Assembly (NCBI GenBank): GCA_040218735.1
Contig: JAVJQW010000011.1
Location: 192,001 to 256,000 of the forward strand
Origin: Deltaproteobacteria bacterium
GTDB taxonomy: Bacteria; Myxococcota; Kuafuiibacteriia; Kuafuiibacteriales; Kuafuiibacteriaceae
DNA length: 64,000 nucleotides
Direction of reading: 5' to 3'
Position 1 is the stretch's first letter, and each line of letters opens with the position of its first letter. Of the stretch, positions 1-64,000 are shown piece by piece. The notes under the pieces were generated by a model, which was given only the letters and a program-made list of their open reading frames with translations, did not search any database and had not been told where the DNA came from. A program made the translations under genes and the position numbers.

Positions 1-1837
1 GCCCGATCATGTTGAGGCGGTTCCACTTCGGGCCATGCGGCATCTTCGTGCGGTGGCGATCGCCGAGTGTCTCCGCGAGCGCGCCGCAGGAGCAGATCCA
101 CCCGCAGTACGCGCCCTTCCCCCAGCGCCGGATCATCAGCGGGATGATCACGAACGTCTGCACGCCGCCGATCACCAGCCACCACGTCATCGGCTCCGAC
201 GTGAAGAAGTTCCAGATGAACAATGGCCACGCGAGCACGAACCCGAACGCTCGCCAGTACTCGCGCCCGTGCGCGGACCACTGCGTCGCCGGGAACAGGT
301 TGTCGGCGAACGTCTTGCCGAACCCGTCGTCGAACACCCCGTTGTGCCCGAGGTAGGGGAGGAGAATGTACGGCAGCAGGAACAGCGGAACGAGCTGCAT
401 CGCCATCAGCGTGAGTGTCTGCGTCTTCACATACGGCGTGCGCCGCCGCTTGATGCGGTCGATGCCGAACGCCACCACCGCGACCGAGTACGCAAGCGCG
501 TAGTAGAAGCCGGGCTCGGTCGAGGTGATCGCAAACGTGCCGAACAACGTCTTGGGGTCCTTCGCCGCCTGGGAGATCGTCGACAAGAAGCCCTTCATCC
601 CGAACGGGAACCACCCGTGGCTCGTGAAGTAGTCGTGGATGACGCCGCTGCCCGACTTCCAGTTGTAGACGAACACGCAGAACAGCATGAACGCCGCGAA
701 CGCCGCGATGGACTTCGGCGTCCACTCGCCGCGGATCGGGATCTTGCTGCGGCGGAAGAAGTCGAGCGGCGCCTCGCGGCCGATCATCGCGAACACCACG
801 TCGTTGGCGATCGTCTGCGCGTTGCCGTCGGCGTCTTGGATGCGCACGTCTTCGTCGCGCACCTCGAGGAGCTTGCTCGCCATCATCAGCTGGATGCCGC
901 CGCGGTGCGTCCCGCCCGCGAGCCCGGCGCCCATCGCGGAGTTCACACGGTCGGAGACCGGGTTCTCGATGTCGACCTGCGCTTCCGGGTCGCGCCGGAA
1001 CGTCTCGAGTTTTTCGATATTCTCCGGCTTGGGTCTGGAGAACTCAGGTTTTCGATAAGACAGCGTGACGTTCGCGCCGACCATCGCCAACGCGATCGCA
1101 CTCTCCAACGCAGAGTCACCGCCACCCACGATGAGTACGTTCTTGTCCGCGTACTCACGCGGGTCATAGAGCCGGTGATAGACCTTGTCCTTGTCCTGCC
1201 CGGGGACGCCGAGGCGTCGGTAGTTACCACTGCGCCCGATACCGATGATAACCCGCTGCGCGCGCGTGACCTTCGCCTCGCCCTTACCACCGTGCACGAC
1301 CTCGAGCACGTCGCCCTTCTTCTCGACGCGATCGATGTGCGCCGCGACGGGCTCCACGCCCGCCTCCTCCTTCTGCCTCTCGAGCTCCGCGAGGAGGTCC
1401 TCTTTGACGTCCGCCGTGAACTGCAGATCACCCGCCGGCGTCATGTCCGTCGGGTAGGTGAAGATCGGTTTGCCCTTCGGGAAGTTGACGATCGTGTTGA
1501 ACGCCTCCGCGGCCTCGTAGACCACGAAGCTCAACCCCGCCTTCTTCGCCTCGACCGCCGCCGCGATCCCCGACACGCCCGCGCCGACGATCACGAGGTC
1601 CTTCACCCCCTTGCCGCCCTTCCCTTTCGAGAAGCCCGGCTCTTCGAGGATGGCCTGCACGGCGCGCGCGCCGGTGTGCGCGGAGAACTTCAGCAGCGGG
1701 ATGCCGGTGAGATCGCCCACGATGCGCACGCCGGGCACCGCGGTCACGCCGTCCTCGCCGACCTCCGGCATCTTCTCCACGTGCCCCGCCGGCCAGCGGG
1801 TGTGGAGCCAGTGCATGTAACGCGCGAGGGGGTTCAT
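1..1837 (-). CDS. FAD/NAD(P)-binding oxidoreductase (thioredoxin-reductase-like) fused to a membrane NapH/MauN-like 4Fe-4S domain; runs off the left edge
   Basis: ATG at 1837 (MNPLARYMHWLHTRWPAG...); GAGVSG, IGRSG and GGGDSA dinucleotide-binding motifs; TM segments then YCGWICSCG in the same frame near position 100. Confidence 0.8.
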   Translation of the reverse strand, partial: MNPLARYMHWLHTRWPAGHVEKMPEVGEDGVTAVPGVRIVGDLTGIPLLKFSAHTGARAVQAILEEPGFSKGKGGKGVKDLVIVGAGVSGIAAAVEAKKAGLSFVVYEAAEAFNTIVNFPKGKPIFTYPTDMTPAGDLQFTADVKEDLLAELERQKEEAGVEPVAAHIDRVEKKGDVLEVVHGGKGEAKVTRAQRVIIGIGRSGNYRRLGVPGQDKDKVYHRLYDPREYADKNVLIVGGGDSALESAIALAMVGANVTLSYRKPEFSRPKPENIEKLETFRRDPEAQVDIENPVSDRVNSAMGAGLAGGTHRGGIQLMMASKLLEVRDEDVRIQDADGNAQTIANDVVFAMIGREAPLDFFRRSKIPIRGEWTPKSIAAFAAFMLFCVFVYNWKSGSGVIHDYFTSHGWFPFGMKGFLSTISQAAKDPKTLFGTFAITSTEPGFYYALAYSVAVVAFGIDRIKRRRTPYVKTQTLTLMAMQLVPLFLLPYILLPYLGHNGVFDDGFGKTFADNLFPATQWSAHGREYWRAFGFVLAWPLFIWNFFTSEPMTWWLVIGGVQTFVIIPLMIRRWGKGAYCGWICSCGALAETLGDRHRTKMPHGPKWNRLNMIG

Positions 1838-1890
1838 GGCGTACGCGGAGAGGTACCGCGACCCGGGTACGCCGTCGAGCGCCTACCAGA

Positions 1891-2517
1891 TCAGCGGTCG
1901 CCGCCGCGCGGGGTGAGCAGCTCGTCCTCGACGGACGTGCGCACCGTCTTGTCCCGCATCGAGACCACGCGGGGCTCCGGCTCCCGCACGTCGTCCGTGA
2001 GGTCCGACGCGATGCCGGCGCGCGAGCGGTGACGGAGCAGCGAGTGCATCTGCGCCTCGCCGCTGCCCTCGCGCTCGCCCATCGCGTCGAGGAGCTTGCT
2101 GTGCGACGAGATGATCGACCGGAGGCTCGCCTCGAACTGCGCCTTCTGGCGCCGCAGCTCGTCGATGTCCTCCATGATCCGCACGAGGCGTGTGTGGGCG
2201 TTCTGGATGATCTGCTCCGCCTGCGACTCCGCCTGCGCGATGACGATCTCCGCCTCTTTGCGCGCGTTGTGTTTGATGTCCTCGGTGATCTGCGTCGCGG
2301 TGATCATCGTCTCCTTGAGCGTGCGTTCACGCTCGCGGTGCTCGTGGATCTCCGCCTCCTTGCGCTTGAGGTCTTCGCGCAGGCCGTTGTTGTCACGCAC
2401 CAGCCGCTCGACGTCGTTCGCGAGGACGTCCAGGAACGCGTCGACCTCGCGCGTGTCGAAGCCCCACAGCGTCGTCCGGAACTGCTGCTGCTGAATGTCC
2501 AGCGGGGTGAGCTTCAT
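1891..2517 (-). CDS. divIVA: DivIVA domain cell division protein
   Basis: MKLTPLDIQQQQFRTTLWGFDTREVDAFL N-terminal signature plus long coiled coil. Confidence 0.93.
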   Translation of the reverse strand: MKLTPLDIQQQQFRTTLWGFDTREVDAFLDVLANDVERLVRDNNGLREDLKRKEAEIHEHRERERTLKETMITATQITEDIKHNARKEAEIVIAQAESQAEQIIQNAHTRLVRIMEDIDELRRQKAQFEASLRSIISSHSKLLDAMGEREGSGEAQMHSLLRHRSRAGIASDLTDDVREPEPRVVSMRDKTVRTSVEDELLTPRGGDR

Positions 2518-2568
2518 GGCGGCCAATGTAGCCGCGCGCGCCGGACCCCGCAAACTTCGTGCGCGCGG

Positions 2569-3231
2569 TCAGGTCTGACGCGCGCCGAACACCGCCGTCC
2601 CCACCCGCACGAGCGTCGCCCCCTCCTCGATCGCCGCCTCGAAGTCCGAGCTCATCCCCATCGAGAGCACCGGGAGGGGCGCCTGGACGCGGCCTTCCAG
2701 GTCCGCCGCCAACGCCCGTAACGCCGCGAACGCGGCCCGGGTCACCCCCCGCGGCGGGATGCACATCAGGCCCCTCGGGACCACGTTCGGGAGCGCCAGC
2801 GCGGCCCGGATCAGGGCTTCGGCCCCCGCCGGCGCGACCCCGGACTTGGCGTCCTCGCCCTCGGTGTTCACCTGGACGAGGACCTCCAGCGGGGCCCCCT
2901 CCCGGGCGTCCGAGAGGCGGCGCAGGAGCTTTTCGCTGTCGATGGTGTGAACGACGTCCGCCACCGCCGCGCGCTTCGCCTTGTTGGACTGCACGTTGCC
3001 GATCAGGTGCCACCGCGCGTCGTCCGGCAGGAGCGAACGTTTGCGCTCGAACTCCTGCACGAAGTTCTCCCCGAAGTCGCGCTGCCCGGCCGCGTACGCC
3101 GCCCTCAAGGACGCGTCCGGCTGGCGCTTGCTGACCGCGACGAGCGTGACCTCCGCCGCGTCCCGCCCCGCGCGCGCACACGCGTCGGCGATGCGCGCGT
3201 TCACCTCGGCGAGCGACGCCGCGACCGTCAC
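2569..3231 (-). CDS. yggS: PLP homeostasis protein YggS/PROSC
   Basis: LVAVSK, FGEN, WHLIGNVQSNK, LSMGMSSD, VRVGTAVFG motifs. Confidence 0.95.
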   Translation of the reverse strand: MTVAASLAEVNARIADACARAGRDAAEVTLVAVSKRQPDASLRAAYAAGQRDFGENFVQEFERKRSLLPDDARWHLIGNVQSNKAKRAAVADVVHTIDSEKLLRRLSDAREGAPLEVLVQVNTEGEDAKSGVAPAGAEALIRAALALPNVVPRGLMCIPPRGVTRAAFAALRALAADLEGRVQAPLPVLSMGMSSDFEAAIEEGATLVRVGTAVFGARQT

Positions 3232-3779
3232 ACCAACCCTCGCTTCGCGAGCAGCGCGAGGGTCTCCTCGAGCGGCAGCCCCACCACGTTCGTGTAGCTC
3301 CCGCGCACTTCGGCGACGAGCGCGCCGCCCTCGCCCTGGATGCCGTAGGCGCCGGCCTTGTCCATCGGCTCGCCGGTCGCGACGTAGCGATCGATCTCCG
3401 CCGACGACAGCACGCGAAACCGCACCGCGGTGGTGACCAAGAGCTCTTCGACCTGCCCGCCCACCGCGAGCACCACCGCCGTGTGGACCACGTGAGATTC
3501 GCCGGAGAGCTTCGCGAGCGTACGCTTCGCGTCGTCGATGTCCTCGGCCTTCCCGAGGATCGCGTCCCCCAGCGCAACCACGGTGTCGGCGGCGAGCACC
3601 GGCTGAGCGAGCCCGTGCGCGAGCGCCTTGTCGCGCGCGACGCGTAGCGCGTAGGCGTCCGGCGCTTCGCCCTCGCGGGGGGTCTCGTCGACGTCCGCCG
3701 GACGTACCTCGATCGCCACGCCCGCCGCGGTGAGGAGGTGGCGACGACGCGGCGATGCGGAGGCGAGGACGAGGGTCAC
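3228..3779 (-). CDS. maf: Maf-family nucleoside triphosphate pyrophosphatase
   Basis: LVLASASPRR, AADTVV, GEPMDKAGAYGIQG, NVVGLP; GTG start at 3779; 4-nt overlap with yggS. Confidence 0.93.
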   Translation of the reverse strand: MTLVLASASPRRRHLLTAAGVAIEVRPADVDETPREGEAPDAYALRVARDKALAHGLAQPVLAADTVVALGDAILGKAEDIDDAKRTLAKLSGESHVVHTAVVLAVGGQVEELLVTTAVRFRVLSSAEIDRYVATGEPMDKAGAYGIQGEGGALVAEVRGSYTNVVGLPLEETLALLAKRGLV

Positions 3780-3872
3780 GCGTCCACGAAATCGCACCTT
3801 TTGTTCGTGCGCACCAGACGAGAATCCCGCGCGGGAGAACACAGCGAGGTTTCCTGCTACGTTCCCAGTCGC

Positions 3873-4226
3873 GTGAAGCGACTCGCGGTTCAGCTCGCCC
3901 TCCTCGTGGGGGTGCTCGGCGCCTGCGGCGAGCCTGCCGTGGACGACCTCGCGTGCCCCGCCGGCTACAAACAAGACGGTGGCGTCTGCTCCGACCCGTT
4001 CGAGATCTCGAAGACCCCGGCCGACGAGGACGCGTTGGTGTACACGTGTGTCTGCGAGTCGCTCTGCAACCGGCGCACGTTCGACGAGCAGACGTTGACG
4101 ATGTGCTTCGAGCCTTCCATCGACGTCGCGGGGATCGCGTTCGACCGCTTCTGCGATCGCGGGGGCTGCCAGGGCAGCTTCAGCTGCACCTGTGAGTGCA
4201 CGAGCGAGGGCGACCGATGCGACTGA
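3873..4226 (+). CDS. small Cys-rich lipoprotein, unknown function
   Basis: GTG start, signal peptide with lipobox VLGAC, about a dozen Cys in 117 aa. Confidence 0.7.
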   Translation: MKRLAVQLALLVGVLGACGEPAVDDLACPAGYKQDGGVCSDPFEISKTPADEDALVYTCVCESLCNRRTFDEQTLTMCFEPSIDVAGIAFDRFCDRGGCQGSFSCTCECTSEGDRCD

Positions 4227-5065
4227 GCACGCGCTTGACACGAGCGCTGATCGTCGGACTCGTCGCGGGCGCGTGGTCAGCCAGCCCGGCGAACGCGCAG
4301 GAGGAGCCGGGCGGCCCACGCATCCCCGAGCCGGGCGGCCCGCGCATCCCGGCGCCGCCTCCGTCGACCCCGGCCCCCGCACCGCCGCCGCCTTCCACGC
4401 CGACCAAGGCGCCCCCCGAGACGACGCCGCCCCAGGCCGAGTCGAAGGCGCCCACGTCGGCCGAGGCGACGGTCGAGCCCAAGACCGACTCGAAGCCCTT
4501 CCGAATCTACGCGGGCCTCGGGTCGCACTTCCCCGTCGCGCAACGCGGCGGCCTCCTCCCGGTCGACGAGATTGGCGGTGGCGTCGCGCTCGAGCTCGCC
4601 GGTGGATGGCAGGCCACGGAGTCCATCCTGTTGGGGCTGCGCTTCGACCTCCTCTTCGCGTCGGCCCAAGGCGCCGGCTGGGCGAAGATCCTCCGCGCCG
4701 ACGTCGGCGGCGGGCTCGGCCTCGACGTCGGTCCGACGCTGCAACTCACCTTTCACCCGTTCGAACACGCCACGCTTCGCGTCGGCGTCGACGGTTACCT
4801 CTCACGCGCGTCGACCAGCCAAGCCACGAGCGACGGCGTCCGCATCGGGACGCTCCGCGTCGCGCCCGGGGAAGAGATCGGCGTCGGGTACGGCGGCTGG
4901 TCGGCGGGCGGGACACTCGTCCTCGCGTACCGGGGCGTCACCGTCGACGTCCGCTACATCCGCACGCAGTGGGGCTCCGCGAGCATCGCGGGCCGCGAGC
5001 TCGACGCAAACGGGCTGTCGTCGGACCGCCTCAAGGTCGCGGCGGGATACACGCTGCATTTCTGA
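4217..5065 (+). CDS. secreted protein with Pro-rich linker and probable outer-membrane beta-barrel
   Basis: Signal peptide (ANA-Q), EPGGPRIP duplication, amphipathic beta strands, C-terminal YTLHF. Confidence 0.7.
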   Translation: MRLSTRLTRALIVGLVAGAWSASPANAQEEPGGPRIPEPGGPRIPAPPPSTPAPAPPPPSTPTKAPPETTPPQAESKAPTSAEATVEPKTDSKPFRIYAGLGSHFPVAQRGGLLPVDEIGGGVALELAGGWQATESILLGLRFDLLFASAQGAGWAKILRADVGGGLGLDVGPTLQLTFHPFEHATLRVGVDGYLSRASTSQATSDGVRIGTLRVAPGEEIGVGYGGWSAGGTLVLAYRGVTVDVRYIRTQWGSASIAGRELDANGLSSDRLKVAAGYTLHF

Positions 5066-5564
5066 AGCAGCGGGCGCGCAGCGCCGTGCACGCTTCGACT
5101 TCCCATCGCTCTTCGGGCGCGACGAGCTGGCAGTTGAAGGCGTCGGACCAGCGCGCAATCTCCTCGACCTCCGCCTCCCAACACGCGACGACCTCGCCGA
5201 CCGTCGCTTCGCACCCGCGATAACCGCCCGCGCAGCTGTCCGTCGGGCGATCGCAGGTCACCGTCGGGATCACGCCGACCTGTCGACGGCACTGATCGAT
5301 CGGTTCCTGGCAGGTGTTCGCGGACGGTCCGAGCGCCCCACCCGGCCAGAACGGTACGAGCGGCCCGCCGACGCTCCAGTGACACTGGCGCGCGCGTGTG
5401 ATCATCAGCTCCTGAAACTCGGCGTAGGCGCCACAGAGGTCGCGCTCGGCGTCGCTCTCGAGCGCGTCGATCAACGTTCCCGGCGCGAGTGCGTGCTCGA
5501 TCTTCGGCGACGAACAGCCGCTGGCCAAGCACACCCCCACGACGAAGACGATTCGGGCCAACAC
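5031..5564 (-). CDS. Cys-rich lipoprotein, unknown function
   Basis: Lipobox LASGC after hydrophobic stretch; many Cys; start approximate. Confidence 0.6.
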   Translation of the reverse strand: MLARIVFVVGVCLASGCSSPKIEHALAPGTLIDALESDAERDLCGAYAEFQELMITRARQCHWSVGGPLVPFWPGGALGPSANTCQEPIDQCRRQVGVIPTVTCDRPTDSCAGGYRGCEATVGEVVACWEAEVEEIARWSDAFNCQLVAPEERWEVEACTALRARCFRNAACIPPRP

Positions 5565-5633
5565 GCGCGCGAGCTTAACAACAGCTCCACGAATTTGCTC
5601 GCCCGCTCCGATGCGAAGTGCTAGCGCGATCCC

Positions 5634-6452
5634 ATGCCGCTGAAGGACAAGACGATCGCAGTCATCGGGGTCGGGAACATGGGCGGCGCGCTGCTCGGCG
5701 GGCTCATCGACAGCGGCGCGGTCGAGAAGGACCGCGTCGTCGTGCACAACCGGCGCGACGACAAGACCCAGGACATTGCGAAGCGCTTCGGCGTCCGCGG
5801 CGCCGCGACCAACGCCGAAGCCGTCGAGGGGGCGGACATCGTGCTCGTCGCGGTGAAGCCGCAGATCTTCGAGAAGGTGCTCGGCGAGATCCGCGACGCC
5901 CTCTCGCCCGACGCGCTGGTGCTCTCCGTCGCCGCCGGCATCACCACCGCGAAGATGGAGGCGGTCCTCGGCGAAAAGGCGCGCGTCGTCCGCGCGATGC
6001 CGAACACCCCGTCGCTGATCAAAGAAGGCGCAAGCGCGATCGCCCCCGGCACCAACGCAACCGCCGAGGACGTCGAGGTCGCCCGCGCGATCCTGTCCGA
6101 GGTGAGTCGCGTCGTCGTCGTCGACGAGATCCACCTCGACGCGGTCACGGGCCTCTCCGGCAGCGGCCCGGCGTACATCTTCCTGATCATCGAGGCGTTC
6201 GCAGACGCAGGCGTGAAGGTCGGCCTGTCACGCGAGATCGCGCAGGACCTCGCGGTGCAGACCATCCAGGGCGCCGCGCGCCTGCTCCAGCAGACCGGCG
6301 AGCACCCGGGCCGCCTCAAGGACATGGTGACCTCCCCGGGCGGCACCGCGATCGCAGGCCTGCACACGCTGGAGGCGGGCGGCCTGCGCACGACGATCAT
6401 CAACGCGGTGGAGGCCGCGACGAACCGGGCGCGGGAGCTCGGGCAGAGCTGA
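5634..6452 (+). CDS. proC: pyrroline-5-carboxylate reductase
   Basis: IGVGNMG, AVKPQ, RAMPNTP, GLSGSGPAY, VTSPGGTAI motifs. Confidence 0.97.
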   Translation: MPLKDKTIAVIGVGNMGGALLGGLIDSGAVEKDRVVVHNRRDDKTQDIAKRFGVRGAATNAEAVEGADIVLVAVKPQIFEKVLGEIRDALSPDALVLSVAAGITTAKMEAVLGEKARVVRAMPNTPSLIKEGASAIAPGTNATAEDVEVARAILSEVSRVVVVDEIHLDAVTGLSGSGPAYIFLIIEAFADAGVKVGLSREIAQDLAVQTIQGAARLLQQTGEHPGRLKDMVTSPGGTAIAGLHTLEAGGLRTTIINAVEAATNRARELGQS

Positions 6453-7845
6453 TCCGCTCGGTCCTGCGAAACAACCTAAAGAAGCTCCCCGGGCCGAGCG
6501 GCTCCTCGTCGAACCCCCTCGGCGGAGCGAGCTCACCATCACGACGGCGCAACCGGACGAACACCTCGGTGGCCGAGTCCGGAGCGCCACACTTCGTACG
6601 GAGCGGGCGCCGCGCCCACCGCAGCGGCGACAACGCGCATGCGAGATCCTCTGCGACGACGTCGTCTCCGGGTCCGGCGAGCCGAGCGACCGTACGCGCC
6701 TCGTCGACGATACCCGCGGCGACGGCGAGCCGTGCGCGGCGAAAGCGCCCGTACGTCTGTGCGTTGTCGATCGCGAACCCGCCCAACACCACGGCGACCG
6801 CGACCGCCGCGTAGACCCGTTTCGTCGCGATGCGACGGAGGCCGTCTGCGGCGAGCACGGCGAGGATCAGTACGACGAACGCGAAGTACCGCGCCTCCGG
6901 ACGTACGAGCGCGAGCGGCAGCAACGTGAACGACACGAGACCAATGGGGTAGAGCGCGGCACGCCGATCGACCGCGAGCCGCGCGACCAACTCGACGATC
7001 GCGAGGACCACCACGAACGCGCCCGCGTGCGTCCACAGGACTTCGAACGTCTCCGGCAAGCGATCGAGGAGCACACGAAGGACGGACCACGGATCCGCCA
7101 CCATCGCCTCGAGGCTCGTGGCCCCGCCGAAGACCTGCGGTGCACCGAGCGGCCCCGGCCCGGACGGGACCCACCACGTCCCGCGCCCGAGGCTCCATCC
7201 GACGACGGCCCAGAGGACGGTGACCACGCTCGACCCCGCTATCATCGCTGCGCCGTGACGACGCGAGCGCGCGAGGAACACATACGCGATGACACACGGT
7301 ACGACGCTGAGGAAGTTGAACCGGACGAGGACCGCCGCTGCGAGCCCGAGCCCCGCGCCGAACGCACGGCGCTCGGATCCACACGTCACGGCTGCGACCG
7401 ACGCGGCGAGCACAGCGGTCCCGAAGAGGTCCGGAGTCACGTCCGTCACCGCAGAGAGGAACGGTCGCGTCGTCACGAAGGCCATCAACGCAACCAGCCC
7501 CCATCGAACCCCTCGCGCACGGCCGACCAGACCTCCGATCGCCGCCGCCGACGACACCGTCACCACGATGATCCCGAAGCCGAGCCACAAGCCGCCGACC
7601 GACGCGAGGAAGAGCGCCGCCGGATACCCAGGCGCTCGAAAGACTCCGCTCTCCAGGTGGAGCAACGCCCGGACGCCTTCGCCATCGGACCAGCCCCAGA
7701 CCACGGGGAAGTAGACCGCAAACGCGTCCCCACCCGGTGCCAAGGCGAATACGGCGAAGACCGCACCGACGACGAGCATCATCACGAACGCCAGCAGAGC
7801 GCCCGCGTGTGCGTCTCGCTCGGTCGCCTGCCGCGAGCTCGTCAC
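6400..7845 (-). CDS. polytopic membrane protein, probable GT-C (ArnT/PMT-like) glycosyltransferase
   Basis: About 11 TM helices, RAPGYP loop, TPD, RFN and EARY motifs typical of GT-C folds. Confidence 0.55.
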   Translation of the reverse strand: MTSSRQATERDAHAGALLAFVMMLVVGAVFAVFALAPGGDAFAVYFPVVWGWSDGEGVRALLHLESGVFRAPGYPAALFLASVGGLWLGFGIIVVTVSSAAAIGGLVGRARGVRWGLVALMAFVTTRPFLSAVTDVTPDLFGTAVLAASVAAVTCGSERRAFGAGLGLAAAVLVRFNFLSVVPCVIAYVFLARSRRHGAAMIAGSSVVTVLWAVVGWSLGRGTWWVPSGPGPLGAPQVFGGATSLEAMVADPWSVLRVLLDRLPETFEVLWTHAGAFVVVLAIVELVARLAVDRRAALYPIGLVSFTLLPLALVRPEARYFAFVVLILAVLAADGLRRIATKRVYAAVAVAVVLGGFAIDNAQTYGRFRRARLAVAAGIVDEARTVARLAGPGDDVVAEDLACALSPLRWARRPLRTKCGAPDSATEVFVRLRRRDGELAPPRGFDEEPLGPGSFFRLFRRTERISSARAPAPGSSRPPPR

Positions 7846-7895
7846 CTCCAGCCGTATCCTCGACAGGGCGACGGGCTGTCAATGCGGCCGAAGAT

Positions 7896-8384
7896 TCAGG
7901 TGAGTGGGTCCGCAGCGCGCTCGGTCGGCCGGACACGCTTGCCCTCGATTTCCAAGAACAACCCTTCGTCGTCCTCACCGAGTAGCGGCTCCAACCGGAA
8001 CGACGCCGTGCTCGTGAACTTCGCCTCGAACGTCCCGTCGCGCGCCCGGCAGTGCAGGATCCCGTCGCCGTCCATCGACAGCGTCGCCGGGTCGAGCTTC
8101 TCCCGACGCTCGTCCGACAACAGCAACCACACCGCGCCGCCCTCACCGAGCTGTACGTCGTTCACGAACAGCGGCGGGCCCTCGATCTCGACGTAGGCCC
8201 AGTTGACCTCGTTCTTCAGGCAGTAGCGCCCGTCCTCGGCGCGATCGATCCACCGATCGAACGCCTTCTTCACCTGCGGGTTCTCGACGAGCGCGCCGTC
8301 GTGGAACCAGCGCCCGAGCGCGTCGCGGCGGATGGTCGTCTCGCGCGTGAAGTGCGCGGGGACGTTCGCTTCGCCGTCGGTCAT
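7896..8384 (-). CDS. DUF1285-like protein
   Basis: IRRDALGRWFHDG...YVEIEGPPLFV pattern. Confidence 0.6.
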   Translation of the reverse strand: MTDGEANVPAHFTRETTIRRDALGRWFHDGALVENPQVKKAFDRWIDRAEDGRYCLKNEVNWAYVEIEGPPLFVNDVQLGEGGAVWLLLSDERREKLDPATLSMDGDGILHCRARDGTFEAKFTSTASFRLEPLLGEDDEGLFLEIEGKRVRPTERAADPLT

Positions 8385-8455
8385 GGCCCCCTCAGCGTAC
8401 GGGTCGCTTCCTTGACAGTCCAATCGAACGGGTGCCCAGATCGCGCGGAGAAGGC

Positions 8456-11400
8456 GTGCAGCCCGGAGACATCATCGTCCGCCGCTTCCGCATCGAGCGC
8501 CGGATCGGCTCGGGGGGCATGGGGACCGTCTACCGCGGCCGCGACCTCGAATCCGGCGCCCCCGTCGCGGTGAAACGCCTCGACATCCGCGGCAAACACG
8601 ACCAGGAGCGCTTCCTGCGCGAAGCGTCCGTCCTCGCCGACCTCGACCACCCCGGCATCGTCCGCTACGTGGCCCACGGCCTCACCGAGGAGAAGGAGCA
8701 CTACCTCGCGATGGAGTGGGTCGACGGCGTCACGCTGTTCGAGCGCCTCGCGGAGGGGCCCCTCTCGGTGGTCGGCGCCGTAAAGCTCGGCGCGCGCATC
8801 GCCGACGCACTGTCGATCGCCCACCGCCACGGCATCGTCCACCGCGACATCAAACCCCCGAACCTCCTCCTCCCCGGCGGCGACCTCGCCTCGGTGAAGC
8901 TCCTCGACTTCGGCGTCGCGCGCATCACCGGCGCCTCGACCGGTCCGTCCATGACCCGCACCGGCGCCCTCATCGGGACCCCCGGGTACATGGCGCCCGA
9001 ACAAGCGCGTGGCGAGAAGGGCCTCGACCACCGCGCCGACATCTTCTCGCTCGGCAGCGTCCTGTACGAAGCGCTCACCGGGCGCCCGCCCTTCTCCGGA
9101 ACCAACGTGATGGCGGTGCTCGCGAAGATCCTCCTCGAAGAGGCGGTGCCGATCCGCGACGCACGCCCCGACGTCCCGCACGTCCTCGAGCTCCTCATCA
9201 CGCGCATGCTCGCGAAGGATCCCGAGCAACGCCCGGCGCGCATCGAAGAGGTGCTCGCGGAGCTCACGGCGTTCGATACGAAGTCACTCCCCGCGGCGCG
9301 CATCGAGCGCGACCTGTCGGAGGCGCCGACCAAACCGCCGTCGATCGGCGACACCGAGCAGCGCGTCATCTGCGTCGTGCTCTGCGGCGTCGCCGAGGGC
9401 ACCGCGGACACGTGGGCGCCCGACACCGCCGACGCGATGGAGGCCGACCTCACGCGCGTCGTCGAAGACCTCGGCGGCCGCCTCGACCCCCTCCTCGACG
9501 GCTCGAGTGTCATTCACTTCTCCGGCCAGGGCGCGCCCCACGACCTCGCCGCGCAGGCGGCGCGCTGCGCGCTCGCGCTGAAACGCTTCTACGGTGACGC
9601 CCCGGTGGTGGTCGCGACCGGGCGCGGCGTGGTGTCCGAGCGCCTCCCCTTCGGCGAGGTGATCGACCGCGCCGCCCGCACCCTGACGTTCGCCGAGGCC
9701 GGTCAGATACGCGTCGACATCGCGACCGCCGGGCTGCTCGAGGGCCGCTTCGACGTCGAACACGACGGCGCCGGCCCCTACCTCGTCGGCGAACGCGACC
9801 AGGTGCTGATCGGCCGCACGTTCCTCGGGCAGCCCGCGCGCTGCGAGGGGCGTCAGCGCGAGCTCATCACGATCGAAGCGACGTTCGTCGAGTGTGTCTC
9901 CGAGCCGGTCGCGCGTGCGCTGCTGATCACCGCGCCGCCCGGGCTCGGCAAGACGCGCCTGCGCGTCGAGACCGTCGAACGTCTGCGCAGCCGCGAAGAC
10001 GAGCTCGAGGTCTTCTTCGCCACCGCCGACTCCCTCGGCGCCGCCTCTCCCTTCGGCTTGCTCCGCCAGGTCGTGCGGCGCGCCGCCGGCATCCGCGAGG
10101 ACGACCCCGATGAGGAAGCACGCACCAAGTTGAGCGCCCGCGTGGCTCGCGTGGTCGACGCATCGGAGCGCGACGCGGTCACCGCGTTCCTCGGCGAGAT
10201 CGCGGACGTCCCGTTCCCCGACGACTTCTCGGATCGCCTCGCCGCCGCGCGCGGCGACCCGATGTTGATGGGCGACCGCATCAAGGCGGCGTGGACGGAG
10301 TGGCTCGGCGCGGAGGTCGAAGCGCAACCTGTCTTGCTCGTGCTCGACAACCTGCACTGGGGCGACCTCCCGTCCGTCCGGCTGATCGACCACGCGCTGA
10401 AGATCCACGACGAACGACCGCTGATGGTGATCGGCTGCGGCCGCCCCGAGCTGCACCAGACCTTCTTCGAGCTGTGGAGCGACCGCGACGTCCAGGAGCT
10501 CAAGCTCGGCCCGCTCACGAAGAAGGCGAGCGAGAAGCTCGTGAAGAAGGCGCTCCCGGACCTCGACGACGAGCGCCGCGCACAGATCGTCGACAAGGCG
10601 GAGGGCCACCCGTTCCTCCTCGAGGAGCTGATGCGCGCCGTCGTCCGCGGCGAAACGGAGCTGCCAGACTCCGTACTCGGCGTCGTGCAGGCCCAGCTCG
10701 ACGCGCTCGGCCCCGACTACAAACGTGTCCTGCGCGGCGCGAGTGTGTACGGCGATCGGTTCTGGCAAGGTGCGGTCCTCCACCTCCTCGGCGGTGAGGC
10801 GACGACCAGCCGGGTGTCGACCTGGCTCGACGACATCGAGGACCGCGAGCTCATCGAGCGCGAGCGTGACAGCCTCTTCGCGAACGAACGCCAGTACTCG
10901 TTCGGCTCCAGCATCGTCCGCGAGGCAGCGTACGCGATGCTCACCGACGCCGACCGACGCCTCGCGCACGGCCTCGCCGCCCAGTGGCTGGCCGAACACG
11001 GTGAACGCGACGCCGCGATCCTCGCGCAGCACTTCGATCGCAGCGGTCAGGCGGCACGCGCCGTCCCACACTACGTCCGCGCGACCGAACACGCGCTGGA
11101 GGGCAACGACCTCGACGCCGTGCTCGCGCGCGCCCAGCGCGGCGTGGAGTGCGGCGCCCAAGACGAGGACCTCGGCCGCCTTCACCTCCTCGCCGCGACC
11201 GCGCACTACTGGCGCGGCGCCTCGCGCGAGACGATCGCTTCGGCGATCGACGCGACCCAACACGTCGGCCGCGGCACCGTCGAGTGGTTCAACGCCACCG
11301 GCCTCGTACTGTCGTCGCTCGGCCGGCTCGGTGAGCTCGATCAGATCGAACCGTGGATCGAGCGGGTCGAGGCGGCCGACGCCGAGCCCTCGGCGGTCAG

Positions 11401-12352
11401 CGCGCAGGTGAGCTGCCTGTCGAGGAACGCCGAGCACCTGATGATCCTCGGGCGCTCCGACCTGGCATCGCGGCTGTTCACACGCGTCGAGTCGATCGTC
11501 GAAGGTGCTTCGCTCGACGCCCTCGCCGAAGCACGCTGGTTCCGACTGCGCGCGCGTCGCGCGCTCCTCGACGGCGACGTGGGCACGCACGCCACCGGAC
11601 TGATGGACGCCGCGGAGCGCTTCGAGGCCGCGGGCGACATTCGCAACGCGTGCAACGAGCGCATGAACACCGGCTTCGCGCTGTCGCAGCTCGGCGAGTT
11701 CGAGCGCGCCGAGGAGGCGCTGCGTCGCGCGCGCGAAGACGCCGAGCGCGCGGACCTCGGCCAGATCGTCGCGTGGGCCGACAACAACCTCGCGTACGTG
11801 CTGAGCGTGCACGGCGACCTCGACGACGCACGCGCCGTCGGCGAGCGGGCCGCGCAGACCGGCGTCCGGCAGGCCGACCCCCGCCTGGAGGGCACCTCGC
11901 GCACGTACCTCTCCGGCACGTTGCTGCGCGCCGGCGACTACCTCGGCGCGATGCAGGAAGCGGAGCGAGCGGCGGAGCTGTTGGCGTCGATCCCCGCCTC
12001 GCAGGTGGTCGCGCTCGCCGCGAAGACCCGCGCGCTCCTCGCGCTCGGCCAGCCGCTGAAGGCCCTCGCGTCGGCCGAGCAGGCGATGAAACGCCTCGCA
12101 GAGGTCGGTGCGATCGAGGAAGGTGAAGGCCTCGTTCGCCTCGTGTTCGCGGAAGCGCTGCACGCCAACGGCCGCGGAGCGCGCGCGGAGGACGTCATCC
12201 GGGAGGCCCGCACCCTGCTCTTCGCGCGTGCGGCGCGCATCACGGACTTGACCTGGCGCAGCAGCTTCGTCGATCGCGTGATGGAGCACCGTCGGACGAT
12301 CGAGCTCGCCGAAGCGTGGGGCCTCGAAGACGTGCCGACGCTCTCGGGATGA
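8456..12352 (+). CDS. Ser/Thr protein kinase + degenerate cyclase-like domain + STAND/AAA ATPase + TPR-like helical repeats
   Basis: GSGGMG, HRDIKPPN, DFG, APE kinase motifs; Walker A APPGLGKT, Walker B LVLDNLHWGD, GHPFLLEEL; GGAGAAGG RBS before GTG 8456. Confidence 0.92.
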   Translation: MQPGDIIVRRFRIERRIGSGGMGTVYRGRDLESGAPVAVKRLDIRGKHDQERFLREASVLADLDHPGIVRYVAHGLTEEKEHYLAMEWVDGVTLFERLAEGPLSVVGAVKLGARIADALSIAHRHGIVHRDIKPPNLLLPGGDLASVKLLDFGVARITGASTGPSMTRTGALIGTPGYMAPEQARGEKGLDHRADIFSLGSVLYEALTGRPPFSGTNVMAVLAKILLEEAVPIRDARPDVPHVLELLITRMLAKDPEQRPARIEEVLAELTAFDTKSLPAARIERDLSEAPTKPPSIGDTEQRVICVVLCGVAEGTADTWAPDTADAMEADLTRVVEDLGGRLDPLLDGSSVIHFSGQGAPHDLAAQAARCALALKRFYGDAPVVVATGRGVVSERLPFGEVIDRAARTLTFAEAGQIRVDIATAGLLEGRFDVEHDGAGPYLVGERDQVLIGRTFLGQPARCEGRQRELITIEATFVECVSEPVARALLITAPPGLGKTRLRVETVERLRSREDELEVFFATADSLGAASPFGLLRQVVRRAAGIREDDPDEEARTKLSARVARVVDASERDAVTAFLGEIADVPFPDDFSDRLAAARGDPMLMGDRIKAAWTEWLGAEVEAQPVLLVLDNLHWGDLPSVRLIDHALKIHDERPLMVIGCGRPELHQTFFELWSDRDVQELKLGPLTKKASEKLVKKALPDLDDERRAQIVDKAEGHPFLLEELMRAVVRGETELPDSVLGVVQAQLDALGPDYKRVLRGASVYGDRFWQGAVLHLLGGEATTSRVSTWLDDIEDRELIERERDSLFANERQYSFGSSIVREAAYAMLTDADRRLAHGLAAQWLAEHGERDAAILAQHFDRSGQAARAVPHYVRATEHALEGNDLDAVLARAQRGVECGAQDEDLGRLHLLAATAHYWRGASRETIASAIDATQHVGRGTVEWFNATGLVLSSLGRLGELDQIEPWIERVEAADAEPSAVSAQVSCLSRNAEHLMILGRSDLASRLFTRVESIVEGASLDALAEARWFRLRARRALLDGDVGTHATGLMDAAERFEAAGDIRNACNERMNTGFALSQLGEFERAEEALRRAREDAERADLGQIVAWADNNLAYVLSVHGDLDDARAVGERAAQTGVRQADPRLEGTSRTYLSGTLLRAGDYLGAMQEAERAAELLASIPASQVVALAAKTRALLALGQPLKALASAEQAMKRLAEVGAIEEGEGLVRLVFAEALHANGRGARAEDVIREARTLLFARAARITDLTWRSSFVDRVMEHRRTIELAEAWGLEDVPTLSG

Positions 12353-13776
12353 CCACGATGAACCAACGCCACCTCGTCTGCCTCGCCCTCGCCTTCGGTG
12401 CCGCCGGGTGCTTCGACTCCCAGGTCGACGCGGACTTCGTCGCGGTCGACCTCCGCATCGGTTACGACGCCGACTTCCCCGTCGAGCGCTTCGACGTCAG
12501 CGCCCTTCGCGTCAGCGACGACGCCGTCGTCTTCGAAAGCCAGGAGAACGTCCCGGCGCCCACCACCCAGACCTCGACCCGCGCGCTCCGCACGGTGCTC
12601 AACGGAGACGCCTCGTTCGCCGACGCCGAGGCGCGCATCGTCGTCACCGCGGTCGACGCGGACGGCGTCGCGCTCGGCGAGCGCACCACCCGTGTCGTCT
12701 TCGAGCTCGGTCGCATCCTCACCGCGACGGTCGCGTTCTACGCACCGTCGACCTGCGGCGACGGCGTCATCGACGAGGGTGAAGCGTGTGACAGCGCGGG
12801 CGCGGCGGGCTGCAGCCTGACCTGCCAGATCGAAGCGGGTTTTCTGTGCGCGGGCGCGCCGAGTTACTGCGTCATGGAGAGCCGCGTCGCGGTGGTCGAC
12901 TCCAACGCCCCGGCGTGTCCGGGCGAGGGCTCGGTTGTTTCCCCGTTCTGCACGATCCCCCGCGCGGCCATGGCGCCCGCGGTCGACCACTTGTTCGTGC
13001 GCGCAGGCGACTACCGCAGCGCGGTCGTGCTCGACCGCGACCTCACCGTCATCGCGGAGCCGGGCGTCGTCGTCGAGGCGACGACCGCGCCCGTCCTGGA
13101 GGTCTACCGCGCCGACGTCCGCTGGAGCGGCGGCACCATTCGCGGCCTCGGCGGCGTCGGCGGGGGCGTCGGCGTGCGCGGCACCGGCGCGGTGCTCGAG
13201 CTGGAGGACGCGGTCGTGGGCCCGTCGAGCACGGTCGCGATCGCACTGACGGACGGCGGTTACCTCGAAGCGCGCCGCACGCGCATCGCCGGCAACCGAC
13301 AAGGGATGGTGCTCGACTCGCAGGGTGGGTTCACGATCGAGAGCTGCATCGTCGCCAACAACGGCGGGGTCGGCGAGGCGGTCGGCGGCGTGTGGATCCG
13401 TCAGGCGCCTTCCACGTCGCGCATCGCCAACATCACGGTCGCCGACAACACCGGCGCGGCCATCCGGTGCGACGAATCAATCGATCTCCTCAACACGATC
13501 GTGTGGAGCGAGACGACGGTGACGAGCTCCGTCGTCGCGACGTGTGTCCCGGTCTACGCGGACATCGGCCCCGCGGAGGCCGGGCTCTCGCTCCCGACGG
13601 GGAGCTTCAGCCTCGATCCGCAGCTCACACCGGACCAACACCTGTCGCCCGACTCCCCCTGCCGCGACACCGGCGACCCGGACTCGGTCGCGCGCGGCGA
13701 CGCGCCGGCGTTCGACATCGACGGTGACGCGCGACCGCGCGGCCCCAACATCGATATCGGCGCCGACGAGCTGTGA
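12349..13776 (+). CDS. lipoprotein with myxococcal Cys-rich repeat, right-handed beta-helix and C-terminal DIDGDARP..DIGADE motif
   Basis: Lipobox GAAGC; CGDGVIDEGEACD...GCSLTCQIEAGFLC repeat; ATGA overlap with kinase stop. Confidence 0.8.
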   Translation: MTTMNQRHLVCLALAFGAAGCFDSQVDADFVAVDLRIGYDADFPVERFDVSALRVSDDAVVFESQENVPAPTTQTSTRALRTVLNGDASFADAEARIVVTAVDADGVALGERTTRVVFELGRILTATVAFYAPSTCGDGVIDEGEACDSAGAAGCSLTCQIEAGFLCAGAPSYCVMESRVAVVDSNAPACPGEGSVVSPFCTIPRAAMAPAVDHLFVRAGDYRSAVVLDRDLTVIAEPGVVVEATTAPVLEVYRADVRWSGGTIRGLGGVGGGVGVRGTGAVLELEDAVVGPSSTVAIALTDGGYLEARRTRIAGNRQGMVLDSQGGFTIESCIVANNGGVGEAVGGVWIRQAPSTSRIANITVADNTGAAIRCDESIDLLNTIVWSETTVTSSVVATCVPVYADIGPAEAGLSLPTGSFSLDPQLTPDQHLSPDSPCRDTGDPDSVARGDAPAFDIDGDARPRGPNIDIGADEL

Positions 13777-13779
13777 CCG

Positions 13780-14883
13780 TCAGAGCTGAAGCCGCGCTCC
13801 GGCGCTGAAGCGTCCCGCAAAGCCGAACGCGACGTCCGAGCGCCCCTCGGCGGCCTCGACGCGCTTGGCGAACGGCGCGGACAGCGCCGCCGCCGTCCAC
13901 AGCGACAGCGGCCCGACCATCTCGTACACGATCGTCGCACGCATCCCGAGCGTGGCCGCGACGCTCGACGCGGCCCACTGGGTCATCGCGGACGAGGACT
14001 GCCCCGGCGCGAAGCTGCAGGTCGGCGTGCCACACGTCGAAAGGTACGTGTTCACGCCGCTCGCCGATATCGAGCGCACGCTCAACGTGAGCCTCGGCTC
14101 GAACCGAAGGCGCTGATGCGCAAAGCCGAAGTCGCGGCCCACGGACGGCTCGACCTCGATCAGTTGGCCATCCAGCCGCGCCGACGGGCTCCGGCCGTAC
14201 CGCGCCAGGACGCCACCGGCCCACGTCCCGTCGGAGAACGAAAACTCCGCCGCCGGCCCGAGCCACACGTTGCCGTCGTCCGACAACGTCGCCTCCGCGA
14301 GCCCGGCCAGGCGGATATCGAGGCCCGCCTTCGCCGAGGGGTCCGACAGCGACGACCGGTACGTCTGCATCGCGCGCCGGTATTCGTTCGGCGCCTTCGG
14401 CGTCACGACCCGCGTGCGCTTCGCGCGCACCGGCTCCCTTGGTTTCTTCTTGCGCGGCGCGGCCTCGTACGGCGCAAACGGCGCCAGGCGCTCCGCTGCG
14501 ACGCGGGGATCGACGGAGGAGACCAACACGATGGGCTCGCCGCGGGGACGCCGCCGGTGGTTCGCCGGATAGATCGGCACGCGCTTGGGCATCGCGGCCT
14601 CCTCCGGCACGAGCACGCGCGACTCGATCAGCAAGCTCGCTTGCAACACGTCCGGCACGACCCGCTCGAAGCGTTCACCCGTCTGCTGCACACCGACGTA
14701 GACACCGTTGGGATCCGGCGCGACGTGCACGACCGCCGACGAGCACCGCGTGCCGGCGATGCGCTCGAGGTCGAGCCGCCCCACTACGTCGGCGATCAGG
14801 TGCTGATGCCCCCGGAGCGTCACTTCACACGGAGCGGCACCGGGGACGGTCAGCATCCAGAGCGTGGCGAACGCGAGGCTCAT
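13780..14883 (-). CDS. secreted/outer-membrane protein with C-terminal beta-barrel-like region
   Basis: N-terminal hydrophobic signal, amphipathic C-terminal strands; ATGA coupling to upstream cytochrome gene. Confidence 0.6.
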   Translation of the reverse strand: MSLAFATLWMLTVPGAAPCEVTLRGHQHLIADVVGRLDLERIAGTRCSSAVVHVAPDPNGVYVGVQQTGERFERVVPDVLQASLLIESRVLVPEEAAMPKRVPIYPANHRRRPRGEPIVLVSSVDPRVAAERLAPFAPYEAAPRKKKPREPVRAKRTRVVTPKAPNEYRRAMQTYRSSLSDPSAKAGLDIRLAGLAEATLSDDGNVWLGPAAEFSFSDGTWAGGVLARYGRSPSARLDGQLIEVEPSVGRDFGFAHQRLRFEPRLTLSVRSISASGVNTYLSTCGTPTCSFAPGQSSSAMTQWAASSVAATLGMRATIVYEMVGPLSLWTAAALSAPFAKRVEAAEGRSDVAFGFAGRFSAGARLQL

Positions 14884-16742
14884 AGCGACTCGAGGAACCG
14901 GACGAGATCGTCGGTCTCGTCCGACGACAACGTAAACGGCGCCCCCATGGCTCCAGACTGAGCGACACGAACCACGTCGTGCAAGGTGGCCGCGCGGCCG
15001 TCATGGAAGTACGGCGCCGTCGCGCCGACGCCGACCAGCGAGCGCGTGTGCACGCTCTGGAGCCCGAACATCCGATACGGAGCGTTGTCGGTGTACGCCG
15101 CGCCCGCGTGGCAGCTCACACAACCGACCCGCGCGAAGACGGCCGCACCGCGCTCGATGGCGTCGGACTCGACGGCGCGCGGCGTCGGGGTTCGCGTCCA
15201 GTCGATGTAATCGGCGACGTACTGCGACTGCGCCGGCGACAGGCCGCTGCCCGGGCTCATCCCGCGCGACGTCATCATCGCGTTCTCGGCGACCGTGGCG
15301 CGTTGGCCCTCCCAGCGCACGGGCTCGGTCATCGACACACGCCCGGCGAGCGACGGCGTCTGACGCAGGCCGATGTCGAAGAACCACGTCATCCCGTCGT
15401 CGCGTCCGCCGACGTGGCACAGCGCGCAGCTCACGGCACTCCCCGGACGGGTCACGTTCGGATCCATCGTGGAGTAGAAGAGGCGCTGACCGATCTCGAG
15501 CTCGGGTGACAGCACCGACGGCGCGACTTCGATCCACCGCTTCATCGGCAAGGCCTCCTTGGAGCCCGCGACGAGATCGAGGCTGCTGTCCCGCGGGTCG
15601 GCTTCGCCGATGTCGAGCTCGGCGATCGAGCGATCGATGAAGCCGTACACCCAGGCGGTGCGGTTGTCCGTGAACAACACACTCGTGGTGCCCGCGGGGG
15701 CCGCGAGGGTCGTGACCGGGCGCGGCTCGAAGCCGATGTGTCGACCGCCCCGGATGAAGCCGCCGTCGCCGTCGTAGAGGTATCGCGAATCCGAAGCTTC
15801 GTGCTGCGCACCGACGACGACCACGGCTTCGGCGCCTTCGATCGGGACCGCGAGCAACGCGGAGTCGTGGGAGACCGCGACGCCTGAGGGGGCCCCGCTC
15901 AGCGGCGGGTACAGCGCGTAGTCGATGAGCGAGATGACCGCCGCGTTTCCGAGCTCGGGCTCGGCGTCTTCGTCGAGCGGCTGGGCGATCACGACGGGCG
16001 CGGGCTGCATGACGTGGCCGTAGTACTCGGAGTTGGGGTTGGTCGGGATGGGCGTCGCGGTGACGACGTAGATGCCCGGGATGTGCAGGAGTCGCCCGTC
16101 GGGCGCGACGGTCGGATCGCCGGTGAGGCGGAGCGTGGCGGCCTGGGTAGAACCGAGCTCGGGCAAGGCGATGACCTCGGGCGCACGCGTCGCGTCGCGC
16201 AGATCGATACGGACGAGCTGCCGACTTCGCAGCGTCACGACGAAGAGCGCGGCGCCGCTCGGGTGGACCGCGAGGCCGCGGGGCTCGCCCGCGACCGGCC
16301 ACTTCCTCAGCACCTCGAGCGTCGTCGCATCGAGCTCGTAGACGAGGTCTTCCAGCGAGACCGTCACGAAGACGCGGTTCGTCGGGGCGTGGGCCACGAC
16401 CCCGAACGGTTCGGCGCCGAGCTCGACGCTCGTGGTGTAGGTCGGGACGGTGGTGGCGCCGTCGTAGACGCCGAGGGCTCGGACCGAACGGAGTGTCACG
16501 AACAGGCGCTCCCCCAGCTGCGCGATGCGCGTGGGCTCGCCGGCCGCCGCGATGTGGTCGAGCTTCTCGGACTCCGGCTCGAAGCGCGCGATGCTCTCGT
16601 GCACGGGGTTCGCCACGTAGAGCGCCGCGGCGCCCGGCGTCGCGGCGATCGAGGAGCTGCCGTTGGGCGCGGTGAGCTCGAAGGTCGCGTCGGTGCAGCC
16701 GAGCGCAGCAATCATCAGGAGATAAGTGGGGTTACGAACCAA
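14880..16742 (-). CDS. lipoprotein: YncE-like beta-propeller + di-heme cytochrome c peroxidase/MauG-family domain
   Basis: Two CxxCH motifs (CALCH, CVSCH), RQTPSL, APYFHDG; GAEPFGV/GEPRGLAV propeller blades; TTG start after GGAGGG, lipobox AALGC. Confidence 0.85.
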   Translation of the reverse strand: MVRNPTYLLMIAALGCTDATFELTAPNGSSSIAATPGAAALYVANPVHESIARFEPESEKLDHIAAAGEPTRIAQLGERLFVTLRSVRALGVYDGATTVPTYTTSVELGAEPFGVVAHAPTNRVFVTVSLEDLVYELDATTLEVLRKWPVAGEPRGLAVHPSGAALFVVTLRSRQLVRIDLRDATRAPEVIALPELGSTQAATLRLTGDPTVAPDGRLLHIPGIYVVTATPIPTNPNSEYYGHVMQPAPVVIAQPLDEDAEPELGNAAVISLIDYALYPPLSGAPSGVAVSHDSALLAVPIEGAEAVVVVGAQHEASDSRYLYDGDGGFIRGGRHIGFEPRPVTTLAAPAGTTSVLFTDNRTAWVYGFIDRSIAELDIGEADPRDSSLDLVAGSKEALPMKRWIEVAPSVLSPELEIGQRLFYSTMDPNVTRPGSAVSCALCHVGGRDDGMTWFFDIGLRQTPSLAGRVSMTEPVRWEGQRATVAENAMMTSRGMSPGSGLSPAQSQYVADYIDWTRTPTPRAVESDAIERGAAVFARVGCVSCHAGAAYTDNAPYRMFGLQSVHTRSLVGVGATAPYFHDGRAATLHDVVRVAQSGAMGAPFTLSSDETDDLVRFLESL

Positions 16743-16859
16743 TTCTTCGCCCTCCTGCTCCTTTCGTTGCCCCTCGGCCACATTCCTTACGTGGCCGGAG
16801 CGGGCGATTTTTCTTCGTAAGGTTCCAAGGCGAGCGGCAACGTACAGGGGAAGGCGACC

Positions 16860-17465
16860 GTGGCGTCCTCGAACAGCGAGCCGAAGGTGATCGAGCTGCG
16901 ACCGCGCGCGGCGGAGCGCCCCGTGTCCGACGAGGCGCTCATCGTCGCGTGTGGTCTCGGCGACGAGTCGGCCCTCGTTCAGCTCTTCGAACGCCACAAG
17001 GAGTTCGTGCACCGCTACCTGTATCGCTTCTTCCCGAGGGATCCGGAGTACGTCGAGGACCTCGTGCAGTCGACGTTCCTCGAGGTCTGGCGCTGCGCGC
17101 CCCGGTTCCGGAACGGGAGCGCCGGCCGCACGTTCATCGTCGGCATCGCGACGAACCTCTCGCGCATGCGACGACGCGGCGAAGCCCGACGCCGCCGCGC
17201 CATGGACGCGCTCGCCGCCGAGCCCCAGCGCGCCGGAACGACGCCCGAGGAGCGCGCCGTCGTCGGCCAACGCGTACGACGCCTCGAAGCCGCGATCGCC
17301 ACCCTCTCCGAGAAACAGCGGGAGGTGTTCGTGCTGTGTGACCTCGAAGGGTTCAGCGGGGGCGAAGCCGCCGAGACCCTGGGCATCCGCCCCGGCGCCG
17401 TTTGGCGACGGCTCCACGACGCCCGTAAGAAGCTGAGAGCTGCCCTACGAGAGGACGAGCGATGA
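16860..17465 (+). CDS. ECF RNA polymerase sigma factor
   Basis: EDLVQSTFLEVW region 2; LSEKQREVFVLCDLEGFSGGEAAETLGI region 4. Confidence 0.93.
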   Translation: MASSNSEPKVIELRPRAAERPVSDEALIVACGLGDESALVQLFERHKEFVHRYLYRFFPRDPEYVEDLVQSTFLEVWRCAPRFRNGSAGRTFIVGIATNLSRMRRRGEARRRRAMDALAAEPQRAGTTPEERAVVGQRVRRLEAAIATLSEKQREVFVLCDLEGFSGGEAAETLGIRPGAVWRRLHDARKKLRAALREDER

Positions 17466-18661
17466 CCCGTTGTCCGACACCCGAGGCGCTCGACCGCGCC
17501 TTCGTCGAACCCGACGCCGAGATCGATCGGCACATCGCGCGCTGTGAGGCGTGCGCGCGCGAGAAGGCCGAACAAGACGCCTTGATGGCGACGCTCGACC
17601 AGCTCCCCTACGCGCCGATGTCCACCGACCGCAGCGCGTCGATGCGCATCGCGCTCGCGGCCGCGGCGCGCGCGACGCCGCAGCAGCGATCGCGGCGGTG
17701 GCCCGTCGCGTTCGTCGCGGCGGCGGCGGCGGTCGCGGCGGTCGTCGTGCTCCTGAACGGCACGGACACGCGCCCGGCGACGGAAGCGGGTGCGCCCGAG
17801 GCCCGACCGCCGGTCGCGAAGGTCGCGCCCCTACGGCCCGAACAGCTAGAACGGCCCGTACGGCCCGCGCCCGTATCGGCGGTCGAGCTGCGCGACGGCT
17901 CGCCGGTGTTCGAGGTGCCGGCGCTCGGGGTCACGTCGATCGTGGTGCGCACGGACGACGCGGAGATCCGCGCCGAGCGCGCGCGTTTCCAGGTCTTCGC
18001 GGAGGCCGGTTCGCTCGTTCGCCTCCAGGTCATCTCGGGTGTGCTCGAGCTACGTCCGCCGGGCGGCGGAAACATCGCGTTGGAGGCCGGCGAGTCGTGG
18101 ACCGCGGAGCCCGCCGAGGTCGAGCCGGCGGCGGTGGCCCCCGTCGAGCCGAGACGCGTGGTCGAGCGCGCCGCGCCCTCGGGTTCGCAGGCGCAAAAGG
18201 CGAGCGCGACGGGGCGCACGGCGCTGGAGGACGAAGCATCGCGCGCGACGGAGCGCACGGCGTTGGAGGACGAAGCATCGAGCGCGACGGAGCGCGCGGC
18301 GTCGGAGGCGGACACGCCAAGCACGGCGTCCGAGGCGGACGCACCGAGCGCGACCACGGAGGCACCCGCCGAAGCGTCCGGCGACAAAGCGGAGCCCCCG
18401 GCATCCCCGGACGAAGCGTTCGCCTACGCATGGCGCGCGTTCCGCAGCGGCGACTACGCCGCGGCGGCGCACAACTTCGAGATCGCTGCGGAGGGGGACG
18501 GCCCGTTCGCCGAGGACGCGGGTTACTGGCGCGCCATCGCCGAGCTTCGGCGCGGCGACGAAGAACGTGCGGTCGAGTTGCTCGATGCGTTCTTGGAGGG
18601 GCACCCGACCTCGGCGCGTCGGGACGAGGTGCTCCGTCTCAAGGACAAGCTCCTGCGATGA
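17462..18661 (+). CDS. anti-sigma factor: ZAS-like N-terminus, TM helix, FecR-like domain, C-terminal TPR
   Basis: HIARCEAC (HxxxCxxC), single TM, FecR-like VVRTDDAEIRAERARFQV, TPR AEDAGYWRAIA; ATGA coupling to sigma. Confidence 0.8.
   Translation: MTRCPTPEALDRAFVEPDAEIDRHIARCEACAREKAEQDALMATLDQLPYAPMSTDRSASMRIALAAAARATPQQRSRRWPVAFVAAAAAVAAVVVLLNGTDTRPATEAGAPEARPPVAKVAPLRPEQLERPVRPAPVSAVELRDGSPVFEVPALGVTSIVVRTDDAEIRAERARFQVFAEAGSLVRLQVISGVLELRPPGGGNIALEAGESWTAEPAEVEPAAVAPVEPRRVVERAAPSGSQAQKASATGRTALEDEASRATERTALEDEASSATERAASEADTPSTASEADAPSATTEAPAEASGDKAEPPASPDEAFAYAWRAFRSGDYAAAAHNFEIAAEGDGPFAEDAGYWRAIAELRRGDEERAVELLDAFLEGHPTSARRDEVLRLKDKLLR
18201..18349 (+). repeat. intragenic tandem repeats (about 2.5 x 39 bp then 2 x 27 bp) in the anti-sigma linker
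   Basis: Units begin at 18201, 18240, 18279 (ATERTALEDEAS); then ASEADTPS/ASEADAPS. Confidence 0.85.
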
Positions 18662-18668
18662 CCCGCGC

Positions 18669-19571
18669 TCAGAAGTCTGCGATGCGCTCCACGAGCTGCG
18701 GCTGATCGACGAACGGGTTGCGGTTGTTCTGGTGGGTCGCGATGCGTCCGTTGCGCGCGCGCTCCCCGTCGGACGGCGGATCTTCACAGTGCCACCGGCG
18801 CAAGGTGCCTTCCTCCCCCGCGGGGATCGGGAGCTCGTACCGAACCGCGAAGTAGAAGTGCGCCCGTGCGATGTCGCCGCGTGTCTCGGCGCGCACCTCG
18901 AAGACCTCCGTCCTCGCGTCTTCGCCCGGGCCGAGGTGTGAGCCTCCGCCGCTCCAGGTGCACGCCGCCTCGCCAGCGTCTCCGCACGCGACGTCGCCGA
19001 ATTCGTGGACGCCGCGCGTCCCGTTCGCGTGGGCGATTGCCGGGAAGAGGTGGTGGAGGTCGCCCTCCGCGGGGAAGTTCTCGGCGCCGTCGCTGCGCGG
19101 CCAGCTGTGCTCGGTGGTGATGATGTCCTGGCCCATTCCGGGTGAGCGGGTCCCGTCGGCTTCGACCTGTTGGGCGGTGTAGACGCAGGTGACGAGGTTG
19201 TCCTCGTCGACGTCGACGCTCCCGGTGATGCCGTACATCAGGTTGCGCGCGGCGTCGTAGCCGAAGCCTCGCGCGCCGTCCGTCACGAGGTCGTGCAGCG
19301 CGGCGCGGAGGGCGGCGCCTTCCAGCTCGAGGGCATCCGCGTAGAGCGCGTCCTCGGCGGTCGTGTCGAACGTGCAGGGGTCGGGCCGCGGCCCACCGTC
19401 GCGTGCGCCGGCGTCGTGGGGACCGGCGTCGTGCGGACCGGCGTCGGGGGTGCCGGCGTCCGAGGCACCGCCGTCGCGTTCCGTCGTCGGCTCCGGCGGG
19501 TCCTCGATGCCGCTGCACGACACCAGCGCGAAGGCCGCGAGCACGAGGAACGATGACGAGCCGCGGGTCAC
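18669..19571 (-). CDS. endonuclease I family extracellular nuclease (lipoprotein)
   Basis: TEHSWPRS, DLHHLFPA, RGDIARAHFYFAVRY, NRNPFVD; lipobox LVSC; DAGPH linker repeats. Confidence 0.92.
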   Translation of the reverse strand: MTRGSSSFLVLAAFALVSCSGIEDPPEPTTERDGGASDAGTPDAGPHDAGPHDAGARDGGPRPDPCTFDTTAEDALYADALELEGAALRAALHDLVTDGARGFGYDAARNLMYGITGSVDVDEDNLVTCVYTAQQVEADGTRSPGMGQDIITTEHSWPRSDGAENFPAEGDLHHLFPAIAHANGTRGVHEFGDVACGDAGEAACTWSGGGSHLGPGEDARTEVFEVRAETRGDIARAHFYFAVRYELPIPAGEEGTLRRWHCEDPPSDGERARNGRIATHQNNRNPFVDQPQLVERIADF

Positions 19572-19632
19572 CGTTTGTCGGTACGTCGTCGCGCCCCTCC
19601 TCCGCAAGCGAGCTCGGGGTGACGCGGAAACA

Positions 19633-20571
19633 CTACCGGCGCTCACCGACCCAGTTGGCGGAGAACTTCGGCTCGAACGCGGGGAGCACGGTGATCTTGC
19701 CTTCGAACTCCGCGTCGCTCGAGAGCCGGTCGGCGACGCCGTCGTCGTCGTCGTCGATCAGCGTGACCTTGCCGCCGAGCTCTACGCCGCTGTCGAGGCG
19801 CGCCGCGCCCAGCGCAAACTGCCCCACGGTGTCGCGGACGAACTCACACGCGTTCGTCAACGCGCCGGCCGAGATGCTCACCGTCTGCCCGGCGACCGAG
19901 ATGTCGACGCTGCCGTCGCCGCCCGTCACCTCGTCCACGATCGCCTGACACGGCACCGCGTTCTGAATCGTGACTTCGAGCGAGGAGGCGTTCTTGCCGA
20001 ACAGGTGCGCGGTCACCGCGAGGACGAACTCACCGTAGTGGACCTGCAGCACGTAGTCGTCGAGCTCGACGCGGTCTTCTTCCTCGCGGTCGCCTTCGAT
20101 CTCCGCGGCGATCTTCACGTCGCTCGGGAGCAGATCGTCGCGCCACTCGAAGCGGTTCTCGCCGGGGATGGCGAGCATGGTGAGTTTCTCGGTGCCCTCG
20201 ACGTCGTCTGTGAAGACCAGCTCGGTCTCGACCTCGACGGCGCCGAGCGCCTCGCGGAGACCGACGACGACTTCGCCGTCTTCCTTGAGATCGTCGGGGA
20301 GCTGGCTGTCGATCGCGAGCTGGATGGGCGGCTTGAGGAGCGGGGTCGCGACGTCGATCGCCGCCCCCTCGATGAACCCTGGGGCGGCGAGGCTGATGGA
20401 CTCCGTGATGATGAGCTCGGCGAGCGCGCCGCCGATGCCGCCTCGACCGAAGGGCTCGCTGATGTCCCAGACGGCCGTGGTGTCGTACGTACCTTCGAGT
20501 TGGATGTCGCTGCCGCAGGCGGTGGTCGCGGCGGAACCGAGCAGGAGGGCGACGAGAGGGAGCTTCTTCAT
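19633..20571 (-). CDS. lipoprotein, unknown function
   Basis: MKKLPLVALLLGSAATTAC signal/lipobox; strong coding-type codon bias. Confidence 0.75.
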   Translation of the reverse strand: MKKLPLVALLLGSAATTACGSDIQLEGTYDTTAVWDISEPFGRGGIGGALAELIITESISLAAPGFIEGAAIDVATPLLKPPIQLAIDSQLPDDLKEDGEVVVGLREALGAVEVETELVFTDDVEGTEKLTMLAIPGENRFEWRDDLLPSDVKIAAEIEGDREEEDRVELDDYVLQVHYGEFVLAVTAHLFGKNASSLEVTIQNAVPCQAIVDEVTGGDGSVDISVAGQTVSISAGALTNACEFVRDTVGQFALGAARLDSGVELGGKVTLIDDDDDGVADRLSSDAEFEGKITVLPAFEPKFSANWVGERR

Positions 20572-20703
20572 GCGGCGGCGATGATTGCAGCCCGTGTGCC
20601 ACGCAAAAAGCCACCTCACCGACCGCTTCGCGTGTCGACGTAGCGCCACACCGTCGCTCCACCACCCCTTCGCGTGACCGAATCGGCGTGACGGCGGCGA
20701 CAC

Positions 20704-21774
20704 TCAGGGCCGCAGCAACGCAAACGCCCGCAGGAAGTTCTCGCCGAGCACCTTGCGAATACGTGGCTCGGACCACTTCCGATCCAGCATCGCCTGCACT
20801 AACCGTGGATAGCTGTCCCCGGAGCGGAGTTCCTTCGGCGGGATGATCGCGCCGTCGTAGTCACTCCCGATCGACACGAAGTCTTCGCCGACCACGTCGA
20901 TCACGTGCTGCATGTGCTCAACGATCATCTGTCCGTCGCGATGCCCGTGATCACCTTCGAGGAAGAACGCGGAGAAGATGATGCCAACGGTGCCGCCCGT
21001 GTCGGCGATCGCCTTCAACTGACGATCGTCGAGGTTGCGCCAATGCGGCTTGGCGCCGACGACCCCGGTGTGCGTATCGATCAACGGGCGCGTACGATCG
21101 TGTGCATCGACGGCGTCCCAGAACCCATCCGGGTGCACGTGCGCGAGATCCACGAACACGCGCGCTTCGTCGAGCTGCTCCACGAACCGACGCCCGCGCT
21201 CCGTCAGCCCCTTCGACCGACGCAACGAGGACATCGGCGAAGACGTCGTCCCGAGCACCGAGTTCGTCAGGTGCACGACGGTCACTCGGGTGATCTCGCG
21301 GTCCGGCACGGACAGCACACCGTCCGGCGCCGCGTCGAAACAGTTGCCGCCCTGCACCGCCAACATACACGCGTGGGCGTTCGCGGAGCGCGCGGCGGCG
21401 TACTCACTCCGCGTCCGCGCGAGCTTCATCATCCCGTCGGACGACGCGATCAGCGCGTGCATCCGCGCGAGGTTCTTCTCGAACGTCTTCCACCGCCCCG
21501 CCGCCGTGCGAAACGGGTTCGTCGTGATGGACCACATGCCGCCGGTCAGCCCCGCGTCCGCGGCGCGCGGGAGGTCGAGGTGCCCGAACGCGTGACCACG
21601 CAACCACGTCTGCGCGTGGCGCGTGAAGGGGTCGTAGCCGACGAGGCGCACCGGGATGAACGTGTCGAGGTGAAGGTCGATGACCTCCGCGTCGCGGGTG
21701 AGCTGAACGGCCTCGGTCGAGATGCCGAGGCGGGCCGCGACCCCGTTCACGTCCTGGTTCTGCTCGAACGCCAT
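20704..21774 (-). CDS. membrane/renal-type dipeptidase (peptidase M19)
   Basis: DLHLDT, HLDLPR, VDLAH, RNLDD, IGSDYDG, LGENFLR motifs. Confidence 0.9.
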   Translation of the reverse strand: MAFEQNQDVNGVAARLGISTEAVQLTRDAEVIDLHLDTFIPVRLVGYDPFTRHAQTWLRGHAFGHLDLPRAADAGLTGGMWSITTNPFRTAAGRWKTFEKNLARMHALIASSDGMMKLARTRSEYAAARSANAHACMLAVQGGNCFDAAPDGVLSVPDREITRVTVVHLTNSVLGTTSSPMSSLRRSKGLTERGRRFVEQLDEARVFVDLAHVHPDGFWDAVDAHDRTRPLIDTHTGVVGAKPHWRNLDDRQLKAIADTGGTVGIIFSAFFLEGDHGHRDGQMIVEHMQHVIDVVGEDFVSIGSDYDGAIIPPKELRSGDSYPRLVQAMLDRKWSEPRIRKVLGENFLRAFALLRP

Positions 21775-21863
21775 CGCGGAGCGGGCATACCGTCCGTTGG
21801 CAGTACCCGTCCACGGCGTTGACACCGCGGACGACGTTCGGGCGCCCAGGCCCGCGTTCGGCT

Positions 21864-21880
21864 CCGGCACGGACCGTGCT
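21864..21880 (+). promoter_or_regulatory. candidate sigma54 (-24/-12) promoter
   Basis: CCGGCACGGACCGTGCT = GG-N10-GC matching YTGGCACG-N4-TTGCW; upstream of an operon encoding a GAFTGA activator; core GCACGG-A-CCGTGC is also a palindrome. Confidence 0.55.
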
Positions 21881-21892
21881 GAAGGAGCCTCC

Positions 21893-22495
21893 ATGACACT
21901 CGACCTCTACGACGGATTCCTCGAAGTGGGCCGCGCCATCCGCCGGCCCGAAACGCTCGCCGAACGCTGGCGGGACCGCGCGCTGCTGCCCGAGGACGCC
22001 CCTCCGCTCGGGGTCTTCGTCGCGCTCACGCTCACCGCGATCCTGGGGCTCGCCGCCTACGGGCTCACGATGGGCATGCACCACGGCGCCGGCGGGATGC
22101 TCGCCGCCGCGGGGAAGGCGCCCCTCGCCGCGGGGGCCGGGTGGTCGATCGCCCTCCCCTCGCTCTACATCGTGAAGCAGAAGCTCGGCTCGCGCCTCGA
22201 CGCGAGCACCACCGCGCTCGCCGCACTCATCACCTGCAGCTTCGGCGCGCTCGCGATGCTCGCGGGGGCTCCGGTGAGTTGGTTCTTCACCGTCGCCGTC
22301 CCGGTCTCGTTCGTTCGTTACCTCGTCAACTTCATCATCTTCGCGGGCGTCGGCGTGGCGATGACCGACGTCTTCCTCCGCGTCATGAAACACATCGCGC
22401 CGGATGAGAGCCGCGCCACCGCGTTCCTGTGGCTCGGCCTCGTCGGAACCCTCGGCGCCGAGCTCATGGTGCTGCTCGACCTCTTCGACTTCTGA
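21893..22495 (+). CDS. integral membrane protein (Yip1-like, about 5 TM), paralog A
   Basis: GAAGGAG RBS; IALPSLY motif shared with the next gene. Confidence 0.8.
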   Translation: MTLDLYDGFLEVGRAIRRPETLAERWRDRALLPEDAPPLGVFVALTLTAILGLAAYGLTMGMHHGAGGMLAAAGKAPLAAGAGWSIALPSLYIVKQKLGSRLDASTTALAALITCSFGALAMLAGAPVSWFFTVAVPVSFVRYLVNFIIFAGVGVAMTDVFLRVMKHIAPDESRATAFLWLGLVGTLGAELMVLLDLFDF

Positions 22496-22511
22496 GCAAG
22501 GAGAATCAGCG

Positions 22512-23192
22512 ATGACTACCGAAACCCAAGTCCCCGGAATGTTCGACCTCGTCCTCTCGGACCAAGCGCGCCTCGATCGCCTGATGCTCGACGACAGCCG
22601 CGTCATCACCGTCATCGAGCAGCTCCTCGCCCTCTCCGTGCTCGGCCTCGTCCTCACGGGCGTAGCCGTCGGCGTCGCCGCCGAAGCCATCGACATCTCG
22701 AGCTACCACCCGCTCGCCGCGCTGTCCCGCGGCACCGCGGTGCTGTGGATGCCGCTGACCGCCGTCGCCGCGTTCCTCGGTGCGCTCTCGATCTGCCTCC
22801 CGAGCTTCTACTTCTATACCCAGCTCGCCGGCATCGACGCTTCGTTCCGCCTCGTCACGGCGCAGGCGCTCCGCGCGCAGGCCACGACTTCGGTGTTGCT
22901 CCTCGCGGCGCTCCCGGTGTTCCTCGCGCTCGCCCTCGCCAACGTCGCCGTCGACGTGGCGAGCGGATCTGGCGTGCTTTGGGTCGGCTTGCTCCTCCCG
23001 TTCGTGCTGGGGCTCTTCGGGATCAGCAGCGTCTACCGGAGCTTCTCGCGGCTGGTGCTCAGGCTCCCGAAGACCCATGCGCGCCGCGGTAAGTTCGTGC
23101 GACGCCTCGTCCTCGCGTGGGGCGCCGTTTACACCTTCGTCGCGCCGGTCGCGATGTTCCGCATCGGCCAGGCGCTCAGTGAGTTGCTGTGA
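22512..23192 (+). CDS. integral membrane protein (Yip1-like, about 5 TM), paralog B
   Basis: AAGGAG RBS; ICLPSFYFY motif. Confidence 0.8.
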   Translation: MTTETQVPGMFDLVLSDQARLDRLMLDDSRVITVIEQLLALSVLGLVLTGVAVGVAAEAIDISSYHPLAALSRGTAVLWMPLTAVAAFLGALSICLPSFYFYTQLAGIDASFRLVTAQALRAQATTSVLLLAALPVFLALALANVAVDVASGSGVLWVGLLLPFVLGLFGISSVYRSFSRLVLRLPKTHARRGKFVRRLVLAWGAVYTFVAPVAMFRIGQALSELL

Positions 23193-23848
23193 TGGGTGCG
23201 ACGGGAACGTTACTCATCTACGTCGTCGTCGGTCTCACCGTCGCGGCGTGGACGTGGATGGCGCGCCGCCACTCGGGCCCCTGGGCGCACGGCGTGGCGA
23301 CGCTCGCCGCGCTCGTCTTCTGGCCGGTGTTCCTGCCATTTGCGTTCGGTCGGGCGTCCCCGAGCGGCGCCGGGGAGCGAGGCTCGCGGTTCGACCAGCG
23401 CATCCGCGAAGGTGAGCTGCGGCTGGAGCGTGCGCTCGCGTCCCTGGAGGGCGTCGCCGAGAACCTGCTCGCGCCGCAGCGCGCGCACGTCGCGAAGCTG
23501 TCCGACGGGCTCCGGGCCATCGCGCGACGCGCAGAGGACATGGAGCAGCTCCTCTCGACGCCGGAGTTCGACCGGCGCCGCGCCGAGGCGCTCCTGTCGT
23601 CCACGGACGACGACGCTTACGCCGAGCGGCTGCGTCGGCGCCTCGACAACGTGGTGCGGCTGGAGACGATGCACGACGACGCCGTCCGTGACCTCGAACG
23701 CGCGCTCCTGCAGGTAGAGGAGATCGGCTCCAAGATGGTGCTCCTGCGCTTCGCCGAGGACCCGGACCACGAGGCGCTTCGCCTGCTCGAGGAGCTCTCC
23801 CTGACCGTCGAAGGGGCCACGGAGGGCCTCGCGCTGACGACACCGTGA
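23189..23848 (+). CDS. 2-TM protein with long cytoplasmic coiled coil
   Basis: LVFWPVFLPF TM then heptad-rich helix; overlaps neighbouring stop/start codons. Confidence 0.75.
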   Translation: MMGATGTLLIYVVVGLTVAAWTWMARRHSGPWAHGVATLAALVFWPVFLPFAFGRASPSGAGERGSRFDQRIREGELRLERALASLEGVAENLLAPQRAHVAKLSDGLRAIARRAEDMEQLLSTPEFDRRRAEALLSSTDDDAYAERLRRRLDNVVRLETMHDDAVRDLERALLQVEEIGSKMVLLRFAEDPDHEALRLLEELSLTVEGATEGLALTTP

Positions 23849-25521
23849 CACCCACCGAACCCACCGCTACGCTCGCTCCCGCCAACGCGATGCGCTCCCT
23901 GTACGCCTACAGCCTCGTGCCGGTGCTCTCCGTATCGCTGTTGCTGTTCCTCACCGCGGTGCGACGCGGGCGGGGGGCGTTCGGGCTCGCGGCGTTCGCG
24001 CTGACGGTCTGTGCGTGGTCGTTTTCGTTGTTCACGATCTGGATCCCGCCGCTCGCGGACCTCGGGGAACGGTTCGCGGCGATCGGTGCGTTCATCTCCG
24101 CTGGTTACCTGCACGCGGCGTACGACGTGACGCGGCAGCGCTCCTACCGCCTCGTGGTGTTCGCCTACGGCGTGGCGGCGGCGATCACCGCGGCGGGTGT
24201 GCTGCGCCCCGGGCTCCTCTACGGACCGCGGGCGATGGTGACGGGGCCGATGTTCTGGCCGTCGATGGCCCTCTCGGTGACCGCTGCCCTCGTCCCGCTG
24301 GTCCACCTCTACCGACGCTACCGCGAAGTCGACGTCGCCGAACGCGCGTCGCTGAGGTGGATCGGCGTCGCGGGGGTGCTGACCTACACGGGCGGGTTAT
24401 CGAACGCCGTACTCCTCTCCCACGGTTATCCTCTCCCCTACAGTATGTTCTTCGTCCTGGGTGGGTTGCTGGTCGTCGGCCACGTACTCAGAAGTCATGA
24501 GCCACGCCACGAGCGTCGCCTCCTGGAACGAAGCCTTCTGTACTCAGCGGTCGCCGCCTTTCTCTCGGCCGGATTTCTCTTCGGTGTAGTCACATTATTG
24601 CAGGGTTCCGATGAGCCATTTCTCGGCCAGTATCGAATTGGCGCTCTGTTTCTATTGTTCATGGCCGCGCTCGCCTTCGAACCCATTCGGCAACAACTCA
24701 CCGAGGTCGTAGGACGCAGCGTCGTGAAGAACCGCGCGCCCGCCACCGCGGTCGCGAAGGGCCTCGTGGAGCAGGAGGCCCGCGCCGAGCACGCGCAGCG
24801 TCTGGCGGAGATCGGCGCCCTCGCCTCCGCGGTTGCCCACGAAGTTCGCAACCCGCTCGGGGTCCTCTCCGCGCACCTGAAGCTCCTCGAACGCAAGGAC
24901 GTCGACCCCGACACGGTGGCGTCGATGCGCGAGCAGATTCAGCGCGCGTCCGTGTTCGTCGACGACCTCCTAACCTACGGACGCCCGCGCCCGCTGGAGC
25001 TGCGGTTGTTCGATCTCGTCGCGACGGTTCACCTCGCGACGTCGACCGCGAAGCAAGGGTCGCCGTTCGACACCGACGAGATCACATTCGACGTCGAAGC
25101 CTCGGCCGACGAGCTCCTCGTCGAAGCCGACCAGGCGCAGATTGCGCAGCTGTTCGTGGTGCTCTTCGACAACGCGATCGCCGCCGTTCACGATCGCGAC
25201 GGGCCCCAGCGCGTGATCACCCGATGCCGCAGCGCGGGTGATCGGCTCGTCGTCGAAGTGGAGGACACCGGCTCGGGCGTGCCGGATGCCGTGGTTTCGC
25301 GCCTGTTCGAGCCGTTCGTCACCAGCCGCAAACGTGAAGGGCCGCGCCCGGGGACCGGGCTGGGCCTCGCGATCGCCAAGAAGATCGTCGAGCGCCACCA
25401 CGGGCGGATCACGCTGGCGGAGGGCGCGCTCGGCGGGGCGTGCTTCGAGATTCACCTCCCGAAGGTCCAGGCCGTGCTTGCGTCCAGCGCCGAAGATGGC
25501 GGACAAGAGCGGCGCCCGTGA
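23845..25521 (+). CDS. multi-TM sensor histidine kinase
   Basis: AHEVRNPL H-box, N-box, DTGSG, FEPF, GTGLGL; 7-9 N-terminal TM helices. Confidence 0.93.
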   Translation: MTPTEPTATLAPANAMRSLYAYSLVPVLSVSLLLFLTAVRRGRGAFGLAAFALTVCAWSFSLFTIWIPPLADLGERFAAIGAFISAGYLHAAYDVTRQRSYRLVVFAYGVAAAITAAGVLRPGLLYGPRAMVTGPMFWPSMALSVTAALVPLVHLYRRYREVDVAERASLRWIGVAGVLTYTGGLSNAVLLSHGYPLPYSMFFVLGGLLVVGHVLRSHEPRHERRLLERSLLYSAVAAFLSAGFLFGVVTLLQGSDEPFLGQYRIGALFLLFMAALAFEPIRQQLTEVVGRSVVKNRAPATAVAKGLVEQEARAEHAQRLAEIGALASAVAHEVRNPLGVLSAHLKLLERKDVDPDTVASMREQIQRASVFVDDLLTYGRPRPLELRLFDLVATVHLATSTAKQGSPFDTDEITFDVEASADELLVEADQAQIAQLFVVLFDNAIAAVHDRDGPQRVITRCRSAGDRLVVEVEDTGSGVPDAVVSRLFEPFVTSRKREGPRPGTGLGLAIAKKIVERHHGRITLAEGALGGACFEIHLPKVQAVLASSAEDGGQERRP

Positions 25522-26897
25522 GCAGCCCCGAGCGTTCCCTCCTCCTCGTCGAAGACGACGCCGCGTTCCGCAAGGTCTACGGCGCGCTCCTCTCGGACGC
25601 GGGTTACGACGTCCACGAAGCCGCCGACCGCTCCACCGCGTCGGCCGCGCTGGCGGCGACGCGCTTCCCGGTGGTGCTCCTCGACCTGATGCTCCCGCCC
25701 GACGGCACCGTGGAGGGTGGCCTCGCGCAGCTCGCCGAGGTCACGTCGGCGTGGCCGATGACGAAGGTGATCGTCGCGTCGGGCGCCGGCGACACACAGA
25801 ACCTGCTCCAAGCGATCCGGGGCGGCGCCTATGACTTCCTCACCAAACCCATCGACCCGGACGTGCTCCTGATCGTCGTCGAACGCGCGATGACCAAGTT
25901 CAAGCTGGAGCAACGCGTCGAGTTGCTCCAGTCCGAGCTCGCCGAGAAGAACCCATCCGTGACGATGGTCGGTGAGAGCGCCTCGTTCAAACGCTGTGTT
26001 TCGATCGCCGAGCGCGTCGCGTCGAGTAACCTACCCGTCCTACTCACCGGGGAGAACGGCACCGGAAAAGAACTCATGGCGCGGACGGTCCATGACAGGA
26101 GTCGCCGCGCGAAAGAGAAGTTCGTCGCGATCAATTGTGGCGCGCTCCCCGAAAACCTCGCGGAGTCGATGTTGTTCGGACACGTGAAGGGCGCGTTCAC
26201 CGGCGCGGCGCGCGACCACGCCGGCCTGTTCGCCGAGGCGGACGGCGGCACGCTCTTCCTGGACGAGGTCGGTGACATGCCCCCGCTGCTCCAGGTCAAG
26301 GTGCTCCGCGCGCTCGAGTCGGGTGAAATCCTCCCGGTGGGTGCCAACGAATCCACGAACGTCGACGTGAGACTCGTGTCCGCGACCAACCGCGACCTGG
26401 ATCAGGCCCAGGCCGACGGAACGTTCCGCGAAGATCTCTACTGGCGCCTCAAGGGCGCGGAGATCGAGCTCCCACCGCTGCGGGAGCGCCTCGACGACAT
26501 CCCGCTCCTCGCGCGTCACTTCCTCAACCAGGCGGCGCACCTCGGGGCGGACCAGCGGGCGAAGCGCCTGTCGAAGGGCGGCGAAGAGGCCCTACTCGCG
26601 CACACCTGGCCCGGCAACCTGCGCGAGCTGAAACACGAGATGCAGCGCGCGACGGTGATGGCCGGCGACGAAGCGGAGATCGCGGCCGAGGATCTCTCGT
26701 TCATCCAGAAGCGAAGGCGTCATGTGGGCGCCACGGATCCGAAGACACTCTCCGACAAGATCGAAGCGCTGGAGCGGCAGGAGATCCGCGCAGCGCTCGC
26801 CGCGCACGACGACAACCGAACACACGCCGCGGCGGCGCTCGGGCTGTCGCGGCAAGGGCTGCTCAAGAAGATCGAGCGCTACGGAATCGAATCATGA
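25518..26897 (+). CDS. sigma54-dependent response regulator (NtrC family)
   Basis: Receiver (LVEDD, LLDLMLP, KP), GENGTGKE, GAFTGA, WPGNLREL, Fis-type HTH. Confidence 0.95.
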   Translation: MSSPERSLLLVEDDAAFRKVYGALLSDAGYDVHEAADRSTASAALAATRFPVVLLDLMLPPDGTVEGGLAQLAEVTSAWPMTKVIVASGAGDTQNLLQAIRGGAYDFLTKPIDPDVLLIVVERAMTKFKLEQRVELLQSELAEKNPSVTMVGESASFKRCVSIAERVASSNLPVLLTGENGTGKELMARTVHDRSRRAKEKFVAINCGALPENLAESMLFGHVKGAFTGAARDHAGLFAEADGGTLFLDEVGDMPPLLQVKVLRALESGEILPVGANESTNVDVRLVSATNRDLDQAQADGTFREDLYWRLKGAEIELPPLRERLDDIPLLARHFLNQAAHLGADQRAKRLSKGGEEALLAHTWPGNLRELKHEMQRATVMAGDEAEIAAEDLSFIQKRRRHVGATDPKTLSDKIEALERQEIRAALAAHDDNRTHAAAALGLSRQGLLKKIERYGIES

Positions 26898-27676
26898 CCG
26901 ACCTGGACCGACGAAGAGACGTCGCCCTCGCCGTCGCCGCGGAAGCCGGCGCGCTCGCGCTCGAGTATCAGCGTGACCCTGCGTCACTCGTCGTGGACGC
27001 CAAGGGCCCGCAGGACTGGGTGACGATCGCGGACCGCGAGGTGGAGCGCCTCGTCCGCCGACGCCTCACCGATGCCTTCGCCGGCGACGCCGTGATGGGC
27101 GAGGAGGACGGCGGCCAGGTCGCCGATCAACTCTGGGTCGTCGACCCGATCGACGGCACCACCAACTTCCTCCGCGGGCTGCCGGAGTACGCGGTGTCGA
27201 TCGCCTATGTGGAAAGCGGCGTCGTCGAGCTCGGCGTCATCTTTGCCCCCGCGCTCGGACACACCTGGGTCGCGCAGCGCGGTCAGGGCGCGACCTGCGA
27301 CGGCCGCGCGATTCGGGTGCGCGGCGGCGCCAAGATCGAAGAGGCCGTCATCACCGTGGGTTTCGACTTCAAACAGGGGGTCGAACCGTTCCTCGGGTGC
27401 CTGGAGCGCATCCTGCGCTCGGGCGCGGCGTTCCGGCGGTTCGGCGCCGCGACGATCGGGCTCGTATCGGTGGCGTCGGGGCACGTCGACGCGTTCTGGC
27501 AGATGCGCCTCAACCCCTGGGACGTCCTGGCGGGGCTGCTGATCGTGCAGGAGGCGGGGGGTCGCACCAACGACTTCCTGGCGGACGGGGGCCTCGAGCA
27601 CGGCAACCCCACCCTCGCCTGCGCCCCCGGCGTCGCGGACGCCATCGCAGACCTCGTCGGCATCCCGCTGATGTGA
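26894..27676 (+). CDS. inositol monophosphatase family protein
   Basis: DWVTIAD, GEE, WVVDPIDGTTNF, PWDVLAG. Confidence 0.93.
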   Translation: MTDLDRRRDVALAVAAEAGALALEYQRDPASLVVDAKGPQDWVTIADREVERLVRRRLTDAFAGDAVMGEEDGGQVADQLWVVDPIDGTTNFLRGLPEYAVSIAYVESGVVELGVIFAPALGHTWVAQRGQGATCDGRAIRVRGGAKIEEAVITVGFDFKQGVEPFLGCLERILRSGAAFRRFGAATIGLVSVASGHVDAFWQMRLNPWDVLAGLLIVQEAGGRTNDFLADGGLEHGNPTLACAPGVADAIADLVGIPLM

Positions 27677-27784
27677 CGGTCGAAGCCGAACGATCCAGGC
27701 GACACATCGTCGGTGTTGGACGACGCTCGCGCCCCGGGCGAGCCCCGCGTGGGGTGGCATCCGACTTGCTCCTCCGATCGACCG

Positions 27785-29176
27785 ATGACTTCGGCAATCG
27801 CGGCGCGCGCCGCTCAACCACCCGTTCGGTCGCCCCACGAACCTTCCGGCCCTGAAGCCAAGACGCGATCGAGCGGGGAGGAGGCCCCGGCGTTCACCCG
27901 CACGAAGGAGGCCGCCTCCCGGCCGGTCGCGACGAGCCCGGCGGGCGTCGGCCCGACCGCGCTGGGCGTTCGGCTCGGCAACGTCGAACCGGTGAACCTG
28001 AAACCCGTGAAACCCAGCGAGGTCAGTGCGCTGTTCGAAGCGCACAAGCGGTACCGACCGTCGCGCGATCGTTTCATGCGGTACGCCCAGGCGCTGAAGG
28101 CGCTCCACCCCGACGCCAAGATCGGTCAGATCCAGATCCCGAGCGACGACGCCGATGACTTCTGCATCAGCCACCTGACCATCCCCGCGCGCGGCGAGGC
28201 GACGAACGTGAAGTTCTTCAAGTGCGGAACCCACGGCCCCGAGAGCCCCTACGGCGCAGTGATGATGGAGGCGTTCATGCGCGACCAGCTGCAGCACGTC
28301 GACCTCGAGAACACCACGGTGGTGTTCGCGCACGGCGTCGACGCGTGGGGTTGGGAGTTCGACCACCGCGGCACCGAGGACAACGTCGACCTCAACCGTC
28401 ACGGCAACCCCAGCGAGGCGGGGAGCGACGTGTTCCCGAAGGTCCGCGACGCCGTCACGGCTTCGTCGGCGCCGAGCACGACCGCGCTCGGGTCGATGCT
28501 GTGGACGCTCAAGGGCCTCGTGCAGAAGGCGCTCGCGTTCGGCACCGACGCCACCACGCGCGGGATGGCGGAAGGCCAGAATGTCGACCCGCGCGCACCG
28601 CTGTTCATGGGGGAGAAGGACGCCGAGCTCCTCCCGGAGATCCGCGCGCTGATCGACGACGTGCTCGTCCCAGCGTACGCGGAGGCGACCGACATCGAGG
28701 AGCAGGACTTCCACACCGGGCTCGGCGACTCCGGGCGGGTCTACGTCATGGAGGTGCTCACCGACCCGAAGCGCGCGGCGGAGGTCATCGCCGCCGTCGA
28801 GGGGACCGACCTGATTCACCAGACGAAGGCGGATCAGCGCTACGACACGAGCCCGGTCGACTCGACGAACTGGTCGAAGCACGCCGCGCCGGAGGGCGCG
28901 CGCGTCAACACCATGACCGTGGAGGCCGGCGGCTTCGCACCGGGGAGCCTCCCGTTTGGCTTCGACGCGGACTCACTCGTGGGGTTGCTGATGACGGCGA
29001 ACGTCCTGCGCGTGCGCGGGCAGCTGCATCACTTCTGGGACGAGGTCGAGCCCGAGCGCCGCGAGGAGATCCGGCAGGCGGTGCGCGACCTGTTCAACCC
29101 CGACGACGACACCTGGCAGCAGATGGTGTTCGCATCGACGAACACGCTGCAGGACAAGCTCTACAAGGGCGCGTGA
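27785..29176 (+). CDS. DUF2817 / M14-like zinc metallopeptidase with low-complexity N-terminal extension
   Basis: GTHGPE (HxxE), NVDLNR, DFHTGLG motifs. Confidence 0.75.
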   Translation: MTSAIAARAAQPPVRSPHEPSGPEAKTRSSGEEAPAFTRTKEAASRPVATSPAGVGPTALGVRLGNVEPVNLKPVKPSEVSALFEAHKRYRPSRDRFMRYAQALKALHPDAKIGQIQIPSDDADDFCISHLTIPARGEATNVKFFKCGTHGPESPYGAVMMEAFMRDQLQHVDLENTTVVFAHGVDAWGWEFDHRGTEDNVDLNRHGNPSEAGSDVFPKVRDAVTASSAPSTTALGSMLWTLKGLVQKALAFGTDATTRGMAEGQNVDPRAPLFMGEKDAELLPEIRALIDDVLVPAYAEATDIEEQDFHTGLGDSGRVYVMEVLTDPKRAAEVIAAVEGTDLIHQTKADQRYDTSPVDSTNWSKHAAPEGARVNTMTVEAGGFAPGSLPFGFDADSLVGLLMTANVLRVRGQLHHFWDEVEPERREEIRQAVRDLFNPDDDTWQQMVFASTNTLQDKLYKGA

Positions 29177-29179
29177 GCG

Positions 29180-29632
29180 TCAGAGCGCGGACGGCGGACG
29201 CGACTGGTGGAGCACGAGCTGTTCGAACGGCTCGGCGACACACGCGGCGAACGCCTCGCAGCCCTCGCGCTCCACGCACGCGCCCATCGCTTCGACGTGC
29301 GGGCGCACGGTGGTGGGCATCCGCTGCGATGCGGTGGCGCACGCGTCGCGTCGCTCGTCGAGCGACCCCGCGGCCTCCTTCTTCAGCTCCGAGATGCCAA
29401 CGTCGCGAATCGCGTCGAGGCCCTCCGCCTCGATAGCCGAAGCGATGCGCGGTTGGTGACGAGCGCGCGCGGCGATCATCACGTCGATCGTCGCGTCCGC
29501 GCACGTCGCCGCACGCTCGCGGAACTCGACGCACTGTTCGACGAGCCCGGCGGCCGACGAATCCGTGCCGGGTGATTCGGCGACGTCGCAGGCGATGAGG
29601 AGGGGGAGGAAGATGAGCGCGTTGTGTTTCAT
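29180..29632 (-). CDS. helical Cys-containing lipoprotein
   Basis: MKHNALIFLPLLIAC lipobox; GCEAFAAC. Confidence 0.7.
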   Translation of the reverse strand: MKHNALIFLPLLIACDVAESPGTDSSAAGLVEQCVEFRERAATCADATIDVMIAARARHQPRIASAIEAEGLDAIRDVGISELKKEAAGSLDERRDACATASQRMPTTVRPHVEAMGACVEREGCEAFAACVAEPFEQLVLHQSRPPSAL

Positions 29633-29675
29633 GCCCTGACGAACGCGCGCGGCGGTCGACCGTGACAAAGAAAGT

Positions 29676-30383
29676 TCAGCGCGCGGATTCGAGGCGCCAA
29701 TCGACCAGCGCCCACTCGACCCACGCGCACGACCCGACGGCGCTCGTCAGGTGGAAGAGCGCGTGAAGTTGGAGCGCCTGCAGCGGGTGGTCACAGGCGA
29801 GCACGAGGTGCTCCGGTACCCAGAGCACCGCGAAGCCCCCGACGTAGGCGAGCACGGCGACGAAGAACCAGCGGCGTCGATCGCCATCGCCGCGCAGCGA
29901 GAGCGCGCCGGTGCGGGCCACGATGTACGCGACGATCAGCGCGTAGCTCACGATGAAGAACTGGAACCACTCCGCGAACGCGACGTACGCCACCGTGAAC
30001 GCGACGCCGTATCCGGCGAGCGCAGACGCGACGCCGCGACGGACGCTCGAACGACGCGCCGCGAGCGCGTAGACGAACGTGAGGCCGGTGTAGATCATCG
30101 GGAGCTCGTCGGCGGCCTGCGAGACCCTCAGCAGCGTTCCGTGGAACAGCGCGGAACCCAGGCCCACCACGGCCACCGCGAAGGCCGCCGCGGCGAAGCG
30201 CGGCTTTGCCTTCCACGGCAGCCGTCGAGCGCGCAGCAACACCACGACGGCGAGTGCGACGATCGCGAAGCTCGACCACGTGTTCCACCACTCCGCGACG
30301 TAGGTGGAGTACACGTAGTTGGGCTCGCACCAGTCGACGTTGGACGGCGCGCCGAACCCATCCCAGTAACCGCGCTCACCCAT
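29676..30383 (-). CDS. alkaline ceramidase (CREST superfamily, ACER/Ypc1-like)
   Basis: GYW...VDWCEPNY...AEWWNTWSS, GLGSALFHGTL, DELPMIY, QLHALFH; 7 TM. Confidence 0.9.
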   Translation of the reverse strand: MGERGYWDGFGAPSNVDWCEPNYVYSTYVAEWWNTWSSFAIVALAVVVLLRARRLPWKAKPRFAAAAFAVAVVGLGSALFHGTLLRVSQAADELPMIYTGLTFVYALAARRSSVRRGVASALAGYGVAFTVAYVAFAEWFQFFIVSYALIVAYIVARTGALSLRGDGDRRRWFFVAVLAYVGGFAVLWVPEHLVLACDHPLQALQLHALFHLTSAVGSCAWVEWALVDWRLESAR

Positions 30384-30466
30384 CGCCGGACACTCTTGAC
30401 ATATTCGGGGGACATCTGGCACGCGCGCGCACGCGTCTTACTTACTCAGTTCGACGCACGTAAGTA

Positions 30467-30491
30467 TCGAGAAAAATTGGATTTTTCTCGA
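30467..30491. promoter_or_regulatory. perfect AT-rich palindrome, candidate operator
   Basis: TCGAGAAAAAT-TGG-ATTTTTCTCGA (11-bp arms) ending 8 nt upstream of a -35 box. Confidence 0.65.
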
Positions 30492-30499
30492 CAACGGGG

Positions 30500-30528
30500 T
30501 TGACGCGACCAGGGCGTATCCGTACGTT
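30500..30528 (+). promoter_or_regulatory. sigma70-type promoter
   Basis: TTGACG-17 nt-TACGTT; a perfect hairpin (CGCGACACGGT-GAA-ACCGTGTCGCG, 30535-30559) begins at the predicted +1. Confidence 0.7.
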
Positions 30529-30595
30529 CGGTCTCGCGACACGGTGAAACCGTGTCGCGCGTCCCCACAACCCTTTTCACCCCGAGAGGAGAGCC

Positions 30596-30721
30596 ATGAG
30601 CCAAGCCAAGTTCATCGTCTGGTCAATGCGCTCCCCTGTGCAGAACGGATTGCACCTCGGGCTGAGCAACGCGGTTGCGTGCCGATACGACGGCACCGCC
30701 GGGACCGACCCCCTGAGCTGA
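30596..30721 (+). CDS. leader peptide, 41 aa (MSQAKFIVWSMRSPVQNGLHLGLSNAVACRYDGTAGTDPLS)
   Basis: GAGAGGAG RBS before ATG; stop 28 nt before a terminator; last codons complementary to the terminator 5' arm. Confidence 0.7.
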   Translation: MSQAKFIVWSMRSPVQNGLHLGLSNAVACRYDGTAGTDPLS

Positions 30722-30749
30722 CGGTCTACAACGACGTCGGCGCGCCAGG

Positions 30750-30786
30750 AGGCCGGGTCCCCACTTCGGGTACCCGGCCTTTTTTC
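30750..30786 (+). terminator. Rho-independent terminator/attenuator
   Basis: AGGCCGGGT-CCC-CACTTC-GGG-T-ACCCGGCCT followed by TTTTT. Confidence 0.85.
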
Positions 30787-30861
30787 GTTTCTCCCAAGAC
30801 CCGCGGGTCGCCGACGCTCTCCACGCCCGGCCTCCCGCTTCAACGAAGAAGGAGGTGCGCC

Positions 30862-31098
30862 GTGGCGCACGAGACCGACCGCAACCGCGAACGCCTCGAC
30901 GCCGAATACGAGCGTCTGCGTCGCTACTCCGACTACCGCGAGTTCGTTCGCGGCAAGCGTGACGGACGCCTCGGCTACCCGATCGCGGGGATCTCGGAGA
31001 TCTACATCGAGGGGTACATCCTCGGCCGCATGGTGGCGGAGCGCGCCCGACGCGACACCCCGCGGTTCACGATCAGCCCGGCCCGCCGGATGAGCTGA
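30862..31098 (+). CDS. 78-aa small protein, possible Rmf/CrpP-like fold
   Basis: AAGGAGGT RBS before GTG; FVRGKRDGRLG...YIEGYILG two-helix pattern. Confidence 0.7.
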   Translation: MAHETDRNRERLDAEYERLRRYSDYREFVRGKRDGRLGYPIAGISEIYIEGYILGRMVAERARRDTPRFTISPARRMS

Positions 31099-31116
31099 TC
31101 GAAGAGAAGTCGCGGC

Positions 31117-31189
31117 GCGAAGGACGATGGCACGCAGCGAGTCTTCCCGGACTCCACGCCCGCCGGTGCAACGCCGGCCCTTCGCGCCG
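31117..31189 (+). ncRNA. tRNA-like element 1 (degenerate)
   Basis: 7-bp acceptor GCGAAGG/CCTTCGC (extendable to 12 bp), stem GAGTC-TTCCCG-GACTC, T-arm GCCGG-TGCAACG-CCGGC; no D stem; ends GCCG. Confidence 0.6.
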
Positions 31190-31207
31190 CTCGAAACAAG
31201 AAGCTCT

Positions 31208-31272
31208 CGAGGTCATGGCCACGCGTGTAGGCGCGTCGTCTTTCTGGGTGCGAAACGCACCCAGAGGCCTCG
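31208..31272 (+). ncRNA. tRNA-like/three-way-junction element 2
   Basis: 7-bp closing stem CGAGGTC/GGCCTCG, hairpin ACGCGT-GTAG-GCGCGT, stacked hairpin TCTGGGTGCG-AAA-CGCACCCAGA. Confidence 0.45.
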
Positions 31273-31311
31273 CACCGTACGAAGGAAGACAGATTCAGGG
31301 AGGTGACACCG

Positions 31312-31857
31312 ATGGAGACGCTCGTGCTCTCACACACGTATCAGCCACTGGACCGCATCGGGTGGCAGCGCGCCATCACGCTGTGGGTCCTCGACAAGGT
31401 CGAGATCCTCGAGTCGTACGACGACAAGACGATCCGCTCCGTGTCCATGGCCATCGAGATGCCCGCGGTCGTGCGCTTCGTGCACGCGGTCCGCATCCGC
31501 ATCGGCCACCCGCGCTTCTCCCGCGAGAACGTCTTCGCCCGTGACCACGGGCGCTGCCAGTACTGCGGCAAGAAGCTGACCCGTCAGACCTCGACGTACG
31601 ACCACGTCGTGCCGCGTCGCCTCGGCGGCCTCACGCGGTGGGACAACATCGTCATCGCGTGTCTGACCTGCAACCAGCGTAAGGGTGGTCGCACGCCCTT
31701 GCAGGCCGGAATGAAGCTGCGCTCGCAGCCCGTCCGACCCAAGTCGCTGCCGTCGACGTTGCGCTTCACACTTCCGGCGCCTGACAAGGTTCCGGTCCCG
31801 TGGCGCCAGTACTTCTACGACCTGACGTACTGGCATGGCGCGCTCGACGAGTCGTGA
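31312..31857 (+). CDS. HNH endonuclease (McrA-like)
   Basis: GGGAGGTG RBS; LVL..TYQPL, FSRENVFARD..RCQYCG, TYDHVVP, WDNIVIACLTCNQRKG. Confidence 0.95.
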   Translation: METLVLSHTYQPLDRIGWQRAITLWVLDKVEILESYDDKTIRSVSMAIEMPAVVRFVHAVRIRIGHPRFSRENVFARDHGRCQYCGKKLTRQTSTYDHVVPRRLGGLTRWDNIVIACLTCNQRKGGRTPLQAGMKLRSQPVRPKSLPSTLRFTLPAPDKVPVPWRQYFYDLTYWHGALDES

Positions 31858-31874
31858 CGTCGTGCGACGAATCT

Positions 31875-31910
31875 GCCGCGGCGCTCCTCGCTCACGGGGG
31901 GCGCCGCGGC
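31875..31910 (+). other. 16-bp GC hairpin without U tract (processing/stability element)
   Basis: GCCGCGGCGCTCCTCG-CTCA-CGGGGGGCGCCGCGGC. Confidence 0.6.
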
Positions 31911-31915
31911 CCTGC

Positions 31916-31992
31916 TACCGCGAGACATCCGGGGATCGGCGCGTTCACTGCCACGTGACCGCGCGAGGCGGGTTCGACTCCCGCCGCGGGGT
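31916..31992 (+). ncRNA. tRNA-like element 3 (pseudo-tRNA, Gly GCC-like loop)
   Basis: Canonical T-arm GCGGG-TTCGACT-CCCGC; acceptor CCGCG/CGCGG; stem GCGCG-T-TCAC-TGCCAC-GTGA-C-CGCGC; weak D arm, no CCA. Confidence 0.6.
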
Positions 31993-32073
31993 TCGTGTTC
32001 TTGATCTGGTACACCCACCTGCTGGGAAACTGGTTCACCGAGGTTCAGTTCGCTCGGATCCGTCCGATATGAC

Positions 32074-33237
32074 GTGACGGTGTCGAGCGAGCTGATCCTG
32101 GGTATCGACTTCGGTACGTCGTTTTCGTCCGTGGCCGTGTGGCTGGACGGGAAGATGTACGTCGTTTCTGACCAACGCGGCGAGCCCTGCGTCCCGAGCA
32201 TCGTCAACTACCCCCGACGCGGCGAACCGCTCGTCGGCGCCCGCGCCGAGCAGGTCCGCGCCAAGGACCCGACCAACACCATCTGCAGCGTCAAACGCAT
32301 CCTCGGGCGCGCCTACGACAGCCCCGAGCTCCGGATCTTCGATGCGAACAACGCCGTCCGCACCAAGAAGGCCCCCCGCGGCGGTATCCAGCTCATCACC
32401 GACGCAGGCCCCGTCTCGCCGGAGCAGGTCGCCGCCGACATCTTCCGCCACCTGAAGGCCCTCGCCGAGCGCCGCTTCGGCCGCTCCGCGAGCAAGGCCG
32501 TCATCACCGTCCCCGCGTCCGCCACCCGCGCCGTCGAGGACGCCACACAACACGCCGCGAAGTGCGCCGGCCTCGACGTCGTGCGTGTGCTGAGCGAGCC
32601 GTCCGCGGGCGCCATCGCAAACCAGCTCGATCGCTTCGAAGGCGAGCGCCGCATCCTCGTGTACGACTTTGGCGGCGGCACCTTCGACGTCACGATCCTC
32701 GAGCAGCGCAACCAGGAGCTCTTCACCCGCGCCATCGCCGGCGACGCCTGCCTCGGCGGCGACGACCTCGACCACGAGCTCGCTTCGATCGTCTCCGGCC
32801 ACATCTGGAAGAAGTCGCGCACCGACGTCACGAAGGACGCCGTCCGCTGGGAGCGCATCATCCGCACCGCGGAGACCGCCAAGCGCGGCCTGTCCGCACG
32901 CGACGAGGTCCCGTTCCGCGTCGACGACGCCTACGCCTCACGCGGTCGCCCGACCCGGCTCGAGCTCAACCTCACCCGCAACGACGTGGAGCCGCGGTGG
33001 AAGCCGCTCGTCGATCGCGCGAACCGCCTCGCCGCGAAGACCATCATCCACGCGAACCTCCACCCCTCCGACCTCGACGTCATCCTCCTCGTCGGCGGCA
33101 CGACCTACGTCCCGCTCGTACGCCGAACCGTGCACTCCGTGCTCAAACGCCCCGGAATGCACGAAGGTGATCCGCTCACCGCCGTCGCACGCGGCGCCGC
33201 CCTCGTCGCCGCCCGCGCCCTGGACCTCGCCGCCTGA
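32074..33237 (+). CDS. Hsp70-family protein, nucleotide-binding domain only
   Basis: GIDFGTS, AVITVPA, SEPSA, VYDFGGGTFD, LVGGTT, AVARGAA then stop; 387 aa. Confidence 0.9.
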   Translation: MTVSSELILGIDFGTSFSSVAVWLDGKMYVVSDQRGEPCVPSIVNYPRRGEPLVGARAEQVRAKDPTNTICSVKRILGRAYDSPELRIFDANNAVRTKKAPRGGIQLITDAGPVSPEQVAADIFRHLKALAERRFGRSASKAVITVPASATRAVEDATQHAAKCAGLDVVRVLSEPSAGAIANQLDRFEGERRILVYDFGGGTFDVTILEQRNQELFTRAIAGDACLGGDDLDHELASIVSGHIWKKSRTDVTKDAVRWERIIRTAETAKRGLSARDEVPFRVDDAYASRGRPTRLELNLTRNDVEPRWKPLVDRANRLAAKTIIHANLHPSDLDVILLVGGTTYVPLVRRTVHSVLKRPGMHEGDPLTAVARGAALVAARALDLAA

Positions 33238-33246
33238 GCACCGCGG

Positions 33247-34260
33247 CTAACGCAACCGTGTGGGGACCGGGACGGCGCGCCGGCGGCTCATCGCTTCGTG
33301 CGCCGCGTGCGCGAGGACCAGCGCCTGACGACCATCCTCGGGGCCCGTGAGGAGCGGGAAGCCGTCGGTGCGAACCGCGAAGAGGAAGTGCTCCAGCTCG
33401 GCGCGGTAGGCCTCGGCGTAGCGTTCGACGAAGAACCGCGGCGCGGGGTCGCGCTGCTGGCCGGCCTCGGTGAAGCGAAGGACGGTGTTCGTCGCGGCGT
33501 TCTCCGCGATCAACATCCCGGCCGCGCCGTGGGCCTCGACACGTTGGTCGTAGCCGTACGCGGCACGTCGACTGTTGGAGATCTGGCACAGCGCGCCGCT
33601 GTCCGTGCGGAGCGTGACCAGCGCCGTGTCGACGTCGCCGAGCTCCGCGATCGCCGGGTCCACCAGCGTGCTCGCGGTAGCGAAGATCTCGACCGGCTCC
33701 TCGCCGAGGAGCCACCGCGCCATGTCGAAGTCGTGGATCATCATGTCCGCGAACAGCCCGCCGGAGCGCGCGAGATAGTCCATCGTCGGCGGCGACGGGT
33801 CGCGGCTCGTGATCGTGAGGACCTCGAGGCGACCGATGCGTCCCGTCGCGAGCTGCGCCTTGAGACGCGAGAAGCTCGGGTCGAAGCGCCGGTTGAAGCC
33901 GACGAAGAACGGGACCTGCTGACGCTCGACGACCTCGAGCGCGTCGTCGACGCGATCGAGATCCAGGTCGATCGGCTTCTCGCAGAAGATGGCCTTGTTC
34001 GCCGCGGCGGCCTTCCCGATCAGCTCGACGTGGGTGGGGGTCGGCGACGCGATGATGACCGCGTCGACCGCGTCGTCATCGAAGACGCGCTGCGCCTCGG
34101 TCGTCGCCTGCGCCCCGTAGCGCTCCGCGACGGCCTGCGCGGCCTCCCGGTCGACGTCGACCACCCAGGCCAGGTGGGCAGCCTCCGACGCAGCGACGTT
34201 CTTCGCGTGGACCTGTCCGATGCGACCGGCGCCGAACAGCGCGATCCGTAGGCTGGCCAT
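33247..34260 (-). CDS. iolG: myo-inositol 2-dehydrogenase (Gfo/Idh/MocA)
   Basis: GAGRIG, CEKP, GFNRRFDP, ITSRDP, DMMIHDFD, YGYDQRVE. Confidence 0.92.
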   Translation of the reverse strand: MASLRIALFGAGRIGQVHAKNVAASEAAHLAWVVDVDREAAQAVAERYGAQATTEAQRVFDDDAVDAVIIASPTPTHVELIGKAAAANKAIFCEKPIDLDLDRVDDALEVVERQQVPFFVGFNRRFDPSFSRLKAQLATGRIGRLEVLTITSRDPSPPTMDYLARSGGLFADMMIHDFDMARWLLGEEPVEIFATASTLVDPAIAELGDVDTALVTLRTDSGALCQISNSRRAAYGYDQRVEAHGAAGMLIAENAATNTVLRFTEAGQQRDPAPRFFVERYAEAYRAELEHFLFAVRTDGFPLLTGPEDGRQALVLAHAAHEAMSRRRAVPVPTRLR

Positions 34261-34287
34261 GGGGCGCCGAGCCTAGCAGCAATACGG

Positions 34288-35853
34288 TTAGGCGACACCT
34301 TCGGCGGACGCCGGCGGGAGCTGGATGGAAGGCGGCTCTTCGCGGCGCTTCCACTCGAGCTTCACGTTGCGCTCGTCGCAGTGCTCCTCGAACTCTTCGA
34401 ACAGCTCTTGGATGTCCGGGTGGATGTACTCGGCGTTGCGGAGATCGAAGAGGACACGCGCGCCCTCCGGCACCGACCCGAGCACTTCCTTCACCTGCGC
34501 CTTCTCGAGGAACGTCAGGTCCTTCGTCGCGCGGATGGCGACGCGGTCGTCCTCGCGCGCCATGACGATGCTGTTCTTTCGCTGCTCACGGAGCGTGACG
34601 ATCACGCCGACCACGAGGCCGAAGAGCGTCCCGGTGAGCAGGTCCGTGAACACCACCGCGGCGACCGTGAGGCTGAACGGGATGAACTGAACCCAGCCGC
34701 CCTTCCACATCGTCACCCACAGCTGCCGGCTGGTGAGCTTGAGGCCGACGCCGATCAGCACCACGGCGAGCGCCGCGAGCGGAATCGTGTTGAGCACCGT
34801 GCCGAAGAACAGCACACCGAGCAGCAACAGGATGCCGTGCACGAACGCCGACAGACGCGTCTCCGCACCCGCGACCACGTTCGCGGAGCTGCGCACGATG
34901 ACCGCCGTCAGCGGGAGGCCGCCGATCGCACCCGACAGCATGTTGCCGGTGCCCTGCGCGATGAGCTCACGGTTCGGCGGCGAGATGCGGCGGTGCGGAT
35001 CGAGGCGGTCGACCGCCTCCAGCGACAGGAGGGTTTCGATGCTCGCGACGATCGCGAGCGTCACCCCGAGCTTCCACACCGCCGGGTCGAAGGCGGCGGT
35101 GAGCTCCGGCGCGACGATCGAATCGGCGACGGCGCCCACGCTGTTGAAGATCGGCAGCGCGACGAGGTGCTCGTCGAGGAGCGGCTTCACACCGAACAAC
35201 GACGGCGCCAAGAGCGCCCCGAGCGCACCGGTCACGACGACCATCAGCGGCCCGGGAATGAACTTGAGGAACCCGGCCAACTTCTGGATTCGGCCCCACG
35301 CGACCAACACCGCGACACACGCGAGCGTGATGCCGATGATCGTGATGTCGACCGCGCCGAACGCGTCGGCGAGCGCCGTGAAGGTGTTCGCGCCGTCCTC
35401 CTGGAAGAAGCTCGTGTCACCCTCGTAGTCGGCGTCGTAGCCGATCGCGTGGGGGATCTGCTTGAGGATGATCAGCACGCCGATCGCGGCGAGCATCCCT
35501 TTGATCACCGACGCGGGGAAGAAGTGCGCGATGCGACCGAGCTTCAGCACGCCCATCAGCAGCTGCAGCGCGCCGCCGATGACGACCGCGAGGAGGAACT
35601 GGCGAAAGCCGAGCCCCTCGATGCCGTTGGCCACGATCACCGCGAGGCCCGCGGCGGGCCCGCTGACGCTCAGCTCGGAGCGGCTGACGATGCTGACCAC
35701 CAAGCCGCCCATGATGCCGGCGATGAGCCCCGAGAGGAGCGGCGCGCCGGAGGCCTGCGCGATGCCCAAACAGAGGGGCACCGCGACCAGGAAGACGACG
35801 AGCCCGGCGGACACGTCGGCGGCGATGTTCTTGGGTTTCGGGGGATTGGACAC
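34288..35853 (-). CDS. SulP/SLC26 anion (bicarbonate/sulfate) transporter with STAS-like C-terminus
   Basis: GLVVFLVAVPLCLGIA, SVSGPAAGL, NRELIAQGTGN, VIVRSSAN. Confidence 0.93.
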   Translation of the reverse strand: MSNPPKPKNIAADVSAGLVVFLVAVPLCLGIAQASGAPLLSGLIAGIMGGLVVSIVSRSELSVSGPAAGLAVIVANGIEGLGFRQFLLAVVIGGALQLLMGVLKLGRIAHFFPASVIKGMLAAIGVLIILKQIPHAIGYDADYEGDTSFFQEDGANTFTALADAFGAVDITIIGITLACVAVLVAWGRIQKLAGFLKFIPGPLMVVVTGALGALLAPSLFGVKPLLDEHLVALPIFNSVGAVADSIVAPELTAAFDPAVWKLGVTLAIVASIETLLSLEAVDRLDPHRRISPPNRELIAQGTGNMLSGAIGGLPLTAVIVRSSANVVAGAETRLSAFVHGILLLLGVLFFGTVLNTIPLAALAVVLIGVGLKLTSRQLWVTMWKGGWVQFIPFSLTVAAVVFTDLLTGTLFGLVVGVIVTLREQRKNSIVMAREDDRVAIRATKDLTFLEKAQVKEVLGSVPEGARVLFDLRNAEYIHPDIQELFEEFEEHCDERNVKLEWKRREEPPSIQLPPASAEGVA

Positions 35854-35928
35854 TTCGATCTCCTCACGTCGGAGGCGACCGCGTGCGGACGCCCCACTCG
35901 AACTCGGTGACCGCCGTGGCGGTCGCGC

Positions 35929-36258
35929 TCAGACGTGAAGGGATCGCGGAGGACGGTGGGGCGGCGTACGGTGGACATCGGCGCCCCGGATGCGGACGGA
36001 CTCGCGCAGCGTCAGCGCGGCCGGCGGGCGGATGTCGTGCTGACCGGTGAGGGTCCCCTCCTCGGCCTCATCCGCCGTCTCCTCCGCCTCCGCCTCTCGT
36101 TCATCGACGGGCTCCGACGGTGCCTCATCCCGCTCGGGATGAGACGGATTCGGCGCGGTGCTGAGGCTCGGACCCGAGTCCGGTGCCACCCATGGAGCCG
36201 CCGCCAGGTTCAGCATCATCACGAGGACGAGCTGGATCGCGACTAGGAAGCGGCGCAT
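35929..36258 (-). CDS. upstream ORF with N-terminal signal/TM and C-terminal HRPP (candidate arrest peptide)
   Basis: MRRFLVAIQLVLVMMLNLAAA, acidic linker, ...HRTPPHRPPRSLHV; 75 nt upstream of SulP. Confidence 0.6.
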   Translation of the reverse strand: MRRFLVAIQLVLVMMLNLAAAPWVAPDSGPSLSTAPNPSHPERDEAPSEPVDEREAEAEETADEAEEGTLTGQHDIRPPAALTLRESVRIRGADVHRTPPHRPPRSLHV

Positions 36259-36364
36259 TCCGGGGGCCTAGTCTCGACGGCTGGCACGGGGAGTCAACCA
36301 ACAATCGGCCCCGAACCGCCCAGGGGTCTTGCCAACGCTCGAAGCGAGCCCTAAGCCACGCCGC

Positions 36365-38395
36365 ATGCGATTCAAGGTATTCCTCGCCCTCTCTGCGCTG
36401 ATCCTGACCGCCTGTAAGAAGGATGGGGATCCCGCCGCGACGGATCAGTCCGCCGCCGGTGCGAAGCCCGCAGACGCGAAGCCGGTCACCTACGACCAGA
36501 TCCCGCGCGATGCGTTCCTCCGCCTCGCCGCCGCGCACGCGCTTCCGATCTTCTGGACGGCGGACACCAATGGCAATGACACGATCGACGCGGACGAGCT
36601 GGTCGAGATCTGGGGCGTGCCCGGACCGCGCGGCCAGTGGGTCGCGGACGGCAAGCTCACCCCGCAGTTCGACGAGGCCTACCGGACGCTGCTCGCCGAG
36701 CACCAGTCGGGGCCCGACCTGTCGAAGCTCGACGAGGCCGAGAAGACGCGCCGCAAGGCGGTGCTCAAGGAGCTCGCCCAGGGTCGCCCGACCCTCGTGA
36801 CCTCCGACTTCTCCGGCGCCTCCGAGGGTGACAAGAAGGTCGTCCGACTCGTCCTCGAAGCGGCCGAGCTCATCGAGCAGATCTTCGCGCGCCAGCAGGG
36901 CACGGCGGGGATGGAGAACCGAATCCCCGCGGACGACGCCGCGAGCCGGATGCTCTTCTACCGAAACCAGGGTCCGTGGTGTGAGGCGCCCGCGACCGAG
37001 AACGACGACAACTGCTCCGCGGTGTCCCCGCGGCCGAAGCGGATCTCGGGCCTCTACCCGGAGAAGATCCAGAGCGACGACAAGTTCTGCGACACACTCG
37101 CGAAGCACCCCAAGGCGGACGAGCTCATGCACCAGTTCCACGTGGTGCGCACGCAGGGCGACGAGCTGATCGCCGTCCCGTACACGGCGGCCTTCGACAA
37201 GAAGATGAAGGCGATCGCGGCCAAGCTCGAGGAGGCGGCGAAGCACGTCGGCGAGGGTGAGGAGGCGTTCGCCGCGTACCTGACGGCCGCCGCGAAGGCG
37301 TTCACGACCAACGACTGGGAGCCGGCGGACGAGGCGTGGTCGAAGATGAGCGTCCACAACTCGAAGTGGTACCTGCGCATCGGTCCGGACGAGGTCTACT
37401 TCGAGCCGTGCCGCCGCAAGGCCGGCTTCCACGTCAGCTTCGCGCGCATCAACCAGGACTCGCTCGAGTGGCAGAACAAACTCGACCCGGTGAAGACCGA
37501 CATGGAGAAGGCGATCGCGAAGCTCGCCGGCAAGCCGTACAAGGCGCGCGACGTCGCGTTCCACATGCCGGACTTCATCGACATCATCGTCAACGCCGGT
37601 GACTCGCGCAGCGCACACGGCGCGACGATCGGGCAGAGCCTCCCGAACTGGGGCCCGGTCGCGAACGAGGGTCGCGGGCGCACCGTCGCGATGACGAACC
37701 TCTACGCCGACAAGGACTCGATGGACGCGCTCGAAACGCAGGCGAAGTCGCTGCTGTGCAACGACACCATGACGCACTTCATCCGCGACCCGAGCGTGCA
37801 GGTCATGAGCACCGTGCTGCACGAGGCGGCCCACAACCTCGGCCCCGCGCACGAGTACAAGGTCGGCGGGAAGACCGCGCCGAAGATCTTCGGCGGCCCG
37901 ATGGCGAGCATGCTCGAAGAGCTCAAGTCGCAGACCGCGGCGCTCTACTACACCGACTGGCTCGCCGAGCGCGGCATCATCACCGCCGAGCGCGCGAAAC
38001 AAGCGCACGTGCGCGACATGATCTGGGCGTTCGGCCACATCTCGCGCGGCATGTACGGGTCCGACGGCCGCCCGAAGCCTTACAGCCAGCTCGCGGCGGT
38101 GCAGTTCGGTCACCTCGTGAAGTCGGGCGCGATCACCTACCGCCCCGACGAGCGCGCCGCAAACGGCACCGATGGAGGGTGCTTCGCCTTCGACCTCGAG
38201 AAGTTCCCGCCGGCCATCCTCGCGCTCATGACGCGCGTCGCGCGTATCAAGGGCAGCGGCGACAAGAAGGACGCGGAGAAGATCGTCGCGGAATTCGTCG
38301 ATGTGGAAGGCGAGCAGAAGCAGGCGCTCGCGATCATCACCGACCGCTGGCTGCGCGCTCCGAAGGCGAGCTTCGTGTACGCGGTGAAGGAGTAG
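36365..38395 (+). CDS. peptidase M49 (dipeptidyl-peptidase III)-like zinc hydrolase lipoprotein
   Basis: Lipobox LTAC; GQSLPN, HEAAHNLGP (HExxH), LEELK. Confidence 0.8.
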   Translation: MRFKVFLALSALILTACKKDGDPAATDQSAAGAKPADAKPVTYDQIPRDAFLRLAAAHALPIFWTADTNGNDTIDADELVEIWGVPGPRGQWVADGKLTPQFDEAYRTLLAEHQSGPDLSKLDEAEKTRRKAVLKELAQGRPTLVTSDFSGASEGDKKVVRLVLEAAELIEQIFARQQGTAGMENRIPADDAASRMLFYRNQGPWCEAPATENDDNCSAVSPRPKRISGLYPEKIQSDDKFCDTLAKHPKADELMHQFHVVRTQGDELIAVPYTAAFDKKMKAIAAKLEEAAKHVGEGEEAFAAYLTAAAKAFTTNDWEPADEAWSKMSVHNSKWYLRIGPDEVYFEPCRRKAGFHVSFARINQDSLEWQNKLDPVKTDMEKAIAKLAGKPYKARDVAFHMPDFIDIIVNAGDSRSAHGATIGQSLPNWGPVANEGRGRTVAMTNLYADKDSMDALETQAKSLLCNDTMTHFIRDPSVQVMSTVLHEAAHNLGPAHEYKVGGKTAPKIFGGPMASMLEELKSQTAALYYTDWLAERGIITAERAKQAHVRDMIWAFGHISRGMYGSDGRPKPYSQLAAVQFGHLVKSGAITYRPDERAANGTDGGCFAFDLEKFPPAILALMTRVARIKGSGDKKDAEKIVAEFVDVEGEQKQALAIITDRWLRAPKASFVYAVKE

Positions 38396-38698
38396 TAGCG
38401 AGGCTGCGCCTCGAACGTTGGGGGCTCGGCCGAAACGCAGTGCGGCGCATCCTCGCGCTGGCAGCCACCAGCGGGCAGCCGACAGCTTGGTGCCACGATC
38501 GTCGCGCCGGCTATTTGGCGGGCTCGATGCACCGCGCGTGATGCGACTGCTGAGCATCGCCTCGATCGGGCCATCTAATCAGCGCGGATCAAGGCCTGAG
38601 CGATCTGCCGGCTGTCGGCTGCGACCTGCAGGCCCCGGCGGTCGATCAGCGCACGGTAAGTCGGCCCGTTCGTCACGGTTCTCGTGGAGCAAGACTCC

Positions 38699-39253
38699 CT
38701 AGAACGTCGCGCCGGCGCCGAAGACGAGGTCCCAGCGCACCGCGGTCGCGTCGCCGATCGCGATGTCGAGGTTGAACGGGCGGAAGAACACGAGGATGCG
38801 GTCGTTCAACACCGCCTTCACCTCCGCGCCGAACTGCATGTTGAAGCCGACGTCGGACGCGAAGCTGTTCGACGCGTAGACCAGCCCGAGCGTCGCGGTC
38901 GGCGCGATGTAGATGCCGAGCGACTCGTCGATCGCGAGGTCGTACCAAGCCTTCGGACCGATCTGGAACGCGAAGATCCCGCTCCCGAACGACTCCTGCA
39001 TCTCGCCGCCGACCGCGAAACCGCGGCCGTTCCCGTCGAGGTGCCAGCCGAACGTCTGCGTGAGCTTCAGCTGCGAGACCGCGTTCGAGATGTTGATCGC
39101 CGGCGACATCCCGAACGCCGCGTACATCGGGCGGGTGCTGGGGCGTATCAGCTCCAGCGTCGCGCCGGACGAGGTGGTCGCCGCGGGCTCCTCCGCGAAG
39201 GCGAGCGTCGGCGCGAGGACGATGAGGGAGACGGTGAGGATTTTCGTGTGCAT
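38699..39253 (-). CDS. small outer-membrane beta-barrel protein
   Basis: Signal peptide AFA-E, amphipathic strands, C-terminal GATF. Confidence 0.75.
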   Translation of the reverse strand: MHTKILTVSLIVLAPTLAFAEEPAATTSSGATLELIRPSTRPMYAAFGMSPAINISNAVSQLKLTQTFGWHLDGNGRGFAVGGEMQESFGSGIFAFQIGPKAWYDLAIDESLGIYIAPTATLGLVYASNSFASDVGFNMQFGAEVKAVLNDRILVFFRPFNLDIAIGDATAVRWDLVFGAGATF

Positions 39254-39299
39254 GTCCTTGGGATGCACACCGCACGCGCCGATGCGCGTGTGTCCGCGC

Positions 39300-39746
39300 T
39301 CACCGCACGAGCTCCTTCGCCAGATGCGCCCCCACGATCTCGAAGCCCCTCGCGAGGAGCTGCTGCCCGGCGTCGGTCTCCAACAGGTCGAGCGCCTCAC
39401 CGCTGGAGCGCCCGGCGCCTCGGTCCACGAGGATCGAAAACGCCACCATCGCGCCCTCGTCCTTCGCGCGCCACGACGCCGACTTGAAGCGCTTCTTCTT
39501 CGCCGTCTTCTTGCGCACCCGCTCCACGATCTGCGTCTCGTCCTCGTCAGGGTGGTCGGCGACGAGCGCATCCCAGATCGCGTACTGCAGGCCCTCGATG
39601 AGCTGCAGATCCTTCAGCGCATCTTCGAGTCGATAGTACGCCTCGTTGAGGTCGAGGTTCTTCGCCTTCGCGTAGGTCGGCGTGACCATCTCCACGAGCT
39701 GCGCGCGCGAGGTCTGCGCAAAGAAGGCGGCGGGCGGACGACTCAT
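39300..39746 (-). CDS. hypothetical cytoplasmic protein
   Basis: ATG 39746 overlapping kinase stop; coding-type codon bias. Confidence 0.7.
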   Translation of the reverse strand: MSRPPAAFFAQTSRAQLVEMVTPTYAKAKNLDLNEAYYRLEDALKDLQLIEGLQYAIWDALVADHPDEDETQIVERVRKKTAKKKRFKSASWRAKDEGAMVAFSILVDRGAGRSSGEALDLLETDAGQQLLARGFEIVGAHLAKELVR

Positions 39747-41521
39747 ACCGACTGAGTAACGCCGAAGCGGAGCGTGAAGGAAGCCCCACCCTCCGGATGG
39801 TCGCGGTACGACAGCTGCGCGCCCATGTCCTTCGCGAGCCGCTGCGACAACGCGAGCCCGAGCCCCACCCCCGGCGCCGACATCGCCGCGCGCTGCGCCG
39901 ACTTCGAAAACGCCGAGAACAACGAACGCCGCTCCTCGCCGTGGACGCCCGGCCCGTGATCCCACACCTCCACGAACACGTGGCGCGCGTCACCGCGCAC
40001 CTCGACGTGCAGCCGTTTGTCCTCCGCCTTCGCCGCGTACTTGCACGCGTTGTCGACGAGGTTGAAGAGGATCTGCTCCACCGCGGCCGGGTCGGCGCGC
40101 ACCGCGCAGTCCGACTCCGCCGGCGCGTACTCGATCGTCATCTTCGCCTGCGCCGCGCGTTCCTCGAGGCGCTCCAACATGCGCGCGAGGAGCTCGTCGG
40201 TGGTGATCGTCTCCACGCGCGACGTCGCGCTCCCGCGCTCGATGCGCGCGTACGCCAAAACGTTCTCGACGAGGTGCGCGAGTCGAATCGCCTCGCGCCG
40301 CAGCGTATCGAGGTAGCGCCGCTGCTTCTTCTCGTCCTTCACCTTCCCGTCGGAGAGCATCTCCGTGTACATCCGAAACGTCGTCAGCGGTGTCCGCAGC
40401 TCGTGGGTCACCGCGGACACGAACACCGCGCGCCGCTCCGACAGCGACATCGCGCCGACCACCAGCACCACCATCGCCGCGCCCGCCAACAAGAACCCCA
40501 TCCACACCGCCGCGAGCGACAACAGGGTCGACAGCGACGTCTCGATGCGCTCGTACGGCAGCGGCCCCGGCTCCAGCCGCACCGGGAGCGACGCGAGCAG
40601 ATTGAGCGACTCCACGGTATCGCCGCGAACGGGCTCCAGCTCCGCCGACGGCAGCAGGTCTTCCACGACGTCGCGGAGCGCAGCGTTCATCGCCGGCCAG
40701 TCCAACCAGATGCCCTGCACGTAGGTCTGCTGCCCGACCTGCACGCGCCGCGCGAGCACCAGCTCACCGTCGATCCACACCGGCAACAGCGCGTGCTCCG
40801 CGAGCGCCTTCGACAGACCACCGCGCTCGCCCAGCATTTCGTTGGCGACGCCGAGGTTGTTCGCCGCGTTGTATGTCGAGGCCTGCTGCACGGAGCGCGT
40901 GCGCTGCCAGTACTCCCCGACGTTCTTCACCTTCGACCGCAGCGCGTAGGAGCTCGACGACGGCGCGGGCGGCGGCACCTTCTCCACCGTCTGGTCGCGC
41001 GCCTCGTCGAGCGCGGCGAGTAAGGTCCCGCGCTTCACGAGCTTCTCGAGCCGCTGCCGTTGCTCCTCCGCCTCCTCGATCGCGCCCTCCCCCACGAGCT
41101 GTCGCGCGCGTCGTTCGAAGAGCTCCGGCGGCACCTGCGGCGAGCTCAACACGTCGGCGCGCGGCGCGTACTGGAAGTGCAGCCGCACGTACTTCGGACG
41201 CGCGAGCAGCAGCGGCGACGCCTGCACCGGCTCGTTCGCGCTGAGGTTGTCGACCATCGACGCGTACGAACGCTCCAACGATCGGAACGCCGCGTAGTCG
41301 AAGTACGGGCGCGCGTTCTCCGTCGCGATCAACGTCGCGACCTCCGAGTCGAGGCGCCACAACGCGAGCCGCACGTTCTCCTCGAGCACCGCCTCACGGC
41401 GCGCGAGGGCCTCGGCGTGGTCGCGATCGACGACGGTCCAGGACAGCCACGTCGCGCCGAGCCCGGCGAGGAGGAGGCACGCGGCGAACAGCGCGTACAC
41501 GATGGCGGGTCGTCGGGTCAT
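39743..41521 (-). CDS. sensor histidine kinase
   Basis: Two TM, THELRTPL, NLVDNACKY, DHGPG, GVGLGL. Confidence 0.93.
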   Translation of the reverse strand: MTRRPAIVYALFAACLLLAGLGATWLSWTVVDRDHAEALARREAVLEENVRLALWRLDSEVATLIATENARPYFDYAAFRSLERSYASMVDNLSANEPVQASPLLLARPKYVRLHFQYAPRADVLSSPQVPPELFERRARQLVGEGAIEEAEEQRQRLEKLVKRGTLLAALDEARDQTVEKVPPPAPSSSSYALRSKVKNVGEYWQRTRSVQQASTYNAANNLGVANEMLGERGGLSKALAEHALLPVWIDGELVLARRVQVGQQTYVQGIWLDWPAMNAALRDVVEDLLPSAELEPVRGDTVESLNLLASLPVRLEPGPLPYERIETSLSTLLSLAAVWMGFLLAGAAMVVLVVGAMSLSERRAVFVSAVTHELRTPLTTFRMYTEMLSDGKVKDEKKQRRYLDTLRREAIRLAHLVENVLAYARIERGSATSRVETITTDELLARMLERLEERAAQAKMTIEYAPAESDCAVRADPAAVEQILFNLVDNACKYAAKAEDKRLHVEVRGDARHVFVEVWDHGPGVHGEERRSLFSAFSKSAQRAAMSAPGVGLGLALSQRLAKDMGAQLSYRDHPEGGASFTLRFGVTQSV

Positions 41522-42216
41522 TCGCTCCTCTTGAACACGTAGCCGCGGCCACGCACGGTCTGGATGAGGGGTTGGTCGGGATCCTCGTCGCGCAGTTTGT
41601 CGCGGAGGCGTCCGACGTGGACGTCGATCGTTCGGGTGCGCACACCCGCCGACGGGATGCGCCACACGCGCTCGAGCAGCTCGTCGCGCGAAATGACGCG
41701 GCCGGCGTTGTTCGACAGGTACCTGAGCAGCGACACCTCGCGCTCGGAGAGCTCCACGCGATCACCGTCGTCGTAGCGGATCTCGTTCTTGGCGAGGTCG
41801 GCGGTGCCGCCGGGGAACGTGACTTCTGCGACGTCGGTCGGGCGCTCGGCGGAGCGGCGCAGGACGGCCTCCACGCGTGCGACGAGCTCCTTGAGCGAGA
41901 ACGGTTTGAGCACGTAGTCGTCTGCGCCGAGCTTCAGGCCGGTGACGCGGTCATCCTCCTGTCCGAGGGCGGTGAGGATGATGACCGGGAGGGTGGGCCG
42001 GGTGGAGCGGATCGTCTTCAGCACGTCGAGTCCGCTTCCACCCGGGAGGACGAGGTCCAGGAGCACGAGGTCCACGTCGGTCGAGACGGCGGCGCGGTTC
42101 GCATCCTCGAAGGTTCCGGCTTCGAACGTTTGGTAACCTTCGAAGTCCATCGCGTCGACGAGCCCCTCACGGACGGCTTCGTCGTCTTCCACCACGAGGA
42201 TGCGCTTCCTTGCCAT
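41518..42216 (-). CDS. OmpR/PhoB-family response regulator
   Basis: LVVEDD, LLDLVLP, GADDYVLKPF, RTIDVHVGRLRDKL, TVRGRGY. Confidence 0.95.
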   Translation of the reverse strand: MARKRILVVEDDEAVREGLVDAMDFEGYQTFEAGTFEDANRAAVSTDVDLVLLDLVLPGGSGLDVLKTIRSTRPTLPVIILTALGQEDDRVTGLKLGADDYVLKPFSLKELVARVEAVLRRSAERPTDVAEVTFPGGTADLAKNEIRYDDGDRVELSEREVSLLRYLSNNAGRVISRDELLERVWRIPSAGVRTRTIDVHVGRLRDKLRDEDPDQPLIQTVRGRGYVFKRSE

Positions 42217-42228
42217 GACCGCCGCACT

Positions 42229-43425
42229 CTACTCGAAGGAGAGGCCCTTCGCCCCCGCCAGCTTCTTCACGGCGCCGAGCATCGCGACGTCGAGCGAGTC
42301 TTCCTGGCCGAGCTTCTTGCGCTCCGCCGCGACGAACGCCTCACGCTCCTTGGTCAGGTCGCGGATGCGCTTCTTCATCGTGTCGCGCTCCGCCTTCTTC
42401 GCCGCCACGTACGCGGCGCGCTCGCCCTTGGTCATGCCCTTCATGGCCGCGGGGAGGCCCGTCTCCTTCAGGTCGTCGAGCTTCACGCGGCCCTGGTCGA
42501 GCGCGTCGACCAGCTCCCAGCTGTCGTTTCGGTAGTTCGCCGAGGCCTTGAAGCTACCGCGGGTCGCGAGGTTCGCGAGGCCGTAGCCGCTGGAGTTCGC
42601 GTCCTGCGCGGCCTGGCGCTGAAAGCCCGCCGCACCCTCGACGCCGTACGGGATGTACGTGCCGTTGATGGCGGTGTTGAGCTTCGCGAGCTCCGCGTCC
42701 TGCGGCGCGGCGATCTGCGCGACGGCCTGGTTGTGATCGATCGTCAGGTAGAAGCCCCCCGCGAGCATCGCCGCCGTCTGCCAGCCCTGCGCGATGCCGG
42801 CCTGCTCGGCGCCGCAGAAGATCGGGTTCACGGTCACGCCCTGCTTCTTGGCGAGCGCGATGGCCTCCGCGGAGGCGACCGGGCCCTGGTTGAAGCCCTC
42901 GTTACCGGCGACGAAGATCAGCTTGAGCGCGTCCTCGTCTTCGGACCACGGCAGCGCGACCAGCGCGTTTCGAATCGCAAGGCCGGCGTACTCCTGGCCG
43001 CCGTTCGTCCGCAGCGCGAAGAGGGCTTCCGAGACGCGGTCGATTTCGCCGGTGAGCCCGACGACCTGGCGGATGTAACCCTCACCGGCCGGGAGGCCGT
43101 CGTTGCCGTATTCGTAAAGCGCGAGCTGGAGGCGCGGCGCCTTGCCGTTGCGCTTGCCTTCCGAGAGCTGGCCGACGATGCGCCACAGCTCGGAGCGCGC
43201 CTGGTCGATGAGGCCGTCCATGCTGCTGCTGGTGTCGAGCAGGAGCGCGACCTGCACGAGCGGGCGCTCGGCGTCGGTGACGGGCTTCACATCCGTGACG
43301 TGGATCGGGTGGGGGTTGGGGGGATTCGGTGCGGGGGTGTTCGGCTTCTCCGGGACGATCGCGGCGATCGCGACCATGCCGAGTGCGGCGGCGAAGAGTC
43401 CGAGGGTCTTGTGTTTGGCTTGCAT
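42229..43425 (-). CDS. secreted von Willebrand factor A domain protein
   Basis: MIDAS LLLDTSSSMDGLI, LRTNGGQE, FVAGNE; N-terminal signal. Confidence 0.88.
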   Translation of the reverse strand: MQAKHKTLGLFAAALGMVAIAAIVPEKPNTPAPNPPNPHPIHVTDVKPVTDAERPLVQVALLLDTSSSMDGLIDQARSELWRIVGQLSEGKRNGKAPRLQLALYEYGNDGLPAGEGYIRQVVGLTGEIDRVSEALFALRTNGGQEYAGLAIRNALVALPWSEDEDALKLIFVAGNEGFNQGPVASAEAIALAKKQGVTVNPIFCGAEQAGIAQGWQTAAMLAGGFYLTIDHNQAVAQIAAPQDAELAKLNTAINGTYIPYGVEGAAGFQRQAAQDANSSGYGLANLATRGSFKASANYRNDSWELVDALDQGRVKLDDLKETGLPAAMKGMTKGERAAYVAAKKAERDTMKKRIRDLTKEREAFVAAERKKLGQEDSLDVAMLGAVKKLAGAKGLSFE

Positions 43426-43475
43426 GGGTTGGTTGCTCCTTCACCAACACAGTACGGACGGGCGCGACGTTCGTG

Positions 43476-43500
43476 TGTAACGCGCCTGTAAAGGGGTAAG
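43476..43500. promoter_or_regulatory. candidate OmpR-family binding box (GTAA direct repeats)
   Basis: TGTAAcgcgccTGTAAaggGGTAAg in the 84-nt divergent gap ahead of the vWA-RR-HK operon. Confidence 0.5.
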
Positions 43501-43509
43501 CTCGGCGAG

Positions 43510-44016
43510 ATGCGTCGCCTGCTCACGTTCCTCGTCCTCTCCATCGCTTGTATCGGCTGTGACCAAGGCACGAAGCACATCGCGGCTTCGTCCCTACGCG
43601 GGCGGCCGACGATGTCGTTCCTCGCGGACACGTTCCGACTTCAGTACGCCGAGAACCCGGGCGCGTTCCTCGGCCTGGGATCGTCGATGCCGGAGGGCTG
43701 GCGCTTCGCGATCTTCGTCGCGGGGAGCGGGCTGCTCGTGCTCGGGACGATCGCCTTCATGTTCGCGCGACGAAACCTGGCGCGATCTCAGTTCATCGCG
43801 CTGACGCTGCTCGCGGCCGGGGGGATCGGCAACCTCATCGATCGCTTCGTCGGCGACGGGCGCGTGATCGACTTCATGAACGTCGGCGTCGGGCCGGTGC
43901 GCACGGGGATCTTCAACGTCGCGGACATCGCGATCATGGGCGGGATGTTGTGGATGCTGGTCGTGGGGTGGCGAGAAGACTCTAGAAACGCCAACCCACC
44001 TGCGCCGAGCCCGTGA
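43510..44016 (+). CDS. lspA: lipoprotein signal peptidase II
   Basis: DQGTK, ENPGAFLG, GGIGNLIDR, VIDF, FNVAD. Confidence 0.93.
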   Translation: MRRLLTFLVLSIACIGCDQGTKHIAASSLRGRPTMSFLADTFRLQYAENPGAFLGLGSSMPEGWRFAIFVAGSGLLVLGTIAFMFARRNLARSQFIALTLLAAGGIGNLIDRFVGDGRVIDFMNVGVGPVRTGIFNVADIAIMGGMLWMLVVGWREDSRNANPPAPSP

Positions 44017-44983
44017 CGCGTTCGGCGGCGAAGGTCTCTTCGGCTTCGACGAAGACGATCTCGTCGTCACCCTCGACCTGGTAGCGCGCGAACTCGAACG
44101 GGTACGCGGAGACTTCGACGCCTACGAAGAAGCTACCGATGTGCCAGTTGAAGCCCGCGCCGACCTTCACGTAGCCGGCGCCGCCCTGTACGTCCGCGTC
44201 TTCGTAGAGGATGTCGTAGCCGAAGTGCGACGCGCCGCCGAGGATGTAGGGGTCGAAGCTCGAGCGCGGGTTCAGGTGGATCGTCAGCGCCGCCTCCATC
44301 AGGTGCGCGATCGCGTCGCGCACTTCACCGGCGCGGTTCGGATTCGCCCACGCCGAGCCGTCGACACGATCGAACCTGACCTCCTGCCGGCTGCGACGAC
44401 GGCGACCGCCCTCGTCGAAGTCGGAGATGCCGTAGGTGCCGATGGCGCCGGAGAGGCGGAGGCCGATGACGTCGGTCATGTAGACCTCCGCGCCGAGCCC
44501 GCCGAAGCCGCCGGACGTGTGGCCGATCAGGTTGCCGAAGAGCATCAGGTCCGCCTGCCCAGGTTCGTCGTCGCCGAACCAGGAGAAGGAATCCCACTCC
44601 TCCTCGGCGGTGCCCGCGGGCGGCGCAGCGGGAGGCGCCGGCGGCGTCCGCGGAGCCACGGGGGGCGGCGGTGCTGCGGGCGCCGGCGGAGCCGCGGGGG
44701 GCTCGGTCTTCTGCTCGCCGCCGACCACGACGACGTTCACGATCTGGTTGTTCTTGTCGGAGGTCTGGACGTGGACCTTGCCGTGTTTGGCCTCTTCGCG
44801 CTCGAGCGCTTCGAACGCCTCGGCGGCGCGTCCGCGCACGGTGGCGGGCTTGGGATCCTCTTCGTCGTCGAAGAAGTCGTCCTCGTCCTCGACGAGGATC
44901 TTCACCTTCGGCGGCGCCGCAACGAGCGACGTCGAGAGGGCAGTGAACGTGATGAGGGTGGAGGTGAAGAGGAGAATCTTCAT
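43982..44983 (-). CDS. secreted Pro-rich protein with C-terminal beta-barrel
   Basis: Signal peptide, PAAPP linker, DPYILGG..VGAGFNW, C-terminal GWRF. Confidence 0.72.
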   Translation of the reverse strand: MKILLFTSTLITFTALSTSLVAAPPKVKILVEDEDDFFDDEEDPKPATVRGRAAEAFEALEREEAKHGKVHVQTSDKNNQIVNVVVVGGEQKTEPPAAPPAPAAPPPPVAPRTPPAPPAAPPAGTAEEEWDSFSWFGDDEPGQADLMLFGNLIGHTSGGFGGLGAEVYMTDVIGLRLSGAIGTYGISDFDEGGRRRRSRQEVRFDRVDGSAWANPNRAGEVRDAIAHLMEAALTIHLNPRSSFDPYILGGASHFGYDILYEDADVQGGAGYVKVGAGFNWHIGSFFVGVEVSAYPFEFARYQVEGDDEIVFVEAEETFAAERVTGSAQVGWRF

Positions 44984-45960
44984 CGTCGCGCTCCCTTTTG
45001 GAGGTTGGGGTCGATGGAGAACCCACTCGCGAGCGAGCGGGCGATCTGGTCCGAGAACTGTTTCTGTTGGAAGGCCGTGGCGCGATCGGTGTCGAGGCGG
45101 CTCTCGATGGCGAACAGCCAGGCGCCGCGCTGCCACAACATGACGTAGCGACCGCGCGACTCGAAGAAGCGGTGCGCGCCTTCGCCGTGGTTCATCCCGA
45201 TGGAGAGCCCCGTCGGGACGGCGCGCGTCGCGTCGACGATCTGCCCGAAGAGCATCGCGGACGCCTCCGGCTTCACGAGGTGCACGCCGCTCACGCGCAC
45301 TCGCCCGCGGGCGCCGCGGTAGCTGCGCTGGAACGCGCCACGGATTGCGTCGTGCGCGAGCGACACGCGCGACACACCTCCGATGTCCATCGAGGGCGGG
45401 TCCTCGACGAACTTGCCGAGCCGGAGCCCGAGCCCGGGCGCCCAGCCGCGGAGGTCCGGCACCTCGACGCCGGCCGCCGGGACGGGCCGCTCGAACGGGA
45501 GCACCGCCTTGATCAGCGCGACCGAAGACGTCGAAACCGGCTCCGCGGAGAGCACGACCTTCGTCGCGCCCTGCCCCACGAACACCGGCGCCTTCGGGTC
45601 GGCGCGCTCACCGTCGGGGCCGAAGAACTCGGCGCCGCGAAGCTCGACGGTGGGCGGGAGGACCGCCCCGGCCGACAGGTGCAACGCACCGCCGGTGAGC
45701 GTGATCGACCCAAGGATCACGCCGCTCGGCCGGAGGACCACCTCGGAGTCGACGGCGTACACGTCGCCGCGCACGACGCCCTCGATTGCCACGCGCCCGT
45801 CGATGACCAAGAGGTCCCCGACCGCGCGTTCGAGCTCGATGGTCTTCTTCTCACCGGCGACGGTGAGGGCACCCGGCCCTACGGCCTCCGCGGTGAAGGC
45901 GAGGGAGGGCGCGAGCACCGCGAAGACCGTAAGGGCCGAAAATGCCGACAACTTCCTCAA
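44980..45960 (-). CDS. secreted protein with bactofilin/polymer-forming-like N-terminal beta-helix
   Basis: GDLLVIDGRVAIEGVVRGDVYAV..GVILGSITLTGG repeats; signal peptide. Confidence 0.6.
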   Translation of the reverse strand: MRKLSAFSALTVFAVLAPSLAFTAEAVGPGALTVAGEKKTIELERAVGDLLVIDGRVAIEGVVRGDVYAVDSEVVLRPSGVILGSITLTGGALHLSAGAVLPPTVELRGAEFFGPDGERADPKAPVFVGQGATKVVLSAEPVSTSSVALIKAVLPFERPVPAAGVEVPDLRGWAPGLGLRLGKFVEDPPSMDIGGVSRVSLAHDAIRGAFQRSYRGARGRVRVSGVHLVKPEASAMLFGQIVDATRAVPTGLSIGMNHGEGAHRFFESRGRYVMLWQRGAWLFAIESRLDTDRATAFQQKQFSDQIARSLASGFSIDPNLQKGARR

Positions 45961-46022
45961 GACGCCCCCTTTCGTTGCGGGGCGCCGGCGTTTTTATGAA
46001 ACGAAAGCTCGGGAGCCTCGAA

Positions 46023-46517
46023 TCACTCGACGCGGGCCAGCTTGCGCAGGTCCGAGGCCGCCTCGGGGAGGCGGTCGAAGTCCGGGTTCGAGGGGCCGAC
46101 CGACGACACGACCCAGCGCGCATCACCCGCGGTCAACGCGAGCGTGCGGTGGCTGGTCATGTGCCGGACGCTCCGGGTCTCGGTGTCCTTCACCTCGACG
46201 CGGAGGCCGACGAGCGGCACCCGGAACGGACGGCTCTTCCGCCGGAAGTCGATCACGAGGCCGGCCGAGAGCGCCGTCGCGATCGCGACGATGATCGCCA
46301 ACGTGAACCACCGGGGCGCGTCCGGCCCGACCCACCCGTAGGGGACCGAGGCGAACACACCGAACGCCCAGATCGCGACGAGCAGGCACATCACGTTCCG
46401 CTTCGAGCCCCGCGTCACCACCAGGTGGTCGTCGTCGACCGCGAACCGGGTGTCCAGGAGCGTCGGGAGCATCGTCATCGCAAAGAGAAACGTAGATCCC
46501 GGCGGCGCGGGGTCCAC
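46023..46517 (-). CDS. small membrane protein
   Basis: Two TM helices; start uncertain. Confidence 0.55.
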   Translation of the reverse strand: MDPAPPGSTFLFAMTMLPTLLDTRFAVDDDHLVVTRGSKRNVMCLLVAIWAFGVFASVPYGWVGPDAPRWFTLAIIVAIATALSAGLVIDFRRKSRPFRVPLVGLRVEVKDTETRSVRHMTSHRTLALTAGDARWVVSSVGPSNPDFDRLPEAASDLRKLARVE

Positions 46518-46547
46518 GGGAATCGGACCGCGCGATGACGATAGCGT

Positions 46548-47654
46548 TCAGCCGACGCCGAGCATGGTGTGGTCGAGGATGTCGTCGACGACCCGCTTCA
46601 TGTCGCCGGTCTCGTCGTAGACCTCGAGCTGGCGGTCTGCGCTGGTGCCCTCGCGGCAGATGCGTCGGATACCTTCGAGCGCGTCGCGGGAGTCGAGGTC
46701 ATCGACGACGTCGTCCACGAAGTCGAGCATCTCGTCCATGAGCTGCCCGAACGGCTGCTGCGTCTGTTTGCCGAAGTCGATCAACGTGCCCTTCACGCCG
46801 TAGCGCGCGGCGCGCCACTTGTTCTCGTCCATGAAACCTTCGCGGTGCATCTGGAACGAGAGGTTCTGGCGACGCAGCTTGGTGAGCTTCGCGACGATCG
46901 CCTGCACGAGCGCGGCGATCGCGATGACGTCGTCGACCCGCGTGGGGAGATCGCAGATGCGGAACTCGAGCGTGCTGAACGTGGGGTGCGGCCGGATGTC
47001 CCACCAGATGCGTCGTGCGTTGTCGATGCAGCCGGTCTTCACGAGCGTCTGGATGTAGTGCTCGTAGTCCGCGTACGTCTCGAAGCGCGTGGGGATGCCG
47101 GTGCGCGGGAGGCGCTTGAAGATCAGCGTGCGCGTGGAGCGCAGCCCGGTGCCGCGGCCGTTGAAAAACGGCGACGACGTCGACAGCGCGAGCAGGTGCG
47201 GCAGGAAGTAACGCGCCGAGTTGTAGACGGCGATGGCCTCCTCGCGATCCGGCACGCAGACGTGCACGTGCATCCCGAAGATGAGGTTCGCGCGGGCGAC
47301 GTCCTGCAGGTCATCGACGATCTCGTGGTAGCGCAGGTCTTCGCTGATGTTCTGGTCCTGCCACAGTGAGATGGGGTGCGTGCTCGCCGCGGCGATGCGC
47401 ATGCCGATGCGCCCCGCGATCGCCACTGCGGCGCGACGGTTCTTGATGACGTCGCGCCGCGCCTCGTGCACGTCGCCGCAGACGCCCGTCGCGACCTCGA
47501 CGACCGACTGGTGAAGCTCCTTCTGCAGCTCCACCTCGTCGATCGGCGTGCGCGCCTCCATCAGCTGGGAGATCAGACTCGACAGCTCCCGGGTCTCGGG
47601 GTCGACGATCTGGTACTCCTCCTCGATACCGAGGGTGAACTCGCGGTCGGGCAT
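46548..47654 (-). CDS. ybdK: carboxylate-amine ligase (YbdK/GCS2 glutamate-cysteine ligase family)
   Basis: FTLGIEEEYQ, FGMHVHV, LSTSSPF, WWDIRPHP, TLEFRICD, ENKWRAARYG. Confidence 0.93.
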   Translation of the reverse strand: MPDREFTLGIEEEYQIVDPETRELSSLISQLMEARTPIDEVELQKELHQSVVEVATGVCGDVHEARRDVIKNRRAAVAIAGRIGMRIAAASTHPISLWQDQNISEDLRYHEIVDDLQDVARANLIFGMHVHVCVPDREEAIAVYNSARYFLPHLLALSTSSPFFNGRGTGLRSTRTLIFKRLPRTGIPTRFETYADYEHYIQTLVKTGCIDNARRIWWDIRPHPTFSTLEFRICDLPTRVDDVIAIAALVQAIVAKLTKLRRQNLSFQMHREGFMDENKWRAARYGVKGTLIDFGKQTQQPFGQLMDEMLDFVDDVVDDLDSRDALEGIRRICREGTSADRQLEVYDETGDMKRVVDDILDHTMLGVG

Positions 47655-48793
47655 GCGCGACAGGAGGATAACTGGATTCGGACTTTCGAGCAGGGGGCTG
47701 GCCCTCGTCGCCCTCCTCTGTCCCGCCGTCGCCCACGGGCAGCTCACGGGAGACTGGGGCGGCCACCCGCACCGCACTGGCCGAGTCCGGCCTGACGCTC
47801 GAGGTCGAGTACTTCGGCGACGTGATGGCTGCGGCGGCGGGTGGTGTCGAGCGGGGCGCGGACCTGATCGGGGCCGTCGATGTCGTCGTCGGCGCCAACC
47901 TGGAGCGCCTCTTGGGCTGGTCCGGGGGCCGCTTGCTCGTCGATCTGCTCGGGATCCACGGTACGGCGTTCTCGCGGCGGATTGGCGACGTTCAGGTCAC
48001 CGACAACATCGAGGCGCCGCCGACGGTGACGCTCTACCGTGCGTACCTCGAGCAGCGTCTCCTGAACGACCGCCTCCGAATCGCCGCGGGCGTCTACGCC
48101 GTCGACTGGGAGTTCGATATCGCGCCGTCCGGGGATCTGTTCGTCCACAGCTCGTTCGGCACGGGCGGTGACCTCGGCAACGCAGGCCGCGGGGGCGCGT
48201 CGATCTACCCGGCGAGCGGGCTCGGCCTTCGGGTCTTGGTCGAACCCGTCGCGGGCTTCACGTTCCGCGCGGCGGTCACGGACGGCGTGCCACGTGAGAC
48301 CACCGACCCGTGCTGCGTGCACGTGTCCTTGTCCCGCGACGACGGCGCCTTCGTGATCGCCGAGGCCGCCTACGACGACGAGCGTGTGAAGGTGGCGGTC
48401 GGAGCGTGGCGCTTCACGACGCGCTTCGAAGAGCGGCGCGGCACCAGCGGCGTCTATGCGCTCGCGCAGGTCCCGGTCGCGGATCAATGGGGAGCCTTCG
48501 TCCGCGCGGGCGCCGCAGAGCCGGTCGGCAACCTCGTCGACATCTACATCGGCGGCGCGGTGGTGGGGCGCAACCTCGTCTTCGACGAGGATCGCATCGG
48601 CGCGGGGGTCGCCTCCGCGCGTCCCGTCGGACGGGCGCGCTGGGAGACGGCCTTCGAGCTGACTTGGCTCGTCCCGATCGTCCGGGGCTTCGGGCTGCAA
48701 CCTGTCTTGCAAGCCGTGACGAACCCGGGGTTCGCGCCCGTCGGCACGCGCGCCGCGCTGGTCGTCGGGGCCCGTGGGATCGTGTCGCTGTGA
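47653..48793 (+). pseudogene. OprB-family carbohydrate-selective porin with +1 frameshift near 47764 (real or assembly error)
   Basis: Signal peptide + QLTGDWGG in one frame; TRTALAESGLTLEVEYFGDV and the rest of the porin in the next frame. Confidence 0.8.
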
Positions 48794-48865
48794 ACAGCGT
48801 GCTGGACCTGCGAAGGACGTCGGCCTCGTCGACGGGGACGAACGCCGCCTCGTCGAGTGGGCGCG

Positions 48866-50302
48866 CTAAGCCGCTTCCTTGAGCGCTGCGTTCAGCTCGA
48901 GGAGCGCCTTCTTCCCGTCGCCGAACAGCATCAATGTGTTGTCGGCCGCGAAGAGCGGGTTGGGGATGCCGGCGAAGCCCGGGGAGAGGGAGCGCTTCAC
49001 GACGACGACCGTGCGCGCTTTGTCGACGTCCAGGATGGGCATCCCGGCGATCGGGCTGGTCGGGTCGGTGCGGGCGACCGGGTTCACGACGTCGTTCGCG
49101 CCGATGACCAACACCACGTCGGTCTGCTCGAACTGCGTGTTCACGTCGTCCATCTCCAGGAGCTTGTCGTAGGGGATGTCGGCCTCGGCGAGGAGCACGT
49201 TCATGTGCCCCGGCATCCGGCCCGCGACCGGGTGGATGCCGAACTCGACGTTCACGCCGCGCTCGGCCAGCAGGTTCGAGAGGTCACGCACCGCGTGCTG
49301 CGCCTGCGCCACCGCGAGGCCGTAGCCCGGGACGATGACGACGTTCTGTGCGCCGTCGAAGAGCATCGCGACCTCGTCCGCCGAGGACGCCTTCACCTTG
49401 CCGGCGTACACGTCGTCCGCCGAGGGTCCGTCCGCGGACGCCTCCAGCTTGGCGAACAACACGTTCGTCAGCGAACGGTTCATCGCCTTGCACATGATCT
49501 GCGTGAGGATGAGCCCCGATGCACCGACCAGCGAACCGGCCACGATCAACACGTTGTTTTGCAGCACGAAGCCCGTCGCCGACGCCGCGAGCCCCGAGTA
49601 CGAGTTCAACAACGCGATCACCACGGGCATGTCGGCGCCGCCGATCGGGATGACCAACATGATTCCGAGCACCGACGCGACCCCGACGAGCACCCAGTAG
49701 TTCTGCACCGCGGTCGGCTCCATCGTGACCCACGCGCCGAGGCCGATCGACCCGGCCGCGAGCAACGCGTTGACGACCTGCTGCCCCGGCACGCCCCTCA
49801 GCTTGGAGATCGCCTTGATCTCCTTCAGCTTCGCAAACGCGACCAACGAGCCGGTGAACGTCACCGCACCGATGATCCCGGAGGCCACCGTCGCCACGAC
49901 CAGCGTCGTGCTCACGGACGTCACGCCCGTCTTCACCAGCGCGGTGTCGACGGCGTCGAGCCCGCTCATCCCCGTCGCGGTGTAGAGCGCGGCCCCCGCG
50001 ACCAACACCGAAGCGATGCCGCCGAAGCCGTTGAAGATCGCGACCAGCTCCGGCATCGAGGTCATCTCGACCTTCACCGCGAGCACGGCGCCGATGATCG
50101 CGCCCGCCGCGAGCCCCGCGACGATCCAGGTGGGGGACACGATCTCCTTGTTGAAGAGTGTCACCACCACGGCGATCAGCATGCCGATCGCCCCCATCAT
50201 GTTCCCGCGCACCGCCGTGCGCGGGTGGGTCAGCCCCTTCAGCCCGAGGATGAAGATGACCGACGCAACGAGATACGCACTATTGATGATCGTTTCGCGC
50301 AT
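48866..50302 (-). CDS. pntB: NAD(P) transhydrogenase beta subunit
   Basis: IGGADMPVVIALLNSYSG, GIHPVAGRMPGHMNVLLAEA, IGANDVVNP. Confidence 0.97.
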   Translation of the reverse strand: MRETIINSAYLVASVIFILGLKGLTHPRTAVRGNMMGAIGMLIAVVVTLFNKEIVSPTWIVAGLAAGAIIGAVLAVKVEMTSMPELVAIFNGFGGIASVLVAGAALYTATGMSGLDAVDTALVKTGVTSVSTTLVVATVASGIIGAVTFTGSLVAFAKLKEIKAISKLRGVPGQQVVNALLAAGSIGLGAWVTMEPTAVQNYWVLVGVASVLGIMLVIPIGGADMPVVIALLNSYSGLAASATGFVLQNNVLIVAGSLVGASGLILTQIMCKAMNRSLTNVLFAKLEASADGPSADDVYAGKVKASSADEVAMLFDGAQNVVIVPGYGLAVAQAQHAVRDLSNLLAERGVNVEFGIHPVAGRMPGHMNVLLAEADIPYDKLLEMDDVNTQFEQTDVVLVIGANDVVNPVARTDPTSPIAGMPILDVDKARTVVVVKRSLSPGFAGIPNPLFAADNTLMLFGDGKKALLELNAALKEAA

Positions 50303-50305
50303 CGC

Positions 50306-50590
50306 TCACTTCCTCTTGAACATGTCGAGCATGCGGTGGGTGACGAAGAAGCCCCCCACCACGTTGATGGTCGCGAACACCAGCGCCGCGAACCCGAGGT
50401 AGGTCGTCAGCGCGCCCTGGTCCGCGCCCGCCGAGATGAGCGCACCGGCGATCGTGATGCCGGAGATCGCGTTCGACCCCGACATCAGCGGCGTGTGCAG
50501 CGTCGGCGGGACCTTCGTGATGATCTCCACGCCGACGAAGATCGAGAGCACGAAGATCGTGATCCCGGTGACGAGAATTTCCAGCTCCAT
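50306..50590 (-). CDS. pntA: NAD(P) transhydrogenase alpha subunit, membrane part (alpha2)
   Basis: VPPTLHTPLMSGSNAISG, INVVGGF.VT.RML.MF. Confidence 0.95.
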   Translation of the reverse strand: MELEILVTGITIFVLSIFVGVEIITKVPPTLHTPLMSGSNAISGITIAGALISAGADQGALTTYLGFAALVFATINVVGGFFVTHRMLDMFKRK

Positions 50591-50593
50591 GCC

Positions 50594-51799
50594 CTACGCC
50601 TCCGCCGCCGCGGGCTCCGCGGCCTCGGCCGGCTTGTCCAACGCCGGCAGCCCCAACACGTCGCGCACGCGCCCGTGCACGATCTCTTTGTCCTTCGTCA
50701 TCACCACGCCCGACGTGATCTCGTCCGCCATGTCGAGGACCAGGTTGCCCTCCTTGTCGACGAGGTGCTGAAGGAGCGTCGTCACGTTCTTCGCGTACAT
50801 CTGCGACGCGTGGAACGGGATGGTCGCGGGCAGGTTCGTCGGGCCGAGGATCGTAACGCCGTCGGTGTGCACCGTCTCGTCCGCCTTCGACGGCTCGACG
50901 TTGCCGCCACGCTCCGCCGCGAGGTCGATGATCACCGAGCCGAGCGGCATGCGCTTCACCATCTCCGCCGTGACGAGCACCGGCGACTGCTTGCCGGGGA
51001 TCGCCGCCGTGGTGATCACCACGTCCGACTCCGCGACGACCTCGCCCATCAGCTCGCGCTGCTTCTTGTAGAACTCTTCGCCGAGCGCCTTGGCGTAGCC
51101 GCCCTTGTCCTCGGCCTCACCCGCGTCGACCGCGAGCTCCACGAACTTCGCGCCGACGCTCTGCACCTGCTCCTTCACCGCCGGCCGCACGTCGTACGCC
51201 TTCACCACGGCGCCGAGGCGCTTCGCCGTCGCGCAGGCCTGGAGGCCGGCGACGCCGCAGCCGATCACGAAGACGTGCGCGGGGGCGACCGTGCCCGCCG
51301 CGGTCATCATCATCGGGAACATCTTGGGCAGGTGCGACGCCGCGAGGAGCACCGCCTTGTAGCCGGCGATCGTCGCCATCGACGACAGCGCGTCCATGCT
51401 CTGCGCGCGCGTGATGCGGGGGATGAGCTCCATCGCCACGAGCGTCGCGCCGGTCTTGGCGATCGCCGCCGTCATCTCCGTCTTGGCGAGCGGGTCGGAG
51501 AACCCGACCACGAGCTGGCCCTCGCGGAACATCGCGACATCGTCGAGCCCGTGCTGCGCGTTCGCCCCCGGGGCACGCACCATGGCGAGGATGTCCGCCT
51601 TGTCGAAGATCGCCTTACGGTCGTTCTCGACCGTCGCGCCCTTGTCGACGTACTCGGCGTCGCTGTAACCGGCGCTCTCGCCGGCGCCCGCTTGGATCAG
51701 GACGTCGATCCCACGCTTCTTCAGGGCGGGGAGGACCGCGGGCGTCAGCGCGACCCGCAGCTCACCGGCGAACGTCTCCTTCGGTACACCGACATGCAT
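50594..51799 (-). CDS. pntA: NAD(P) transhydrogenase alpha subunit, NAD-binding part (alpha1)
   Basis: GVPKE..GELRVA, PRITRAQSMDALSS, GCGVAGL, DLAAERGGN. Confidence 0.95.
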   Translation of the reverse strand: MHVGVPKETFAGELRVALTPAVLPALKKRGIDVLIQAGAGESAGYSDAEYVDKGATVENDRKAIFDKADILAMVRAPGANAQHGLDDVAMFREGQLVVGFSDPLAKTEMTAAIAKTGATLVAMELIPRITRAQSMDALSSMATIAGYKAVLLAASHLPKMFPMMMTAAGTVAPAHVFVIGCGVAGLQACATAKRLGAVVKAYDVRPAVKEQVQSVGAKFVELAVDAGEAEDKGGYAKALGEEFYKKQRELMGEVVAESDVVITTAAIPGKQSPVLVTAEMVKRMPLGSVIIDLAAERGGNVEPSKADETVHTDGVTILGPTNLPATIPFHASQMYAKNVTTLLQHLVDKEGNLVLDMADEITSGVVMTKDKEIVHGRVRDVLGLPALDKPAEAAEPAAAEA

Positions 51800-51863
51800 G
51801 CCGGCGCCGAGTTAGCCCCAATGCCCACCGCAGGCAAGTGCGCGCGACGGGTGTCGCAGGGCG

Positions 51864-52880
51864 TCAATCCGGGACGAGGACGACCTTTCCGAGGTTTTCA
51901 CGGTCGTGGAGGATCTGATGCGCGTCCGCCGCCCGCGAAAACGGCACCGCCGCGTGGACGCGCACGCGCAAGACACCCTGCGCCCACAGCTCGAGGAGGT
52001 GGCCGAGCCAGCCGCTCAGGCGGTCCGCCTCGTTCCACATGCGGCCCATGTTCACGCCCATGATCGCCTTGTTCTCGTTCAACAGCGCGATCGGGTTGAA
52101 CTTCAGCCAGGGGATCTTCGCAGCGCTCGACACGTAGTCGACGAGGTTTCGCGTCGTGCCCTTCGCCGCCGCGGAGAACCCGAAACACACGAGCTTCCCG
52201 CCGGTGCGGAGGAGGCGGAAACCCTTCGCCCAGGACTCGCCGCCGATCGGGTCGAGCACGATGTCGAACGGCGGATCGTCGGCGAGCGCCCGCTCGTAGT
52301 CCTCGGTCGTGTAGTCGACGACTTTCGAATAGCCGAGCTCCATCAACATGTCGTGTTTCCACCGCGACGCGGTGCCGACCGCGATCGCGCCGCGCCGACG
52401 GATCAGATCCAACGCGGCGAGTCCGACGCCGCCGCCCGCGGAGTGCACGAAGACCCGATCACCCTCGCGGACACGCGCCATCTCCTCGAGCATCATCCAC
52501 GCCGTCAGCCCCGTGACCGGGATGGCGGCGGCGGTGACCGCGTCGAGCCCCTCGGGGCGCCGGACCGCCTGCACCTCGCTCACCACGACGTGGGACGAGT
52601 AACCGCCGAAGCGCGTCGCCGCGACGACCGGCGTCCCGACCTTGCCGCGCTCGACGCCGATGCCGACCTCGTCGATCACCCCCGCGACCTCGTAGCCGAC
52701 GACCGCCGGCAGCGGCGGCGCGTCCGGGTAGACGCCGATGCGGGTCATCAGGTCCGCGAAGTTCACGCCGGCGGCCTCGACGCGCACGCGCACCTCGCCG
52801 ACGCCGGGCATCGGGTCGGCCTTCTCACGAACCTCCAGGACGTGTGGTTCGCCCGTGCGCGGGATCCAGACCTGCTTCAT
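51864..52880 (-). CDS. MDR-family NADPH:quinone oxidoreductase (VAT-1-like)
   Basis: GVNFADL, GYEVAG, TRFGGY, HSAGGGVG, RENLGKVVL. Confidence 0.9.
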   Translation of the reverse strand: MKQVWIPRTGEPHVLEVREKADPMPGVGEVRVRVEAAGVNFADLMTRIGVYPDAPPLPAVVGYEVAGVIDEVGIGVERGKVGTPVVAATRFGGYSSHVVVSEVQAVRRPEGLDAVTAAAIPVTGLTAWMMLEEMARVREGDRVFVHSAGGGVGLAALDLIRRRGAIAVGTASRWKHDMLMELGYSKVVDYTTEDYERALADDPPFDIVLDPIGGESWAKGFRLLRTGGKLVCFGFSAAAKGTTRNLVDYVSSAAKIPWLKFNPIALLNENKAIMGVNMGRMWNEADRLSGWLGHLLELWAQGVLRVRVHAAVPFSRAADAHQILHDRENLGKVVLVPD

Positions 52881-53563
52881 GACGCCTTCTTTCGCTTCGT
52901 CTTCAGACGGGTGTTGTTCTTCGCCTCGTCGGCGATGCGCTTCTTCGACGCGGCCCAGCCACAGATCGGGCACGCCGCGAGGTCGTGGTAGAGCGCCGGG
53001 CAATGCTCGCGCCCGAAGTAGATGATCTGCAGGTGCAGCTTCGACCACGTGTCGCGCGCGAAGATCTTCTTGAGGTCGACCTCGACGTGGTCCGCGGTCT
53101 TGCCCGACGACAGCCCCCACCGGTGCGCGAGGCGATGGATGTGCGTGTCGACGGGGAACGCCGGCTGCCCGAAGGCCTGCGCCATCACGACGTTCGCCGT
53201 CTTGCGCCCGACGCCGGGGAGCTTCACGAGCGCGTCGAAGTCCGCGGGGACCTCACCGCCGTGCTCCGCTTCGAGCATCGTCCCGAGCCCCTTGAGGGAC
53301 TTCGCCTTCTGCGGCGCGAGCCCGATCTGACGGATGATCTGCCGGATCTGCTCGACCTCGAGCGCGGCCATCTTCGCGGGGGTGGGCGCCACCGCGAACA
53401 GGTCGGGCGTGACCTCGTTGACCTTTTTGTCGGTGGTCTGCGCGGAGAGCACCACGGCGACGAGGAGCGTGAACGGATCCGCGTGATCCAGGGGGATCGG
53501 CGGCTCGGGGTAGAGCGCCTCCAGGGTCTCGAGGATGCGCGCCGCCTTCTCCGCCCGCTTCAT
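52877..53563 (-). CDS. nth: endonuclease III
   Basis: LLVAVVLSAQTTD, HhH LPGVGRKTA, FPVDTHIHR. Confidence 0.93.
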   Translation of the reverse strand: MKRAEKAARILETLEALYPEPPIPLDHADPFTLLVAVVLSAQTTDKKVNEVTPDLFAVAPTPAKMAALEVEQIRQIIRQIGLAPQKAKSLKGLGTMLEAEHGGEVPADFDALVKLPGVGRKTANVVMAQAFGQPAFPVDTHIHRLAHRWGLSSGKTADHVEVDLKKIFARDTWSKLHLQIIYFGREHCPALYHDLAACPICGWAASKKRIADEAKNNTRLKTKRKKAS

Positions 53564-53703
53564 GACCGCCCCTCTTAGTTCGGGGCGCACGCCAAGTCGA
53601 CCCGCGTCGTCCTTCGAATGATTTCGGCACCTTGCCCCACGAAATGACCGCCCCTGAAACATGTCGCAACATGTACGACATGTAGCCGATAAGCATACTA
53701 GCC

Positions 53704-54189
53704 ATGCGTACCGGAGACCGCTTCGACCCCACCCCTCGCGTCGAGGGCGTCCACCTGCACATGTTCGTCGGAGGTTCCTTCGACGCGCAGCGGGTCGGCC
53801 GCATGGTCGGCACCTACCAGGCGGGGATGGGCTGCGCGACGCACCACGTCTTCGACATCCCGGTCGCGAAGCTGAAGCCGGTCGTCCAGAAGAGCATCCC
53901 GGACTCGATCGCCTCGAACCGCGACGGGAGCATCATCCGCATCTACGTCCCGATCTCCAAGAACGGGCAGGTCGGCGAGATCGGCCTGATGAACGGCGTC
54001 TACAAGGCGCCCGCGCACCCCTTCGTGCCGCGCGACGGCGGCCCGATCTACTGCGCGCCGAACGACGCGGCCAAGTACCTCGCGCGCGGCGAGACGCGGC
54101 AGAAGGGCTCGCTGATCAACCCCTGGTCCGACAACGACACCTGGCAGCCCGGCCCCGGTGACCGTTTCCGCGTCACCGAGCACACCTGA
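53704..54189 (+). CDS. hypothetical protein
   Basis: 161-aa ORF with strong GC3 bias; no family recognised. Confidence 0.65.
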   Translation: MRTGDRFDPTPRVEGVHLHMFVGGSFDAQRVGRMVGTYQAGMGCATHHVFDIPVAKLKPVVQKSIPDSIASNRDGSIIRIYVPISKNGQVGEIGLMNGVYKAPAHPFVPRDGGPIYCAPNDAAKYLARGETRQKGSLINPWSDNDTWQPGPGDRFRVTEHT

Positions 54190-54228
54190 GCCGCCCCCCG
54201 CGACGTGCGGTAGGCTCGGCGCATCGCC

Positions 54229-55134
54229 GTGCGCCGCTCGCTCCCCCTCCTCGCGTTCACGCTCGTCGCCTGCGCGACGACGCCGAAGCCCGCCCCCGAA
54301 GACACCCGGATCGAAGCGACGATCTACGACGGCCGAACGGGCGAAGTGATCTCGCGCGACGTGCTCTTCGAACGGCTCGCCGAAGCGCGCGTCGTCTACG
54401 TCGCCGAGCGGCACGACAGCGCCGATCACCACGACGTGCAACTGCAGGTCCTCGAAGCGCTCGCGGCGCGCACCGCGACGATCGGCATCGGGCTGGAGAT
54501 GGTGAAGCGCCCGTTCCAGAAGTGGCTCTCCGACTACGTCGCCGGGCGCATCGACGAGGCGAAGTTCATCGAGCGCGCCGAGTGGGAGCGACGGTGGGGC
54601 TTCGACTTCGCGATGTACCGTCCGCTGTTCGAGGTCGCGCGCGACAAGGGGATGCCGGCGTTTGCGCTGAACGCTCGGGACGAGATCACCCGCGCGGTCG
54701 CGCGCGAGGGGCTCGACGCGCTCGACCCGGTCGACCGTGAAGCGCTCCCCGAGCTCGACCTCACGGTCGAACGGCACCGCGCGATGGTGAAGGCGGTCTT
54801 CGACACCCACGACATGGGGAGCATGAAGTTCGAGGACTTCTACGCGGCGCAGACGATCTGGGACGAGACGATGGCGTTCGAGGTCGCCGCCGCGCTCGAG
54901 GGTGAAGGCGCCCCGAAGCAGCTCGTGGTGTTCGCGGGCTCCGGACACATCCGGTACGGCTACGGCATCCCGGACCGCGCGGCGAAGCGGGGCGCGACGC
55001 CGCACGCGACGGTGCTGCCGATCCTCGAGGACGAAGAGACCTCGGTGAAGCAGCTCGTGGAGGACGGCGCGGCCGACTTCCTGTGGATCATGCGGAAGGT
55101 GCCGGCGCGACCAGCACCGCGCCCTGCGGGTTGA
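54229..55134 (+). CDS. ChaN/PhuW-family lipoprotein (heme-uptake associated)
   Basis: Lipobox LVAC; YVAERHD, GLEM, WDETMA, AGSGH..YGYGIP. Confidence 0.88.
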   Translation: MRRSLPLLAFTLVACATTPKPAPEDTRIEATIYDGRTGEVISRDVLFERLAEARVVYVAERHDSADHHDVQLQVLEALAARTATIGIGLEMVKRPFQKWLSDYVAGRIDEAKFIERAEWERRWGFDFAMYRPLFEVARDKGMPAFALNARDEITRAVAREGLDALDPVDREALPELDLTVERHRAMVKAVFDTHDMGSMKFEDFYAAQTIWDETMAFEVAAALEGEGAPKQLVVFAGSGHIRYGYGIPDRAAKRGATPHATVLPILEDEETSVKQLVEDGAADFLWIMRKVPARPAPRPAG

Positions 55135-56137
55135 AGCGAACGCGGACGGCGGCCTCCTTCGTGAACGGCTTCGCGGTCACCGGCGCGGTGACGAACCACG
55201 TGCCGTGCTCGGTCTTCACGACGTACTCCTGGTGATCGCCGAGGTAGGTCGACGTCACGACGGTGCCCGCGATGCCGTCGCCCTCCGCGTGTAGCTCGAT
55301 CGCGTGTGGTCGCACCGCGAGCACGGGGCTGGCGAGGTCGCGGTGCGGCAGGGACAGCTCGAGCCCGCCGACACAAACACGCGCGACCTCGCCGTCGCGT
55401 TCCACTTCGACGTTCACGATGTTCGCTTCGCCGATGAACTCCGCGGCGAAGGCGTCCGCGGGGCGTTCGTACAGGTCGTGGGGTGTGGCGTCCTGCGCGA
55501 TGCGCGCGCGGTTCATCAACACGATGCGGTCGGAGATCGCGAGCGCTTCGTCCTGGTCGTGGGTGACGTAGACGGCGGTGAAGCCGACCTCCTGCTGCAA
55601 CGCGCGGATGTCCTCGCGCATCTGTCGCCGAAGGCGCGCGTCGAGGTTCGACAGCGGCTCGTCGAACAGCAGCACCTTCGGCTCCAGGACCAAGGCGCGC
55701 GCGACGGCGACGCGCTGTTGTTGCCCGCCGGAGAGCTCCGAGGGGAGGCGCGCCCCGAAGCCGGCGAGGCCGACGCGCTCGAGCCCCGCCTCCGCGGCGC
55801 GGTGCGCCGCGCCGCGTTCCTGCCGAGACATCACGAGCCCGTACGCGACGTTGTCGAGCACGGACATGTGCGGGAACAAAGCGTAGGACTGGAACACCAT
55901 CGACACGTCGCGCGCGGTGGCGGGGAGGTTCGTGACGTCCTGGCCGTCGATGCGGATCGTCCCTTCGGAGGCGAGCTCGAGCCCAGCGATCATCCGTAGC
56001 GTCGTGGTCTTGCCGCACCCCGACGGGCCGAGGAGCGTGACGAGCTGCCCGGCGTCGATGGCGAGGCTGGTCTTCTCGACCGCGGTGACCTCGCCGTAGC
56101 GTTTGACGACGTCGACCAGCTCGACGGCGAAGGTCAC
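55088..56137 (-). CDS. ABC transporter ATP-binding subunit (FbpC/AfuC type) with TOBE domain
   Basis: GPSGCGKT, VFQSYALFPHM, LSGGQQQR, FDEPLSNLD, YVTHDQ. Confidence 0.95.
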   Translation of the reverse strand: MTFAVELVDVVKRYGEVTAVEKTSLAIDAGQLVTLLGPSGCGKTTTLRMIAGLELASEGTIRIDGQDVTNLPATARDVSMVFQSYALFPHMSVLDNVAYGLVMSRQERGAAHRAAEAGLERVGLAGFGARLPSELSGGQQQRVAVARALVLEPKVLLFDEPLSNLDARLRRQMREDIRALQQEVGFTAVYVTHDQDEALAISDRIVLMNRARIAQDATPHDLYERPADAFAAEFIGEANIVNVEVERDGEVARVCVGGLELSLPHRDLASPVLAVRPHAIELHAEGDGIAGTVVTSTYLGDHQEYVVKTEHGTWFVTAPVTAKPFTKEAAVRVRFNPQGAVLVAPAPSA

Positions 56138-56925
56138 GGCGCGGCCCCGGTCGGCCGAACGAAGCCGTTCGACATCCACGACCGGCGCGCGCCCTCGAAC
56201 GCACGTTCGTAGCGTTCGATGACGATCGCGGCGTGGCGCCCGTCGGGGCTCTCGAAGACGCGGGCCTCGTCGATCGCGTAGCGGACCACGCCGGAGCGGC
56301 GGCGGGTCCCGGGTTCGATGGTCTGTCCGCCGATGACGAGGTGATAGGCGGCGCCCTTCTCCGCCTCGGGTGAGTAGGGATCGTCGACGGTGTGTTTCAC
56401 TTCGAACGCGAGGTCCGAGGTGCTCCCGTCGGACCACGTGATGCGCCACTTGTCGCCGACCTTCGTCGGTTTCACAGGGGCGCGGAAGTTGCCGACGACG
56501 ACGCCGTGTTGGCTGAGGAGCGTCGAACGTTGGGCGTCCGCGAGGGGCCGAAGCTCGGGCGGATCACACGGGTGGGTGTCGATTTGATCGCGCCGCACCA
56601 ACACGTCGCCCCCGTCGACGAAGCGGTCGGCCGCGGCGTCGACGACGCGGACGCGGAACATGTCGGAGCACTCGGCGCCTTCGGCGGGGACGTCGATCTG
56701 CAGCGCGTACCGCGCGCCGTCGGCGGACCAACCGTAGAACGTGAGCGCGTCGGGGATGTTCGGCGGCGTGAAGCTCTTGCGGTCCAGCTTCCAGGGGGGC
56801 CCCTGCGTGACCGCCGGCCCGGCGTCGCGCGCAGGCGGCGGAGGCGGTGGCGGTGGCGGCTCGGGGTCCGGCTTCTTGGTCTTGCAGGCCACGAGGCAGA
56901 GCGCGAGGAGCAAGAGGCGACGCAT
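56134..56925 (-). CDS. lipoprotein with poly-Pro linker, DUF2259-like N-terminal motif
   Basis: MRRLLLLALCLVAC lipobox, poly-Pro tract, FYGWSADGARYA; alternative ATG at 56961. Confidence 0.7.
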   Translation of the reverse strand: MRRLLLLALCLVACKTKKPDPEPPPPPPPPPARDAGPAVTQGPPWKLDRKSFTPPNIPDALTFYGWSADGARYALQIDVPAEGAECSDMFRVRVVDAAADRFVDGGDVLVRRDQIDTHPCDPPELRPLADAQRSTLLSQHGVVVGNFRAPVKPTKVGDKWRITWSDGSTSDLAFEVKHTVDDPYSPEAEKGAAYHLVIGGQTIEPGTRRRSGVVRYAIDEARVFESPDGRHAAIVIERYERAFEGARRSWMSNGFVRPTGAAP

Positions 56926-56957
56926 CGGCGCCCTTGTCGCACGAACGTAATCGTCCG

Positions 56958-59090
56958 TCATGCCAGGCTGCGGCGTCCGACCTCGCGGCGCCCGACGACC
57001 CATTCGATGGACGCGATGGCGAGCATCATCAACGCGATGAGCACGGAGCTGTAGGCGATGGCGGGGCCGTAATCGCCGTTTTCCACGCGGCCGAGGATGT
57101 ACGTCGTCGCGAGGTTGTGGTCCGCGCTGACGAGGAAGATGACGGCGCTGACCGCCGTCATCGCGCGGACGAATCCGTAGACGAGCGCGGCGACGAGCGC
57201 GGGACGTAACAGCGGGAGCACGACACGCCGCACGGTGCCGAACGCCGTGGCGCCGAGCGTGAGGGAGGCTTCGTCGAGGCTGCCGTCGATCTGCGAGAGC
57301 GTCGCGAGCCCGGCGCGCACGCCGACCGGCATGTTGCGGAAGACAAAACACGCCACGAGGATGACGGCGCTGCCGGTGAGCTCGATCGGCGGCACGTTGA
57401 ACGCGAGCACGTAGCTCACGCCGATCACGGTGCCGGGGATCGCAAACGAGAGCATCGTGCCGAGCTCGAACGCCGCGTGTCCGGCGAAGCGCTGACGCGC
57501 GAGGAGGTACGCGGTCGCGAGGCCGATGAGCGCGGTGAGCGGCGCGGCGACCGCGGCGATGCCAACGGTGGTGAACAGCGAGTCCCAAGCGCCGCCGACG
57601 AGCTGCAGGTCGTTCGTCACCGCGAAGACGTCAGCGTAGTGCTCGAACGTCAGCGTGTGGTCGCGACCCCAGATGCGAACGAAGCCGCCGAACACGATCA
57701 TGCCGTAGACGATCGCCGTGAAGACGGTCCACGGGATCGCGACGCCGCGGACGAGCGCATCGAGCGGGCGCGGGAGCGGGCACGGCGCGCCCGCGTCGGC
57801 CTTGCCGGTGACGGTGGTGTACGACTTCTTCCCGACCCAACGACGCTGCAGGAAGAAGGCGGCGAGGGTGAAAGTGAGGAGCAGGATCGCGAGGGCCGCC
57901 GCACGCGACAGATCACTCTGCGCGCCGGCGACCGCGAAGTAGATCTCGGTGGCGAGCACGTCGTCGTCGCCGCCGAGCACGAGCGGGTTGCCGAAGTCGG
58001 CGAGGCTCTCGATGAACCCGAGCAGGAACGCGTTTGCGAGTCCCGGGCGCATCAGCGGGAGCGACACGGTGCGGAAGGTCGCGAAGCGGTCGGCGCGGAG
58101 GGTCTGCGCGGCTTCCTCCATCGACGGGCTGACGCCCTCGACGACGCCGATGAGCACCATGAACGCGATGGGCGTGAACGACAGGATCTGCGCGAGCAGC
58201 ACGCCCGCGAACCCGAAGATGTAGCGCGTGGGCGGGACGCCGAACGTCTCGGCGACCCAGGTCGTGACCGCGCCCGCGCGGCCGAAGAGGAGGATCAACG
58301 CCAGCCCGATCACAAACGGAGGCGTGATCACCGGCAGCACCGTCAGCGCCCGCATGATTCGTTTGAAGCGAAAGCTGGTGCGCGTCACGAGGAGCGCGAA
58401 GCAGAAGCCGAGGAGCGTGGAGCCGAACCCTGCGCAGAGCGCGAGGAGCAGCGAGCGGAGCGCGACGCGCCAGACGCGTGCCGAGGCGAGGTTGTCGAAC
58501 AGGAGCAGCGGGGACACGACGCCGTCCGAGGTCTCGAACGCGCGCGCGAGGATCTTCACGACGGGGAAGAAGACGAACACGCCGACGGAGGCGACGATCA
58601 GGAGGAGCGTCGTGACGACGAAGGTGTCGCCGCGGACGAAGCCGCGCGCCGCGAGCCCGTACGCGACGTAGCAGACGAACACGGTGTGCACGACGAGCGC
58701 GCCGGCGCCCATGCCGTACTGTTTGACGCCGAGCGGACCGAGCCACGCGTCGAACGACTCGGGGCCCCACCCGAGCGGACCGATCAAGACGCCCTGCCCC
58801 AACCCGAGCGCGAGCCCCAGCGCGCCGCTCGCGAGCCACACGCGCGCGGCGCGTGCTTCCGAGCGTGGACGCTTCACGACGAACAGCGGCGCGAGGATCG
58901 GCGGGAGGAGGACGACCAACCAGGTCTTGCCGAAGTGCACGACCTGCCACGGCGCGGGCGCCAGCTCGTGGTCCACGGGATAGAACGCGAGGAGCGCCGG
59001 ATCGAAGAGCCCGTCCTCGACGGCGTACCAAGGCAACAGCGCGTAGGCGACGATCGCGACCAACACCAGGGGTAGCGCGCGCGCCCGCAC
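56958..59090 (-). CDS. ABC transporter permease, fused double domain (FbpB/AfuB type)
   Basis: TPPFVIGL, two EAA loops (MEEAAQTL, LDEASLTLGA), ADFGNP, FRNMPVG; start approximate. Confidence 0.92.
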   Translation of the reverse strand: MRARALPLVLVAIVAYALLPWYAVEDGLFDPALLAFYPVDHELAPAPWQVVHFGKTWLVVLLPPILAPLFVVKRPRSEARAARVWLASGALGLALGLGQGVLIGPLGWGPESFDAWLGPLGVKQYGMGAGALVVHTVFVCYVAYGLAARGFVRGDTFVVTTLLLIVASVGVFVFFPVVKILARAFETSDGVVSPLLLFDNLASARVWRVALRSLLLALCAGFGSTLLGFCFALLVTRTSFRFKRIMRALTVLPVITPPFVIGLALILLFGRAGAVTTWVAETFGVPPTRYIFGFAGVLLAQILSFTPIAFMVLIGVVEGVSPSMEEAAQTLRADRFATFRTVSLPLMRPGLANAFLLGFIESLADFGNPLVLGGDDDVLATEIYFAVAGAQSDLSRAAALAILLLTFTLAAFFLQRRWVGKKSYTTVTGKADAGAPCPLPRPLDALVRGVAIPWTVFTAIVYGMIVFGGFVRIWGRDHTLTFEHYADVFAVTNDLQLVGGAWDSLFTTVGIAAVAAPLTALIGLATAYLLARQRFAGHAAFELGTMLSFAIPGTVIGVSYVLAFNVPPIELTGSAVILVACFVFRNMPVGVRAGLATLSQIDGSLDEASLTLGATAFGTVRRVVLPLLRPALVAALVYGFVRAMTAVSAVIFLVSADHNLATTYILGRVENGDYGPAIAYSSVLIALMMLAIASIEWVVGRREVGRRSLA

Positions 59091-59237
59091 GCCAGCACGG
59101 GTACCACCGCGCACCGCCGCAAGCGAAGCGCGCAGCGCGCCGAAGGCGCGCGAAGGGGCCGCGGGACCGGCTTGCCGGACCGCGAACGGCCCAGACCGGC
59201 CGTTGACGGCGCGTGTTGCGCCGCGGAGGCTGATTGC

Positions 59238-60131
59238 GTGAGGACACTCTCGATCGCCGCCGCCCTGCTCTTTACGGTCGCCTGCCAGCGCGTGCAGGCC
59301 GAGACCCGGTTCCCTTCCTCGACGAAGGCCGACTTCGGCGCGTACTGGAACCAGGGCAAGGCGGAGGTCACCAGCTACGCGCTGTCGCAGGCGCGGTACG
59401 GCGAGCTGCACGAGGGGCACGCCGTCCTCGTCTTCGTGACCGAGCCGTTCTCGGCCGACAAACAGGTGAAGTTGGATCGCCCAGGTCCCGGCGCGGTGCC
59501 GGTGCTGAAGCTGAACTTCACGCGTAAGTTCAACACCGGCGTGTACCCGTACTCGATGATGACCTCGGTCTTCTCACCGACGTCGGGCGAGCGCGCGATC
59601 AAGGTGACGTCGTCGTCGCAGGAGTGGTGCGGCCACACGTTCTTCCAGCTCAACCAGCGCCCGAAGGGGTACGCGGGGCGGTTGTTCTCCTACTTCGAGA
59701 GCGAGGGGGACCAGACGTTCGAGGTGCCCGTCGATCTGATCGAAGACGAGCTCTGGACGCGTATCCGGATCGCGCCGGAGCGTTTGCCGCAGGGTGAAGT
59801 GACGGTGTTGCCGGGCGCGACGCACCTTCGCTTGCGACATTTGTCTGCGCGGCCCGCGAAGGCGATCGCGAGCGTCGAGGACGGTCCAGACGGAACGCGC
59901 GTCTTTCGTTTGAAGTACACGTCGATCGATCGCGAGCTCGCGATCACCTTCGAGGCGGCGGCTCCGTACCAAATTCAGGGGTGGACGGAGCGCTACGTCA
60001 GCGGCTGGGGTCCCTCGGCGGAGACGCTCACAACGACCGCGAAAGTGAAACAGCGCCTGATGTCCGACTACTGGAACCGACACGGAAACGCGGATCGCGG
60101 GCTGCGAAAGCAGCTCGGCCTGCCCGAGTAA
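59238..60131 (+). CDS. conserved hypothetical lipoprotein
   Basis: Lipobox TVAC; YWNQGKAEVTSY.L.QARYGE, VLKLN..RKFNTGVYPYS, QEWCG. Confidence 0.8.
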   Translation: MRTLSIAAALLFTVACQRVQAETRFPSSTKADFGAYWNQGKAEVTSYALSQARYGELHEGHAVLVFVTEPFSADKQVKLDRPGPGAVPVLKLNFTRKFNTGVYPYSMMTSVFSPTSGERAIKVTSSSQEWCGHTFFQLNQRPKGYAGRLFSYFESEGDQTFEVPVDLIEDELWTRIRIAPERLPQGEVTVLPGATHLRLRHLSARPAKAIASVEDGPDGTRVFRLKYTSIDRELAITFEAAAPYQIQGWTERYVSGWGPSAETLTTTAKVKQRLMSDYWNRHGNADRGLRKQLGLPE

Positions 60132-60169
60132 CGCGTAACGCTCTCGCTGACCGCCGTACTTCACATGAA

Positions 60170-61966
60170 GTGACGGTGGAGCGCATCGTCGATGGGAAGT
60201 ACCGCGTCGGCCCACTCGTGGGTCGCGGCGCGATGGGATCCGTCTACCGCGCCCGGCACGTCCTTACCCAGGTCGAGGTCGCGCTCAAGCTCGTCCCGCC
60301 CAACGTCGCGCTGACGCCGCAGGGGCAGGAGCGCTTCAAGCGCGAGGTCGCGATCGCGGCGCTCGTCGGGCACCCGGGGATCGTTCGTGTCCTCGACGCG
60401 GGCGTCGACCCGGCGGACCAGACCCACTACGTGGTGATGGAGCACCTCGTCGGTGAGGACCTCGCGGCGCGTGCGCTGCGCGATGACTTCACGGTCGCCG
60501 ACGGCGTCACCGCGGTTCGCACCGCGCTCGACCCGCTCGCCGCCGCCCACCAACACGGCGTCGTCCACCGCGACCTGAAGCCGGAGAACATCTTCCTGCA
60601 CGCGGCCGACGACGGGCCGATGCAAGTCAAGTTGCTCGACTTCGGCATCGCGCGCGATCGCAAGTTCACGAACACCGTCACCGCCGAAGACGTCGCGCTC
60701 GGGACGCCGAACTACATGAGCCCCGAGCAGGCGACGAACGCACGCTCGGTGACCCCCGCGAGCGACGTGTGGTCGATGGGTGTCCTGCTCTATTGGCTCC
60801 TCGCCGGGCACCTCCCCTTCGAACGCGACAACGCCTTCCTCACGCTACGCGCGGTCTGCTCCGAGGCGCCCCGACCGATCGCGATGGTGGGCGGCCCCGC
60901 GACGCAGGCGCTGGTCGACCTGACGTTGCGGTGCCTCGACAAGGATCCGCTGCGCCGTCCGCAGGACGCCGCGGCGCTCGCCGCCGCGCTCGACGAGGTG
61001 CTCGGCATCTTCCGCGCGGCGTCGTCCCAGGAGTCAGCCGGGTATCGCGAACCGACGACGACGCTGGAGATGACGCCCGGCCCGGCCGCCGACCGCGCGC
61101 CGACCGGAGAACGCCCGCCCGCCGCGCCGATCCTGAACGCACCGACCGAGCCGAGCGCCGCGCCCCTGCTGCTCGCGACCCCGCAGCCCCCCGCGCCAAC
61201 GCGGCGCGCGGCTTCGTTCGCGGCGATCGCGGTGGTGTTGTTCGCGACGTCGACGGGGCTGGGGTGGTGGTGGGTGCAGGCGCCAAAGACGGAGGTCGCG
61301 GCGATGGAGACCCAGGTGACGGCGTTCCCGCCGGGTGGGGCGTCCGGGTCCGGGTCCGGGTCCGGGTCCGAATCCGCGTCCGCGTCCGCGTCCGAGTCGG
61401 AATCCGCGTCTGAATCCGAGTCCGCGTCCGAGTCGGAATCCGCGTCCGAATCCGAATCCGCGTCGGCGTCCGCGTCCGAATCCGAATCCGAGTCGGAGTC
61501 CGCGTCCGAAGCCGGGACCCGGACCGGAACCGGGACCCGGACCGGAACCGGGACCGAAGCCGGGACCCGGACCGGAACCGGGACCCGGACCGGGAGGGTC
61601 TCTCGGGAGGTCGAGCTCGTCCCGCCCCGCAAGCGCCGCGCGCGCCGGCGACGCCGTCAGCCCCAGCCTGCCCCGATAACGGTGATCGAGCCCGTCGCGA
61701 TCGCCGAGCCCGTCGCCGTCGAGGACGACGCCCCCGCGCTCGACGTGCCCGCGCTCGACGTGCCCGCGCCCGAGGAGACGCGCGAAGAAGCCGCCGTCGA
61801 GCCCGACGCGGGGCAGCGCGCCGAGGTCGAGCCGCCGCGCGACGCCGGCGCTCCGCCGAAGAAGATCGCCCCGCCGCCGCCGAAACCCGCCGCCGCGCCC
61901 CGCGATGCGGGTCCCCCCGCGAGGGCCGCACCCGTCGAAGACGACAACCCGTTCGTGACGTTCTGA
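60170..61966 (+). CDS. membrane-anchored Ser/Thr protein kinase
   Basis: [27 protein letters not shown], single TM, low-complexity C-terminus ending NPFVTF. Confidence 0.93.
61343..61593 (+). repeat. 6-bp-period low-complexity repeats (SG/SE/SA then GT/RT dipeptides)
   Basis: (TCCGGG)n, (TCCGMG)n, (GGGACCCGGACCGGAACC)n. Confidence 0.9.
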
Positions 61967-61970
61967 TCCC

Positions 61971-63038
61971 ATGCGCCGCTCGATCCTCACCGCCCTCACC
62001 CTCGCCATGGCGTTCTCGAGCGTGCGCGCACAGGCCTCCCCGTGGACGCTCCCGCAGGGCCACGCCGTGCTGATGGGCGGCCTCGACTTCGCTGTGACGA
62101 GCCGCGAGTTCATCGACCGCGGCCCCGAGCGTAACTTCCCGCTCGCCGGTCGCTACACCGGGACGTCGCTGCGCATCGGCGGGCGCTTCGGGCTCACGGA
62201 TCGCCTCGAGCTCGAAGCGTCGCTCCCGTTCCGCTTCGTCGCGTACACGTCCGACCCGATCATCCTCGTGCCGCGCCCGGCGGGCGTCGAGGACGAGCTC
62301 GACTACTACCAACGCAACGTCGTGGACTTCTCCCGCTCGGGCGCGGGGATCGGCGACCTCGACCTGTCGGGTCGCTACCGCTGGACCACGGGTCGCTTCG
62401 CGCTCGCGACCGAGGTCCGCATCAAGACCCCGACCGGCTACCGCGGACCCGAGGGCACGTTCGGCACCGAGCCGACGACGACGGAAGACTTCATGGCGCA
62501 GGCCGGCGACCTCGTTCGCCCTTCGAACGTCCGCGACGACGTCACCCTCGGCGACGGCCAGATGGACGTGTCGGCCTCGATGCTCGCGGGCGTCGCGACC
62601 TCGTTCGGCCTCTTCGCGCGCGGCGCCGCCGGTTACAAACTACGCCTCGGCGGCGCTGGTGATCAGGTGATCGGCGACCTGCGCGTCGGCCAAGCGATCG
62701 GCCGACGGTTCCTCCTGTACGTGTCCGGCACCGTCGCCTACAGCGTGCAGCGCGGGCGCGTCGTCGGCATCAGCGCGAGCGCGGTGGATCCGGATCTACC
62801 GGCGACGGCCTACGCCGACAACGACAACATCCTGCTCATCGAACGACGCCTCGAGTTCGACGCCGTGGACGTCGGCGCCGGGTTCATCTGGCGCATGGCG
62901 GACACCGTCGAGCTCAACGCCGGGTATCAGCGCACGGTGTGGGGGCGGTTCCTCGCGGCGTCGAACGTGCTCGCGGTGAGCGTCGCGCTCCGGATGGATC
63001 TGACGAAGGACGCTACCGACCCGAACAGAACGCGTTGA
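61971..63038 (+). CDS. outer-membrane beta-barrel protein (putative transporter)
   Basis: Signal AQA-SPWTLPQG, FGLTDRLELEASLPF, GIGDLDL, TLGDGQMD. Confidence 0.75.
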   Translation: MRRSILTALTLAMAFSSVRAQASPWTLPQGHAVLMGGLDFAVTSREFIDRGPERNFPLAGRYTGTSLRIGGRFGLTDRLELEASLPFRFVAYTSDPIILVPRPAGVEDELDYYQRNVVDFSRSGAGIGDLDLSGRYRWTTGRFALATEVRIKTPTGYRGPEGTFGTEPTTTEDFMAQAGDLVRPSNVRDDVTLGDGQMDVSASMLAGVATSFGLFARGAAGYKLRLGGAGDQVIGDLRVGQAIGRRFLLYVSGTVAYSVQRGRVVGISASAVDPDLPATAYADNDNILLIERRLEFDAVDVGAGFIWRMADTVELNAGYQRTVWGRFLAASNVLAVSVALRMDLTKDATDPNRTR

Positions 63039-64000
63039 TCTGCGCGTCCGGCATACCGCGTTCGATGCTCGGCAGGTTCGGCGTGCGGCGGCACCGCCAC
63101 GACGTCGCGTCGCGCGGCGGCTGCGTGCACTTGCCGAGCACGACCGGCGTCTGATCGCGGAACGCACCGTCGGAGGCGCGCAGACACATCGACGGATCGC
63201 GCTCGGAGCGAATCACGCCGTTGCGCGTGTCGAACACGAAGCGTTTGTCGTCGGGGTTGCTCTTGTTGCGGCACGTATCGAAGTACACGAGCCCCGCCCG
63301 CGACGCCCACAGGCACTTCGTCGGATCGTCGTAGGCGCGAATCACGTTGCGACCGCGGTGATAGATGAACCCCTGCGCCCCGCCGCGGTTCGGCATGCAG
63401 CGCTTCACCATCAGCGACTGACTCGGTCCCCAAGCGCGCGGGCGCTTGTGCAGACACACGCCCTGCTTCGCGATCGCCTGAATCTGAATGGGCCCGAAGC
63501 GCTCACCCTTGCCGCGGCGCCCCTCACGACGCTCGCGTCCGTCACGGTTGTCATCACCGGGGTTGCCGCTCGCGCCCGGGTCCACCGGGCGCCCCTTACC
63601 GGGGACCGCCCCCGGGAGCTTGAGACCTACGGTCGGGCGACCCGTCGGCGCGTTGGGCGCGTACATCTGCGCGGGGTCGACGGACAGGACGTTGATGAGG
63701 AGCCCGTCGGGCAGCTCCGCGCGGCTCTCGTTGAAGACCCACCACTCGCCGCGATCGAACCAGAGTCCGATGTCGTTGGTGTTGTACGGCGTGCCCTTGC
63801 CGTAGGCCTGGGTGACAAAGAGCTTGGCGTTGTTGTTCTTCAGCCCGAGCGCGCTGATGTGTTTGCCCGCGTTGTGCCGCTTCGTCGCCCCGGTCACCTT
63901 GTGCACGCGGACGTCCCACGCCGCGGGGGAGCCTCCGCGACCGGCGACGAGGACGTTGAACAACGCGCCGGCGCGCATCGCCTTGCGGTCCTGGTTGTAG
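63013..64000 (-). CDS. C-terminal part of a probably secreted protein: repeated beta domain + ricin-B/beta-trefoil-like domain; runs off the right edge
   Basis: Repeat ends YNQDRKAMRAGALFNVLV and FNESRAELPDGLLINVL; three CL...C units (VCLH, KCLW, MCLR). Confidence 0.65.
   Translation of the reverse strand, partial: YNQDRKAMRAGALFNVLVAGRGGSPAAWDVRVHKVTGATKRHNAGKHISALGLKNNNAKLFVTQAYGKGTPYNTNDIGLWFDRGEWWVFNESRAELPDGLLINVLSVDPAQMYAPNAPTGRPTVGLKLPGAVPGKGRPVDPGASGNPGDDNRDGRERREGRRGKGERFGPIQIQAIAKQGVCLHKRPRAWGPSQSLMVKRCMPNRGGAQGFIYHRGRNVIRAYDDPTKCLWASRAGLVYFDTCRNKSNPDDKRFVFDTRNGVIRSERDPSMCLRASDGAFRDQTPVVLGKCTQPPRDATSWRCRRTPNLPSIERGMPDAQINAFCSGR

Follow-up and report, generated by a model that had tools for sequence, protein, structure and literature searches.

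How should a compact, operon-like locus be understood when its nuclease gene is of the type found in tRNA gene arrays, when RNA folds reminiscent of tRNAs lie among its genes, and when not a single tRNA gene is present? L-arrays (long tRNA-gene-arrays) with an HNH gene are known; to our knowledge, it is not understood what the nuclease does or how such arrays sense translational stress. We consider it likely that the stretch is a tRNA-depleted descendant of the L-array operon of one myxobacterial family. It would thus derive from a known kind of operon, rather than being the independent minimal module for translational stress that a preliminary description of this DNA had proposed.

Published L-arrays comprise tandem tRNA genes, up to 43 of them, and the accessible text of one study reports that chloramphenicol co-induces a conserved HNH gene that they carry (PMC8421152). 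Similarly, the available portion of a second study names HNH as the most widespread coding sequence in Mycobacterium tRNA arrays (PMC5966550). In the window, by which we mean the whole 64-kb stretch of DNA that was analyzed, ARAGORN identifies 0 tRNA genes, and the long tandem tRNA run of L-arrays is absent. The orthologous place in relatives holds 12-31 tRNA genes. The features that are present are given below, where G001 is the sister species of the genome that contains the stretch (G000).

30418-30436, + strand: GC-rich palindromic motif that recurs at fixed spacing, a candidate operator at the operon head
30467-30491, + strand: A/T-rich inverted repeat with perfect 11-bp arms, resembling an UP element or an operator
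30500-30528, + strand: putative sigma-70-like promoter, TTGACG-N17-TACGTT, assigned by positional conservation rather than by mapping
30535-30559, + strand: hairpin at the 5′ terminus of the predicted transcript, with 24 of 25 bases identical in G001
30596-30721, + strand: 41-aa leader ORF preceded by an SD site (30584-30593); an SD and ORF occupy the same position in 8 loci
30717-30741, + strand: small hairpin (predicted fold), its 5′ arm overlapping the stop codon of the leader ORF
30747-30789, + strand: intrinsic terminator with a 12-bp GC stem and T6, folding energy -27 kcal/mol, a candidate attenuator
30862-31098, + strand: orf78, small helical-hairpin protein of a new family with four full-length orthologues
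31112-31190, + strand: E1, Y-shaped RNA with a conserved fold (12-bp closing stem, inner hairpin and T-arm-like hairpin)
31208-31272, + strand: E2, covarying three-way-junction RNA (7-bp stem and two hairpins) located 5′ of the HNH gene
31312-31857, + strand: HNH endonuclease of the tRNA-array-associated type (PF14279 and PF01844)
31875-31910, + strand: 16-bp hairpin directly 3′ of the HNH stop codon (z -4.9)
31914-31993, + strand: E3, tRNA-like relic of the ~65-81 nt class, with a central hairpin and a T-arm at 31968-31984
32074-33237, + strand: Hsp70 nucleotide-binding-domain (NBD)-like gene, 387 aa (PF00012), last of the unit

The HNH gene, orf78, the Hsp70-NBD-like gene and the promoter and leader head are conserved non-tRNA parts of L-arrays, and in relatives they are interspersed with tRNA genes. 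Specifically, in 9 of 16 related loci the HNH orthologue has tRNA genes within 1.5 kb, with a maximum of 31 per array and a usual order of Leu-Leu-Leu, HNH, Ser-Ser. Genes resembling orf78 reside within tRNA arrays in G007 and G015, the Hsp70-like gene is found downstream of the HNH gene in five genomes (G000, G001, G007, G011 and G015), and tRNA-Ser genes occupy the position equivalent to E3 in four (G015, G003, G029 and G038). Truncated tRNA minihelices adjoin the HNH gene in G001 and G004, and a separate contig of the same genome, C64, carries an 8-tRNA cluster in which tRNA 3′ ends are duplicated. The HNH tree is compatible with one loss of tRNA genes or with several. As the preliminary description had noted, the window contains neither an rtcB nor a Ro60 gene; RtcB is encoded on other contigs, and the TROVE (Ro60) domain has no match in the genome, which is 96.5% complete. 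In the literature searched, neither this head nor myxobacterial arrays are described, and the published L-array species list may include this phylum. The stretch is present in DNA sequencing runs; regions of it without cover in runs X5 and X18 carry no information. An RNA run (X20) yields two short contigs over 31348-31586, within the HNH coding sequence, which carry 4-11 differences, derive from a non-identical organism and give no evidence for transcription of this locus.

The HNH gene itself, recognized from the start, matches PF14279 with an E value of 1.4e-14, and the two profile scores, 54.2 and 48.4 bits, are above the cut-offs. Residues C82, C85, C117, C120, D97, H98, N112 and N121 are invariant in 13 orthologues, and among these conserved positions are those that we take to be catalytic. 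Orthologues are present in 31 of 41 relatives and in 17 of the 19 genomes of the family. The gene is single-copy, holds a syntenic place, and is under strong purifying selection, with 93-95% identity to G001 at codon positions 1-2 versus 69% at position 3. In tblastn searches, the protein is 37-40% identical to the products of HNH genes on Mycobacterium and Nostoc plasmids that lie beside or in arrays of 28 and 23 tRNAs, including 40% identity to a Mycobacterium intracellulare plasmid protein encoded amid the 28. Together with the orthologues inside arrays of relatives, these homologues bear out the suspected link between this HNH gene and tRNA arrays. PADLOC returns only generic HNH-domain matches for the nuclease (PtuB and similar) and none for the Hsp70-like protein, which matches PF00012 (E 8e-81) over profile positions 1-373 of 599. 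The long hairpin that had been proposed after the HNH gene is indeed present; most orthologous loci, read by eye, carry a hairpin of different sequence 3′ of the HNH stop codon.

The second gene, orf78, is genuine and belongs to a rare, new family of helical hairpins; it starts at 30862. Its 25 invariant residues across the full-length orthologues are accompanied by identities to G001 of 82, 91 and 69% at codon positions 1, 2 and 3, respectively, and an AlphaFold2 model (pLDDT 87) consists of two long helices. No family is found in Pfam, NCBIfam or PADLOC, and a profile scan of metagenomes matched 240 pattern stretches, of which 0 were confirmed. The protein had been described as RMF-like, after the ribosome modulation factor, and the two are alike in being small, basic, two-helix proteins with an R-G-x-x-x-G-x-x-G stretch. 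However, Pfam, hhalign and PDB profile searches all speak against this identity. The RMF model (PF04957) does not match orf78 at E values up to 1, and gives six weak matches in the whole genome at E values up to 10, none of them at orf78. The hhalign probability is 0.9% with 13 columns aligned, the PDB profile search does not return RMF, and the best Foldseek E value is 1.4, with the RMF chain 9iot_y at rank 11 (E 7.2). Likewise, a hairpin at 30855-30870 that had been assigned to sequestration of the SD covers the start codon rather than the SD and is missing in the sister species.

Upstream of these genes lies a head composed of the A/T inverted repeat, the promoter, the 5′ hairpin, an SD with a short ORF, and the terminator. 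Seven genomes carry this head, and in three loci it stands in front of real tRNA arrays; its order and spacing are common to six genomes, and also to the C64 8-tRNA cluster of G000 and to a 31-tRNA array in G010. The GC-rich motif, with 0-1 mismatches, is positioned 81-85 nt upstream of the -35 box in G000, G001, G004, G006, G007 and G011; even with up to 6 mismatches allowed in 30 nt, it has no other match in the 11.6-Mb genome. The A/T repeat, whose perfect arms and recurrence in six genomes support an operator-like palindrome as first described, has its core (an A-run followed by a T-run) just 5′ of the -35 box in G001, G004, G006, G007 and G010. Both the GC-rich palindrome and the A/T repeat keep a constant distance to the -35 box in six genomes. 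No further convincing copy of the operator, hairpin or A/T-repeat motif turns up in the genome, and none occurs near its two rtcB genes. The sigma70 promoter proposed earlier holds up in position, with the TTGAC box at the same offset in six genomes, but not in sequence quality: a strict consensus scan gives 0 promoters, and the site at 30500-30528 fails it. From the terminator to orf78 there is no promoter-like site. The 5′ hairpin, another early proposal that survives comparison, is nearly identical in the sister species, compared with 66.6% identity at third codon positions, and hairpins of different sequence occupy its site in G004, G006, G007 and G011.

The leader ORF and terminator retain their architecture as originally described, and the peptide sequence is not conserved. 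Leader ORFs range from 25 to 68 aa across 8 loci, and DNA identity to G001 is 46.8% with no codon-position pattern. The leaders compared share neither a conserved or known stalling motif nor regulatory codons nor a codon bias. One Trp and one Cys per leader is not a general rule: the C64 leader lacks both, and the G010 leader contains two Cys. The terminator type exists in only two copies in the genome, and the second heads the C64 cluster; it is also found in G001, G006, G010 and G011, and G004 and G007 have no clear T-tract terminator. In six loci the leader stop codon falls 23-34 nt before the terminator stem, despite unrelated ORFs of 25 to 67 aa, and the small hairpin between the two, as read by eye from the sequences, is present in G001, C64, G010 and G011. 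Weak Rfam matches, including Rothia-sucC, are all far under the gathering scores; the Pxr sRNA model (RF01812) reaches 21.9 bits versus a gathering score of 80 (E 0.84), mostly over the terminator.

An antiterminator had also been proposed. In folds of truncated transcripts, the end of the ORF pairs with the 5′ half of the terminator in 4 of 4 loci. Relative to shuffled sequences, however, the duplex energies give P values of 0.78, 0.25, 0.01 and 0.49 (combined 0.08); only G006 beats its shuffles, and the other three loci do not rise above chance. A ribosome-dependent attenuator in the head is plausible. Transcription would begin at the conserved promoter and the short leader ORF would be translated. 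Because the leader stop codon lies so shortly before a strong terminator, the progress of the ribosome on the leader probably sets read-through into orf78, HNH and hsp70, such that the attenuator would report impaired translation. The conserved combination of leader ORF and terminator provides a concrete hypothesis for induction of the operon by stalled ribosomes.

The RNA folds located between the genes had been presented as three tRNA mimics. They are conserved folds of 65-81 nt, but none of them scores as a tRNA with ARAGORN or Rfam. E1 has a z score of -2.9, adopts the same MFE architecture in G000 and G001, is 82.7% identical between them (P = 9e-4 versus third positions), and shows a change on both sides of a pair in its inner hairpin. 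In E2, the covariation predicted for the folds is seen. A single MFE architecture with z scores of -3.1 to -4.75 is kept across five genomes of four genera, at a mean column identity of 73%. Its pairing is realized in 88.6% of cells versus 35-48% with slid partners, both-sides changes affect 8 of 25 pairs, and the covariation score is reached by 0 of 500 shuffles. E1 has a variant T-loop and E2 has none. Rfam, searched at E values up to 10 over 31095-31315, gives no tRNA match, and neither RNA belongs to an Rfam family. Searched with its own model, E2 is single-copy, with no match beyond the five genomes on which that model was built. One tRNA-Pro of the G010 array shares acceptor sequence with E2, and an origin from tRNA-Pro stays a guess because no tRNA model matches E2. 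E2 constitutes a new covarying RNA motif, and orf78 a new small-protein family.

Among the three RNAs, only E3 retains a canonical T-arm together with an acceptor stem. The acceptor-like stem (31916-31922 with 31985-31991) has five Watson-Crick pairs and one wobble and is conserved in G001. The T-arm carries a GGTTCGANTCC loop at 31971-31981, the sole T-loop motif of the window, where 0.35 are expected by chance. Over this top half, 31 of 33 bases agree with G001, and the T-stem contains one both-sides change. The center is only 45% identical and drifts freely, and the central loop has 6 nt in G000 versus 4 nt in G001. The E3 RNA alone is thermodynamically ordinary (z -0.19). Rfam yields only tRNA-Sec for 31909-31992, at 14.2 bits versus a cut-off of 47, and the YrlA model gives 13.4 bits versus a cut-off of 69, over the T-arm only. 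Alignment to array tRNA-Ser genes confines homology to the T-arm. We infer that E3 is a degenerate tRNA that keeps only its acceptor and T-arm half, the part that is recognized by tRNA-processing enzymes. As such, it would offer a clear example of the decay of a tRNA gene into a selected acceptor/T-arm module.

Conservation of these RNAs is concentrated in their stems. E1, E2, the top half of E3 and the 5′ hairpin all exceed third-codon-position conservation with P values of 2e-4 to 6e-3, where block limits were set with the alignment already in view and the comparisons for E1 and E3 involve two species plus one strain. Stems are well above third-position identity, whereas loops and centers are below it, and the spacers after the terminator and between elements are 43-57% identical. 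Differences listed for strain X10 in E2, the long hairpin and E3 fall in loops, convert wobbles to Watson-Crick pairs or are compensatory, with 4 to 6 further X10 differences outside those listed. In E3 the five differences comprise a compensatory pair (31945/31958) and three unpaired sites; the single one listed for the 16-bp hairpin (31892) falls in its loop. Compensatory changes are found on two time scales, among species as well as among strains, and we infer purifying selection for the stems of E1, E2 and E3. By appearance, the folds descend from tRNAs or spacers of the array and have since diverged. Judging from the sequences and their context, E1-E3 most likely descend from array tRNAs and have been retained as signals for processing or stability. 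They would direct cleavage and protection of the polycistronic RNA, the part played by flanking tRNAs in an intact array, and would neither decode nor serve as decoys.

This interpretation can be weighed against three others. One holds that the locus is decaying junk among independent genes: neutral tRNA relics and palindromes, a separate 41-aa gene or sRNA, and orf78, HNH and hsp70 genes each with its own promoter. The lack of any tRNA detection, the unremarkable folding of whole E3, the nonsignificant antiterminator and the poor conservation of spacers are all what such decay would produce, and hairpins arise readily in GC-rich genomes. Yet stems that rise far above third positions while loops and centers sink below them, together with compensatory changes at both time scales, do not fit neutral relics. 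Nor do the persistence of E2 in four genera, the constant distance from stop codon to terminator behind unrelated ORFs, and the lack of a promoter-like site between terminator and orf78; we judge this reading unlikely. If the HNH protein were instead a selfish nuclease, active in homing or rearrangement, then scars or targets of its action, rather than functional RNAs, would account for the hairpins and tRNA fragments, and array shuffling and tRNA loss would be explained at once. In the available part of one study the array HNH is indeed termed a homing endonuclease and implicated in tRNA-repertoire diversity (PMC5966550), and both the minihelices beside the gene in G001 and G004 and the duplicated 3′ ends in the C64 cluster could be read in this way. 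A single-copy, syntenic gene under strong purifying selection, present in nearly all genomes of the family, is not what this model would produce, and scars would lack compensatory substitutions, which makes it highly improbable.

The third alternative is the one first put forward for this DNA, a self-contained minimal translation-stress module in which stalled ribosomes induce tRNA decoys or guides, a partner nuclease and a ribosome-binding RMF-like protein. In its favor, the leader and terminator architecture is conserved, E1-E3 are selected although they are not tRNAs, E3 retains an acceptor stem and T-arm, and the accessible text on Anabaena L-arrays describes a response to translation inhibitors (PMC8421152). 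The HNH domain is also similar to that of two RNA-guided nucleases, IscB and Cas9d, but at 41.8 and 50.5 bits versus cut-offs of 175 and 375, far short of either. Against it, the small protein is not matched by RMF. Moreover, E2 has no second copy or outside match, and thus there is no variable repertoire of guides. The drifting center of E3 is not what one would expect of a decoy built around a particular anticodon loop, and nothing links the HNH protein to E1-E3. A module of decoys or guides is for these reasons decidedly unlikely. Returning to the descent from an L-array, we propose more tentatively, as a possibility short of an expectation, that the L-array operon of this family is switched on directly by ribosome stalling through the leader attenuator, and that E1-E3, as tRNA-derived and array-specific RNAs, outlived the decoding tRNAs in a non-decoding role, whether as signals for processing or, alongside the HNH and small proteins, as partners or decoys. 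The survival of the non-tRNA parts without tRNAs argues that the HNH protein, the small protein and the Hsp70-like ATPase have functions of their own.

How does this arrangement compare with known systems? Mitochondrial tRNA punctuation and mascRNA-type 3′ ends likewise place an acceptor and T-arm module between coding regions of one transcript, and the E3 site resembles such punctuation in that relatives carry real tRNAs there. E1 and E2 differ in having no canonical T-loop, and cleavage at this locus would be predicted by analogy. As far as the available text of two reports extends, trp-type leaders and the bmrCD and mef/mel leaders (PMC4191407, PMC4335068) share with the present head a short, SD-led leader ORF, here presumably translated, followed by an intrinsic terminator before the regulated genes, and a leader peptide sequence that is free to vary. 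Relative to those attenuators, the head described here has no significant antiterminator, regulatory codons or known stalling motif, and instead fixes the leader stop codon shortly before the terminator, a small hairpin separating the two.

The Mycobacterium array units, reported in the accessible portions of two studies from plasmids, phages and chromosomes (PMC5966550; PMC12803027), have HNH in common with this locus. Compared with those units, the present locus is chromosomal, syntenic and apparently vertically kept in a myxobacterial family, and it has lost its tRNAs and carries other accessory genes. The closest parallel is provided by L-arrays as described in the available text of PMC8421152, where a homologous HNH gene lies beside or inside the array and neighboring genes are related to RNA or translation. 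The present locus departs from them in carrying no tRNA gene, and that text does not name orf78, E2 or the Hsp70-NBD gene as neighbors. Likewise, the Anabaena L-array promoters are described there as having 9-nt direct repeats over the -10 box and transcription start, in place of which this locus has a leader ORF and terminator. If the attenuator proposed here operates as we suggest, stress induction of L-arrays would be achieved by a mechanism other than the cyanobacterial promoter repeats.

What this locus retains of the operon of an L-array, a long tRNA-gene array, is its non-tRNA skeleton. The unit lies in high-GC DNA between a divergent and a convergent gene, and its features are as follows.

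29676-30422, minus strand: ceramidase gene (PF05875), divergent; left boundary of the unit
30418-30436, plus strand: GC-rich palindrome; head of the unit
30467-30491, plus strand: A/T-rich perfect inverted repeat, between the palindrome and the -35 box
30500-30528, plus strand: promoter-like TTGACG-N17-TACGTT
30535-30559, plus strand: 5′ hairpin, at the predicted transcript 5′ end
30596-30721, plus strand: leader ORF of 41 aa with an SD site; a small hairpin lies over its stop codon
about 30747-30789, plus strand: strong intrinsic terminator, 3′ of the leader ORF
30862-31098, plus strand: orf78, an ORF of 78 aa with a GTG start
31112-31190, plus strand: folded RNA element E1
31208-31272, plus strand: folded RNA element E2
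31312-31857, plus strand: HNH gene (PF14279, 1.4e-14; PF01844, 1.1e-12)
31875-31910, plus strand: 16-bp hairpin, 3′ of the HNH gene
about 31914-31993, plus strand: folded RNA element E3
32074-33237, plus strand: Hsp70 nucleotide-binding-domain-like gene, 387 aa (PF00012, 8e-81)
at 33247: convergent gene; right boundary of the unit

ARAGORN finds no tRNA gene in the whole 64-kb window, and an Rfam search of the locus returns no match close to any gathering score. A strict promoter scan reports no promoter at the locus, and the same scan also overlooked the long-stem terminator. The Hsp70-like gene appears to be the final gene of the unit. It lies 3′ of the HNH gene in five genomes (the window; L031, L032, L036 and L043), and its product corresponds to the nucleotide-binding domain alone and has no PADLOC match.

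The HNH gene connects this locus to tRNA arrays. Of 41 related genomes, 31 contain a match to its protein, as do 17 of the 19 from its own family. When the 17 best HNH loci were surveyed with ARAGORN, each with 1.5 kb on either side of the gene, tRNA genes were present at nine of the 16 foreign loci (1, 5, 2, 3, 12, 1, 6, 12 and 12 per locus), and none was found within that distance at the window's own locus, in the sister species G001, in G004 and G011, or at four distant loci. Over longer stretches, G010 has 31 tRNA genes upstream of its HNH gene, G003 has 15 surrounding the gene and G029 has 12, and the usual array order is Leu-Leu-Leu, HNH, Ser-Ser. Homologues also reside on plasmids (70 records by tblastn, including 11 from Nostoc, 4 from Mycobacterium and 4 from Mycolicibacterium). 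Among the three records inspected for neighbours, a Mycobacterium intracellulare plasmid carries a homologue (40% identity) amid 28 tRNA genes, a Nostoc plasmid carries one immediately 5′ of 23 tRNA genes, and Acaryochloris pREB6 has no tRNA gene within 5 kb of its homologue, which adjoins a methionyl-tRNA synthetase gene. One published account places L-arrays, with as many as 43 tRNA genes, in several phyla and, for the Proteobacteria as delimited at the time, in every class; these arrays carry a conserved HNH gene that is induced by chloramphenicol jointly with the array (PMC8421152). Another names HNH as the most widespread coding sequence of Mycobacterium arrays (PMC5966550). The association of the HNH gene with tRNA arrays in relatives, on plasmids and in published arrays therefore identifies the locus as an L-array HNH cassette minus the array.

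The HNH enzyme is probably active, because its active-site and zinc-binding positions are invariant among 13 orthologues. The HNH tree is poorly resolved; the best tree needs two changes to account for the tRNA-less loci, and a single change giving all of them is compatible with the tree as well. A second HNH paralogue is encoded in the same genome (C52:200951-201388), 42% identical over residues 34-180 and inside a 672-aa open frame, and similar paralogues occur in many relatives.

Near-identical DNA to window positions 30400-32100 (42-92% of sampled words) is found in runs labelled as sponge, biofloc, aquaculture and biofilm metagenomes from several studies. One of these, X10, covers all of this stretch with a strain diverged by about 2.4%. 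Its contigs carry 40 differences, of which 36 are listed, so the counts of X10 differences used here are lower bounds.

In G001, G004 and G011 a full-length orthologue of orf78 lies directly 5′ of the HNH gene, and 25 residues are invariant. orf78 accumulates substitutions as coding genes do: identity to G001 is 82, 91 and 69% at codon positions 1, 2 and 3, and both orf78 differences among those listed for X10 are at third positions. Weaker relatives occur in G007 and G015, inside the tRNA arrays there. As judged from database searches, the family is rare and local, with members in seven of 20 genomes of the bacterial family, no match outside it among 401 sampled genomes of the phylum, 11 clusters in 5.8 billion proteins and 21 representatives in 1.84 billion. 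No Pfam, NCBIfam or PADLOC family matches orf78. In the AlphaFold2 model (pLDDT 87) two long helices form a hairpin, for which a structural search gives no significant neighbour (best E 1.4). The preliminary description had called this protein RMF-like, an identity that is excluded within the reach of sequence methods; likewise, the hairpin said to sequester its SD spans the start codon instead, and is absent in G001.

The head of the unit recurs in relatives. A search of the related loci finds the GC-rich palindrome, with zero or one mismatch, also in G001, G004, G006, G007 and G011. In all six genomes the -35 box lies 81-85 nt 3′ of the palindrome, an A-run/T-run repeat separates the two, the predicted 5′ end carries a hairpin, and an SD site is present. 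A leader ORF (41, 38, 45, 25, 68 and 41 aa) starts 151-179 nt past the palindrome, and the six leader sequences are unrelated. Between window and G001, leader DNA identity is 46.8% (46, 39 and 51% at codon positions 1, 2 and 3), lower than at third positions of the three real genes (66.6%); three of the five leader differences listed for X10 are at codon position 1 or 2. A strong terminator follows the leader ORF in the window, G001, G006 and G011; in G004 and G007 hairpins without a clear T-tract follow it.

The same head stands before real tRNA genes in G006 and G007, and the 31-tRNA array of G010 carries it with a 67-aa ORF. Exactly two copies of the window's terminator type occur in its 11.6-Mb genome, and the second, preceded by a 37-aa ORF, heads an eight-tRNA cluster on contig C64. 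That cluster (C64:29835-31600, outside the window) encodes tRNAs for Tyr, His, Phe, Arg, Leu, Leu, Leu and Ser, and repeated units of about 50 nt, ending in duplicated tRNA 3′ ends, follow the Leu and Ser genes. Array tRNA-Leu genes, so labelled from the anticodon alone (ARAGORN isotype assignment), measure 74-79 nt (L009, L011, L012, L013 and C64), compared with 83-84 nt for stand-alone genes on the window's own contig, and at that length they lack a long variable arm.

At all six terminator-bearing loci the stop codon lies 23-34 nt from the terminator stem (in G006, read by eye, 23 nt to a small helix ahead of the terminator and 34 nt to the stem itself). An ORF that is fixed in position, strongly initiated, free in sequence and at a fixed distance from a terminator looks like a regulatory leader. 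Whether leader and terminator form a true attenuator is, in our judgment, an evenly balanced question. When the folded RNA stops short of the terminator 3′ half, the last part of the ORF pairs with the terminator 5′ half at four of four loci. Compared with dinucleotide shuffles, the antiterminator duplex energies give P = 0.78, 0.25, 0.01 and 0.49 (Fisher combined P = 0.08, four loci), and only the G006 duplex is better. Positions 30685-30790 weakly resemble Pxr, an sRNA of myxobacteria (21.9 bits, E 0.84, where the cut-off is 80 bits); we rejected this identity, as the match is far under the cut-off and mostly covers the terminator hairpin.

E2 folds alike on its own in the window, G001, G004, G006 and G011, with two hairpins closed off by a 7-bp stem (folding z = -3.1 to -4.75). 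In the alignment 88.6% of cells are paired, versus 35-48% with slid partners; both sides have changed in eight of 25 pairs, and none of 500 shuffles reaches the covariation score. A covariance model scanned against 20 family genomes matches only its five source genomes, one copy each, upstream of the HNH gene; those matches exist by construction, and the informative part is the absence of further copies. A tRNA-Leu sits between E2 and the HNH gene in G006. In X10, a difference at 31213 turns a wobble into a C-G pair, and a 1-nt deletion at 31253 falls in a loop.

The evidence on E1 and E3 comes from two species and one strain, and the genomes compared are few and related. In E1 a 12-bp stem encloses two hairpins, an inner one and one that resembles a T-arm; G001 shares this architecture (82.7% identity), and its inner hairpin shows a change on both sides of the stem. 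At the place of E1, right after orf78, G004 has a perfect 11-bp acceptor-plus-T-arm minihelix with a T-loop (L007 1383-1411). Between E1 and E2, G001 has an additional 55-nt truncated tRNA that combines a 7-bp acceptor stem with a short hairpin and a canonical T-arm (L002 2143-2197, minus strand) and is absent from the window's genome. E3 retains an acceptor-like stem and a canonical T-arm (31 of 33 bases identical to G001, one T-stem pair having changed on both sides from G-C to A-T), and its centre is only 45% identical. The five E3 differences listed for X10 comprise three at unpaired sites and two, 31945 T>C and 31958 A>G, that form a compensatory pair, being partners in the fold; another, at 31892, is in the loop of the post-HNH hairpin. 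The position of E3 is held by tRNA-Ser genes in G015, G003, G029 and G038, with no alignment found between them and E3 past the T-arm. In blocks delimited after the alignment was seen, conservation exceeds that of third codon positions for the 5′ hairpin (P = 5e-4), E1 (9e-4), E2 (6e-3) and the top half of E3 (2e-4). At the level of sequence comparison, the operon head and the structured RNAs are shown to be under selection.

We propose that a single promoter would drive the whole unit, that ribosome progress on the leader ORF would set terminator read-through, and that E1, E2, E3 and the post-HNH hairpin would act as RNA. In intact arrays every tRNA is a cutting site for tRNA-processing enzymes, and the acceptor/T-arm half is the part that these enzymes recognise. 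Because E3 and the G004 minihelix keep that half, cleavage or end-protection signals would be the most likely role for the three elements and the hairpin, a role that we favour tentatively and with well under even confidence. The earlier proposal that the structured RNAs serve as tRNA decoys or guides would be less likely and finds no support.

In the literature searched we found no such arrays in this myxobacterial family (published L-array species lists may already include the phylum), no L-array operon derivative without tRNA genes, no leader/terminator head of this kind, no E2 motif and no orf78 family. As a type of system, HNH-bearing L-arrays that respond to translational stress are already known.

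What the first reader, a model, noticed from the sequence alone, without database searches (positions are those of the whole stretch)
31112..31190. tRNA mimic 1: acceptor + T arm intact, D arm lost, 6-nt UUCCCG loop
Seen: 12-bp closing stem whose inner 7 bp stack on a 5-bp/7-nt T arm (GGTGCAAC), 73 nt overall; the anticodon-like stem closes U-UCC-CG. Element 3 has the same geometry with U-GCC-AC, so both show a U33+Gly-like triplet in an abnormal loop. Inference: non-decoding tRNA mimic, RNase P/Z processing signal, or decoy for anticodon nucleases.
Basis: partly seen in the sequence, partly recalled or inferred. Interest (0 to 1): 0.7.

Follow-up and report, generated by a model that had tools for sequence, protein, structure and literature searches.

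The report
tRNA-shaped RNA in decayed tRNA array
This 79-base hairpin cluster is a real, conserved RNA fold shaped like a tRNA that can no longer decode, left where a cluster of spare tRNA genes around a nuclease gene has otherwise decayed.

Summary
The structure is real: 12-bp closing stem, inner hairpin with loop UUCCCG, and a second hairpin flush with the closing stem (z -3.56). It is not a tRNA: ARAGORN and Rfam find nothing.

The context explains it. The adjacent HNH gene belongs to the nuclease family embedded in long tRNA arrays: 57 of 100 homologous loci carry tRNA genes.

A covariance model built only from three other genomes finds this element as a top hit (35.2 bits, E 2.7e-4). There is one copy each in 5 of 20 genomes of the family, 0 of 131 outside it, plus one metagenome contig.

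Three helices covary. Against the congener, paired bases are 46/48 identical and silent codon sites 61%, so it is under selection.

In three arrays it starts 2-4 nt after tRNA-Trp(CCA), where fuller arrays hold tRNA-Gly(UCC). In four of six members a U-tract follows; not here.

Best reading: an exapted array tRNA now serving as a transcript-end or intercistronic RNA structure. No expression data exist. The decoy and aminoacylation ideas are unsupported.

The scan has noted HNH/tRNA-array relics on other DNA, not this element.

The parts
30862..31098 (+). Small ORF 'SM78' (78 aa, GTG start), no known family. It is the gene that precedes the element.
   Evidence: tblastn finds homologues upstream of the HNH gene or array in L002, L004, L010, L006 and L109, 44-77% identity. 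No Pfam, NCBIfam or PHROGs match.
31112..31190 (+). Element 1 (el1): tRNA-shaped three-way junction, the finding itself.
   Evidence: Fold. Model R2, built without this genome, hits 31117-31185 at 35.2 bits, E 2.7e-4. Covariation.
31112..31123 (+). 5' strand of the 12-bp closing stem, pairing with 31179-31190. The inner 6-7 bp are the part shared with the other family members.
   Evidence: Identical in the congener G001.
31139..31154 (+). Anticodon-arm-like hairpin, loop UUCCCG. The loop core UCYC is shared by all six members.
   Evidence: One U-A to C-G double change against G001. 3 of its 6 pairs show double changes across six sequences.
31162..31178 (+). T-arm-like hairpin flush with the closing stem, loop UGCAACG (family consensus UGCAANG).
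   Evidence: 2 of its 7 pairs show double changes.
31179..31190 (+). 3' strand of the closing stem. It is followed by UCGAAAC, with no U-tract.
31206..31275 (+). Element 2: Y-shaped structure with closing stem CGAGG.../...CCUCG, between el1 and the HNH ribosome-binding site.
   Evidence: The same fold appears in five genera. RNAalifold finds 9 of 27 pairs with double changes.
31312..31857 (+). HNH endonuclease gene (181 aa) of the family embedded in tRNA arrays.
   Evidence: Pfam HNH_5 and HNH. tRNA genes flank homologues in 57 of 100 loci and 23 of 72 loci. A plasmid homologue lies in a 28-tRNA array.
31916..31992 (+). Element 3: near-tRNA relic with canonical T arm GGCGGG-UUCGACU-CCCGCC, in the slot where closer arrays hold tRNA-Ser.
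   Evidence: ARAGORN calls it at 90% thresholds. Best Rfam family is tRNA-Sec, 14.2 bits, E 1.3. T stem shows a compensatory G-C to A-U change in G001.

Best explanation
Element 1 is this genome's copy of a small, lineage-restricted family of tRNA-shaped RNA structures. The family lives inside the HNH-type long tRNA arrays of one Myxococcota family. It most likely descends from an array tRNA; by position, the tRNA-Gly(UCC) that follows tRNA-Trp(CCA) in fuller arrays. It has lost its D arm, its normal anticodon loop and the standard T-loop, so it no longer decodes. What has been kept is the fold: closing stem, middle hairpin with a UCYC loop, and a T-like hairpin stacked on the closing stem. 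In four of six members the closing stem is followed directly by 4-7 U. The likely ancestral job is therefore to end the SM78/tRNA-Trp transcript as a branched intrinsic terminator. In this genome and its congener the array tRNAs are gone, the U-tract is lost and the closing stem has grown to 12 bp. Here it most likely acts in cis on the RNA as a very stable intercistronic or 3'-UTR structure between SM78 and the HNH gene (pause or weak stop, exonuclease barrier, or processing site). Shown: the fold, its family, covariation, purifying selection and the array context. Inferred: tRNA descent, the terminator role, and what it does in this genome.
For: Real and stable: z -3.56 here and -5.97 in the congener.

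Family membership was tested reciprocally. Model R1 (G000 + G001) picks out L025 and L006 (E 0.07-0.09 in 274 kb). Model R2 (L025, L006, L005 only) returns G001 (45.1 bits, E 2.2e-6) and the window (35.2 bits, E 2.7e-4) as the best non-training hits in 334 kb.

Distribution: one copy per genome in 5 of 151 genomes, all within the one family (4 of 19 plus own), and 0 of 131 outside it. The refined model R3 gives the same 5 of 20.

Covariation on six sequences: 95.4% of cells paired against 86.2% shuffled; 6 of 19 pairs and 13 cells with double changes; slid controls at most 3 cells. RNAalifold predicts the same three helices.

Selection against G001: paired sites 46/48 identical, with the two differences forming one compensatory pair. 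Unpaired sites are 20/31 identical and four-fold codon sites 186/307 (0.606). P(>=46/48) = 1.8e-8.

tRNA-like architecture: the next-best hits of R1, R2 and R3 are true tRNAs aligned over the full length.

Slot: the element starts 2-4 nt after tRNA-Trp(CCA) in L006, L025 and L109. tRNA-Gly(UCC) follows Trp in 10 of 15 rows, which is 10 of the 11 where a tRNA follows within 40 nt.

U-tract in G007, G015, L025 and G006. The chance of >=4 T in 6 bases is 0.007 per site at this genome's T content.

Array context of the HNH gene: and papers PMC8421152, PMC5966550 and PMC12803027 (passages read).
Against: No expression data. The two RNA-labelled runs cover only part of the HNH coding region, at 90-99% identity, and not the element.

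The element fails every tRNA test, so tRNA descent rests on position and shape. ARAGORN at default, 90% and 80% thresholds gives nothing; a call appears only at 70%, among 20 calls in 1.7 kb. No tRNA-clan Rfam hit at E<=10 even on 93 nt.

Global alignment to 423 unique array tRNAs shows no preference for Gly(UCC).

Folding energies of the three other members tested are unremarkable (z -0.7 to -1.5).

This genome's copy has no U-tract, while a nearby hairpin at about 30745-30790 does end in a T-run. A U-less hairpin is therefore a doubtful terminator here.

There are only six sequences, and two pairs are congeners. The alignment used for counting was fitted to the model.

Two strains about 2% diverged show no listed change inside the element. 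Only about 1.6 changes were expected and 47 differences were not displayed, so this says nothing.
Confidence: 0.5

Rival explanations
1. Regulated leader. Together with element 2, el1 forms a cis-regulatory attenuator in front of the HNH gene (and, in fuller arrays, the downstream tRNAs). A tRNA-binding factor or the state of translation decides whether transcription reads through.
For: The element sits upstream of the HNH gene in all members where both are on one contig. A U-tract follows in four of six. Element 2 is conserved in five genera directly before the HNH ribosome-binding site or its tRNA-Leu. In Anabaena the array and its HNH gene are co-induced by translation inhibitors (PMC8421152, passages).
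Against: In Anabaena that control works through promoter repeats and a repressor, not an RNA leader (PMC8421152 passages; PMC10272220 abstract). No alternative antiterminator pairing was sought or seen. The HNH gene occurs in 14 of 20 genomes of the family but el1 in only 5, so the HNH gene does not need it. The copy in this genome has no U-tract.
Confidence: 0.15
2. Trans-acting tRNA mimic. The element is cut out as a stable small RNA of about 70 nt that engages tRNA-handling proteins (RNase P/Z, CCA-adding enzyme, a synthetase, an anticodon nuclease) as decoy or regulator.
For: It has tRNA topology, with closing stem plus T-like arm forming a 12-14 bp stack in the short-stem members. A conserved GG lies in the 5' junction of 5 of 6 members, where a D loop would lie. 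Long tRNA arrays are discussed as possible anti-defence devices (PMC12803027, passages).
Against: There is no encoded CCA and no conserved discriminator base. The loop length varies from 6 to 9 nt and the triplet is not conserved. This genome's 12-bp stem leaves no single-stranded leader at the predicted RNase P site (inference). No YrlA, tmRNA or viral tRNA-like hit was found. No small-RNA reads exist.
Confidence: 0.12
3. DNA-level element. The inverted repeats act as a protein-binding, recombination or cleavage site, for instance a target of the neighbouring HNH nuclease, and RNA folding is incidental.
For: The closing stem is a perfect 12-bp inverted repeat, 100% conserved between congeners. 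HNH and SegB-type nucleases of tRNA clusters are thought to cut in or near tRNA genes (PMC8421152 discussion passage). Indels abound around the element: a 66-71 nt block is present or absent between el1 and el2.
Against: Compensatory changes keep pairing while the sequence changes in all three helices, including G-U pairs that have no DNA equivalent. The U-tract is strand-specific and lies on the tRNA strand. The closing-stem sequence differs between genera, which is unlike a fixed protein site.
Confidence: 0.1
4. Neutral wreck: a tRNA pseudogene on its way out, with no function.
For: The locus has lost every ARAGORN-detectable tRNA. A neighbouring relic present in the congener is deleted here. 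15 of 20 genomes of the family lack el1.
Against: 46/48 paired sites are identical where silent sites are 61% identical, P 1.8e-8. Unpaired sites drift at the neutral rate. Covariation spans three genera.
Confidence: 0.08

Closest known systems
[quoted passage not shown]
   Same: The HNH protein here has homologues in the same setting. One lies inside a 28-tRNA array on a Mycobacterium intracellulare plasmid (40% identity). One lies between two tRNA-Leu genes in Myxococcus phage Mx1 (46%). Others lie in arrays of up to about 30 tRNA genes in metagenomes and Myxococcota genomes. The papers report a conserved HNH gene with such arrays (PMC8421152, PMC5966550, PMC12803027; passages read).
   Different: This locus holds no detectable tRNA at all, only three tRNA-shaped or tRNA-derived structures. 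The passages I read mention pseudogenes (3 of 26 in Anabaena) but no conserved non-tRNA structure under selection. I did not read the supplementary data of these papers, including the lists of arrays by phylum.
Bacterial tRNA (Rfam RF00005; ARAGORN model)
   Same: A three-way junction with acceptor-like stem, middle hairpin and a hairpin stacked on the closing stem. True tRNAs are the next-best hits of models built from the element.
   Different: No D arm; loop of 6-9 nt instead of 7; T-loop UGCAANG instead of UUCRANY (consensus recalled); closing stem of 12 bp here. No hit to the tRNA clan.
Rho-independent (intrinsic) terminators
   Same: In four of six members a G+C-rich closing stem is followed at once by 4-7 U on the transcribed strand.
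   Different: The hairpin is branched (two inner hairpins) rather than a simple stem-loop. The copy in this window has no U-tract, and the pattern scan lists no terminator-like site at the element.
Non-decoding tRNA-like RNAs cut from longer transcripts or used as processing signals (mascRNA of MALAT1, mitochondrial tRNA punctuation, RtT repeats of the E. coli tyrT operon; all recalled)
   Same: A tRNA-shaped fold inside a longer transcript, next to tRNA genes, with a non-decoding role.
   Different: No processing has been shown here. The only Rfam trace is a chance-level RtT match (12.8 bits against a gathering score of 45, E 2.4).

Membership tests
tRNA (RF00005 / ARAGORN) | Detected by tRNA models at their normal thresholds | tested here: not met
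   ARAGORN finds 0 genes in the window. Rfam gathering scan finds 0. No tRNA-clan hit at E<=10 on 1.9 kb or on 93 nt. ARAGORN calls the place only at 70% thresholds, among 20 calls in 1.7 kb.
tRNA (RF00005 / ARAGORN) | D arm, and a 5-bp anticodon stem with a 7-nt loop | tested here: not met
   No D stem in the MFE or consensus folds. The loop is 6 nt here and 6-9 nt in the family.
tRNA (RF00005 / ARAGORN) | 7-bp acceptor stem stacked on a 5-bp T stem with a UUCRANY loop (consensus recalled) | tested here: inconclusive
   The stacking geometry is present, and the closing stem is 6-7 bp in four members. It is 12 bp here, and the loop is UGCAANG.
YrlA / Y RNA-like (RF02553), tmRNA, viral tRNA-like structures | Match to the family model | tested here: not met
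   No such hit in the window at E<=10. ARAGORN finds no tmRNA.
Intrinsic terminator | G+C-rich stem followed within 0-2 nt by a U-tract | tested here: not met
   This copy and G001's are followed by UCGAAAC and CCUUCGA. Four relatives (G007, G015, L025, G006) do have 4-7 U. No terminator-like site is listed at 31112-31190.
HNH-associated long tRNA array (L-array) | Many same-strand tRNA genes at high density | tested here: not met
   There are 0 tRNA genes in the 64-kb window. The locus is a decayed remnant, not an array.
HNH-associated long tRNA array (L-array) | HNH endonuclease gene of the array-linked family | tested here: met
el1 family (defined here by models R2 and R3) | Significant hit to a model built without the sequence itself | tested here: met
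   35.2 bits, E 2.7e-4 in 334 kb. E 0.009 against the whole 11.6-Mb genome, where it is the top hit.
el1 family (defined here by models R2 and R3) | Position upstream of the array-type HNH gene, after SM78 and/or tRNA-Trp | tested here: met

The most novel reading that the evidence does not exclude
A tRNA gene has been exapted into a tRNA-shaped transcription switch. Nascent el1 would be recognised by tRNA-handling machinery (RNase P, CCA-adding enzyme, EF-Tu or a sensor of uncharged tRNA). That encounter would decide whether RNA polymerase stops at the closing stem and U-tract or reads on into the HNH gene and the rest of the spare-tRNA array. Induction of the array would thereby be tied to the state of translation.
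Probability: 0.08. Interest if true: 0.8.

Novelty: new variant of a known kind. Interest (0 to 1): 0.45.

Why it matters
Long tRNA arrays with an HNH gene are mobile, widespread and poorly understood. They are discussed as a stress reserve of tRNAs or as anti-defence devices. This locus shows what is kept when such an array decays in a Myxococcota lineage. The tRNAs are lost, but the nuclease gene, a small unknown protein and two or three RNA folds remain. At least one fold, el1, is under clear purifying selection on its helices. That would be an example of a tRNA gene turned into a structural RNA signal. It gives a concrete and testable small family: six sequences, one per genome. My three literature searches found no description of such an element; the supplementary array lists of the papers cited were not read.

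Tried and rejected
- **Own-genome repeat.** blastn found no second copy, so it is not a REP- or MITE-type repeat.
- **DNA search in relatives.** A search of the 20 genomes of the family with 213 nt found only the congener. The wider family was found only with covariance models.
- **MAFFT alignments.** Alignments of five members put the closing stems and the middle hairpin out of register. I used model-guided alignment A9 instead.
- **Isotype of origin.** Global alignment of the six elements to 423 unique array tRNAs gave no consistent best isotype.
- **Expression.** Of 24 runs listed, 20 hold the stretch or part of it and 1 is on record as RNA. Laying four runs gave cover of the element only in the two DNA runs. 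The RNA-labelled runs X19 and X20 covered 31302-31671 only. This is no evidence either way.
- **Strain variation.** Runs X11 and X18 showed no listed substitution in the element. The expected number was about 1.6, and 47 differences were not displayed.
- **Coding reading.** The ORF at 31127-31306 (+) is not conserved: its ATG is absent and a 1-nt deletion follows in the congener. The ORF at 31002-31337 (-) fails the codon-position G+C filter.
- **Wider search with R3.** Over 83 and 72 further loci it found only true tRNAs and already known members.
- **Anti-Shine-Dalgarno idea.** I compared the UCYC loop with the HNH ribosome-binding sites by eye. The match is good in G001 but not here, so I dropped it untested.
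- **Pxr sRNA.** The match at 30685-30790 scores 21.9 bits against a gathering score of 80, which is chance level.

Full report
**1. Is the structure there?**

Yes. Bases 31112-31190 on the + strand form three helices.
- A perfect 12-bp closing stem joins 31112-31123 to 31179-31190.
- A middle hairpin GAGUC/GACUC closes the loop UUCCCG.
- A 3' hairpin GCCGG/CCGGC carries the loop UGCAACG and abuts the 3' strand of the closing stem without a spacer.

The minimum free energy is -45.1 kcal/mol against -33.5 +/- 3.3 for 200 dinucleotide shuffles (z -3.56; 0 of 200 fold as well). The reverse strand folds less specifically (z -2.70). The element is single-copy in its 11.6-Mb, 68.8% G+C genome.

**2. 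Is it a tRNA?**

No.
- ARAGORN finds no tRNA or tmRNA in the 64-kb window.
- Rfam finds nothing at gathering scores. It finds no tRNA-clan match at E<=10 on 1.9 kb or on the 93 nt around the element.
- With ARAGORN's thresholds lowered, nothing appears at the element at 90% or 80%. A call appears only at 70%, as one of 20 calls in 1.7 kb.

By contrast, element 3 downstream (31916-31992) is the single call at 90%. Its best Rfam family is tRNA-Sec (14.2 bits, E 1.3). That is the same model that best matches the real tRNA-Ser genes at that position in related arrays.

**3. Surroundings**

Genes were called by codon-position G+C and Pfam.

| Coordinates | Strand | Feature |
|---|---|---|
| 29676-30422 | - | ceramidase |
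| 30862-31098 | + | 78-aa ORF without family ('SM78') |
| 31112-31190 | + | element 1 |
| about 31206-31275 | + | element 2 |
| 31312-31857 | + | HNH endonuclease (HNH_5) |
| 31916-31992 | + | element 3, preceded by a long hairpin |
| 32074-33237 | + | Hsp70-like gene |

The relatives are Myxococcota by the record titles of homologous loci.

**4. The HNH gene belongs to the tRNA-array nuclease family**

- Of 41 relatives' genomes searched with the 1.66-kb region, 19 have a match, 14 of 20 within the family.
- Around the HNH homologues, ARAGORN finds tRNA genes in 57 of 100 loci. These are 20 loci from genomes, including the window's own, and 80 from metagenomes; some are near-duplicates. Many are arrays of 10-30 genes.
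- In an independent set from species genomes the count is 23 of 72 within 1.2 kb, nearly all in the Myxococcota part of the list.
- A homologue on a Mycobacterium intracellulare plasmid (40% identity) sits inside 28 tRNA genes.
- The homologue in Myxococcus phage Mx1 (46%) sits between two tRNA-Leu genes.

Published work describes this association (passages read).
- An HNH gene is conserved with long tRNA arrays in cyanobacteria and is co-induced with the array under translational stress (PMC8421152).
- An HNH gene is the most widespread coding sequence in mycobacterial tRNA array units (PMC5966550).
- A single HNH gene is embedded in all four array types of M. avium (PMC12803027).

In the closer arrays the order is ...Trp-Gly(UCC)...Leu-Leu-Leu-HNH-Ser-Ser.... 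The window's locus has the HNH gene but no tRNA: it is a decayed array. The genome keeps another eight-tRNA cluster without an HNH gene on contig C64.

**5. Element 1 is a member of a conserved family**

The congener G001 has it, 84% identical by BLAST, with both strands of the closing stem and the whole T-like hairpin unchanged.

I tested membership with covariance models in both directions.
- A model from these two sequences (R1) picked out two further sites at E 0.07-0.09 in 274 kb. Both lie directly after a tRNA-Trp(CCA) inside HNH arrays: L006 (genome G007) and metagenome contig L025.
- I then built a model (R2) only from L025, L006 and a look-alike in L005 (genome G006), with no sequence from this genome or its congener.
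- In 334 kb, R2's best non-training hits were G001's element (45.1 bits, E 2.2e-6) and the window's at 31117-31185 (35.2 bits, E 2.7e-4). The next hits were true tRNAs.

Against whole genomes, R2 finds exactly one copy each in G000, G001, G006, G007 and G015. That is 5 of 151 genomes, all in the one family (4 of 19 plus own), and 0 of 131 outside it. A refined model (R3, from six sequences) gives the same 5 of 20 and no new member in 155 further loci.

The family so far has six members in three genera plus one metagenome contig.

**6. The fold is supported by covariation and selection**

On the model-guided alignment of the six (A9):
- 95.4% of pair cells are standard pairs, against 86.2 +/- 1.7% after shuffling (0 of 500 shuffles reach it).
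- 6 of 19 pairs and 13 cells carry changes on both sides.
- Sliding the partners by 1-3 columns leaves at most 3 such cells and under 48% pairing.
- All three helices contribute.
- RNAalifold predicts the same three helices on that alignment.

Caveats: there are only six sequences, two pairs are congeners, and the alignment is fitted to the model.

Independently, I compared this genome with its congener.

| Site class | Identical |
|---|---|
| Four-fold degenerate codon sites in three flanking genes | 186 of 307 (0.606) |
| Unpaired sites of the element | 20 of 31 |
| Paired sites of the element | 46 of 48 |

The two differing paired sites form one U-A to C-G exchange. P(>=46/48) = 1.8e-8, and paired against unpaired gives Fisher P 4e-4. 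The helices are under purifying selection, so a neutral pseudogene is unlikely.

Against this, the folding energies of the three other members tested are not unusual for their composition (z -0.7 to -1.5).

**7. What it looks like and where it sits**

Shared features:
- a closing stem that starts G-C, C-G, G-C in five of six members;
- a 5' junction with GG followed by CGC in five of six;
- a middle hairpin whose loop holds UCYC (UUCCCG, CUCCCC, GUCCCGG, UUCUCG, AUCUCGG, CUUCUCCAA);
- a short 3' junction;
- a hairpin with loop UGCAANG stacked on the closing stem.

In G007, G015 and L025 the element begins 2-4 nt after tRNA-Trp(CCA). Among 15 Trp(CCA) genes in the collected arrays (12 distinct sequences), the next tRNA is Gly(UCC) in 10. 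That is 10 of the 11 cases in which a tRNA follows within 40 nt. Three are followed by el1. The el1-bearing arrays show no Gly(UCC) in the stretches held.

So el1 occupies the Gly(UCC) slot, and its loops look like a disturbed CUUCCAA loop. G006's CUUCUCCAA differs by two inserted bases. This is positional inference only: overall sequence comparison to 423 unique array tRNAs gives no isotype preference.

**8. What it probably does**

In G007, G015, L025 and G006 the closing stem is followed at once by 4-7 U on the tRNA strand. At this genome's T content, >=4 T in 6 bases has probability 0.007 per site. A G+C-rich stem plus a U-tract is the signature of an intrinsic terminator. The likely ancestral role is therefore to end the SM78-tRNA-Trp transcript, or to attenuate read-through into the Leu-HNH-Ser part.

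In this genome and its congener three things differ.
- tRNA-Trp is gone: only 13 nt separate the SM78 stop codon from the element.
- The U-tract is gone.
- The closing stem has been lengthened by five pairs.

A nearby hairpin at about 30745-30790 does end in a T-run, so this organism does use U-tract terminators. I therefore do not expect efficient termination here. The strong selection on the stems then points to another cis role on the RNA: a 3'-end-protecting or pausing structure after SM78, or a processing site that separates SM78 from the HNH message. This last step is inference; no read data cover it.

**9. Rivals**

- A regulated leader acting with element 2.
- A trans-acting tRNA mimic.
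- A DNA-level inverted repeat, for example a nuclease or recombinase site.
- A neutral wreck.

Evidence for and against each is given in the Rival explanations section. The decoy and aminoacylation reading has nothing in its favour beyond shape.

**10. Comparison and novelty**

The setting, a long tRNA array with an HNH gene, is known. A conserved, selected, non-decoding tRNA-shaped element inside such arrays, surviving the loss of the tRNAs, did not turn up in the passages I read. It also did not turn up in three full-text searches:
- 'tRNA array' + 'tRNA-like' + 'terminator': 0 papers;
- 'tRNA gene cluster' + 'Myxococc': 0 papers;
- 'tRNA array', 'pseudogene', 'tRNA-like': listing only.

Supplementary array catalogues were not read.

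Earlier notes of this scan describe HNH/tRNA-array relics on other DNA. None concern this element, and no look-alike sequence is on record.

I class it as a new variant of a known kind: a tRNA-derived structured RNA. Interest is moderate. The evolutionary story is neat and testable, but the family is tiny and its function is unproven.

Noticed in passing
window 31206-31275 (+); also L002 2206-2274 (-), L005 1309-1377, L004 1417-1484, L010 1943-2013 (-): Element 2 is a Y-shaped RNA fold: 7-bp closing stem CGAGGNC/GNCCUCG and two hairpins, the second flush with the closing stem. It lies just upstream of the HNH ribosome-binding site. It folds the same way in five genera although the hairpin sequences differ completely. 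A similar CGAGG...CCUCG structure is visible by eye in L025 before the HNH gene. It has no Rfam match and is more widespread than element 1.
   Followed up: partly
window 31916-31992 (+), preceded by a 16-bp hairpin at about 31875-31910: Element 3 is a near-tRNA with a canonical T arm, in the slot where the closer arrays carry tRNA-Ser. The congener keeps the acceptor and T arm (one compensatory change) but has a wholly different middle hairpin.
   Followed up: partly
L002 about 2275-2344 (-); run X18 record 3 laid on window 31190-31207: The congener carries an extra block of about 66-71 nt between elements 1 and 2. It forms an acceptor-like stem, a small hairpin and a canonical T arm (GGGAGG-UUCGAAU-CCUCCC). 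A contig in one metagenome run has 71 letters at the same joint. The block is absent in this genome.
   Followed up: partly
L004 about 1355-1395: In genome G004 the SM78 homologue is followed by an 11-bp hairpin with a perfect T-loop (UUCGACU), i.e. an acceptor/T-arm minihelix with nothing else of a tRNA. Element 2 follows it.
   Followed up: no
window 30862-31098 (+): The 78-aa protein SM78 has no Pfam, NCBIfam or PHROGs family. It recurs next to these arrays in six genomes, before tRNA-Trp in G007 and G015. Its function is unknown.
   Followed up: partly
own genome, contig C64:30235-31297: This is a second cluster of eight tRNA genes (Tyr, His, Phe, Arg, Leu x3, Ser) without an HNH gene. It is interleaved with repeated copies of tRNA 3'-end fragments. 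It is preceded by a hairpin with T-run that resembles the one at window 30745-30790.
   Followed up: no
L008 299-539, L011 878-1120, L018 1938-2229, L111 2408-2481 and others: The tRNA-Leu genes next to the HNH gene are only 74-79 nt by ARAGORN, too short for the long variable arm that bacterial tRNA-Leu normally has (recalled). Several score low or match the tRNA-Sec model best.
   Followed up: no
L020 41-169 and 969-1101; L018 2632-2761: Rfam tRNA matches span 129-133 nt over the full model. These are array tRNA genes that seem to carry inserts of about 55-60 nt.
   Followed up: no
L137-L139, L141-L143 (Corallococcus genomes): In six cultured Corallococcus genomes a tRNA-Trp(CCA) gene ends about 15 nt before the HNH homologue (55% identity), with no other tRNA within 1.2 kb. 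This could be a tractable model for the nuclease.
   Followed up: no
window 30596-30721 (+) and 30685-30790: A 41-codon ORF with coding-like G+C at third positions is followed by a hairpin with T-run. The stretch gives a chance-level match to the Myxococcus Pxr sRNA model (21.9 bits, gathering score 80).
   Followed up: no
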